From Rhodobacter capsulatus SB 1003 (GTDB lineage: Bacteria > Pseudomonadota > Alphaproteobacteria > Rhodobacterales > Rhodobacteraceae), in the NCBI RefSeq assembly GCF_000021865.1, contig NC_014034.1, forward strand, positions 2,700,001 through 2,732,000: 32,000 nt of DNA, in the 5' to 3' direction. The translations under genes and the position numbers were made by a program. Below are positions 1-32,000 of this stretch, piece after piece. The notes beneath the pieces are model-generated. The model had not been told where the DNA came from, searched no databases, and was given only the letters and a program-made list of their open reading frames with translations. How positions within the stretch are numbered: the first letter of the stretch is position 1; each line of letters begins with the position of its first letter.

Positions 1-2
1 CC

Positions 3-1280
3 AAGCCGACGCCGATCCAGGCGCAGGGCATTCCGCATATCGTGCGCGGCCGCGACATCCTGGGCCTGGCCCAGACCGGGACCGGCAAGACCGCCGCTTT
101 CGGCCTGCCGATGCTGACCCGCATCCTGGCCTATGGCAAGCGCCCGGCGCCGAAAACCGTGCGTGCGCTGGTGCTTGCGCCGACGCGGGAACTTGCGACG
201 CAGATCCATGACAACCTTGCCGCCTATGCCGAGGGCGCCCCGGTGCGCATCCAGCGCGTCGTCGGCGGGGCTTCGCTGAACGTGCAGGCGGAAAAACTGT
301 CCAAGGGCTGCGACGTGCTGATCGCCACGCCGGGCCGGTTGATCGACCTGATCGAACGCCGCGCGCTGGTGCTGAGCGAGACGAAATATCTGGTGCTCGA
401 CGAGGCCGACCAGATGCTCGACATCGGTTTCATCCATGCGCTGCGCCGCATCGCCAAGCTGATCCCGGCAGAGCGGCAGACGCTGCTGTTCTCGGCCACG
501 ATGCCGAAGCTGATGGAGGAACTGGCGGCCAGCTACCTCTCCGACCCGATCCGGGTCGAGGTCGCCACCCCCGGCAAGGCCGCCGAAAAGATCGACCAGG
601 GCGTGCATTTCACCACCCAGGGCGAAAAGGCGGCCCTTCTGGCCGAATATATCTCGCGCCATCCGGGCGAATTGGCCGTGGTCTTCAACCGCACCAAGCA
701 TGGCTCGGACAAGCTGACCAAGCTTTTGGAAAAATGGGGTTTTTCGGTCACCGCCATCCATGGCAACAAAAGCCAGGGGCAGCGGGAACGGGCGCTTTCG
801 GCGTTCCGCGCCAGCGAGGTGCAGGTGCTGGTGGCGACCGATGTGGCCGCGCGCGGGCTTGATATTCCGCAGGTGGCGCATGTCTACAACTACGACCTGC
901 CGAACGTGCCGGAAAACTACGTGCACCGCATCGGCCGCACCGCGCGGGCCGGGCGCGATGGCCGCGCCGTGGCCTTCTGCGGTCCGCTCGAAATGAGCGA
1001 TCTGCGCGCGATCGAAGCCGCGATGGGGGCGAAGATCCCGGTCATCGGCGGCGAAGCCCATGCCGAAGGCGGCAGCCGTCCCGCGCCGGGGCGCAGCGGC
1101 CAGCCGAAGAAACCGCATCGCGGTCAGGGCCCGAAACCCGCCCGCGAGGGCGAGGCGAAACCGGCCCGCAAGCCCGATGCGAAACCGGCGGCGAAACGCG
1201 GCGGCCGCGCCGAGGGACATGCGCCCGCGGGCGGACAGGCCGCGCCGAAGCGTCCGGCCCGTGCGCAACGCGGCCACTGA
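3..1280 (+). CDS. DEAD-box ATP-dependent RNA helicase (RhlE-like), 5' end cut by the window edge
   Basis: The frame is open from nt 3 (KPTPIQAQGIPHIV...), so the GTG at 42 in the ORF track is internal. Motifs seen: AQTGTGKT (I), PTRELA (Ia), DEAD within VLDEADQML (II), SAT (III) and HRIGRTARAG (VI). The basic Lys/Arg/Pro-rich C-terminal tail is typical of RhlE-type helicases. Stop TGA at 1278-1280. Confidence 0.93.
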   Translation, partial: KPTPIQAQGIPHIVRGRDILGLAQTGTGKTAAFGLPMLTRILAYGKRPAPKTVRALVLAPTRELATQIHDNLAAYAEGAPVRIQRVVGGASLNVQAEKLSKGCDVLIATPGRLIDLIERRALVLSETKYLVLDEADQMLDIGFIHALRRIAKLIPAERQTLLFSATMPKLMEELAASYLSDPIRVEVATPGKAAEKIDQGVHFTTQGEKAALLAEYISRHPGELAVVFNRTKHGSDKLTKLLEKWGFSVTAIHGNKSQGQRERALSAFRASEVQVLVATDVAARGLDIPQVAHVYNYDLPNVPENYVHRIGRTARAGRDGRAVAFCGPLEMSDLRAIEAAMGAKIPVIGGEAHAEGGSRPAPGRSGQPKKPHRGQGPKPAREGEAKPARKPDAKPAAKRGGRAEGHAPAGGQAAPKRPARAQRGH

Positions 1281-1351
1281 GATCCGGCGCGGGGGCGGCC
1301 TGCCCCCGCCTGCCCTCTTGCGCGGCCGATCCGGCTGACGCAGAAGGCGGC

Positions 1352-1942
1352 ATGGCCAAGCTTTACTTCCATTACTCGACGATGAATGCCGGCAAGAGCA
1401 CCGCGCTTTTGCAGGCCTCCTACAACTACATCGAACGCGGCATGCAGACCCTGCTGGTCACGGCGCGTCTGGATGACCGGGCCGGGCCGGGAAAGATCGG
1501 CAGCCGCATCGGCATCTCGGCCGCGGCGACCTGTTTCACCCCCCAGACCGACATGTTCGATTTGTGCAAGAATCGGCTGATCTCGGGCCCCTGCGCCTGC
1601 GTTTTCATCGACGAATCACAATTCCTCACCGAGGCGCAGGTCTGGCAGCTGGCCCGGGTCGTGGATGATCTGGGGCTGCCGGTGATGTGCTACGGGCTGC
1701 GCGTCGACTTTCGCGGCCAGCTGTTCCCGGGCTCTGCGGCGCTGCTTGCGCTGGCCGACGAGATGCGCGAGGTCCGCACCATCTGCCATTGCGGAAAGAA
1801 GGCGACGATGGTGGTGCGGATGGGGCCCGATGGCCAGGCCCTGCACGAGGGCGCGCAGGTGCAGATCGGTGGCAACGAGACCTATGTCTCGCTCTGTCGT
1901 CGCCACTGGCGCGAAGCCATGGGCGACGGCCCGCAAGCTTGA
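1352..1942 (+). CDS. tdk: Thymidine kinase
   Basis: [31 protein letters not shown]... aligns almost residue for residue with E. coli Tdk ([31 protein letters not shown]). It has the P-loop NAGKST and the C-terminal Zn-ribbon cysteines (ICHCGKKA ... YVSLCRRH). GAAGG lies upstream of the ATG. Confidence 0.95.
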   Translation: [196 protein letters not shown]

Positions 1943-1996
1943 CCCGGCGGCCTTGAAATCCGCCCCCGCCGCGCAAATATATTCCGCAACGCGAAT

Positions 1997-2455
1997 ATGA
2001 TGGGGGCCAAGATGGCGGAATCGCTGCGACTGACCTGTCTGGCCTGCGGGCAGGCGAACAAGGTGCCGTCGGACCGGCTGGCGGCGGGGCCGAAATGCGG
2101 CATCTGCGGCGCCGGTCTGATCACCGGCAAGGTGGCCGGGATCGATCCGGCGATTCTGGCCCGGGCCGAGCGCGACGACCTGCCGCTGCTGGTCGATTTC
2201 TGGGCGCCCTGGTGCGGCCCCTGCCGACAGATGGCGCCGCAGTTCCAAGCCGCCGCGGCGACGCTTGCCGGTCAGGTGCGGCTGGCGAAGATCGACACCC
2301 AGGCCCATCCGGCGGTGGCCGGGCGCCACCGGATTCAGGGCATTCCCGCCTTCATCCTGTTTCACAAGGGCCGCGAACTGGCCCGGGCCGCGGGCGCGCG
2401 GCCCGCAAGCGAGCTTGTCGGCTTCGTCCGCGGCAAGCTGGGCGCCCGCGCCTGA
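1997..2455 (+). CDS. trxC: Thioredoxin 2 (TrxC type, with N-terminal zinc finger)
   Basis: An N-terminal CxxC...CxxC pair (CLACGQ ... CGICGA) is followed by the thioredoxin active site WAPWCGPC. It is collinear with E. coli TrxC. The start is ambiguous among ATGs at 1997, 2000 and 2012. Confidence 0.9.
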   Translation: MMGAKMAESLRLTCLACGQANKVPSDRLAAGPKCGICGAGLITGKVAGIDPAILARAERDDLPLLVDFWAPWCGPCRQMAPQFQAAAATLAGQVRLAKIDTQAHPAVAGRHRIQGIPAFILFHKGRELARAAGARPASELVGFVRGKLGARA

Positions 2456-2508
2456 GAACCCGCGCCCAAGAAGATGAAAAATTTTGTGCATCAGGGGGTT
2501 TGGGGCGC

Positions 2509-2537
2509 TTGACATCCCCCGCGTCTTGGGCGAAATA
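2509..2537 (+). promoter_or_regulatory. Candidate sigma70-type promoter for tRNA-Ala
   Basis: TTGACA (2509-2514), a 17-nt spacer, then GAAATA (2532-2537), ending 15 nt before the mature tRNA 5' end. Confidence 0.5.
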
Positions 2538-2551
2538 CCCCCCCACGGCGA

Positions 2552-2626
2552 GGGGCTGTAGCTCAGTTGGGAGAGCGCATCGTTCGCAATGATGAGTCAG
2601 GGGTTCGATCCCCCTCAGCTCCACCA
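2552..2626 (+). tRNA. tRNA-Ala (anticodon CGC), CCA encoded
   Basis: A cloverleaf folds by hand. Acceptor stem GGGGCTG/CAGCTCC carries the G3:U70 alanine identity pair. D arm GCTC/GAGC. Anticodon stem CATCG/TGATG with loop TTCGCAA. T arm AGGGG-TTCGATC-CCCCT. Discriminator A plus CCA. Confidence 0.93.
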
Positions 2627-2726
2627 AGCCGTTCCCTGAAAATTGACGTGATCGCCGCTTCGGCGGCCCATGCCTGCGGGGCGGCCCTGCCGGGATCGGT
2701 CGGGTCGGCACGACAGAGCTTGATCC

Positions 2727-2754
2727 GGCGCCGATCCGTCGCGGCGCCCTTTTT
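2727..2754 (+). terminator. Possible terminator downstream of tRNA-Ala
   Basis: Two copies of the self-complementary GGCGCC (2727-2732 and 2743-2748) can pair and are followed by CTTTTT (2749-2754). Confidence 0.35.
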
Positions 2755-2763
2755 CGGGAGAGA

Positions 2764-3825
2764 ATGGCCATGACGTCCCGCCTCGACCTGCTTTTGAAAC
2801 ATGTGACCCCGACCGCCCCCGGGATCGAGATTGCCCCCTATTTCAACCCCGCCCTGCCGAAACGCGCGGGCTGCAACGTCCGGATCTTCGACGTCTTCGA
2901 CACCGAAACCCTGCGCGCCCGGGCGCGCGAGAACAGCTTCATCCCCGACAGCCGCATCGCCGAGATCGAAGCGGTCGATTTCGTCGGCGACGCCTGCCGG
3001 ATCGGCGCCGTGCTGGGCCGCGAGGGCCTGCTGGGCCGGTTCGACCACATCGTCTCGTCGCATAATTTCGAACATCTCGCCAATCCGATCCTGTTCCTGC
3101 AGGGCGCGGCGCAGGCGCTGAAACCGGGCGGCGTGCTGAGCATGGCGATTCCCGACGGCCGCGCCTGTTTCGACCATTTCCGCTTCCCGACCCGGCTGGG
3201 CGACTGGCTGCTGGCCTATCACACCGACCGCGACAAGCCCGATCCGGTGACGCTGTTCGATGCCCATGGCTATCGCGCCCTGTATTGGCGCGGCGCGGAT
3301 CCAAGCGAGGCCGCGGGCTTTCTGAGCGAGGATCCGGCGCAGTTCCGCCCCGAATCGGAGCTGCAGGCGCAATACCGTGCCTTCGTGGCCCGGCTCGAGG
3401 CGCCCTATGCCTATACCGACGCTCATTGCAGCGTGCTGTTCCCCGAGCTGTTCGAACTGCATCTGCGCGAATTGCACCATCTGGGGCTGGTCGATTTCGA
3501 GATCCTCGAGATCGTGCCGACGCAGGGGCATGAATTCTTCGTGCATCTGCGCAAGCCGGTGGCCCCCGCCCCGCAAGACGCCCCCCAGGACACGCCGCAG
3601 GACGCGGACGACTTCCACCGCCGCCGGGCCGCGCTGCTGCGCGCCGTGGCGTTGCGGATGGGCGAAACGCCGTTCCTGAGCACGCCGCGCTGGGAGATCG
3701 CCGACCGCGACGCCGCGCATCCGCTGCGCGCGCTGCTGCAAAACCCGCGGCAGATTCTGGCGCGGCTGCGAATCTGGAACCGGCAACGCCGCCAGCGGCG
3801 GCGGGCCAAACGCGCGGCGCGCTAA
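2764..3825 (+). CDS. Hypothetical protein with a class I SAM-methyltransferase-like core (atypical)
   Basis: GC3-rich codon usage supports coding. HIVSSHNFEHLANPILFLQGAAQALKPGGVLSMAIPD resembles the post-I/II region of Methyltransf_11/23-type enzymes, but no clear GxGxG motif is present. The C-terminal part has APQDAPQDTPQD repeats and an Arg-rich tail. The RBS GGGAGAGA abuts the ATG at 2764, so the ATG at 2770 may be the true start. Confidence 0.6.
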   Translation: MAMTSRLDLLLKHVTPTAPGIEIAPYFNPALPKRAGCNVRIFDVFDTETLRARARENSFIPDSRIAEIEAVDFVGDACRIGAVLGREGLLGRFDHIVSSHNFEHLANPILFLQGAAQALKPGGVLSMAIPDGRACFDHFRFPTRLGDWLLAYHTDRDKPDPVTLFDAHGYRALYWRGADPSEAAGFLSEDPAQFRPESELQAQYRAFVARLEAPYAYTDAHCSVLFPELFELHLRELHHLGLVDFEILEIVPTQGHEFFVHLRKPVAPAPQDAPQDTPQDADDFHRRRAALLRAVALRMGETPFLSTPRWEIADRDAAHPLRALLQNPRQILARLRIWNRQRRQRRRAKRAAR

Positions 3826-5870
3826 AGCTTGCTGCCCGCGGGCGGCAGCATCGCGAAGGGACGGGCGGGGCCGAAACGGAAGCCCTGCCCCTCCAGACAG
3901 CCCAGCCCGCGCAGATAGACCGCGGCCTTTTCGGTCTCTACCCCCTCGGCGACGGTTTCCAGCCCAAGCACCGCCGCCAGATCCAGAATCGCGCGCAAAA
4001 TCGGGGCGTTGCGGTGATCGTCCGCAAGCCCCAGCACGAAGGACTTGTCCAGCTTGATGCGGTCGATCGGCAGATCGCGCAGATGCGACAGCGAGGCGAA
4101 GCCGGTGCCGAAATCGTCCAGCGCGATCCGCATTCCCTGCGCGCGCAGCCGCGTGAACCCCTGCGCCAGCAGCTCGGACCGTTGCCCCAGCAGCACGGTT
4201 TCCACCACCTCGAGCTCGATCAGCGCAGGCGAAAGCCCGCGCGCCGCGATCAGCGCCAGGATCTGCTCGGCGAAATCCATCCCCCGCAGCGAGGCTTCGG
4301 AGAAATTGACCCCCACCCGCATCAGCCGCGCCGCATCCTGCGTCAGATCCGCCAGAACCGCATCCAGCACGGTGCCATCGACCAGCCGCGCGCAATCGAC
4401 ATCCTCCAGCGCCGCCCCCCAGAATTCGGGGCCGCAGATCGCGCCCTCGCGCGTGCGGATCCGCGCCAGCGCCTCATAGCCGACGATGCGGCGGCTCTCG
4501 AGCCGCACCTTGGGCTGATACCAGGCCAGAATCCGGCCCTCGCGCGCGGCGTCCTGCACGAAGGCGATGGCAGAGCGGCGGGCCTCCACCCGGTCGCGCA
4601 AGGGCCCGCGCAGGAAGGCGGCAGAGCCCGGCCGGACCGTTTTCACCTCGGCCAGCGCCTGACGGGCGCAGCGCAAAAGCCCCTCGGCATCGGCGGCATC
4701 GGCGGGATAGCTGGCCATGCCGATGCAGGCGGTCAGCACCGTCGCCGCCACGTCGAAAGGCTGCGCCAGCGCCGCCCGCGCCGCCTGCGCCAGCCGTTCG
4801 GCCGCCGCATCGGCCTCGGCCGCGGGCAGAAGCAGCGCGAATTCGTCACCGCCCAGCCGCGCCGCCAGCCCGCCCGGACCGACCAGCCCCGCCAGCCGCA
4901 CCGCCACGTCGCGCAGCAGCGCATCCGCCGCATCGGCGCCCAGAAGATCGTTCACCGCGTTGAAATCGTCGATGTCGAGCAGCACCAGCGCAAAGGCCCC
5001 GCCCGCCAGCGCCCCCTGCACGCTGCGGTGGAACAGGCGGCGATTGGCGAGGCCGGTCAGCTCGTCGATATTGGCCGCCTGCCACAGCCGCTGCTGATCC
5101 TCGTGCATCCGGGTGATGTCATGCAGCACCCCGGCGATCCGGGTGATGCGCCCGCCCTGCCACTCGCCCTCGGCCTGCAGCTGCACCCGGCGCAGCACGC
5201 CCGCGGGGGTCGAGAGCACCGCCTCGTGCTCGAGCGGCGCCTGCGTGCGCACAAGCTGCGCCAGATCGTCCCGGATCGCCGCCCGCGCCTTGTCGGAAAC
5301 GAAGCGCGCCAGCAGCTGCTCCAGCGTCAGGCCGGGGGTCGCGGGCAGGCCCAGCATCTCGAACACCCGGTCCGAGGCCTCGATCCGGCCGGTCTCGGGA
5401 TCAAGCGCAAAGGCGCCGACCCCGGCCATCCGTTCGATCTGCGCCAGCCAGCGCATGCGCAGCTGCGCCAGCACGCCCGCCCGCGCCTGATCCTGATCGC
5501 GCTGATGCGCCCGCGCCGCGTCGAACAGCACGAAGCCGATCCGGCCCGCCTCGGACGAGAGCTGCGCGCTGAGCAGGCAATGGCGCAGCCCCCCCGCCGC
5601 ATCGGGCAGGGGCAGCGTCACCTCGGCCAGATGGCCCTGCGCGCAGAGCTTCGGCCACAGATCCGTCTTCCAGTAGATCTGCCCCGGCATCGCCAGCAGC
5701 TGCGCAAAGCCGCCCTGCCCGATCAGCGCCGCGGCGGGCTGCCCGATCCAGCGCAGCAGCGTCGCATTGGCGGCCAGGATCCGCCCCTCCAGATCGGTCA
5801 GCAAAAGCCCGCAGGGCAGAAGCTCGGCCTCCGGCCCGAACCCGCCGAAAGCATGGGGCGGAAAATCCAT
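3822..5870 (-). CDS. PAS-GGDEF-EAL c-di-GMP turnover protein
   Basis: PAS-like segments (LLTDLEGRILAANATLLRWIG; LDPETGRIEASDRVFEMLGL). GGDEF domain (ELTGLANRRLF ... [11 protein letters not shown]). EAL domain (YEALARI, ELEVVETV, DDFGTGFASLSHLRDLPIDRIKLDKSF). I place the start at the ATG at 5870 (MDFPP...). The extension to 6122 in the ORF track runs through noncoding tandem repeats. Confidence 0.9.
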   Translation of the reverse strand: MDFPPHAFGGFGPEAELLPCGLLLTDLEGRILAANATLLRWIGQPAAALIGQGGFAQLLAMPGQIYWKTDLWPKLCAQGHLAEVTLPLPDAAGGLRHCLLSAQLSSEAGRIGFVLFDAARAHQRDQDQARAGVLAQLRMRWLAQIERMAGVGAFALDPETGRIEASDRVFEMLGLPATPGLTLEQLLARFVSDKARAAIRDDLAQLVRTQAPLEHEAVLSTPAGVLRRVQLQAEGEWQGGRITRIAGVLHDITRMHEDQQRLWQAANIDELTGLANRRLFHRSVQGALAGGAFALVLLDIDDFNAVNDLLGADAADALLRDVAVRLAGLVGPGGLAARLGGDEFALLLPAAEADAAAERLAQAARAALAQPFDVAATVLTACIGMASYPADAADAEGLLRCARQALAEVKTVRPGSAAFLRGPLRDRVEARRSAIAFVQDAAREGRILAWYQPKVRLESRRIVGYEALARIRTREGAICGPEFWGAALEDVDCARLVDGTVLDAVLADLTQDAARLMRVGVNFSEASLRGMDFAEQILALIAARGLSPALIELEVVETVLLGQRSELLAQGFTRLRAQGMRIALDDFGTGFASLSHLRDLPIDRIKLDKSFVLGLADDHRNAPILRAILDLAAVLGLETVAEGVETEKAAVYLRGLGCLEGQGFRFGPARPFAMLPPAGSKL

Positions 5871-5919
5871 CACCGCGCCGCCCCCCGAATGCGGCCGCCA
5901 AAGGATCCGGCGGCGCGGG

Positions 5920-5964
5920 GTTCGGATGCGCAGGGTTCGGATGCGCAGGGTTCGGTTGCGCAGG
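5920..5964. repeat. 3 x 15-bp direct tandem repeat (GTTCGGATGCGCAGG)
   Basis: Units at 5920-5934, 5935-5949 and 5950-5964. The third has one substitution (A to T). It lies in the divergent spacer between the GGDEF-EAL gene and the FG-GAP/RTX gene. Confidence 0.9.
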
Positions 5965-6024
5965 GCCGGGCCCCGCCCGGCAGCGACCGGGGCAGATCGC
6001 CCGAATCGGCGGCGGGCGATTTCA

Positions 6025-6069
6025 GCATGCAACATTCCTGCATGCAACACTCCGGCATGCGACAGTCCT
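6025..6069. repeat. 3 x 15-bp direct tandem repeat, each unit starting with the palindrome GCATGC
   Basis: GCATGCAACATTCCT, GCATGCAACACTCCG and GCATGCGACAGTCCT at 6025, 6040 and 6055. Same spacer as the 5920 array, 60 bp from it. Confidence 0.9.
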
Positions 6070-6335
6070 CCGCCCGGGGGCCGCATCCCGCCCCCTTCGT
6101 CCTGAATATAGAAGAGTTGCAACCAAAACCTTGATGCAGCCCCAGATTGTGCAGGACAAGGCCGATTCTGTCCGGCTTTGGCCTGTCTTTCCGCCCCCTG
6201 TGTTTCCGCAGTTTCTTAAAAAATCCTTGCCGCAACCGGGGGCGGAGCGCAGAATTTTTCGCGGTGCACCCGGCGCCCCCGGTCTGGCGGGTCCCGGGGC
6301 GCGGCAGCGCGGGCCGACCCCGCGCGGGAGGGCGG

Positions 6336-9300
6336 ATGACACGGGAAATCGACCTCTCGGCCCTGACATCCGATCAGGGCTTCGTCCTGCGCGACAGCGT
6401 GACAGGAGACGGGTTCGGCTGCTGCGTCGCCTCGGCCGGGGATCTCAACGGCGACGGCCATGACGATCTGATGATCGGGGCGATCGGCGACGACCGCGGC
6501 GGGGCAGAGACCGGCGCGGTCTGGGTGATTTTCGGCAGTGCCGGGGGCGCGGCGGGGCCGATCGATCTGGACGCGCTGACCCCGGCGCAGGGGGTGGTGA
6601 TCCGCGGCCCCGAGGCCGAGGCACGGTTCGGCGCCAGCCTGGCCGCGGCGGGCGACGTGAACGGCGACGGGATCGACGATATCGTGATCGGGGCGCCGCG
6701 CAGCGATGCCGGGGCCACGGATGGCGGCGCGGCCTGCGTGGTCTTCGGCGCGCCCGATATCGGCGCCGGGGGTCCGGTTGATCTGGCCGAAATCCCGGCC
6801 AGCCGGGCGCTGCGGATCAGCGGCGGCGGCGAGGCCGATCTGGCGGGCAGCAGCGTCGCCGCGGCGGGGGATCTCGACGGCGACGGTCTGGCCGATCTGC
6901 TGATCGGCGTGCCCCGCGCCGACGCGGGCGGCACCGACAGCGGCGCGGTCTGGCTGATCCGCGGCAGCGCCGAGCTGTCGCGGCTGGGCCAGATCGCACT
7001 GACGGCGCTGCCCGCGGGGCTGGGCCAGGCGATCATCGGCCCCGCGGATTGGGATCTGCTCGGGCTCGCGGTATCGCAGGCCGGAGATCTGAACGGCGAC
7101 GGGCTGGGAGATCTTATCCTTGCCGCGCCCGGCCGCGATGTCGCGGGGGCGGGCGCGACGGGCGAGGATGCCGGGACGGCCTGGGTGATCTTTGGCAGCG
7201 CCGATCCCGACCGCGGCCCGATCGACCTGTCGGCGCTGACGCCCGGGACCGGCTTTGCCCTGACCGGCCCCGGCGATGGCGCCTTGGCGGGCTGGTCGGT
7301 GGCGGCGCTCGGCGACATCAACGGCGACGGCATCGACGACATCGCGATCGGTGCCCCCTATGCGCAGGGCACCGCCCCCTGGAGCGGCGGCGCCTGGGTG
7401 GTTTTCGGGCGCGACACCGGCGCCGGGGCGGCGCCTTTCGGCACGCTCGATCTGGCGGCGCTCGACCCGAGCGAGGGCTTTGCGATCACCGGCGCGGGAT
7501 CGAATGACGCCCTGGGCTGGGCGGTCTCGGCGGCGGGCGACGTGAACGGCGACGGGCTCGGCGATCTGGTTCTGGGCGCCCCCGGGCGCGACGGCGGGAC
7601 CGGCGCCGCCTGGGTGATCTTCGGGCGCAACGTGGCGGCGGGGGCGACGCCCTTCGGCACGCTTGACCTTGCGGATCTGGACGGGCTTGACGGGCTGGCG
7701 CTGATCGGCTGGGCGGGGGCCTCGGCCGGGATCTCGGTCGCGGCGGCGGGCGATCTGAACGGCGACGGGCTTGGGGATCTGCTGCTGGGCGCCCCGGGCG
7801 CGCAGGGCGATCCGACGGCGGCGGGGGCGGCGGTGGTGCTTTATGGCGGCAGTTTCGCCAGTCGGCTCTCGGGCAGCATCGGCAATGACACGCTCTCGGG
7901 CAGCACCGGCGACGATGCCGTGCTGGGCTTTGCGGGCAATGACCTGCTTTACGGCGCGGCGGGGCTTGACGCGCTGCTGGGCGCGGCGGGCGATGACACG
8001 CTGGACGGCGGCGCGGGCGACGACACCCTGCGCGGCGGCGCGGGCGATGACACCTATGTCGTCGACAGCGCGACCGACACGGTCTGCGAATTCTGCACCC
8101 CCGAGGGCACCGAGGATGCGGGCGGCGCCGATACGGTTCTGGCCCGGGTCTCCTATGATCTGACGCGTTGCGCGGGGGCCTGCTACATCGAGACGCTGAT
8201 CCTGATCGGCACGGGCGCGCTTTCGGCCACCGGCAATGCGCTGGGCAACCGGCTGATCGGCAACGGCGCGGCCAATCTGCTGCGCGGTCTGGAGGGCGCC
8301 GACCTGCTCGACGGCAGCGACGGCGATGACCGGCTGGAGGGCGGGGACGGCAACGACCGGCTGCAGGGCGGCGCCGGGGCGGATGTGCTGCTGGGGGGCG
8401 CGGGCAATGATGTCTACACCGTCGAGAGCGACGCCGATCAGGTGCTTGAGACCCTCTCCGAGACCGACCTGCGCGATGCGGGCGGCATCGACACCGTGCT
8501 GACCTCGGTCAGCTACAGTCTGGCGGCGCCGGGCCGCGCCTTTGTCGAGCGGCTGGTGCTGACCGGCACCGCGGCGATCAACGCCACCGGCAATGGGCTC
8601 GACAACACGCTGACCGGCAACGGCGGGGCGAACCGGCTCAGCGGCGGCGCCGGGTCGGATGTGATGATCGGCGGCGCGGGCAACGACATCTATTTCGTCG
8701 AGCGCGTCACCGACCGCGTGGTCGAGACGATCTCCGAATCCGATCTGCGCGATGCGGGCGGCATCGATACGGTGATGACCTCGGTCAGCTATGGCCTGAC
8801 GGGGGCGACCCGGGCCTTTGTCGAGCGGCTGGTGCTGACCGGCACCGCGGCGATCAATGCCACCGGCAATGCGCTGGACAACTGGCTGACCGGCAATGGC
8901 GCGGCGAACCGGCTGGATGGCGGCGCGGGAAAGGATCTGCTGCTGGGGGGCGCGGGCAACGACACCTATATCGTCGAGAATGCCGCCGACCGCGTCGTCG
9001 AGACGATCTCCGAGACCGACCTGCGCGATGCGGGCGGCATCGACACGGTGATGACCTCGGTCAGCTACAGCCTGACGGGGGCGGCGCCCCGCGCCTTTGT
9101 CGAGCGGCTGGTGCTGACCGGAACCGCGGCGATCAACGGCACCGGCAACGGGCTGGCGAACCAGATCTCGGGCAATGCGGGGGCGAACCGGATCTCGGGC
9201 GGGCTTGGCCTCGACACGCTCAGCGGCGGCGGCGGGGCGGACAGCTTCGTCTTCGACACCGCACCCGCGCCGGACAATCTGGACCGCATCCTGGATTTCA

Positions 9301-9551
9301 ACCCGCTGGACGACACGCTCCGGTTCGAGGACGCGGTCTTCGCGGCGCTGGTCCCGGGGCGGGTGGCAAGCGGCGCCTTCGTGATCAACACCACGGGTCT
9401 GGCGCAAGACGCCGACGACCGGCTGATCTATGAAAGCGACACCGGGCGGCTCTTTTATGATCCGAACGGCACGGCCGCGGGCGGGCGGGTTCTGGTGGCG
9501 ATCCTCGCCCCGGATCTGGCCCTGACCCCGGCCGATATCCTGATCTACTGA
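6336..9551 (+). CDS. Large FG-GAP (integrin-alpha-like) beta-propeller / RTX Ca-binding repeat protein, probable type I secretion substrate or adhesin
   Basis: ATG at 6336 preceded by GGGAGG. No N-terminal signal peptide. Seven blades each carry GD(L/V/I)NGDGxxDLxxGA plus AWV(I/V)FG. GGxGxD nonapeptides follow (GGAGDDTLRGGAGDDTY...), then four ~92-120-aa modules. The C-terminal tail (DxLxFxxxxF ... GRLFYDPNGTAAGG ... LTPADILIY) resembles T1SS C-terminal target domains. Confidence 0.88.
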   Translation: MTREIDLSALTSDQGFVLRDSVTGDGFGCCVASAGDLNGDGHDDLMIGAIGDDRGGAETGAVWVIFGSAGGAAGPIDLDALTPAQGVVIRGPEAEARFGASLAAAGDVNGDGIDDIVIGAPRSDAGATDGGAACVVFGAPDIGAGGPVDLAEIPASRALRISGGGEADLAGSSVAAAGDLDGDGLADLLIGVPRADAGGTDSGAVWLIRGSAELSRLGQIALTALPAGLGQAIIGPADWDLLGLAVSQAGDLNGDGLGDLILAAPGRDVAGAGATGEDAGTAWVIFGSADPDRGPIDLSALTPGTGFALTGPGDGALAGWSVAALGDINGDGIDDIAIGAPYAQGTAPWSGGAWVVFGRDTGAGAAPFGTLDLAALDPSEGFAITGAGSNDALGWAVSAAGDVNGDGLGDLVLGAPGRDGGTGAAWVIFGRNVAAGATPFGTLDLADLDGLDGLALIGWAGASAGISVAAAGDLNGDGLGDLLLGAPGAQGDPTAAGAAVVLYGGSFASRLSGSIGNDTLSGSTGDDAVLGFAGNDLLYGAAGLDALLGAAGDDTLDGGAGDDTLRGGAGDDTYVVDSATDTVCEFCTPEGTEDAGGADTVLARVSYDLTRCAGACYIETLILIGTGALSATGNALGNRLIGNGAANLLRGLEGADLLDGSDGDDRLEGGDGNDRLQGGAGADVLLGGAGNDVYTVESDADQVLETLSETDLRDAGGIDTVLTSVSYSLAAPGRAFVERLVLTGTAAINATGNGLDNTLTGNGGANRLSGGAGSDVMIGGAGNDIYFVERVTDRVVETISESDLRDAGGIDTVMTSVSYGLTGATRAFVERLVLTGTAAINATGNALDNWLTGNGAANRLDGGAGKDLLLGGAGNDTYIVENAADRVVETISETDLRDAGGIDTVMTSVSYSLTGAAPRAFVERLVLTGTAAINGTGNGLANQISGNAGANRISGGLGLDTLSGGGGADSFVFDTAPAPDNLDRILDFNPLDDTLRFEDAVFAALVPGRVASGAFVINTTGLAQDADDRLIYESDTGRLFYDPNGTAAGGRVLVAILAPDLALTPADILIY
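8415..9245 (+). repeat. Three tandem in-frame ~276-bp (92-aa) modules within the RTX protein, plus a diverged 360-bp copy at 8055-8414
   Basis: Module starts (TAC/TAT codons for Y in YTVES, YFVER, YIVEN) are at 8415, 8691 and 8967. The conserved block is ETxSExDLRDAGGIDTVxTSVSYxL...AFVERLVLTGTAAINxTGNxL. Confidence 0.9.
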
Positions 9552-9554
9552 TGA

Positions 9555-9576
9555 AAAGGGCGCCGAGGCGCCCTTT
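9555..9576. terminator. Bidirectional terminator hairpin between convergent genes
   Basis: AAAGGGCGCC-ga-GGCGCCCTTT with A/T runs on both sides. It sits between the RTX gene stop (9551) and the binding-protein gene stop (9592). Confidence 0.7.
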
Positions 9577-9591
9577 CCACATCTGCACCGC

Positions 9592-10575
9592 TTATTTCAG
9601 CGCTTCGTTGGTGATCTCGAGCGTATAGGCCCCCTCGGGCGCCTTGGTGATCACCGGATCCGAGCCGCCGCCCATCAGCGTCGCCACGGTGCGCTCGTAA
9701 TCGGCGACATCCAGCGCCCCGTTCGAGCCCGCCGTCAGCTTCGCCACTTCGCTCATCATGCGCTTCTGATGCGTCTCGGTCTGCGCCCCGGTCTCGTCGT
9801 TTTCCAAAACGATCATCGCGGCTTCGTCCGGGTTCGCCTCGGCATATTTCCAGCCCTTCATCGCGGCGCGGACGAATTTCACCATCGTCGCCTTGAAGGC
9901 CGGATCGGCGAGCTTGTCCTCCATCACGTAAAGACCGTCTTCCAGCGTCGCGACGCCCTCGTCTTCATATTTGAAGGTCACCAGATCCTCGGGCTTGATG
10001 CCCGCATCGATCACCTGCCAATATTCGTTGTAGGTCATCGTCGAGATGCAGGCGGCCTGCTTTTGCAGCAGCGGATCGACGTTGAAGCCCTGTTTCAGCA
10101 CCTCGACCCCATCGGCGCCGCCCGTCGTCGGAATGCCCAGCTTCGACATCCAGTTCAGGAACGGATATTCGTTGCCAAAGAACCACACGCCCAGCGTCTT
10201 GCCCTTGAAATCGGCGGTGGTCGAAACGCCCGATTCCTTCAGACAGGTCAGCATCATGCCCGAATGCTTGAAGGGCTGCGCGATGTTGACAAGCTTCAGC
10301 CCCTTTTCGCGCGCGGCCAGCGCAGGCGGCATCCAGTCGACGATGACATCGGCGCCGCCCCCCGCGATCACCTGTTCAGGCGCGATATCGGGGCCGCCGG
10401 GCAGGATCGTGACATTCAGCCCCTCTTCCTCGAAATAGCCTTTCTCCGCAGCGACATAGTAGCCCGCGAATTGCGCCTGCGTCACCCATTTCAGCTGCAG
10501 CTTCACATCCTCGGCCGAGGCGGCGCCCGCCATCAGCGCAAGGGCCGCCACCCCCAGCATCACCTTTTTCATCAT
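9592..10575 (-). CDS. ABC transporter periplasmic substrate-binding protein, NMT1/THI5-like (NitT/TauT family)
   Basis: Start at ATGATG (10575) behind AGGAGA. Signal peptide MMKKVMLGVAALALMAGAASA. The mature sequence LQLKWVTQAQFAGYYVAAEKGYFEEEGL is typical of this family. It is the last gene of the pyrimidine-catabolism gene string. Confidence 0.88.
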   Translation of the reverse strand: MMKKVMLGVAALALMAGAASAEDVKLQLKWVTQAQFAGYYVAAEKGYFEEEGLNVTILPGGPDIAPEQVIAGGGADVIVDWMPPALAAREKGLKLVNIAQPFKHSGMMLTCLKESGVSTTADFKGKTLGVWFFGNEYPFLNWMSKLGIPTTGGADGVEVLKQGFNVDPLLQKQAACISTMTYNEYWQVIDAGIKPEDLVTFKYEDEGVATLEDGLYVMEDKLADPAFKATMVKFVRAAMKGWKYAEANPDEAAMIVLENDETGAQTETHQKRMMSEVAKLTAGSNGALDVADYERTVATLMGGGSDPVITKAPEGAYTLEITNEALK

Positions 10576-10619
10576 CGTCTCTCCTGTTGCGTCCGGGACT
10601 TCTGCCCGGTTGGTTGAAC

Positions 10620-11468
10620 TCATCTTCCCCGTTGCGACGGGTGCCAGAAGGTCGCCGCCTTCTCGATCATCGCGATCAGCCCGAAAAGGCCCGATCCCGC
10701 CAGCGCCGCCACCGCAATCTCGGCCCAGACCAGCGCCAGATCAAGCTGCCCGACCGAGGTGGAGATGCGAAACCCCATGCCGCGGGTGGGCGAGCCGAAG
10801 AATTCGGCGACGATCGCGCCGATCAGCGCCAGCGTGGTGGCGATCTTCAAGCCGTTGAAGAGGAAGGGCAAAGCGGCGGGCAGGCGCATCTTGATCAGGC
10901 TTTGGCCATAGCTTGCCGACCAGGTCGCCATCAGATCGCGGCTCAGCGCATCCGTGGCGGCCAGCCCCGCGACCATGTTCACCAGAACCGGAAAGAACAC
11001 CATCACGACGACGACGGCGGCCTTCGACTGCCAGTCAAAGCCGAACCACATCACCAGAATCGGCGCGATGCCGACGATGGGCAGGGCGGCGACGAAATTG
11101 CCGACCGGCAGCAGGCCCCGTTGCAAAAAGGGCGAGCGGTCAACCGCAATCGCCACCAGGATCGCCGCGCCGCAGCCGATCAGATAGCCCGAAAGCGCAC
11201 CCTTGAGGATCGTCTGCACGAAATCCCCCCACAAAAGCGGCAGGTTGCCGACAATCGCCGCGGCGATGTCGCTCGGCGCGGGCAGAATGACGGGGCTGAC
11301 ATCCAGCCCCCGCACCAGCCCCTGCCACAGCACCAGAAGCGTGACGCCAAACAGCGTCGCCACCAGCGCCCGCACCGGGCGGGAATTCGGATAGCGCTCC
11401 GCGAGAAAGAAGTTCAGCCCCATCGCGACGCCCCAGAACAGGATCGCTCCCCAGCCGATCGCGCTCAT
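10620..11468 (-). CDS. ABC transporter permease (NitT/TauT family)
   Basis: Multi-pass hydrophobic protein. Its ATG overlaps the upstream permease stop (ATGA at 11465-11468), which suggests translational coupling. Confidence 0.88.
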   Translation of the reverse strand: MSAIGWGAILFWGVAMGLNFFLAERYPNSRPVRALVATLFGVTLLVLWQGLVRGLDVSPVILPAPSDIAAAIVGNLPLLWGDFVQTILKGALSGYLIGCGAAILVAIAVDRSPFLQRGLLPVGNFVAALPIVGIAPILVMWFGFDWQSKAAVVVVMVFFPVLVNMVAGLAATDALSRDLMATWSASYGQSLIKMRLPAALPFLFNGLKIATTLALIGAIVAEFFGSPTRGMGFRISTSVGQLDLALVWAEIAVAALAGSGLFGLIAMIEKAATFWHPSQRGR

Positions 11469-12328
11469 CGCACCATCCCCATGCGTTTGAGAACCCGTCC
11501 CTCGATCAGCCCGACGATCAGCACCAGCCCCGCCGCCAGGATCGCGGCGGCAAAAAGCGCCGACCAGATCTGGATCGTCTGGCCGTAATAGCTGCCCGAC
11601 AGAAGCCGCGCGCCCAGCCCCTGCGACGCCCCCGCGGGCAGTTCGGCCACGATCGTGCCCACAAGCGCGGCCGCGACGCCGACCTTGAGCGAGGCGAAAA
11701 GATAAGGCATCGAGGAGGGCAGCCGCAGCTTCCAGAACGTCTCCGCCCCGCTGGCGTTATAGGTGCGCAACAGATCCAGCTGCATGCCGTCGGGCGCCCG
11801 CAGCCCCTTGACCATGCCCACGAGCACCGGGAAGAACGACAGGTAAGCGGCGATGATCGCCTTTGGAATCAAGCCCTTGATGCCAAGCGAGGCCAGAACG
11901 ACAATGACCATCGGCGCAATCGCCAGGATCGGGATCGTCTGGCTGGCAATCGCCCAGGGCATCACGCTCATGTCCATGGCGCGCGAATGCACGATGCCGA
12001 CCGCCAGCAGGATCCCCGCCGCCGTGCCCAGCGCAAAGCCCGCCATCGTCGCGGAAAAGGTGATCCAGGAATGCAGTACCAGGCTTTTCTTCGAGGTGAT
12101 CTTCTGCCCCGTGAACCCGTCCCACAGCCCCTTCGCCACCTGATGCGGCGCGGGCAGGACGGGGCGCTCCTGCGCCATCGTATCGGCCAGCATCTGCGCC
12201 GTGGTCACCGTCACCCCGGCACGCGCCGCCTGATCATAGGTCCATTGCTTGTTCAGCAGCACCGCCGCGCCATACCACAGCGCGACGATGGCACTCAGAA
12301 CCGTCAGGATCGGAAGGATCGATCTCAT
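11465..12328 (-). CDS. ABC transporter permease (NitT/TauT family)
   Basis: Hydrophobic multi-pass protein, paralogous to the downstream permease. ATG at 12328. Confidence 0.88.
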   Translation of the reverse strand: MRSILPILTVLSAIVALWYGAAVLLNKQWTYDQAARAGVTVTTAQMLADTMAQERPVLPAPHQVAKGLWDGFTGQKITSKKSLVLHSWITFSATMAGFALGTAAGILLAVGIVHSRAMDMSVMPWAIASQTIPILAIAPMVIVVLASLGIKGLIPKAIIAAYLSFFPVLVGMVKGLRAPDGMQLDLLRTYNASGAETFWKLRLPSSMPYLFASLKVGVAAALVGTIVAELPAGASQGLGARLLSGSYYGQTIQIWSALFAAAILAAGLVLIVGLIEGRVLKRMGMVR

Positions 12329-12345
12329 GCCTGCGCGCCCCCTTT

Positions 12346-12393
12346 ATCTTGCCTCAAATTTCCTCGGGGGGCGCGGGGGGCAGACAGCCCCCC
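12346..12393 (-). repeat. Intercistronic hairpin-plus-motif module, copy 1
   Basis: In transcript orientation: GGGGGGC-TGTCT-GCCCCCC followed by CCCCCGAGGAAATTTGAGGCAAGAT. It lies between the ATPase stop (12422) and the permease start (12328). A homologous module is at 14698-14739. Confidence 0.75.
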
Positions 12394-12421
12394 GTCCGAC
12401 AGCGGTCCCGATGCACGCCCC

Positions 12422-13213
12422 TCAGTCATAGGCATGCCCCGCGCGCAGCCCCTCGCGGACGCGATGGGCGATCTTCAGGAATTCCGCGCTGTCGCGAATA
12501 TCGAGCGGCCGGTCCTTCGGCAGGGTGCTTTCGATCACATCGGTGATCCGCCCCGGACGGGGCGACATCACCACGATCTTCGTCGACAGATACACCGCCT
12601 CGGGGATCGAGTGCGTCACGAAACCGATGGTCTTGCCGGTCCGCGCCCAAAGCTTCAGAAGCTCCTCGTTCAGCCGGTCGCGCACGATTTCATCGAGCGC
12701 GCCGAAGGGCTCGTCCATCAGCAGGATATCCGCATCAAACGCCAAGGCCCGGGCGATCGAGGCGCGCTGCTGCATCCCCCCCGAAAGCTGCCAGGGGAAT
12801 TTTTTCGCAAACCCCTGCAGATCGACGAGCGAGAGCACTTTTTCAACACGGGCGTCCTGTTCGGCCTTGGTGTAGCCCATGATTTCCAGCGGAAGTTTCA
12901 CATTTCCCGCAATCGTGCGCCAGGGGTAAAGCCCCGCCGCCTGAAACACATAGCCATAGCTGCGGGCCTTGCGCGCCTCCTCGGGCGGGATCGAATTCAC
13001 CGTCAGCGTGCCGCTGGTCGGGTGTTCCAGCGCCGCGATGCAGCGCAGGAAGGTGGTCTTGCCGCAACCCGAGGGACCGATGAAGCTGACGAAATCGCCC
13101 CGCTCGATCGACAGGTTCACGTCTTTCAGCGCCTGAACCGGACCGTCATTCGTCTGAAAGACCAGGTTCAGATCCTTGGCAAATATCACGGGGGCTTTCA
13201 CGTCTTCGGTCAT
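12422..13213 (-). CDS. ABC transporter ATP-binding protein
   Basis: Walker A GPSGCGKTT, signature LSGGMQQR, Walker B LLMDEPF, H-loop VTHS. Confidence 0.93.
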   Translation of the reverse strand: MTEDVKAPVIFAKDLNLVFQTNDGPVQALKDVNLSIERGDFVSFIGPSGCGKTTFLRCIAALEHPTSGTLTVNSIPPEEARKARSYGYVFQAAGLYPWRTIAGNVKLPLEIMGYTKAEQDARVEKVLSLVDLQGFAKKFPWQLSGGMQQRASIARALAFDADILLMDEPFGALDEIVRDRLNEELLKLWARTGKTIGFVTHSIPEAVYLSTKIVVMSPRPGRITDVIESTLPKDRPLDIRDSAEFLKIAHRVREGLRAGHAYD

Positions 13214-13219
13214 CCTTGC

Positions 13220-14671
13220 TTACACGCCACTGGCCGGAATGCCCGAGCGCACCACCGGACGCGGCGCGGTCAATTCCTTCCAGGTGCTCAGCGCCTTGCT
13301 CACCGACCCGTTCGGGTCACGCGCCACGAACTGCCCGTGGCCCTCGCGGCTTTGCACCTTTCCGTCCGCAACCGCAACCATCCCGCGGCTCAAAGTGTAG
13401 CGCGGCAGGCCCTTCACCTCCTTGCCCTCGAAGACGTTGTAATCAATCGCAGATTGCTGGGAGCTGGCAGAGATCGTCTTTGTCGCTTCGGGGTCCCAGA
13501 CCACCAGATCGGCATCCGCCCCCACCAGAACCGCGCCCTTCTTCGGATACATCCCCATGATCTTGGCGATATTGGTCGAGGTCACGGCGACGAATTCGTT
13601 CATCGTGATCCGCCCGGTGTTCACCCCCGCCGACCAGAGCATCGGCAGCCGGTCCTCCAGCCCCCCCGTCCCGTTCGGGATCTTGGTGAAATTGCCAAGG
13701 CCGAAGCGCTTCTGTTCCGTGGTGAAGGCGCAATGGTCGGTGGCAACGCAAGAAAGCGTCCCCGAAGCCAGCCCGGCCCAAAGGCTGTCCTGATGGTGCT
13801 TGGCCCGGAACGGCGGCGACATCACGCGCCGCGCCGCATGGTCCCAGTCGGGGTGGAAATATTCGCTTTCATCCAGCGTCAGATGCTGAATGAGCGGCTC
13901 GCCCCAGACCCGTTTCCCCTGCATCCGCGCGCGGCGAATGGCTTCATGCGCCTCCTCGCAGGAGGTATGCACGACATAAAGCGGCACGCCGGCCATGTCG
14001 GCGATCATGATGGCGCGGTTCGTCGCCTCGCCCTCGACCTGGCTCGGGCGCGAATAGGCATGCGCCTCGGGGCCCGTATTGCCCTCGGCCAGAAGTTTCG
14101 CCGACATTTCCGCAACGATATCGCCGTTTTCCGCATGCACCATCGGAATGGCGCCAATCTCGGCGCAGCGCTTGAAACTGGCGAAGAGCTCGTCGTCATT
14201 CACCATCAGGCTGCCCTTGTAGGCGAGGAAATGCTTGAACGAGGTGATGCCGCGTTCGACCACCTTCGGCATCTCGTCAAAGACTTGCTGCCCCCACCAG
14301 GTCACGGCCATGTGGAAGGAATAGTCGCAATGCGCGCGCTTGGACTTGTTGTCCCATTGCTGCAGCGCATCCATCAGCCCCTGCCCCGGATTGGGCAGCG
14401 CGAAGTCGATCACCATCGTCGTGCCGCCCGCCAGCGCCGCGCGGGTGCCGCTGTCGAAATCATCGCTTGAATAAGTGCCCATGAAGGGCATTTCCAGATG
14501 CGTATGCGGGTCGATCCCGCCCGGCATCACATAGCAGCCGGTGGCGTCAAGCACGGTCTCGCCCGTCAGCCCCTGCCCGATCGCGATGATCTGCCCGCCC
14601 TCGATCGCCACATCGGCCCTGTAGGTCAGATCGGCGGTGACGATGGTTCCGTTCCTGATGACTGTGGTCAT
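13220..14671 (-). CDS. Dihydropyrimidinase (D-hydantoinase)
   Basis: Cyclic amidohydrolase motifs GGIDPHTHLEMPFMGT and the HAENGD region. ATG at 14671 behind GGGAG (MTTVIRNGTIVTADL...). Neighbours are preTA and a carbamoyl-amidohydrolase. Confidence 0.92.
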   Translation of the reverse strand: MTTVIRNGTIVTADLTYRADVAIEGGQIIAIGQGLTGETVLDATGCYVMPGGIDPHTHLEMPFMGTYSSDDFDSGTRAALAGGTTMVIDFALPNPGQGLMDALQQWDNKSKRAHCDYSFHMAVTWWGQQVFDEMPKVVERGITSFKHFLAYKGSLMVNDDELFASFKRCAEIGAIPMVHAENGDIVAEMSAKLLAEGNTGPEAHAYSRPSQVEGEATNRAIMIADMAGVPLYVVHTSCEEAHEAIRRARMQGKRVWGEPLIQHLTLDESEYFHPDWDHAARRVMSPPFRAKHHQDSLWAGLASGTLSCVATDHCAFTTEQKRFGLGNFTKIPNGTGGLEDRLPMLWSAGVNTGRITMNEFVAVTSTNIAKIMGMYPKKGAVLVGADADLVVWDPEATKTISASSQQSAIDYNVFEGKEVKGLPRYTLSRGMVAVADGKVQSREGHGQFVARDPNGSVSKALSTWKELTAPRPVVRSGIPASGV

Positions 14672-14697
14672 GTGCACTCCCTGCAAGCGCGTGCTTT

Positions 14698-14739
14698 CAT
14701 CTTGCCCTAAATATCTCGGGGGTCCGGGGGCTGCGCCCC
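14698..14739 (-). repeat. Intercistronic hairpin-plus-motif module, copy 2
   Basis: In transcript orientation: GGGGGC-GCA-GCCCCC followed by CCCCCGAGATATTTAGGGCAAGAT. It lies between the amidohydrolase stop (14750) and the dihydropyrimidinase start (14671). Confidence 0.75.
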
Positions 14740-14749
14740 CGGCGCGCGG

Positions 14750-16000
14750 TCAGTCTACGACGACGGCGGTTTCCAGAACCGCATGCAAAAGCACATCCGC
14801 CCCCGCCGCCGCCCATTCGGGCGAAATCTCCTCGGCCTCGTTGTGCGACAGCCCATCGACACAGGGGCACATCACCATCGTCGTCGGTGCCACTTTCGCC
14901 GTCCAGCAGGCGTCATGCCCGGCGCCCGAGATGATGTTGCGATGCGGATAGCCCAGTTTCTCGGCCGCGGCGCGGACCCGGCCCACCAGTTCGGGCGTGA
15001 AGGTGACCGGGTCGAAATGGCCCACGGCCTCGACGGCGCAGCCGACCTTCAGATCCGCGCAGATCGCGGCCGCGCGGCGCTCGATTTCGGCCCGCATGCC
15101 ATCGAGCTTCGCCTGATCGGGGCTGCGGATATCCACCGTGAAAATCACCGTCCCGGGCAGGACGTTGCGCGAATTGGGGCTGAAGTTCACCTGCCCCACG
15201 CCGCCCACCGCATCGGGCTGGGCGGCCATCGCGACCTCTTGCACCATCTCCATGATCCGCGCCATGGCCAGGCCCGCATTGACCCGCATCCCCATGGGCG
15301 TCGAGCCGGTATGCGCCTCTTTCCCGGTCAGGGTGAATTCCAGCCACCACAGGCCCTGGCAATGCGTCACCACGCCGATGGTCTTGGCCTCGGCCTCAAG
15401 GATCGGGCCCTGCTCGATATGCAGCTCGAAATAGGCCTGCATCTGGCGCGCGCCGACCTCTTCGTCACCAACCCAGCCGATCCGCGCCAGCTCCTCGCCG
15501 AAGCTTTTGCCGTCCGGATCCTTGCGCGCATAGGCGTAATCGAGGCTGTGGATACCCGCAAAGACGCCCGAGGCCAGCATGGCGGGCGCGAACCGCGCCC
15601 CTTCCTCGTTCGTCCAGTTCGTCACCACGACCGGGTGTTTCGTGCGGATGCCGCGGTCGTTCATCGTGCGGATGACTTCCAGCCCGCCCAGAACCCCCAG
15701 AACGCCATCGTATTTCCCGCCCGTCGGCTGGGTATCCAGATGCGAGCCGATATAGACCGGCAGCGCCTGCGGGTCGGTGCCTTCGCGGCGCATGAACATG
15801 TTGCCCATCCGGTCAAGGCCCATCGTCAGCCCCGCCGCATCGCACCAGCTTTTGAACAGCGCGCGGCCCTCGGCATCGGCATCGGTCACGGTCTGGCGGT
15901 TGTTGCCCCCCGCGATCCCCGGCCCGACCTGCGCCATCTGCATGAGGCTGTCCCACAGGCGCGCGGAATTGATACGGAAGTTTTCTCCGGGTGATGGCAT
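14750..16000 (-). CDS. N-carbamoyl-beta-alanine amidohydrolase (beta-ureidopropionase; M20/AmaB-HyuC family)
   Basis: M20 Zn-hydrolase signatures (GSHLDTQPTGGKYDGVLGV, NEEGARF). ATG at 16000 behind GGGAGA. The function is inferred from its position next to dihydropyrimidinase and preTA. Confidence 0.85.
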   Translation of the reverse strand: MPSPGENFRINSARLWDSLMQMAQVGPGIAGGNNRQTVTDADAEGRALFKSWCDAAGLTMGLDRMGNMFMRREGTDPQALPVYIGSHLDTQPTGGKYDGVLGVLGGLEVIRTMNDRGIRTKHPVVVTNWTNEEGARFAPAMLASGVFAGIHSLDYAYARKDPDGKSFGEELARIGWVGDEEVGARQMQAYFELHIEQGPILEAEAKTIGVVTHCQGLWWLEFTLTGKEAHTGSTPMGMRVNAGLAMARIMEMVQEVAMAAQPDAVGGVGQVNFSPNSRNVLPGTVIFTVDIRSPDQAKLDGMRAEIERRAAAICADLKVGCAVEAVGHFDPVTFTPELVGRVRAAAEKLGYPHRNIISGAGHDACWTAKVAPTTMVMCPCVDGLSHNEAEEISPEWAAAGADVLLHAVLETAVVVD

Positions 16001-16050
16001 CTGGCTGTCTCCCTGTCGTCTGCGGGGCTTTGCCCTCTTGCGACTCATTT

Positions 16051-16068
16051 TCTGACCGATTGGTCAGA
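16051..16068. promoter_or_regulatory. 18-bp palindrome resembling a RutR box
   Basis: TCTGACCGATTGGTCAGA has arms TCTGACC/GGTCAGA. The central 16 nt match the E. coli RutR consensus TTGACCAnnTGGTCAA at 11 of 14 defined positions. It lies 51-68 nt upstream of the amidohydrolase ATG. Confidence 0.5.
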
Positions 16069-16302
16069 GGAAAGAGGCCACGCTTCCCCGCCCCGGTCAA
16101 TGGGGAATGGGGGGCGGATGCGGCGCTTGGCGCGCAAGACACAGGCCATTGCCCGAATTTTGGGCGGGACCAAGCGGCGGCTTGATCGACGGGCCCGATG
16201 CGGCTAGCCTTTGACCACCCAAGAAGGTGCCAAAGGCCCCGGGGGGCGGCTGACAGGGGAAATCCCGCGGCGGCAACGAGAGCAGTCAAGGACGAGGCAG
16301 GC

Positions 16303-16587
16303 ATGGAAGAGATGGAGAGCGGCCTTTGGCAGGCGCTTGAGCGCAGCGCGGCCTTTTACGAGGGCGGCGCGGCTTTCGACCCGATCCCTCAGGAACGCAT
16401 CAACCCGGTCGATTTGCGGCGCAAGATGGGGCTGACCCAGGCGCAGATGGCGCCGATGATGGGCATGAGCCTGTCGGGCTATCGCAAATGGGAACAGGGC
16501 CAGCGCGCGATCAGCGGCCCGGCCGCGGTGCTCTTGCGGGTGATCGAAACGGCCCCCGAAGCGGTGAAACAGGCGCTGGCGTCGTAA
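16303..16587 (+). CDS. Small XRE-family HTH protein, MqsA/HigA/NadS-like (antitoxin-like)
   Basis: 94 aa. ATG at 16303 behind GAGG. The C-terminal part DLRRKMGLTQAQMAPMMGMSLSGYRKWEQGQRAISGPAAVLLRVIETAPEAV matches the COG2944-type HTH pattern (...WEQGxRxPSGPAxxLL...). It is divergent from the amidohydrolase operon. Confidence 0.8.
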   Translation: MEEMESGLWQALERSAAFYEGGAAFDPIPQERINPVDLRRKMGLTQAQMAPMMGMSLSGYRKWEQGQRAISGPAAVLLRVIETAPEAVKQALAS

Positions 16588-16606
16588 GAAAATTGCCCCG
16601 AAAGGG

Positions 16607-16819
16607 TCGGGCGGGCCAGGAAAAGCATCGCTTTTCCCCGCCCGTTGGCACGACGGCGGCGGCATGACCGCATCCGCAAGCATGAACAGAGGGCAGCGCC
16701 CTGCCCCGGCGGGCGAGAAGCGCCCGCCATGGGCGGGGCGGGCGCTGCCCGAGTGCCTTGGGGCACTCGGGGGTCATGGGACCACTGTTTCGCAAGGCCT
16801 CGGCGATGGCCTCGGCCAA
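16607..16819. repeat. ~210-nt structured intergenic element, copy A (possible 3'UTR element or ncRNA)
   Basis: Collinear with 23090-23299 in the same orientation. The core 16706-16784 matches 23187-23265 at about 73 of 79 positions by eye. Hairpins at 16609-16643, 16708-16728 and 16748-16771. Confidence 0.8.
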
Positions 16820-16860
16820 TCGGGGTGGGCTTCCCGGTTGCGACCGGAAAGCCCCGGCTG

Positions 16861-18162
16861 TCATTTCCCGCTGGTGGTCGCCATCGGGTTGTTCGGATGC
16901 CCGGTCCAGTTCAGATAGTCGCCGACCGGCTTGGCCGTGCGCAGGTCCAGCTCGCCCTCGGAGAGCTCCCGCATGGTGATGCACTTCGTCGGGCAGACCT
17001 CGACACAGAGATTGCAGGCGACACATTCCTCCTCTTTCACCGTCACCGTGCGATCCGCCGCCATCGCGATCGCCTGATGCGACGTGTCCTCGCAGACGAT
17101 GTGGCAGCGGCCGCATTTGATGCAATCGTCCTGCGCAATGCTGGCCTTGGTGGTGTAGTTCAGGTTCAGATATTGCCAGTCGGTCACCTTCGGCACGGCG
17201 CGGCCGACGATCTCGCGCGTCTCGGTCAGGCCCTTGCGGTCCATGTAGTCCGACAGGCCCGAGATCATCTCCTCGACGATCTTGAACCCATAGGTCATCA
17301 CCGCGGTGCAGACCTGCACGTTATGCGCCCCAAGCGCCATGAACTCGGCCGCATCGCGCCAGGTGGTGACGCCGCCGATGCCGGAAATCGGCAGACCGCG
17401 CGTGGCCGGGTTGCGGGCGATTTCCGCCACCATGTTCAGTGCGATGGGTTTCACCGCCGGACCGCAATAGCCGCCATGGGTGCCAAAGCCGTCAATCGTC
17501 GGCTGCGGCGCGAACAGATCCAGATCGACCGAGGTGATCGAATTGATCGTGTTGATCAGGCTGACCGCATCCGCGCCGCCGCGTTTCGCCGCCTCGGCCG
17601 GTTTGCGGATGTCCGAGATGTTGGGCGTCAGCTTCACGATGCAGGGCATGCGCGAATGTTGCTTCACCCAGCGCGTCACCATCTCCACATAGTCGGGCAC
17701 CTGCCCCACCGCCGCGCCCATGCCGCGTTCGGCCATGCCATGCGGGCAGCCGAAGTTCAGCTCCACCCCGTCGGCCTCGGTTTCCTCGACCCGGGCCAGG
17801 ATCGATTTCCAGCTGTCCTCGTCGCAGGGCACCATCAGCGACACGACCAAGGCGCGGTCCGGGTAATCGCGCTTGACCGATTTGATCTCGCGCAGGTTCA
17901 CCTCCAAAGGCCGGTCGGTGATCAGCTCGATGTTGTTGAGCCCCAAAAGCGTGCCATCGGGCCCGTGAATCGCGCCATAGCGCGGGCCCGAGACGTTCAC
18001 CACCGGCGGGCCGTCAAGGCCGAGCGTCTTCCAGACCACACCGCCCCAACCGGCCTCAAAGGCGCGGCGGACGTTCACCTCCTTGTCGGTGGGCGGCGCC
18101 GAGGCCAGCCAGAACGGGTTCGGGGATTTGATGCCAAGGAATGTCGAAGTCAGGTTCGCCAT
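16861..18162 (-). CDS. preA: NAD-dependent dihydropyrimidine dehydrogenase subunit PreA (DHOD-like domain plus 2x[4Fe-4S])
   Basis: MANLTSTFLGIKSPNPFWLASAPP...GWGGVVWKTLG is collinear with E. coli YeiA/PreA. C-terminal ferredoxin motifs CIKCGRCHIVC and CVACNLCVEVCP. The start is 1 nt after the preT stop. Confidence 0.93.
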   Translation of the reverse strand: MANLTSTFLGIKSPNPFWLASAPPTDKEVNVRRAFEAGWGGVVWKTLGLDGPPVVNVSGPRYGAIHGPDGTLLGLNNIELITDRPLEVNLREIKSVKRDYPDRALVVSLMVPCDEDSWKSILARVEETEADGVELNFGCPHGMAERGMGAAVGQVPDYVEMVTRWVKQHSRMPCIVKLTPNISDIRKPAEAAKRGGADAVSLINTINSITSVDLDLFAPQPTIDGFGTHGGYCGPAVKPIALNMVAEIARNPATRGLPISGIGGVTTWRDAAEFMALGAHNVQVCTAVMTYGFKIVEEMISGLSDYMDRKGLTETREIVGRAVPKVTDWQYLNLNYTTKASIAQDDCIKCGRCHIVCEDTSHQAIAMAADRTVTVKEEECVACNLCVEVCPTKCITMRELSEGELDLRTAKPVGDYLNWTGHPNNPMATTSGK

Positions 18163-18163
18163 C

Positions 18164-19495
18164 TCAGGCCCCCATCAGAAAAGCGTGGATGTCTTCGGCC
18201 GCATCGCGGCCCTGCGCGACGGCGGTCACCGTCAGATCTTCGCCGCCTGTGGCGCAATCGCCGCCCGCCCAGACATGCGCCATCCCGGTGCGCCCCTGCG
18301 CGTCGATCTCGATCTTGCCGCCGGTGATCGTCAGCCCCTCGGGCACCGGCCCAAGCGTCTGGCCGATCGCGGTGAAGATCTGGTCGGCCTTGATGCGCAA
18401 GGTGTCGTCCAGCTGCACCAGCTTGCCGCCCTGGGTCTCGGTGCGGGCGAATTCGACCTCATAGCCCTGATCGTCCTTGCGGATCGCCACGGGCGCCGCA
18501 TTCGGCACGATCCGCACGCCGTTCTTTTGCGCATGCTCCTGTTCATGCGCCGAGGCGGGCATCTCGGCTTGCGAACGGCGATAGACGATGCTGGCCGTCT
18601 CCGCGCCCAGAAGTTTCGCCTGCACCGCCGCATCGACCGCGGTCATGCCGCCGCCGATCACCACGACGCGCCGCCCCACCGGCACCGTCGCCAGATCCCC
18701 GGCCTGACGCAGATGCGCGATGAACTCGGTCGCGGGGGTGGCATGTTCGGCGCCGGGAATGGTCAGCGCATTCACGCCCGCCAGCCCCATGCCCAGAAAC
18801 ACCGCGTCATGCTCGGCCAGCAGATCCGCCACCGAACCGTTGCGGCCGAGTTTCCAGTTTTCCAGCACCGCGATGCCGCCGATCTGCAAAAGCCAGGCCA
18901 CTTCCCTGGCCGCAAAGCCGCCCGGCGCCTTGTAGGCGGCAATGCCATATTCATTCAGCCCGCCCGGTTTCAGCCGCGCGTCATAAACGGTGACCTCATG
19001 GCCCAGCATCGCCAGCCGATGCGCGCAGGCCAGACCCGCAGGCCCCGCCCCCACCACGGCGACAGACTTTTCCGTGCGCGGCGCGCGCGTGAAGGGATGC
19101 ACGCCCGCGGCCTGCAGCCGGTCGGTGGCAAAGCGCTGCAGCGCGCCGATCTCGACCGGCATGCCCTCGGCGGCCTCGCGCACGCAGGCGCCCTCGCACA
19201 GGGTTTCGGTCGGGCAGACCCGGGCGCACATGCCGCCCATGATATTCTGCGACAGGATCGTCCTTGCCGCGGCCTCCGGCGTGCCGGTCAGGATCTGCCG
19301 GATGAACAGCGGCACGTCGATGTCGGACGGGCAGGCCGTGGTGCAGGGCGCCTCGGCGCAGAAATAGCAGCGCGCGGCGGCCACCTGCGCCTGATGCGCC
19401 GTCAAAGGCGGCGCCACATCGGCAAAGGCCGTGCAATACCCCTCGGGCGGAAGACGCCCGGGGTGCACCCCGGGTCGAAACTGGCTTGTGGTCAC
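18164..19495 (-). CDS. preT: Dihydropyrimidine dehydrogenase subunit PreT (GltD-like FAD/NAD(P) oxidoreductase with Fe-S)
   Basis: N-terminal Fe-S cysteines (CYFCAEAPCTTACP; CARVCPTETLCEGAC) and dinucleotide folds VAVVGAGPAGLACA and VVVIGGGMTAVD. I place the start at the GTG at 19495, 5 nt after AGGGAGG. The extension to 19681 in the ORF track is unlikely. Confidence 0.9.
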   Translation of the reverse strand: MTTSQFRPGVHPGRLPPEGYCTAFADVAPPLTAHQAQVAAARCYFCAEAPCTTACPSDIDVPLFIRQILTGTPEAAARTILSQNIMGGMCARVCPTETLCEGACVREAAEGMPVEIGALQRFATDRLQAAGVHPFTRAPRTEKSVAVVGAGPAGLACAHRLAMLGHEVTVYDARLKPGGLNEYGIAAYKAPGGFAAREVAWLLQIGGIAVLENWKLGRNGSVADLLAEHDAVFLGMGLAGVNALTIPGAEHATPATEFIAHLRQAGDLATVPVGRRVVVIGGGMTAVDAAVQAKLLGAETASIVYRRSQAEMPASAHEQEHAQKNGVRIVPNAAPVAIRKDDQGYEVEFARTETQGGKLVQLDDTLRIKADQIFTAIGQTLGPVPEGLTITGGKIEIDAQGRTGMAHVWAGGDCATGGEDLTVTAVAQGRDAAEDIHAFLMGA

Positions 19496-19681
19496 TGTGA
19501 CCTCCCTGGCTTTGTTATTGCCGCAAAGGCTGCCACGATCCGAAATTTTATCAATAGGTAAAATACTGAGGCGCAGGGATTGGCGCTTCATGGCCGGGCA
19601 TCTGCCCAAGGAATGGGCTGACGCAGGGGAAATTGCGGAAAGAGATTCGGGACGAGGGCGCAAAACGGCGGCGATGACCAC

Positions 19682-19714
19682 GGATTCGGCAGGGATTCGG
19701 CAGGGATTCGGCGC
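19682..19714. repeat. 3 x 11-bp tandem repeat (GGATTCGGCAG)
   Basis: Units at 19682, 19693 and 19704 (the last ends GC). It lies in the 835-bp spacer between preT and pucB. Confidence 0.85.
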
Positions 19715-19917
19715 GGCTCGGGCCCAGAATCACGCCCGGGCCTGCGACAATCACGTCAACGAAGCGAAGTGGGAAGCCGTCAGAGCGGTTTCAAGTGCTT
19801 CCGGCGGATAAATTCGGCGCGACAATTCGACCTGAAAATTCCGGTTGCCTGCGACAGGCCGTCCGGGCGCGCGCGCCGCCGCCATCGCCCGATCTGCGAC
19901 AGGCTAACGCAGTTTAA

Positions 19918-19935
19918 TGTACATCCCGCATGACA
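19918..19935. promoter_or_regulatory. Distal CrtJ/PpsR palindrome (TGT-N12-ACA)
   Basis: TGTACATCCCGCATGACA, located 241 bp upstream of the proximal palindrome. Confidence 0.75.
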
Positions 19936-20158
19936 GTTTGACCCGAAGCCCGGTTCTGGTCACGCCGCAAGCCGCCCGCCGCGCGGGGGCCGCAAGGCGC
20001 AAACCCCCTTTGCAGCATGGCTCTTGCGCCCTGTCGCACCCCCCGCCGCAGGCGCCGCGCCGCCCGCGCCACCGGCCCCGGAATCGCCCAAAGATGCGTC
20101 TGGAACACCTGTTTTCACTGGGATTTTGCGCCCCCGGGGGTGGCCGAATTTGCCGCAG

Positions 20159-20176
20159 TGTAAGCCCGACTTTACA
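20159..20176. promoter_or_regulatory. Proximal CrtJ/PpsR palindrome (TGT-N12-ACA) abutting the puc -35
   Basis: TGTAAGCCCGACTTTACA, immediately 5' of the TTGATC -35 candidate. Confidence 0.8.
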
Positions 20177-20177
20177 C

Positions 20178-20206
20178 TTGATCGCCGACACTTGGGCTCC
20201 CATAGT
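20178..20206 (+). promoter_or_regulatory. Candidate puc promoter
   Basis: TTGATC (20178-20183), a 17-nt spacer, then CATAGT (20201-20206). This predicts a leader of roughly 115-120 nt before pucB. Confidence 0.55.
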
Positions 20207-20329
20207 GCGTCTCACGAGGTCGGATCACAGACGGTCCGGCAGCGGGGGGGCGCTGAGACGGGGCTCGAACTTAACCGAGAGAGCTTCATCAACGTTCCCA
20301 ATGATCCCAGTTTTGGAGGATTCGGGACA

Positions 20330-20479
20330 ATGACTGACGATAAAGCTGGGCCGAGCGGCCTGTCGCTGAAAGAAGCTGAAGAAATCCACAGCTACCTGAT
20401 CGATGGCACCCGTGTGTTCGGGGCGATGGCGCTTGTTGCGCACATCCTCTCGGCCATCGCCACGCCGTGGCTCGGGTAA
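20330..20479 (+). CDS. pucB: Light-harvesting complex 2 (B800-850) beta polypeptide
   Basis: [49 protein letters not shown] is recognised as the R. capsulatus LH2 beta chain, with conserved His in AHIL. RBS GGAGGA at 20315-20320. Confidence 0.97.
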
Positions 20480-20499
20480 TCGGGTAGAGGAGAAATACA

Positions 20500-20682
20500 A
20501 TGAACAACGCCAAAATCTGGACCGTCGTCAAGCCCTCGACCGGTATCCCGCTGATCCTCGGCGCCGTTGCGGTCGCCGCTCTGATCGTGCACGCCGGCCT
20601 GCTGACCAACACGACCTGGTTCGCGAACTACTGGAACGGCAACCCGATGGCGACCGTCGTCGCTGTTGCGCCGGCTCAGTAA
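20500..20682 (+). CDS. pucA: Light-harvesting complex 2 (B800-850) alpha polypeptide
   Basis: [48 protein letters not shown]... is recognised as the LH2 alpha chain (His in IVHAGL). RBS GAGGAGA upstream. Confidence 0.97.
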
Positions 20683-20695
20683 TCTGCTGACCTTT

Positions 20696-20723
20696 GGGCC
20701 CACCGGCACCCGTCGGTGGGCCC
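20696..20723 (+). terminator. Stem-loop after pucA (partial terminator or stabiliser of the pucBA transcript)
   Basis: GGGCCCACCG-gcacccgt-CGGTGGGCCC is a perfect 10-bp GC stem, 14 nt after the pucA stop and before pucC. Confidence 0.7.
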
Positions 20724-20778
20724 ATTCCCTCCGGGGCTGAGCCCCTCGCACTTTCTCTCTCCGACGGGCGGCTGGACT

Positions 20779-22167
20779 ATGGGCTACCGTGCTTTTGCTC
20801 TGAAGAACCTGGCGCGGCACGCTCCGAAGTACTTGCCATTCGCCGACGTGGCCAGTGAAGAGGTTCCGCTCTCGCGGTTGCTGCGACTGTCGCTCTTTCA
20901 GATCACCGTCGGGATGACCTTGACCCTGCTCGCGGGCACCCTCAACCGGGTGATGATCGTCGAGTTGGCGGTTCCGGCCTCGCTCGTCTCCGTGATGCTG
21001 GCGATGCCGATGCTGTTCGCGCCCTTCCGCACGCTGATCGGCTTCAAGTCCGACACGCACAAGTCGGCTCTGGGGCTGCGTCGCGCGCCCTGGATCTGGA
21101 AGGGAACGATCTATCAATTCGGCGGTTTCGCCATCATGCCCTTCGCGCTTCTGGTGCTGTCGGGCTTCGGGGAATCCGTGGATGCGCCGCGCTGGATCGG
21201 AATGAGCGCGGCTGCTCTTGCCTTCCTCCTCGTGGGGGCCGGGGTGCATATCGTCCAGACCGCGGGTCTGGCGCTGGCAACCGACCTCGTCGCGGAAGAA
21301 GACCAACCGAAGGTTGTCGGCCTCATGTATGTGATGCTGCTCTTCGGCATGGTGATCAGCGCGCTCACCTACGGGGCGTTGCTGGCGGACTACACGCCCG
21401 GGCGCCTGATCCAGGTGATCCAGGGCACGGCGTTGATGAGTGTCGTGTTGAACATGGCTGCGATGTGGAAGCAGGAAGCCGTCAGCCGGGAACGTGCCCG
21501 GCAGATGGAGACCGCCCAGCACCCGACCTTCCAGGAGGCCTTCGGCCTGCTGATGGGCCGTCCGGGGATGCTGGCGCTGCTGACCGTGATCGCGCTGGGA
21601 ACGTTCGGCTTCGGTATGGCCGATGTGCTTTTGGAACCCTATGGCGGTCAGGCGCTGCACCTGACGGTCGGGGAGACGACGAAACTGACCGCGCTCTTTG
21701 CGCTGGGGACGCTTGCCGGGTTCGGCACTGCGTCCCGTGTGCTGGGGAACGGGGCAAGGCCGATGCCGCTGGCGGTGCTGGGTGCACTGATCGGGGTTCC
21801 CGGGTTTGTCGCCATCATTCTGTCCTCGCTGATCAGCCAGGGTGGTATCTGGTTGTTCCTTGTGGGCACCTTTGCTGTCGGGCTTGGCATCGGTCTTTTC
21901 GGCCATGCGACGCTGACGGCGACGATGCGGACCGCGCCCGCCGATCGGATCGGGCTGGCGCTGGGCGCATGGGGGGCGGTGCAGGCGACGGCCGCGGGCG
22001 TGGGGGTCGCGCTTGCCGGGGTGGTTCGTGACGGTTTGGTTGCCCTGCCGGGGACTTTCGGGTCCGGTGTGGCGGGGCCTTATAATACGGTGTTCGCCAT
22101 CGAGGCGGTGATTTTGATCGTGGCCATCGCCTTCGCGGTTCCGCTTGTGCGGCGGGGAGGCCGATGA
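20779..22167 (+). CDS. pucC: PucC, MFS-like LH2 assembly protein (LhaA/PucC/BCD family)
   Basis: 462 aa, about 12 transmembrane segments, directly downstream of pucBA. ATG at 20779 (MGYRAFALKNL...). The start at 20716 in the ORF track lies inside the pucA hairpin. Confidence 0.92.
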   Translation: MGYRAFALKNLARHAPKYLPFADVASEEVPLSRLLRLSLFQITVGMTLTLLAGTLNRVMIVELAVPASLVSVMLAMPMLFAPFRTLIGFKSDTHKSALGLRRAPWIWKGTIYQFGGFAIMPFALLVLSGFGESVDAPRWIGMSAAALAFLLVGAGVHIVQTAGLALATDLVAEEDQPKVVGLMYVMLLFGMVISALTYGALLADYTPGRLIQVIQGTALMSVVLNMAAMWKQEAVSRERARQMETAQHPTFQEAFGLLMGRPGMLALLTVIALGTFGFGMADVLLEPYGGQALHLTVGETTKLTALFALGTLAGFGTASRVLGNGARPMPLAVLGALIGVPGFVAIILSSLISQGGIWLFLVGTFAVGLGIGLFGHATLTATMRTAPADRIGLALGAWGAVQATAAGVGVALAGVVRDGLVALPGTFGSGVAGPYNTVFAIEAVILIVAIAFAVPLVRRGGR

Positions 22168-22229
22168 TCCGGAGCCCGGCGGGACACCAGGACGTGACTG
22201 AAGAATGCCCTTGAACCCGAGGAGGACGC

Positions 22230-22928
22230 ATGACGACGGTGATCACACGGCTTTATGCCGATGAAGAAACGGCTTGCGACATCGCAAGACAACTGAAAAG
22301 TGAAGGTATTCCGAAACGCGCTCTGAAGGTCGTCGTCGCCGACGGCAAGAAGGGCGCTGCCTTGGCCGAAGCCCTCAAGTCCGCCGGCGTGCATCCCAGC
22401 GCGGCTGCGGGCTATGCCGAACGTGTCGCCGGCGGCGCTGCCGCGCTCGTGGCGAAAGTCAACTACAAGCCGCTCGGCGCGGCGAAACTCGTGCGCGCCA
22501 TCACTGCTCGCGCAGCGGTGGTCGCGGTCGAGAACGCAACCGAAGAGTTCACCTGTGAGGACGCATCTGAAATGACTGACAACATCATGAAAGACCACCG
22601 GCACATCTTCCTGCCGCAACCCGTCAAGGCCGACGAAAAGCCCGGCGCCTTCTCGGAGCGCTTTGGCTGGAAACTTCTGCTCGACACCCCGCGCAAGAAG
22701 AACGTCTACGAAGGCACCAAGTTCATGTCGCAAGACTTCTGGCCGACGCCCTTGGTGAAAACCACCGCGCCGAAGGTCAAGCTGATCCCGGCCGACGCTC
22801 CGCCGCAATCGGCGAAGTTCTGGAAGGCTCCGCTCCTGAAAGACACGCCGCGTCAATCGAACGTGATCCCGGGCGACTTCCTGCCCTTCTCGAACACCTT
22901 CGGCCTGGCGACCATTCAGCGTCGCTGA
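22230..22928 (+). CDS. pucD: Continuous pucD-pucE reading frame (232 codons)
   Basis: Strong [11 protein letters not shown] before the ATG at 22230. There is no in-frame stop up to TGA at 22926-22928. The first 114 codons correspond to PucD and the last 118 codons to PucE. Confidence 0.8.
   Translation: MTTVITRLYADEETACDIARQLKSEGIPKRALKVVVADGKKGAALAEALKSAGVHPSAAAGYAERVAGGAAALVAKVNYKPLGAAKLVRAITARAAVVAVENATEEFTCEDASEMTDNIMKDHRHIFLPQPVKADEKPGAFSERFGWKLLLDTPRKKNVYEGTKFMSQDFWPTPLVKTTAPKVKLIPADAPPQSAKFWKAPLLKDTPRQSNVIPGDFLPFSNTFGLATIQRR
22572..22928 (+). CDS. pucE: PucE (LH2 gamma polypeptide, about 14 kDa), a possible internal start within the pucD-pucE frame
   Basis: The in-frame ATG at 22572 is preceded by GAGGA 10 nt upstream and gives a 118-aa product (MTDNIMKDHRHIFLPQPVKADEK...), the size I recall for R. 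capsulatus PucE. Confidence 0.5.
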   Translation: MTDNIMKDHRHIFLPQPVKADEKPGAFSERFGWKLLLDTPRKKNVYEGTKFMSQDFWPTPLVKTTAPKVKLIPADAPPQSAKFWKAPLLKDTPRQSNVIPGDFLPFSNTFGLATIQRR

Positions 22929-22974
22929 TCACTGACAAGGGGCGGCACTGACCGCCCCTGCACTCCTCGGGTTT

Positions 22975-23030
22975 GCGCCCGTCTGTCCGCCCTTCCCCGG
23001 AAGGTCCGAACAGGCGGGCGCCTTTTATTT
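22975..23030 (+). terminator. Rho-independent terminator of the puc operon
   Basis: A long imperfect GC hairpin (GCGCCCGTCTGTCCGCCCTTCC-cc-GGAAGGTCCGAACAGGCGGGCGC) followed by CTTTTATTT. A smaller hairpin, GGGGCGG-cactga-CCGCCCC, lies at 22939-22958. Confidence 0.75.
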
Positions 23031-23089
23031 CGGCCCCCCGTCTTGGCCCCCCGTCTTGGCCCCCCCTGCCCTGCCCTGCTGCCTTGGCC

Positions 23090-23299
23090 TCGGGCGGAGA
23101 AGAAAACGCATCGCGTTTTCCCGCCCGTCGCAAGCCGGTCGACACGGGACCGCATCCATCAAGCACAACAAAGGGCGGCGCCCGTCCCGGCGGGCGAGAA
23201 GCGCCCGCCGGGGGCGGGGCGGGCGCTGCCCGAGGGCCTTTGGGCCCTCGGGGGTCATCGGACCAATGATCCGCCGGGCCAAGGCGATGGCCTTGGCCA
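23090..23299. repeat. ~210-nt structured intergenic element, copy B (possible 3'UTR element or ncRNA)
   Basis: Collinear with 16607-16819. Hairpins at 23092-23126, 23189-23209 and 23229-23252. It starts 9 nt beyond the cysA stop when read on the minus strand. Confidence 0.8.
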
Positions 23300-23307
23300 G
23301 ACCGAGG

Positions 23308-24030
23308 TCAAGCGGTGATGAAATCGCGCACGAAACTGCTGGCCGGGCGGGCGCGGATGTCGTTCGGGCGGCCGATCTGCTCGATCCGGCCCATCGACAT
23401 CACCACCACCATGTCGGCCAGCTCCATCGCCTCTTCCTGATCATGGGTCACGAAGACCGTGGTCAGGCCGGTGGCGTCGTGAATGTCGCGCAGCCCCTGG
23501 CGCAGCTCCTTGCGGACCTTGGCATCCAGCGCGCCGAAGGGCTCGTCCAGAAGCAGCATCCGCGGCTCGATCGCCAGCGCCCGCGCCAGCGCCACCCGCT
23601 GCCGTTGCCCGCCCGAAAGCTGGCTGGGATAGCGCGATCCGATGTCGGGCAGCTGGATCAGCTCCAGAAGCCGCGCCACCCGCCGGGCGATTTCCAGCTT
23701 CGGCGGCCGCTCGGCCCGCGGCCGGGCGCGCAGCCCGTAGGCGATGTTTTCAAACACCGTCATGTGCCGGAACAAAGCATAGCTTTGAAACACGAAGCCC
23801 GCGCGGCGATCCTGCACCCGCAGGTTGGTGGCGTCCTGGCCGTCAAACAGCACCCGCCCCGAGGTCGGGAATTCAAGCCCGCCCAGAATCCGCAGAAGCG
23901 TCGTCTTGCCCGAGCCCGAGGGGCCCAGAAGCGCCACCAGCGCCCCCGAGGGAATGGCGAGCGACACCGGATGCAGCGCCGCCGTCGTGCCGAAGAGCTT
24001 CGAGATCTCTTGAATGTCGATATCCATCAT
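23308..24030 (-). CDS. cysA: Sulfate/thiosulfate ABC transporter ATP-binding protein, short form without the C-terminal regulatory domain
   Basis: [14 protein letters not shown]...[20 protein letters not shown]...[19 protein letters not shown]...[15 protein letters not shown]...[12 protein letters not shown] is collinear with E. coli CysA. It ends at ...[13 protein letters not shown], equivalent to EPATRFVLEFMG in E. coli, which is where the TOBE-like domain would begin. Confidence 0.88.
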
Positions 24031-24035
24031 GTCCC

Positions 24036-24899
24036 TCAATGGCGGTGGGTGGCGGCGATTTCGTCGGCGTGACGCAGTTCCAGCACGGTCTTGACCAGAA
24101 GCGTGACCAGCGCGAGCGCGGTCAGCAGCCCGGCCAGCGAAAACGCCGCGACCGAGAGATATTCGTTGTAAAGCATCTCGATGGTGATCGGCATCGTCGC
24201 GGTCTGGCCGCGGATCTTGCCCGAAACGACGGCAACGGCGCCGAATTCCCCCATCGCGCGGGCGTTGCACAAAAGCACGCCGTAAAGCAGCGCCCAGCGG
24301 ATCTTCGGCAGCGTCACCGTGGTGAAGACCCGCCAGCCAGAGGCGCCCAGCGTCAGCGCGGCCTCTTCCTCCTGACAGCCCTGCTCAATCATCACCGGGA
24401 TCAGCTCGCGCGCGACAAAGGGGAAGGTGACGAACATCGTTGCCAGAACGATCCCCGGCAGGGCGAAGACAATCGGGAAGCCCTGCGCGACGAGCCAGCC
24501 GCCAAGCGCGGAATTCGCCCCGAACATCAAGACGATGCACAGCCCCGCCACGACCGGGGACACCGAAAACGGCAGGTCGATCAGGGTGATCAGAAAGGCC
24601 TTGCCCCGAAAGTCGAAGCGGGTGATGAACCAGGCCGCGGCAATGCCGAAAGCGGCATTGAGCGGCACCGACAGCGCGGCAATCGTCAGCGTCAGCCGGA
24701 TCGCGGAGAGCGCATCGGGGTTGCCCAGGCTTTTGAGCGCGGCAAACCAGCCCTTGGCCAGCGCCTCGACAAAGACGATCAGCAGCGGGGCGGCGACCAG
24801 AAGCGCCATCCCGGCGACGGCGGTCAGGATCAGAACGCCCCGCACCAGCGGCGTTTCATCGGTGGCGGATCGCCAGTTGCGTTCGGCAGCGTCAGACAT
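24036..24899 (-). CDS. cysW: Sulfate ABC transporter permease CysW
   Basis: Second permease of a cysT-W-A string. ATG at 24899 is 6 nt after GGAGGA and overlaps the cysT stop. The ORF track's start at 24905 is a TTG. Confidence 0.85.
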
Positions 24900-25728
24900 C
24901 GCCAATCCTCCGGCGGCTCCAGATCTGGATCAGGTTGATCGACAGCAGCATCGCGAAGCTGATCGCCAGCATGGCAATGCCGATGGCGGCGGCGCCGTCA
25001 TAGTTGAATTCCTCGAGCTGGATCACGATCAGAAGCGGGGCGATCTCGGTTTTCAGCGGGATGTTTCCGGCGATGAAGATGACCGAACCATATTCGCCCA
25101 CCGCCCGCGCCAAGGACAGCGCAAAGCCGGTCAGCGCGGCGGGCAGCAGCATCGGCGCGATCACCCGGCGCAGCGTGGTGAAGCGCGTCGCCCCCAGCGT
25201 CGCCGAGGCCTCTTCGACCTCGCGGTCGATCTCCTCGATCACCGGCTGCACGGTGCGGGTGACGAAAGGCAGGCCGACGAAGATCAGCGCGATGAAAATC
25301 CCCCCTTGCGTATAGGCGATCTTCAGCCCGAACTCTTTCGCCAGGGCGCCAAAGGCCCCGTTCGGCGCATAAAGCGCGGTCAGCGCGATGCCCGCGACGG
25401 CGGTCGGCAGCGCAAAGGGCAGATCGACGGCGGCATCGACCAGACGGCGGCCGGGGAAATCATAGCGCACCAGCACCCAGGCAAGGGCGACGCCGAAGAC
25501 CAGGTTGAACAAGGCCGCAAGGAACGACAGCCGGAACGACAGCTCCAGCGCCGCCCAGACCCGCTCGCGGTTCACCGTGGCCCAGATGCCCTCCAGCCCG
25601 TAGCTGGCGCCCTGCGCCAAAAGCGCGCCGATCGGGCCCAGCACCACCAGCGACAGCATCGTCAGCGTGATCCCCATCGAGAGCCCCAGCCCCGGCATCG
25701 GCGAGCGGTTGATCAGCAGGCCCGGCAT
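24892..25728 (-). CDS. cysT: Sulfate ABC transporter permease CysT
   Basis: First permease of the string. ATG at 25728 is 8 nt after GGAAGGAAGG. The ORF track's start at 25737 is a GTG that abuts the RBS. Confidence 0.85.
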
Positions 25729-25876
25729 GGCGAACACCTTCCTTCCGTGAGCTTCGTCATTTCCAAAATATCCACTGTGTCAGTCGAGATTGAAAGGGAT
25801 AAATCTCGCCATTCTTGGTCGTGAATATAGAATTTTATTCCCCCCCCCCACTCCCCCGTGCCGGGGCGCCAGACGA

Positions 25877-25904
25877 AAAGGCCCCGCCGGGGGGCGGGGC
25901 CTTT
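25877..25904 (-). terminator. Rho-independent terminator after cysK
   Basis: Minus strand: AAAGGCCCCGCC-cccc-GGCGGGGCCTTTT, about 20 nt after the cysK stop. Confidence 0.8.
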
Positions 25905-25924
25905 GAAAGACGCGGGGAAACCGA

Positions 25925-26899
25925 TCAGGCCGGGGCGCCGGTTCCGTCAAAGACACCCTCGAACAGCACCGAGGACAGGTAGCGTTCCCCAGAGTCGGGC
26001 AGGATCACCACGATGGTCTTGCCCGCATTTTCGGGCCGCGCCGCCAGCCGCAGCGCCGCCGCCGTGGCCGCGCCGCCGGAAATCCCGGCCAGAATGCCTT
26101 CCTCGCGCGCCAGCCGCAGCGCCACCGCCACCGCCTCCTCGTTCGAGACCTGCTCGATCGCATCGACAAGATCCAGATCCAGCACCTCGGGCACGAAACC
26201 GGCGCCGATGCCCTGGATCTTGTGCGGCCCGGGCTTGACCGGCTCGCCCGCGCGGGTCTGGCTCAGCACCGGGCTGGCCGCAGGCTCGACCGCGACCGAG
26301 GTGATCGCCTTGCCCAAGCCTTTCTTGAAATAGCGGCTGACGCCGGTGATCGTGCCGCCGGTGCCGACGCCCGCAACGAAAATGTCGATCTTGCCGCCGG
26401 TCGCGGCCTCGATCTCGGGGCCGGTGGTGCGTTCGTGGATGGCCGGGTTGGCCGGGTTCCGGAACTGCTGCAAAAGCACGTATTTCGGGTCCGAAGCCGC
26501 GATGTCCTCGGCCTTGGCGATGGCGCCCGCCATGCCCTTCGCCGCCTCGGTCAGCACCAGTTTCGCGCCATAAGCCAGAAGCAGCTTGCGCCGTTCCAGG
26601 CTCATCGTTTCGGGCATGGTGAGGGTGATCGGAATCCCGCGCGCGGCGGCGACGAAGGCCAGCGCGATCCCGGTATTGCCCGAGGTCGGCTCGACGATTT
26701 CCTTGCCGGGTGTCAGGATACCGCGTTCCTCGGCGTCCCAGATCAGCGCCGCGCCGATCCGGCATTTGACCGAGCCCGCCGGATTGCGCGCCTCGATCTT
26801 GGCCAGAACGGTGGCGCCCAGCCCCTGCCCCAGCCGCCCCAGCTTCACCAGCGGCGTGCCACCGATCGAAGCCGAATTGTCTTCGAAAACCGTCGTCAT
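25925..26899 (-). CDS. cysK: Cysteine synthase A (O-acetylserine sulfhydrylase)
   Basis: IGGTPLVKL...[11 protein letters not shown] (PLP lysine), TSGNTG loop and [10 protein letters not shown]. Length 324 aa. ATG at 26899 behind GGGGAGAAG. Confidence 0.93.
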
Positions 26900-27065
26900 C
26901 TGCTTCTCCCCGATAGGTTCTGCCCCTATCGAGCATGCCCGGCCGCGGTTGAAAAGGGGCTAAAACCCGCCTTCCTGAAAGCGGTCTAACTTTGGGAGAA
27001 TGGTGTTTTGGCCCCGGCCGGAAAAAGCACAAAATTCTGTTTCGCAGCACAGGCACAGGGGAAAT

Positions 27066-27086
27066 CCGGGCCGAAAACCGGCCCGG
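27066..27086 (-). terminator. Terminator downstream of the trpB-like gene
   Basis: Minus strand: CCGGGCCG-gtttt-CGGCCCGG followed by ATTT. Confidence 0.6.
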
Positions 27087-27187
27087 ACCGCCGTTCAGAG
27101 AATAAAATCCGCAAACCCGCCCCGGGCCAGGCCCGGGATTCGCCCCGGAGGCGGCGCGCCGGGATCAGGCCCCGGCGCGCGGCGGCG

Positions 27188-28396
27188 TTACAGATCGGTG
27201 CCGAAGCCGTAGGTCTGGGTGACGTAGTCGATGTCCTTGTCGCCCCGGCCCGACAGGTTGATCAGGATCGACCGGCCCGGATTGGCCGCCGCCTCGCGCA
27301 TCGCAAAGGCCACGGCATGCGCGCTTTCCAGCGCGGGAATGATCCCCTCGTGCCGCGACAGCGCGTAAAAGGCCTTCAGCGCCTCCTTGTCATCGGCGGT
27401 GGTGTAATGCACCCGGCCGATCTTGTGCAGATGCGCATGTTCCGGGCCGACGCCGGGATAATCCAGCCCCGAGGCGACGGTGTGCACCGGCGCGGGCTCG
27501 CCGTTGGCGTCCTTCAGCACAAGGGTGCGGAAGCCGTGGATGTCGCCATCCTCGCCAAAGGAAATCGTCGCCGCGTGATCGCCGAGATTGGAGGAGGTGC
27601 CGAGCGGCTCGACCCCGTAAAGACCGACCGAAGCATCGTCGATGAAGCCCGAGAAGATCCCCATCGCATTCGAGCCGCCGCCGACGCAAGCCGCCACCAT
27701 GTCGGGCAATTCGCCCGTCATTTCAAGGAATTGCTCCCGCGCTTCCACGCCGATGACATGCTGGAAATCGCGCACCATCCGCGGGAAGGGATGCGGGCCG
27801 ACGACCGAGCCGATGGCGAAAAGCGCGGTATCGGCCTGGGCGATGTAGCTTTGGAAGCAGCTGTCCACCGCCTCCTTCAGCGAGCGCCCGCCAAAGGAGA
27901 CCGGCACCACCGTCGCGCCCAAAAGCTTCATCCGGGTGACGTTCGGCGCTTCCTTGGCGATGTCGATCTCGCCCATGTGGATTTCGCATTCCATGCCGAA
28001 ATAGGCCGCCGCCGTGGCCAGCGCCACCCCGTGCTGCCCCGCCCCGGTTTCGGCCATGAGCTTGGTCTTGCCCATGAATTTCGCCAGCAGGCCCTCGGCC
28101 ATGCAATGGTTGAGCTTATGCGCGCCGGTATGGTTGAGATCCTCGCGCTTGGCATAGATCTGTGCGCCGCCGCACAGCGCCGAGAGGTTCTTCAGATAGG
28201 AAACGGGCGTGGGCCGGCCCTGGAAATGCTTGCGGATCAGCCGCAGCTCGGCGATGAAATCGGCCGATTTCGAGATCTTCGCATAAGCCTCGCGGATCTC
28301 CTTGAAATGCGGCTCGAGCGGCGGCGGCAGCATCGCCCCGCCGTAGCTGCCAAACCAGCCGTCCTTGTCCGGTGTCGTCTTGAGATAGGATGTCAT
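27188..28396 (-). CDS. trpB: Tryptophan synthase beta-chain family PLP enzyme, stand-alone (no trpA nearby)
   Basis: [13 protein letters not shown] (PLP lysine), [33 protein letters not shown] and [11 protein letters not shown] at 28396 behind GGGAGGA gives 402 aa. The upstream extension in the ORF track is spurious. Confidence 0.85.
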
Positions 28397-28500
28397 CCTC
28401 GGTCCTCCCACGGTCTTTCCGCGCGGGATTTGACGCCGATCCGAGGCGAACGGCAAGGCGCGAAAGCGCCACAGTCGATTTCCGGTCCTGTCCCCCGCCC

Positions 28501-30465
28501 TCAACCGCTGCGGCGGGCGTCTCGGAGCAGAAAACGCGCAAAATCCGCGGCATCCATCGGGCTCGACCACAGATAGCCCTGCCCGACATCGACGCCCAGA
28601 TCGACCAGCATCGCGCGCTGATCGGCATCCTCCACCCCCTCGGCGACCGAGCGGATGCCCATGCCGCGGGCGATTTCGGCGATCGCGGCGACGATGGCGC
28701 GATCGGCGCGGCGAAAGCACAGACCGGCGATGAAACTGCGGTCGATCTTCAGCTCTGCCACCGGCACCTTCTTCAGATCGCCCAGCGAGGCATGGCCGGT
28801 GCCGAAATCATCGAGCGACAGCTCGTAGCCGCGGTCCGCCAGCGAATCGAGCAGGCTGATCGTCATGTCGGTGCCGCGCCCGACGAAACATCCCTCGGTG
28901 ATCTCGAGCAGCAGATCGCGGCCGTCGATGCCCGCCGCCTCGAACATGGCGATGGTGTCAAGCAGCAGCTCGGGCGATTTGATGTCGTCGGGATGGATGT
29001 TCAGCGCGATCTTGCCCGGCGCCAGCCCCGCGCCGCGCCAGCCCAGCAGATCGGCGGCCACGGTCTCGGCGATCCGGCGCGACAGATTCGGCAGAAGACC
29101 GCGTTCGGCGGCAATGGTCAGGAAACTGTCGGGGGCGATTTCCTCTCCGTCGGCGCGGCGCCAGCGCACCAGCGCCTCCGCCCCCAGCAGACGGCCGTCG
29201 CCCAGCGCGATCTTCGGCTGATACTGCACGTAAAGCTGCTCGCCCTCCAGCGCCTCGCGCAGCCCCGCCTCGATCCGGTCGCTCTCGATCACCCGCTTGC
29301 GCAGCTGTTCGTTGAACAGCAGGCATTGGCCGCGCCCGCTCTCCTTGGCGCGGTTCAGCGCCAGATCGGCCTTGAGCAGCAGTTCGACCGGATCGGCGCC
29401 ATCCTCGGGGCAGATCACCGCGCCGATCGAAGCGCCCGGATGCACCCGCCGCCCGGCCAGATGCGCGGGCGGCTCGAAGGCCGCCAGCAGGCGATCGGCG
29501 ATCGGGCGGATCTGCGCCGCGGCGCCGACCTCGGCCAGGATCACCGCGAATTCGTCGCCGCCCAGCCGCGCGATCACATCGCCCTCGGGCAGGTTGGCGC
29601 GCAGGCGGCGGGCGATTTCGGTCAGCAATTCATCGCCGAAGCCATGGCCGAACAGGTCGTTGACATTCTTGAACCGGTCGAGATCCATCAAGAGCAGCGC
29701 AAAGCCGTGTCCGCAGCCGCGCTGGCGGGCCACCGCCTCGGCCAGGCGGGCGTTGAAGGCCTTGCGGTTCAGCAGCCCGGTGGTGTCGTCGATATTGGCC
29801 AGGAGATAGTTTTCATCCCGGGCCTGGCGCAGGCTGTCGACGGCGCGCGACAGCGCCGCAAGGGAATCGTCGCGCTGCCGGGCGGTTTCGCCGGTGCGAT
29901 AGGAAAAATAGGCCAGAAAGGCCCCGTAAAGCAGCGCATAAAGCGTCACCGACCAGGCCTGCGGCCAGCCCCCCAGATGAAACGACACGATCACCGCCGC
30001 GAGGATCGTCGCCTGAAAGGCCACCGCGGCAACAAAGGCGCGGTGCAGCATGAAGACGCCCCCGGCCAGCATGCCGGAACAGACAAGCAGCACCACCAGA
30101 GGCTCCCCGATCTGATGCAGGCCGATCACATGCAAGGGCAGCACCGCCCAGGGCACGGCGAAAAGCACCGAGGTCAGGATCAGCCGCCGCGCCGCCCGCG
30201 CCGAGACCCGTTCGACCTGCCGCCCGGCCGCACGGCGCGACATCCGGCTGAACGCAAACCCCAACGCCAGGACCGACCCGAGCCAGATCGCCACGAAGGT
30301 GTGGTCATCCTGGCGCAGCGTTTCCAGCCCATAGATCATCGCGTTCAGCGCGGCCACCAAAGCCCCGACCGAGGTTCCCTGCACGACACTGGACACATCT
30401 TCCGGGCTGGGATGCTTGGTCAGCATCGCCCGGATCCGGGTCAACAGGAGCGGTATCAGAGCCAA
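28501..30465 (-). CDS. Membrane-anchored GGDEF-EAL c-di-GMP turnover protein
   Basis: About six N-terminal transmembrane helices. GGDEF domain (TGLLNRKAF ... [11 protein letters not shown]). EAL domain ([42 protein letters not shown]). The start is uncertain: TTG at 30465 or ATG at 30426. Confidence 0.88.
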
Positions 30466-30569
30466 AACATCAGTCTTTCACAGGAGTCGCGGCCCCGATC
30501 ATGGCGGCAAATGGTAACCAGCCCCTGAAGACGGCCCGAAAAATCCCGCCCAAGGCGAAAACGCCCGCC

Positions 30570-32000
30570 TCAGCCCAGCGCGAGATCCTTGGCCCGCAGC
30601 CCGTCAGCTTCCAGAAACCCGGACATAAAATCCATGGCGGGCAGGGGCTTGGCGAAATGATAGCCCTGCCCCAGATCGCAGCCATGCTGGCGCAGCCAGA
30701 CCACCTGCGCGGGTGTGTCGATGCCCTCGGCGACGGTGCGCAGCCCCAGCGCCGCCGCCATCGCCAAAGTGGCGCGCACGATCGCATCCGAGGCGAAATC
30801 GCCCAGCGCGATGCGCGAGACGAAACTGCGGTCGATCTTCAATTCCTTCAGCTGCAGCTTTTGCAGATAGCTGAGCGAGGAATAGCCGGTGCCGAAATCA
30901 TCGGCCGAGAGCTCGAAGCCCGCAGCGAGCAGCGCCTCGATGCTCTCGCGCGCATCGGAATTCAGATCGACGACGGCGCCCTCGGTGATCTCGAACAGCA
31001 CATCCTCGGGGCCCAGACCCGCCGCCGCCAGATGCGCCAGCACCGCCTGCCCGAAGCGGACGCGACGCAGGCTCTCGGGCGAGAGGTTGATCGAGATGCA
31101 CAGCTGCTGGCCGCGCCCGCGCAGCGTCGCGACAAAGGCGCCCACCAGATCGATCATCAAAAGGTCGATGTCACGCACGAGCCCGGTCTTTTCCGCGATC
31201 GGCATGAAGATGTCGGGGCCGATCCCCGCCAGCGCCGGATCGGTGCAGCGCACCAGCGCCTCGGCCCCGGCCAGACTGCCGTGATCGAGCAGATTGATCT
31301 TCGGCTGCAGATAAAGCGCAAAGGCGCCGTCGCGGATCGCGCGTTGCAGCGATTGTCCGATCATCGCCTCCTGCGCCAGCCGGTCGCGCAGCTTCGGCGT
31401 GAAGGGCACGGCGCGGTTGCCGCCCAGCGCCTTGGCCTCGTACATCGCCAGATCGGCGTTCAGCCACATTTCCTCGGGGCTGTGCGCATCCATCGGAAAC
31501 AGGCTCATCCCCATCGAGGCGGACAGATACAGCGGCTGGCCGTCGATCTCGAAGGGTTCGGCGAAAGCCTGCGCCAGCGCCGCGGTCGCCGCCTCGGGTT
31601 CCTCGGCCAGACGGCCGCGGCTGAGAAAGGTGAATTCCTCGGCCCCGACCCGGGCCAGCAGCTGGTCGGGTTCGCGCAGCGCCTCGAGCCGTTCGGCGAC
31701 CTTGCAGATCACCCGGTCGCCCAGCTGCGGGCCGAAACGGTCCTTGATCTGCTGGAACTGGTCGATCGACAGGAAGACCTGCTGCAAGAGATCGCCCGCG
31801 GGGCGCGCGCGCAGCTGCGCCGGGCCGACCTGGGCGCGGAAGGATTCGCGATTGGGCAGCCCGGTCAGCGCATCATGCGTCGCGGCATGGCTGGCCTCCT
31901 CGGCGGCCTGGGCCAGACGCCGTTCGTCCATCAGCCTTTGCGTGATGTCGGAGACCGAACAGACCACCTGCACCGGCCCGCCGCGCGATTCCATCGGCGC
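30570..32000 (-). CDS. PAS-GGDEF(degenerate)-EAL protein, N-terminus beyond the window
   Basis: The frame is open to the window edge. The tail of a PAS domain is followed by ALTGLPNRESF ... RVGAEEFTFL (GGDEF degenerated to GAEEF). The EAL domain looks intact ([42 protein letters not shown]). Confidence 0.88.
   Translation of the reverse strand, partial: APMESRGGPVQVVCSVSDITQRLMDERRLAQAAEEASHAATHDALTGLPNRESFRAQVGPAQLRARPAGDLLQQVFLSIDQFQQIKDRFGPQLGDRVICKVAERLEALREPDQLLARVGAEEFTFLSRGRLAEEPEAATAALAQAFAEPFEIDGQPLYLSASMGMSLFPMDAHSPEEMWLNADLAMYEAKALGGNRAVPFTPKLRDRLAQEAMIGQSLQRAIRDGAFALYLQPKINLLDHGSLAGAEALVRCTDPALAGIGPDIFMPIAEKTGLVRDIDLLMIDLVGAFVATLRGRGQQLCISINLSPESLRRVRFGQAVLAHLAAAGLGPEDVLFEITEGAVVDLNSDARESIEALLAAGFELSADDFGTGYSSLSYLQKLQLKELKIDRSFVSRIALGDFASDAIVRATLAMAAALGLRTVAEGIDTPAQVVWLRQHGCDLGQGYHFAKPLPAMDFMSGFLEADGLRAKDLALG

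Follow-up and report, generated by a model that had tools for sequence, protein, structure and literature searches.

Two collinear, non-coding, multi-hairpin sequences of ~215 nt, lying in the same orientation at 16607-16819 (copy A) and 23090-23299 (copy B) of the window, i.e., the whole 32,000-nt stretch of Rhodobacter capsulatus SB 1003 DNA that was analysed, are probably copies of a non-coding, non-autonomous, modular interspersed repeat family distributed across the Rhodobacterales, a mosaic of the REP/BIME/ERIC/RIME kind with turnover at the DNA level. Amplification and turnover of the family as DNA are shown by its many copies, its arrays and the replacement or inversion of the element within a single spacer of near-identical strains. 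The open literature, searched for Rhodobacter and roseobacter repeats and also for the motif, yielded nothing relevant, and the family has apparently been undescribed until now. With Rfam 15 at the gathering threshold, the only match in the whole window is a tRNA at 2552-2623; permissive scans of both copies got no further than 6C RNA (23.7 bits, E = 0.65, with the cut-off at 47), and no match came from 18 related loci, in agreement with the initial annotation, which had recognised no named RNA family. A phage collection contained no match to the repeat.

Structure of copies A and B and of the family

The collinearity of the two spacers, first noticed by eye, is borne out by a MAFFT alignment with 82% mean column identity and by a repeat search that paired the two copies without gaps over 119 nt at 87% identity (family D8). 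The 79-nt core that they share (16706-16784 vs 23187-23265), for which about six differences had been estimated, holds exactly 6, and the stop codons of preA (TGA, 16861-16863) and cysA (TGA, 23308-23310), both on the minus strand, are where they had been placed. Both copies fold far better than their shuffles (z = -7.1 for A and -5.7 for B). The boundaries of copy A were drawn by aligning it with copy B and a third R. capsulatus copy, L038; the family-profile nhmmer matches extend over 16598-16828 and 23079-23310, respectively, and neither composite unit is assigned a strand.

Copy A begins with hairpin M1 (16608-16644), formed by an outer stem CGGGCGG/CCGCCCG and an inner stem GGAAAAGC/GCTTTTCC with the loop ATC. 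Its conserved core (16691-16750) consists of a long stem, P1 (GGGCAGCGCCC...GGGCGCTGCCC), around an inner hairpin (16708-16728; GGCGGGCG-AGAAG-CGCCCGCC), and is followed by hairpin P3 (16748-16771; CCCGAGTGCC-TTGG-GGCACTCGGG), whose opening bases overlap the end of P1, and by hairpin M6 (16796-16817; GGCCTCGG-CGATGG-CCTCGGCC), which contains two internal mismatches. The same succession is found in copy B, with M1 at 23091-23127 (inner stem GAAAACGC/GCGTTTTC), the core with P1 at 23173-23231 and its inner hairpin at 23189-23209, P3 at 23229-23252 (CCCGAGGGCC-TTTG-GGCCCTCGGG), and M6 at 23277-23298 (GGCCAAGG-CGATGG-CCTTGGCC), here a perfect 8-bp stem located 9 nt from the cysA stop. Both compensatory changes that the initial annotation had read from these two copies are confirmed: in P3, T16754:A16765 becomes G23235:C23246, and the inner stem of M1 is exchanged around an unchanged ATC, with a third variant, GGAAAGGC/GCCTTTCC, in L038. 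In addition, P1 has a G.T pair in copy B at the position of an A-T pair in copy A.

Across the family, the core unit of ~90 nt is a stem GGGCAGCGCCCG...CGGGCGCTGCCC around GGGYGGGCG-AGAA-GCGCCCGCCC, followed by the variable hairpin P3; P1 is a long GC-rich imperfect palindrome, with a GC stem of 12-18 bp in the family consensus (68 core and 64 composite copies). The composite form of ~215 nt, to which copies A and B belong, adds the 5' hairpin M1, a linker and the 3' hairpin M6, and is present in the examined genomes of Rhodobacter, Gemmobacter, Tabrizicola and Pseudorhodobacter. In a long form, an insert of ~85 nt at the stem tip lies between the 5' and the 3' half, which are those of the other forms, and this insert and an extension of P3 change together. 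A provisional division of the pattern matches into two classes, a short palindrome and an "sRNA gene" with a promoter-like CTTTATGG, was dropped when longer alignments united them; since both classes are one family differing by an insert, the promoter idea was dropped as well.

The preservation of the hairpins by compensatory change extends to the further copies. In the alignment of the core common to copy A and 68 copies of other Rhodobacterales (alignment A2), 92.9% of cells are paired and 85 cells show double changes, vs 22 +/- 4 in shuffles; for the composite alignment of 64 related copies the paired share is 94.8%, with 153 double-change cells vs 54 +/- 6.5. When the partner columns are slid out of register, pairing falls to 36-48%. 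These values were obtained with explicit structures and pair counts, used instead of RNAalifold on the sequence-only alignment, which returned an uninformative consensus with several registers competing. The inner stem of M1 covaries over the 64 copies (AU/CG, AU/GC, GC/CG), the stem of P3 varies freely in sequence and is fully compensated, and the stems of M6 covary (GC/AU/CG) around a near-invariant loop, GGCGATGGCC. Two mutually exclusive pairings, the long P1 with its inner hairpin and an alternative B:C hairpin, both covary. The core and some of the loops (GAAGCGCCC; GGCGATGGCC) are conserved in two bacterial families, with covarying stems, and since this conservation exceeds what hairpins alone need, it points to a sequence-specific partner.

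A small ORF or protein-coding gene was considered and rejected, as codon periodicity is absent and indels of 1-2 nt between copies, whose lengths are not multiples of three, break the frame. GC content by codon position is flat in copy A (0.69-0.76, vs 0.46-0.87 in the flanking genes) and somewhat spread in copy B (0.61-0.81), unlike the pattern of a real gene.

Copy number, arrays and turnover

An exact-pattern scan with one genome per species retrieved at least 120 loci with the core pattern. Among the loci listed, the large majority belong to the Paracoccaceae and Roseobacteraceae of the order Rhodobacterales, where a genome often has several of them, and ~15 belong to other bacteria and look like chance matches; the ~90-nt core occurs in dozens of genera among the matches listed. 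With a 35-base pattern that singles out the R. capsulatus type, sample Ga0268299 alone has at least 18 of the metagenome matches listed; their contigs range from 22 to 400 kb in length, and 13 of the matches are on contigs longer than 100 kb. An nhmmer search of 0.73 Mb of metagenome DNA found 204 composite copies, 157 of which are full length with sharp unit ends. In a plasmid collection, matches are confined to the intergenic DNA of roseobacter plasmids; single Pseudosulfitobacter plasmids carry 3-5 long-form copies each, none under an annotated CDS, and copy density amounts to 3-5 per 80-570 kb. Extrapolation from this density and from the Ga0268299 matches suggests dozens or more copies per genome.

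In 38 of 133 blocks the copies form head-to-tail tandem arrays, 2-8 units long and repeating every ~240 nt, and none of the 38 arrays mixes orientations. Arrayed units are 85-90% identical and are separated by conserved spacers of ~25 nt. They do not resemble a CRISPR array, in which identical repeats of 24-48 nt alternate with unique spacers, as the unit is ~215 nt long and the linkers are conserved. One array contains an IS5/IS1182-type transposase, which looks like a secondary insertion.

The turnover of the element is seen at the preA spacer of two close relatives, L129 and L130, whose flanks, compared over 15 kb, are 98.5-98.8% identical. L129 carries the element in the orientation of the window, with a 38-nt deletion; in L130 it is inverted and only 78% identical. 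Such a polymorphism between strains with 98.7% identical flanks is expected of a mobile repeat. In Rhodobacter lacus, the element is absent from this spacer. Around copy B, homology with L129 stops at the puc terminator and synteny with both L129 and L130 ends at the copy itself. The sequence at one end of the unit, TCGGGCGG..., does not recur in inverted form at the other, ...GGCCTCGGCC, i.e., there are no terminal inverted repeats; no target-site duplication was found in the flanks of copies A, B, L038, L129, L130 and L010, and no clean empty site among the compared relatives. P1 is readable as inverted repeats of the core alone, with P3, M1 and M6 lying outside it. The left flank shows no conserved short target motif, and clustering of 320 ORFs neighbouring the copies revealed no recurrent transposase, recombinase, Y1/HUH or integrase gene. 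Given the lack of terminal inverted repeats, target duplication, empty site and recurrent transposase or recombinase, we infer mobility from the polymorphism, the copy number and the arrays, and do not consider it demonstrated.

These observations bear on the idea that the element moves as hairpins of single-stranded DNA through the action of an HUH or tyrosine enzyme, which would recognise the conserved hairpins and loops, as in REPs/REPINs acted on by RAYT, IS200/IS605-derived PATEs acted on by TnpA, or attC sites acted on by the integrase. Such an element would have hairpins at both ends and neither terminal inverted repeats nor target duplication, its stems on one strand would tolerate G.T pairs, its loop sequences would be conserved, and head-to-tail arrays are expected if new copies insert beside a site in an existing copy; all these features are found here. 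However, a GTAG/CGTC head and the 8-9-bp stem of REPs are absent, no Y1/HUH or integrase gene recurs among the 320 neighbouring ORFs, and the left flank lacks the short target motif. Integron attC sites lie between gene cassettes, and by inspection their R''/R' core sites (RYYYAAC ... GTTRRRY) are not visible at the ends of the consensus; the spacers of the arrays are conserved and no longer than ~25 nt. Moreover, the orientation of the copies is not associated with local GC skew, a rough proxy of the replication strand (34 vs 33 and 14 vs 17). We regard this origin as unlikely.

Genomic context, strand and 3' ends of genes

Copy A lies between an HTH gene (stop 16587, plus strand) and preA (minus strand), and copy B between pucD (stop 22928, plus strand) and cysA (minus strand). 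As both spacers are convergent, their context leaves the relevant strand unfixed and does not favour the minus strand. Among 127 scorable sites of the family, 75 are tandem, 42 convergent and 10 divergent, which differs from the background of 63% tandem, 19% convergent and 18% divergent (chi-square p = 4.5e-5); the repeat is over-represented where genes converge and under-represented where they diverge. The typical distance to a stop codon is 0-30 nt, on whichever side a gene ends.

The first of the two options named in the initial annotation was a 3'UTR-derived sRNA, considered here as a trans-acting RNA of ~150-220 nt processed from the minus-strand preA and cysA mRNAs. The copies do begin 9-45 nt past a minus-strand stop codon, a small hairpin with a U tract (16611-16588) follows copy A on that strand, the minus-strand loops are C-rich, and there is the weak, sub-threshold likeness to 6C RNA mentioned above. 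Nevertheless, the plus strand is equally 3' of a gene in these convergent spacers, in L038 it is the plus strand of the copy that lies downstream of its own plus-strand gene, and with the inversion in L130 the 3'UTR of preA would be complementary to, and unrelated to, that of the other strain. Strand and position are not fixed at orthologous loci, as shown by L130 and by R. lacus, no net orientation bias appears over ~130 loci, and the high copy number, the tandem arrays and the lack of a minus-strand U tract after copy B also argue against such an sRNA, which we consider very improbable.

The "GC stem followed by a U-rich run" reported at the end of each copy consists of the hairpin's own 3' arm, with no U tract beyond it; an immediate U tract, which together with a GC hairpin defines an intrinsic terminator, does not follow the last stem on either strand. 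A terminator scan made no call entirely inside copy A or B, the nearest terminator-like calls being 16611-16597 (minus strand), whose last five bases are common to the left end of copy A, and 23004-23019 (plus strand), outside copy B. The former belongs to a terminator-like hairpin with a U tract (CCCGACCCUUUCGGG GCAAUUUUCU; 16588-16611, minus strand; consensus scan) that abuts the left end of copy A; the preA transcript may end here. A separate hairpin (16827-16854; GGGCUUUCCGGUCGCAACCGGGAAGCCC on the minus strand), which is outside the repeat and absent in L129 and L130, lies in the gap from the preA stop to copy A. Upstream of copy B, the puc operon, a subject of photosynthesis research, has its own canonical intrinsic terminator (22987-23030, plus strand; a stem and then GCCUUUUAUUU), and because this terminator precedes the copy, read-through from puc into copy B is probably low. 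Ordinary gene-specific terminators that resemble each other only through the convergence of GC-rich hairpins would also be located directly behind stop codons and have very stable stems. However, a collinear similarity of ~215 nt that includes loops and linkers effectively refutes this explanation, and the same core across dozens of genera among the matches listed, the stems without a following U tract and the separate puc terminator also oppose it; we give it next to no credence.

Whether one strand of the repeat is preferred is a different matter. In tandem contexts, 39 copies are co-oriented and 36 anti-oriented, showing no net orientation bias; by form, short-core copies are 25 co- vs 15 anti-oriented and composite copies 14 vs 21, and the long form is co-oriented with a gene shortly upstream in 16 of 20 cases. 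The non-Watson-Crick pairs of P1 and of the inner hairpin, read on the plus strand of the window, comprise 87 G.T vs 20 A.C, and this excess, together with the co-orientation of the long form, hints at a preferred strand. A strand call from folding energy (plus strand more stable by 6.4 kcal/mol, in 67 of 71 copies) was withdrawn, as G-rich composition explains all of it: after control for composition with shuffles, z-scores are equal on both strands (-4.66 vs -4.74). As the folding advantage is compositional, the G.T vs A.C count is the sole remaining, weak evidence for a strand.

It is nevertheless conceivable that the repeat is a strand-specific structured RNA module, of which the plus-strand RNA, either within 3'UTRs or encoded by the arrays, would bind a conserved protein through its invariant loops; the arrays would then give multi-module RNAs titrating that protein, as CsrB and RsmZ do. 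The conservation of loops and single-stranded stretches with covarying stems, the order-wide conservation of the core, the G.T excess, the co-orientation of the long form and the joint change of its stem-tip insert and P3 extension are all consistent with this. Against it stand the lack of a net orientation bias among the short-core and composite copies, the opposite orientations in the preA spacer of near-identical strains, the loss of the folding advantage and the result of a consensus scan, in which no promoter-like site was found in or beside the window copies. Dozens or more copies per genome, as extrapolated above, would also be unusual for an RNA gene. We hold this explanation to be unlikely.

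Under the preferred explanation of an interspersed repeat, copies persist where they are least harmful, in short spacers behind stop codons, chiefly convergent, and in either orientation. Transcription of a flanking gene would bring the element into the 3' UTR of that gene, where it could fold into four or five very stable stem-loops, whichever strand is transcribed. These could block exonucleases that degrade RNA 3'-to-5', or could cause pausing or termination or insulate converging transcripts from each other. By analogy with enterobacterial REP, BIME and ERIC, for which such roles have been shown, we infer that the hairpins probably act as RNA 3'-end barriers or insulators, and on the same analogy the repeat probably influences where many mRNAs end and how stable they are, among them those of cysA and preA near the puc operon. 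The suggestion that copies A and B are a REP/BIME-like element acting on mRNA stability or termination thus stands as to its kind, i.e., multi-copy, extragenic, at the 3' ends of genes, in both orientations and with turnover, and its functional half is carried by the analogy.

A more far-reaching view, which we put forward tentatively and think unlikely, is that the family is more than selfish DNA, an order-wide modular structured element whose invariant loops (the GAAGCGCCC region; GGCGAUGGCC) are read by a putative conserved protein. In one version, this would be a new mobile-element system that uses folded single strands; in another, copies in 3'UTRs would set the fate of mRNAs and the arrays would encode multi-module RNAs that sequester the protein. 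In that case, alternation between the B:C hairpin and P1 with its inner hairpin would serve as a functional switch.

Comparison with known repeats and RNAs

Among known RNAs, the repeat is similar to the 3'UTR-derived sRNAs of Rhodobacter and Cereibacter (SorX, PcrX), which are also structured, located 3' of ORFs and from the same bacterial group, and its tandem copies recall the CcsR/cuckoo RNAs. In contrast to these single loci of fixed strand and position, its orientation flips between strains and its copy number is high; it also lacks a CCUCCUCCC-type loop motif and any Rfam match. Similarly, the Correia/NEMIS MITEs of Neisseria are short and non-autonomous, form long transcript-borne hairpins and vary between strains in presence and orientation, but the two structural marks of a MITE, a target-site duplication and inverted repeats at both ends of the unit, were not found here, and neither was a transposase-bearing parent.

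The general features of extragenic repeats of the REP/ERIC/RIME/BOX kind are all present: the family is non-coding, multi-copy and intergenic, occurs in both orientations and has a stable structure. As with the REPs and BIMEs of enterobacteria and pseudomonads, the copies are extragenic GC-rich imperfect palindromes, single or clustered, located in either orientation behind stop codons and where genes converge, but rarely at promoters, and they break assemblies and synteny. REP and BIME elements have known roles in the protection of mRNA 3' ends and in termination, on which the functional analogy made here is based, and REPs are usually species- or genus-specific, whereas the Rhodobacterales core is conserved over the whole order. 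The REP superfamilies have a unit of 20-40 nt with a GTAG or CGTC head, an 8-9-bp stem, a 4-5-nt loop and a short tail (PMC3733652). In contrast to this single stem-loop, the Rhodobacterales unit spans 90-215 nt with 3-5 distinct hairpins, its consensus (68 core and 64 composite copies) has no GTAG/CGTC head, and no RAYT-like neighbour was found among the 320 ORFs. BIMEs combine REP units of alternating orientation with conserved linker motifs between them; linkers are conserved here too, whereas all 38 arrays (38/38) are head-to-tail in a single orientation.

ERIC (IRU) sequences of Enterobacteriaceae and Vibrio are imperfect palindromes of ~127 bp, transcribed within the 3' or intercistronic regions of operons and found in both orientations, and their longer variants carry inserts at fixed internal sites. 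The relation between the short core and the long form with its ~85-nt stem-tip insert is of the same type. However, ERIC belongs to another host group and its sequence is presumably unrelated, and it is not known to form tandem arrays or to carry extra flanking hairpin modules. In architecture, the repeat also resembles the RIMEs of Rhizobium and the BOX elements of Streptococcus pneumoniae, modular mosaic intergenic repeats made of several palindromic modules. Both are non-coding DNA, with copy numbers from some tens to about a hundred or above in a genome, the RIMEs being alphaproteobacterial as well; their hosts belong to different orders, and their sequences presumably differ from that of the Rhodobacterales repeat. 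To our knowledge, neither a function nor a mobilising enzyme has been established for them. Unlike BOX, in which modules are repeated inside one element, it is whole units that are arrayed here.

The repeat has practical consequences as well, as it breaks short-read assemblies (two metagenome contigs stop inside copies A and B), marks synteny breakpoints, e.g., at copy B, and would inflate RNA-seq lists of putative sRNAs. Its order-wide sequence conservation, covarying stems and head-to-tail arrays make it a tractable system for the spread of repeats and for a possible recognition protein encoded by the host or by the element. If the preferred explanation is true, this family is the equivalent of REP, ERIC and RIME in Rhodobacter and the roseobacter group, i.e., among model phototrophs and among heterotrophs that rank with the most abundant in the sea.

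Two collinear copies in convergent spacers

Copy A (window 16607-16819) and copy B (window 23090-23299) are collinear and in one orientation, as the initial annotation had proposed, with a mean column identity of 82% in the alignment and a gap-free pair of 119 nt at 87% identity (repeat family D8). The 79-nt core that it had delimited differs at exactly six positions between the copies, and the compensatory change that it quoted, from T16754:A16765 in copy A to G23235:C23246 in copy B, is present. Both copies fold far better than shuffled sequences (z = -7.1 for copy A and -5.7 for copy B). The stop codons of preA (16861) and cysA (23308) also lie where they had been placed, and the gene names are borne out by a match of 708 bits to the PreA equivalog and by the recognition of CysA, CysW, and CysT. 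In contrast, the choice of the minus strand as the relevant one finds no support in the context, since both spacers are convergent: copy A is bounded by an HTH_3/MqsA-like gene (stop 16587, plus strand) and preA (minus strand), and copy B by pucD (stop 22928, plus strand) and cysA (minus strand). The puc operon (pucC, 20716-22167; pucD, 22230-22928; both plus strand) was identified by LHC and PUCC Pfam matches. The window is 99.99% identical to CP198954.1 across 21 kb.

GC content hardly varies with codon position in copy A (0.69-0.76; the neighbouring genes span 0.46-0.87), and in copy B it shows some spread (0.61-0.81) in a pattern that is not gene-like; indels of 1-2 nt separate the repeat copies. 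No named RNA family had been recognised initially, and the Rfam scan agrees, its sole match in the window being a tRNA gene away from the copies (2552-2623, plus strand, 63.9 bits). Permissive Rfam scans of copies A and B reached at most 23.7 bits (6C RNA, cut-off 47), and Rfam gave no match for 18 related loci.

Several features of the surrounding genes were also recorded. The HTH_3/MqsA-antitoxin-like gene (16198-16587, plus strand), convergent with preA, has annotated lengths of 94, 129, or 163 aa. The cysA gene (23308-24027, minus strand), the stop of which is 9 nt from copy B, encodes a short CysA form of ~239 aa that covers no more than positions 1-238 of the CysA equivalog (362 positions), yet TIGR00968 in full. 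The puc operon ends in a canonical hairpin with U-tract terminator (22987-23030), beyond which two copies of the 13-nt direct repeat GGCCCCCCGTCTT come directly before copy B (region 22987-23065). Elsewhere in the window, a 1134-aa ORF (6147-9551, plus strand) encodes FG-GAP and hemolysin-type calcium-binding repeats; it includes tandem coding repeats of 276 nt (8356-9183) as well as several periodic repeats of 213-216 nt (6417-7854).

Extent and anatomy of the repeat family

In a distant BLAST search against plasmids, the central ~68 nt of copy A matches unannotated intergenic spots in Phaeobacter and Leisingera plasmids, which brought out a conserved module, AGGGCAGCGCCC...GAAGCGCCC...GGGCGCTGCCCG. 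Scanning one genome per bacterial species with the exact pattern GAAGCGCCC-N(8-24)-GGGCGCTGCCC returned at least 120 loci; among the matches listed, the large majority belong to both families of Rhodobacterales, often with several loci per genome, and about 15, in other bacteria, appear coincidental. One match, L038 in strain SP108, is a third R. capsulatus copy at another locus, with 84% and 80% identity to copies A and B, respectively, across the whole ~215 nt; its neighbours are an ORF without a name and a second one starting MTYVVTDNCI, which we take to resemble a ferredoxin. More composite copies occur in Gemmobacter (locus L010:198-396), Tabrizicola (L087), and Pseudorhodobacter (L120 and L079). 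Metagenomes were scanned with a 35-base pattern specific to the R. capsulatus-type core, and a profile search of 0.73 Mb among the matches listed recovered at least 204 composite copies, 157 of them full length; these invariably start and stop at identical profile positions, so that the unit measures ~215 nt. The long form is present in 3-5 copies per single Pseudosulfitobacter plasmid, always outside annotated genes. No description of the family was found in the open literature, including searches with the motif itself. The repeat family is real, well supported, and apparently undescribed; some of its features are unexplained, and its most likely nature is familiar.

The core (~90 nt) is a long imperfect palindrome. 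Its stem P1 (GGGCAGCGCCCG-N-CC... paired with ...GG-N-CGGGCGCTGCCC) encloses an inner hairpin (GGGYGGGCG-AGAA-GCGCCCGCCC) with a ~5-nt bulge on the 3' side, and P3 is a free-sequence hairpin having GCCC in common with the P1 end. In Rhodobacter-type genomes, the composite unit carries additional modules: M1, a 5' hairpin with outer stem CGGGCGG/CCGCCCG and a variable inner stem; a variable linker of ~40 nt; M5, a small hairpin; and M6, a 3' hairpin with variable stems and the near-invariant loop GGCGATGGCC. The long form has a ~85-nt branched insert in place of the AGAA loop and an extended P3; its treatment as a separate class with a promoter-like CTTTATGG was dropped when it proved to be the same element with an insert. 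Four near-identical long forms in Roseovarius sp. MMSF_3359 (L013, L016, L036, and L039) are extended at either end by a further ~40 nt of shared conserved sequence; these flanks hold an imperfect direct repeat, AAGCAGTNTT(T)CG, possibly as part of a larger composite unit or as a preferred target.

Among the matches listed, 38 of 133 composite blocks are arrays in which 2-8 units follow one another head to tail with a ~240-nt period; the units are 85-90% identical and the linkers conserved. Two such arrays, of eight (L193:26-1878) and six units (L181:196-1596), both with this period, conserve a ~25-nt linker (…CCATTGCAGCGGTGAAGGTGCTTTCGCC…). As a single case, an IS5/IS1182-type transposase gene (DUF772 + DDE_Tnp_1; L137:610-1830) is flanked by two 3-unit arrays and probably reflects the insertion of an IS into an array. 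A Paracoccaceae genome (OZ219809.1, about 1.8157-1.8207 Mb; L113 and L127) carries at least seven core copies in both orientations, plus other short repeats, in a cluster of ~5 kb that is apparently non-coding.

Gene context and turnover

Gene calls came from a GC-frame heuristic that retrieved the genes already known in the window. Among the matches listed, the 127 scorable sites comprise 75 tandem, 42 convergent, and 10 divergent contexts, against a background of 63, 19, and 18%, respectively (chi-square p = 4.5e-5). The stop codon is typically 0-30 nt from the nearest repeat end, whichever end this is, and no recurrent protein family was found among 320 ORFs adjoining repeat copies.

The preA spacer differs between close relatives. 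Two metagenome contigs, L129 and L130, encode a PreA 95% identical to that of the window, and their flanks align gap-free at 98.5-98.8% identity over 8.3 kb and 6.7 kb, with a homology gap from 18 nt inside preA up to the HTH gene stop. L129 has the element in the window orientation with a 38-nt linker deletion, whereas L130 has the full element inverted, 78% identical to the L129 copy and with a P3 stem like those of copy B and L038, unlike that of copy A. The replaced segment (L129:8285-8517, L130:8285-8564) begins 18 nt inside preA, between 98.7% identical flanks, and therefore the last ~6 PreA codons differ: a gene 3' end has been rewritten by repeat turnover. Rhodobacter lacus (PreA 86% identical) has a preA spacer without the element. 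Copy B marks the end of synteny with L129 and L130, where homology stops ~100 nt past pucD, at the puc terminator (22987-23030), and close relatives have a 92-aa membrane ORF, a 297-aa ORF, and a GapR gene in place of the cysAWT operon. Other orthologous pairs with ~90% identical flanks retain the element, so copies can also pass on stably. Two further metagenome contigs, L005 (window 16745-23201) and L006 (window 16735-21932), break off within copies A and B, as is typical of short-read assembly at repeats.

Covariation, strand, and nature of the repeat

The compensatory changes noted initially between two copies hold across the family. In the core alignment (68 copies), standard pairs occupy 92.9% of cells, with 85 double-change cells against 22.4 +/- 3.9 in shuffles (0 of 500 as high), and sliding the partner columns lowers pairing to 36-47%. 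The composite alignment (64 copies) is 94.8% paired, with 153 double-change cells against 54.2 +/- 6.5. Covariation is seen in the M1 inner stem (AU/CG, AU/GC, GC/CG), at three M6 stem positions (GC, AU, CG), and in inner P1 pairs (AU, GC, CG, UA); copies found by the profile rather than the exact pattern show a compensated outer P1 (GGGC...GCCC to GGCC...GGCC) and inner hairpin likewise. These sequence comparisons indicate that the structure is under selection. Moreover, because B (CCCGCCC) and the inner P1 extension each covary with C (GGGCGGG), for example as CCCTCCC/GGGAGGG, two folds that exclude each other both appear to be preserved.

A preference for the plus strand by folding energy (6.4 kcal/mol more stable in 67 of 71 copies) was discarded as purely base composition, as judged by shuffles (G 47%, C 33%; equal z-scores, -4.66 and -4.74). 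In tandem contexts, short cores are co-oriented in 25 cases and anti-oriented in 15, and composite blocks in 14 and 21. These counts, together with the inverted L130 copy, contradict the minus-strand 3'UTR-derived sRNA of the initial annotation, which we regard as highly improbable.

Plain hairpins would not require that primary sequence and loops be conserved in two bacterial families, that competing folds covary, or that units be arrayed head to tail, and two other explanations were therefore kept. A strand-specific protein-binding RNA module would agree with these features, with the excess of G.T over A.C among non-Watson-Crick pairs of P1 and the inner hairpin on the window's plus strand (87 vs 20), and with the co-orientation of the long form with its upstream gene in 16 of 20 cases; however, the orientations of short cores and composites argue against a fixed strand, as does the lack of relation between orientation and local GC skew, and the module is considered unlikely. 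A single-strand-DNA hairpin element served by a putative enzyme would account for the same conservation, folds, and arrays, but appears quite improbable.

The data fit instead an interspersed mosaic repeat of the REP/BIME/ERIC/RIME kind, non-coding, high-copy, extragenic, orientation-independent, tolerated at gene 3' ends, and amplified and replaced at the DNA level. By analogy, and with just two properties in support, position and extreme fold stability (-141 to -167 kcal/mol), we infer that its RNA might serve as a 3' exonuclease barrier, a pause or termination aid, or an insulator between convergent genes. Transcription of preA would pass through a private hairpin between preA and copy A (16827-16854), cross copy A, and arrive at a small U-tract hairpin on its far side (16611-16588), and the cysA transcript would enter copy B 9 nt past its stop, while puc transcripts probably end at their own terminator ahead of copy B. 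In the tests applied, the repeat did not qualify as a member of the REP superfamilies, BIME, MITE, intrinsic terminators, attC, CRISPR, or any Rfam family. It does fall among extragenic interspersed repeats as broadly defined, and the initial REP/BIME-like assignment is upheld as to kind.
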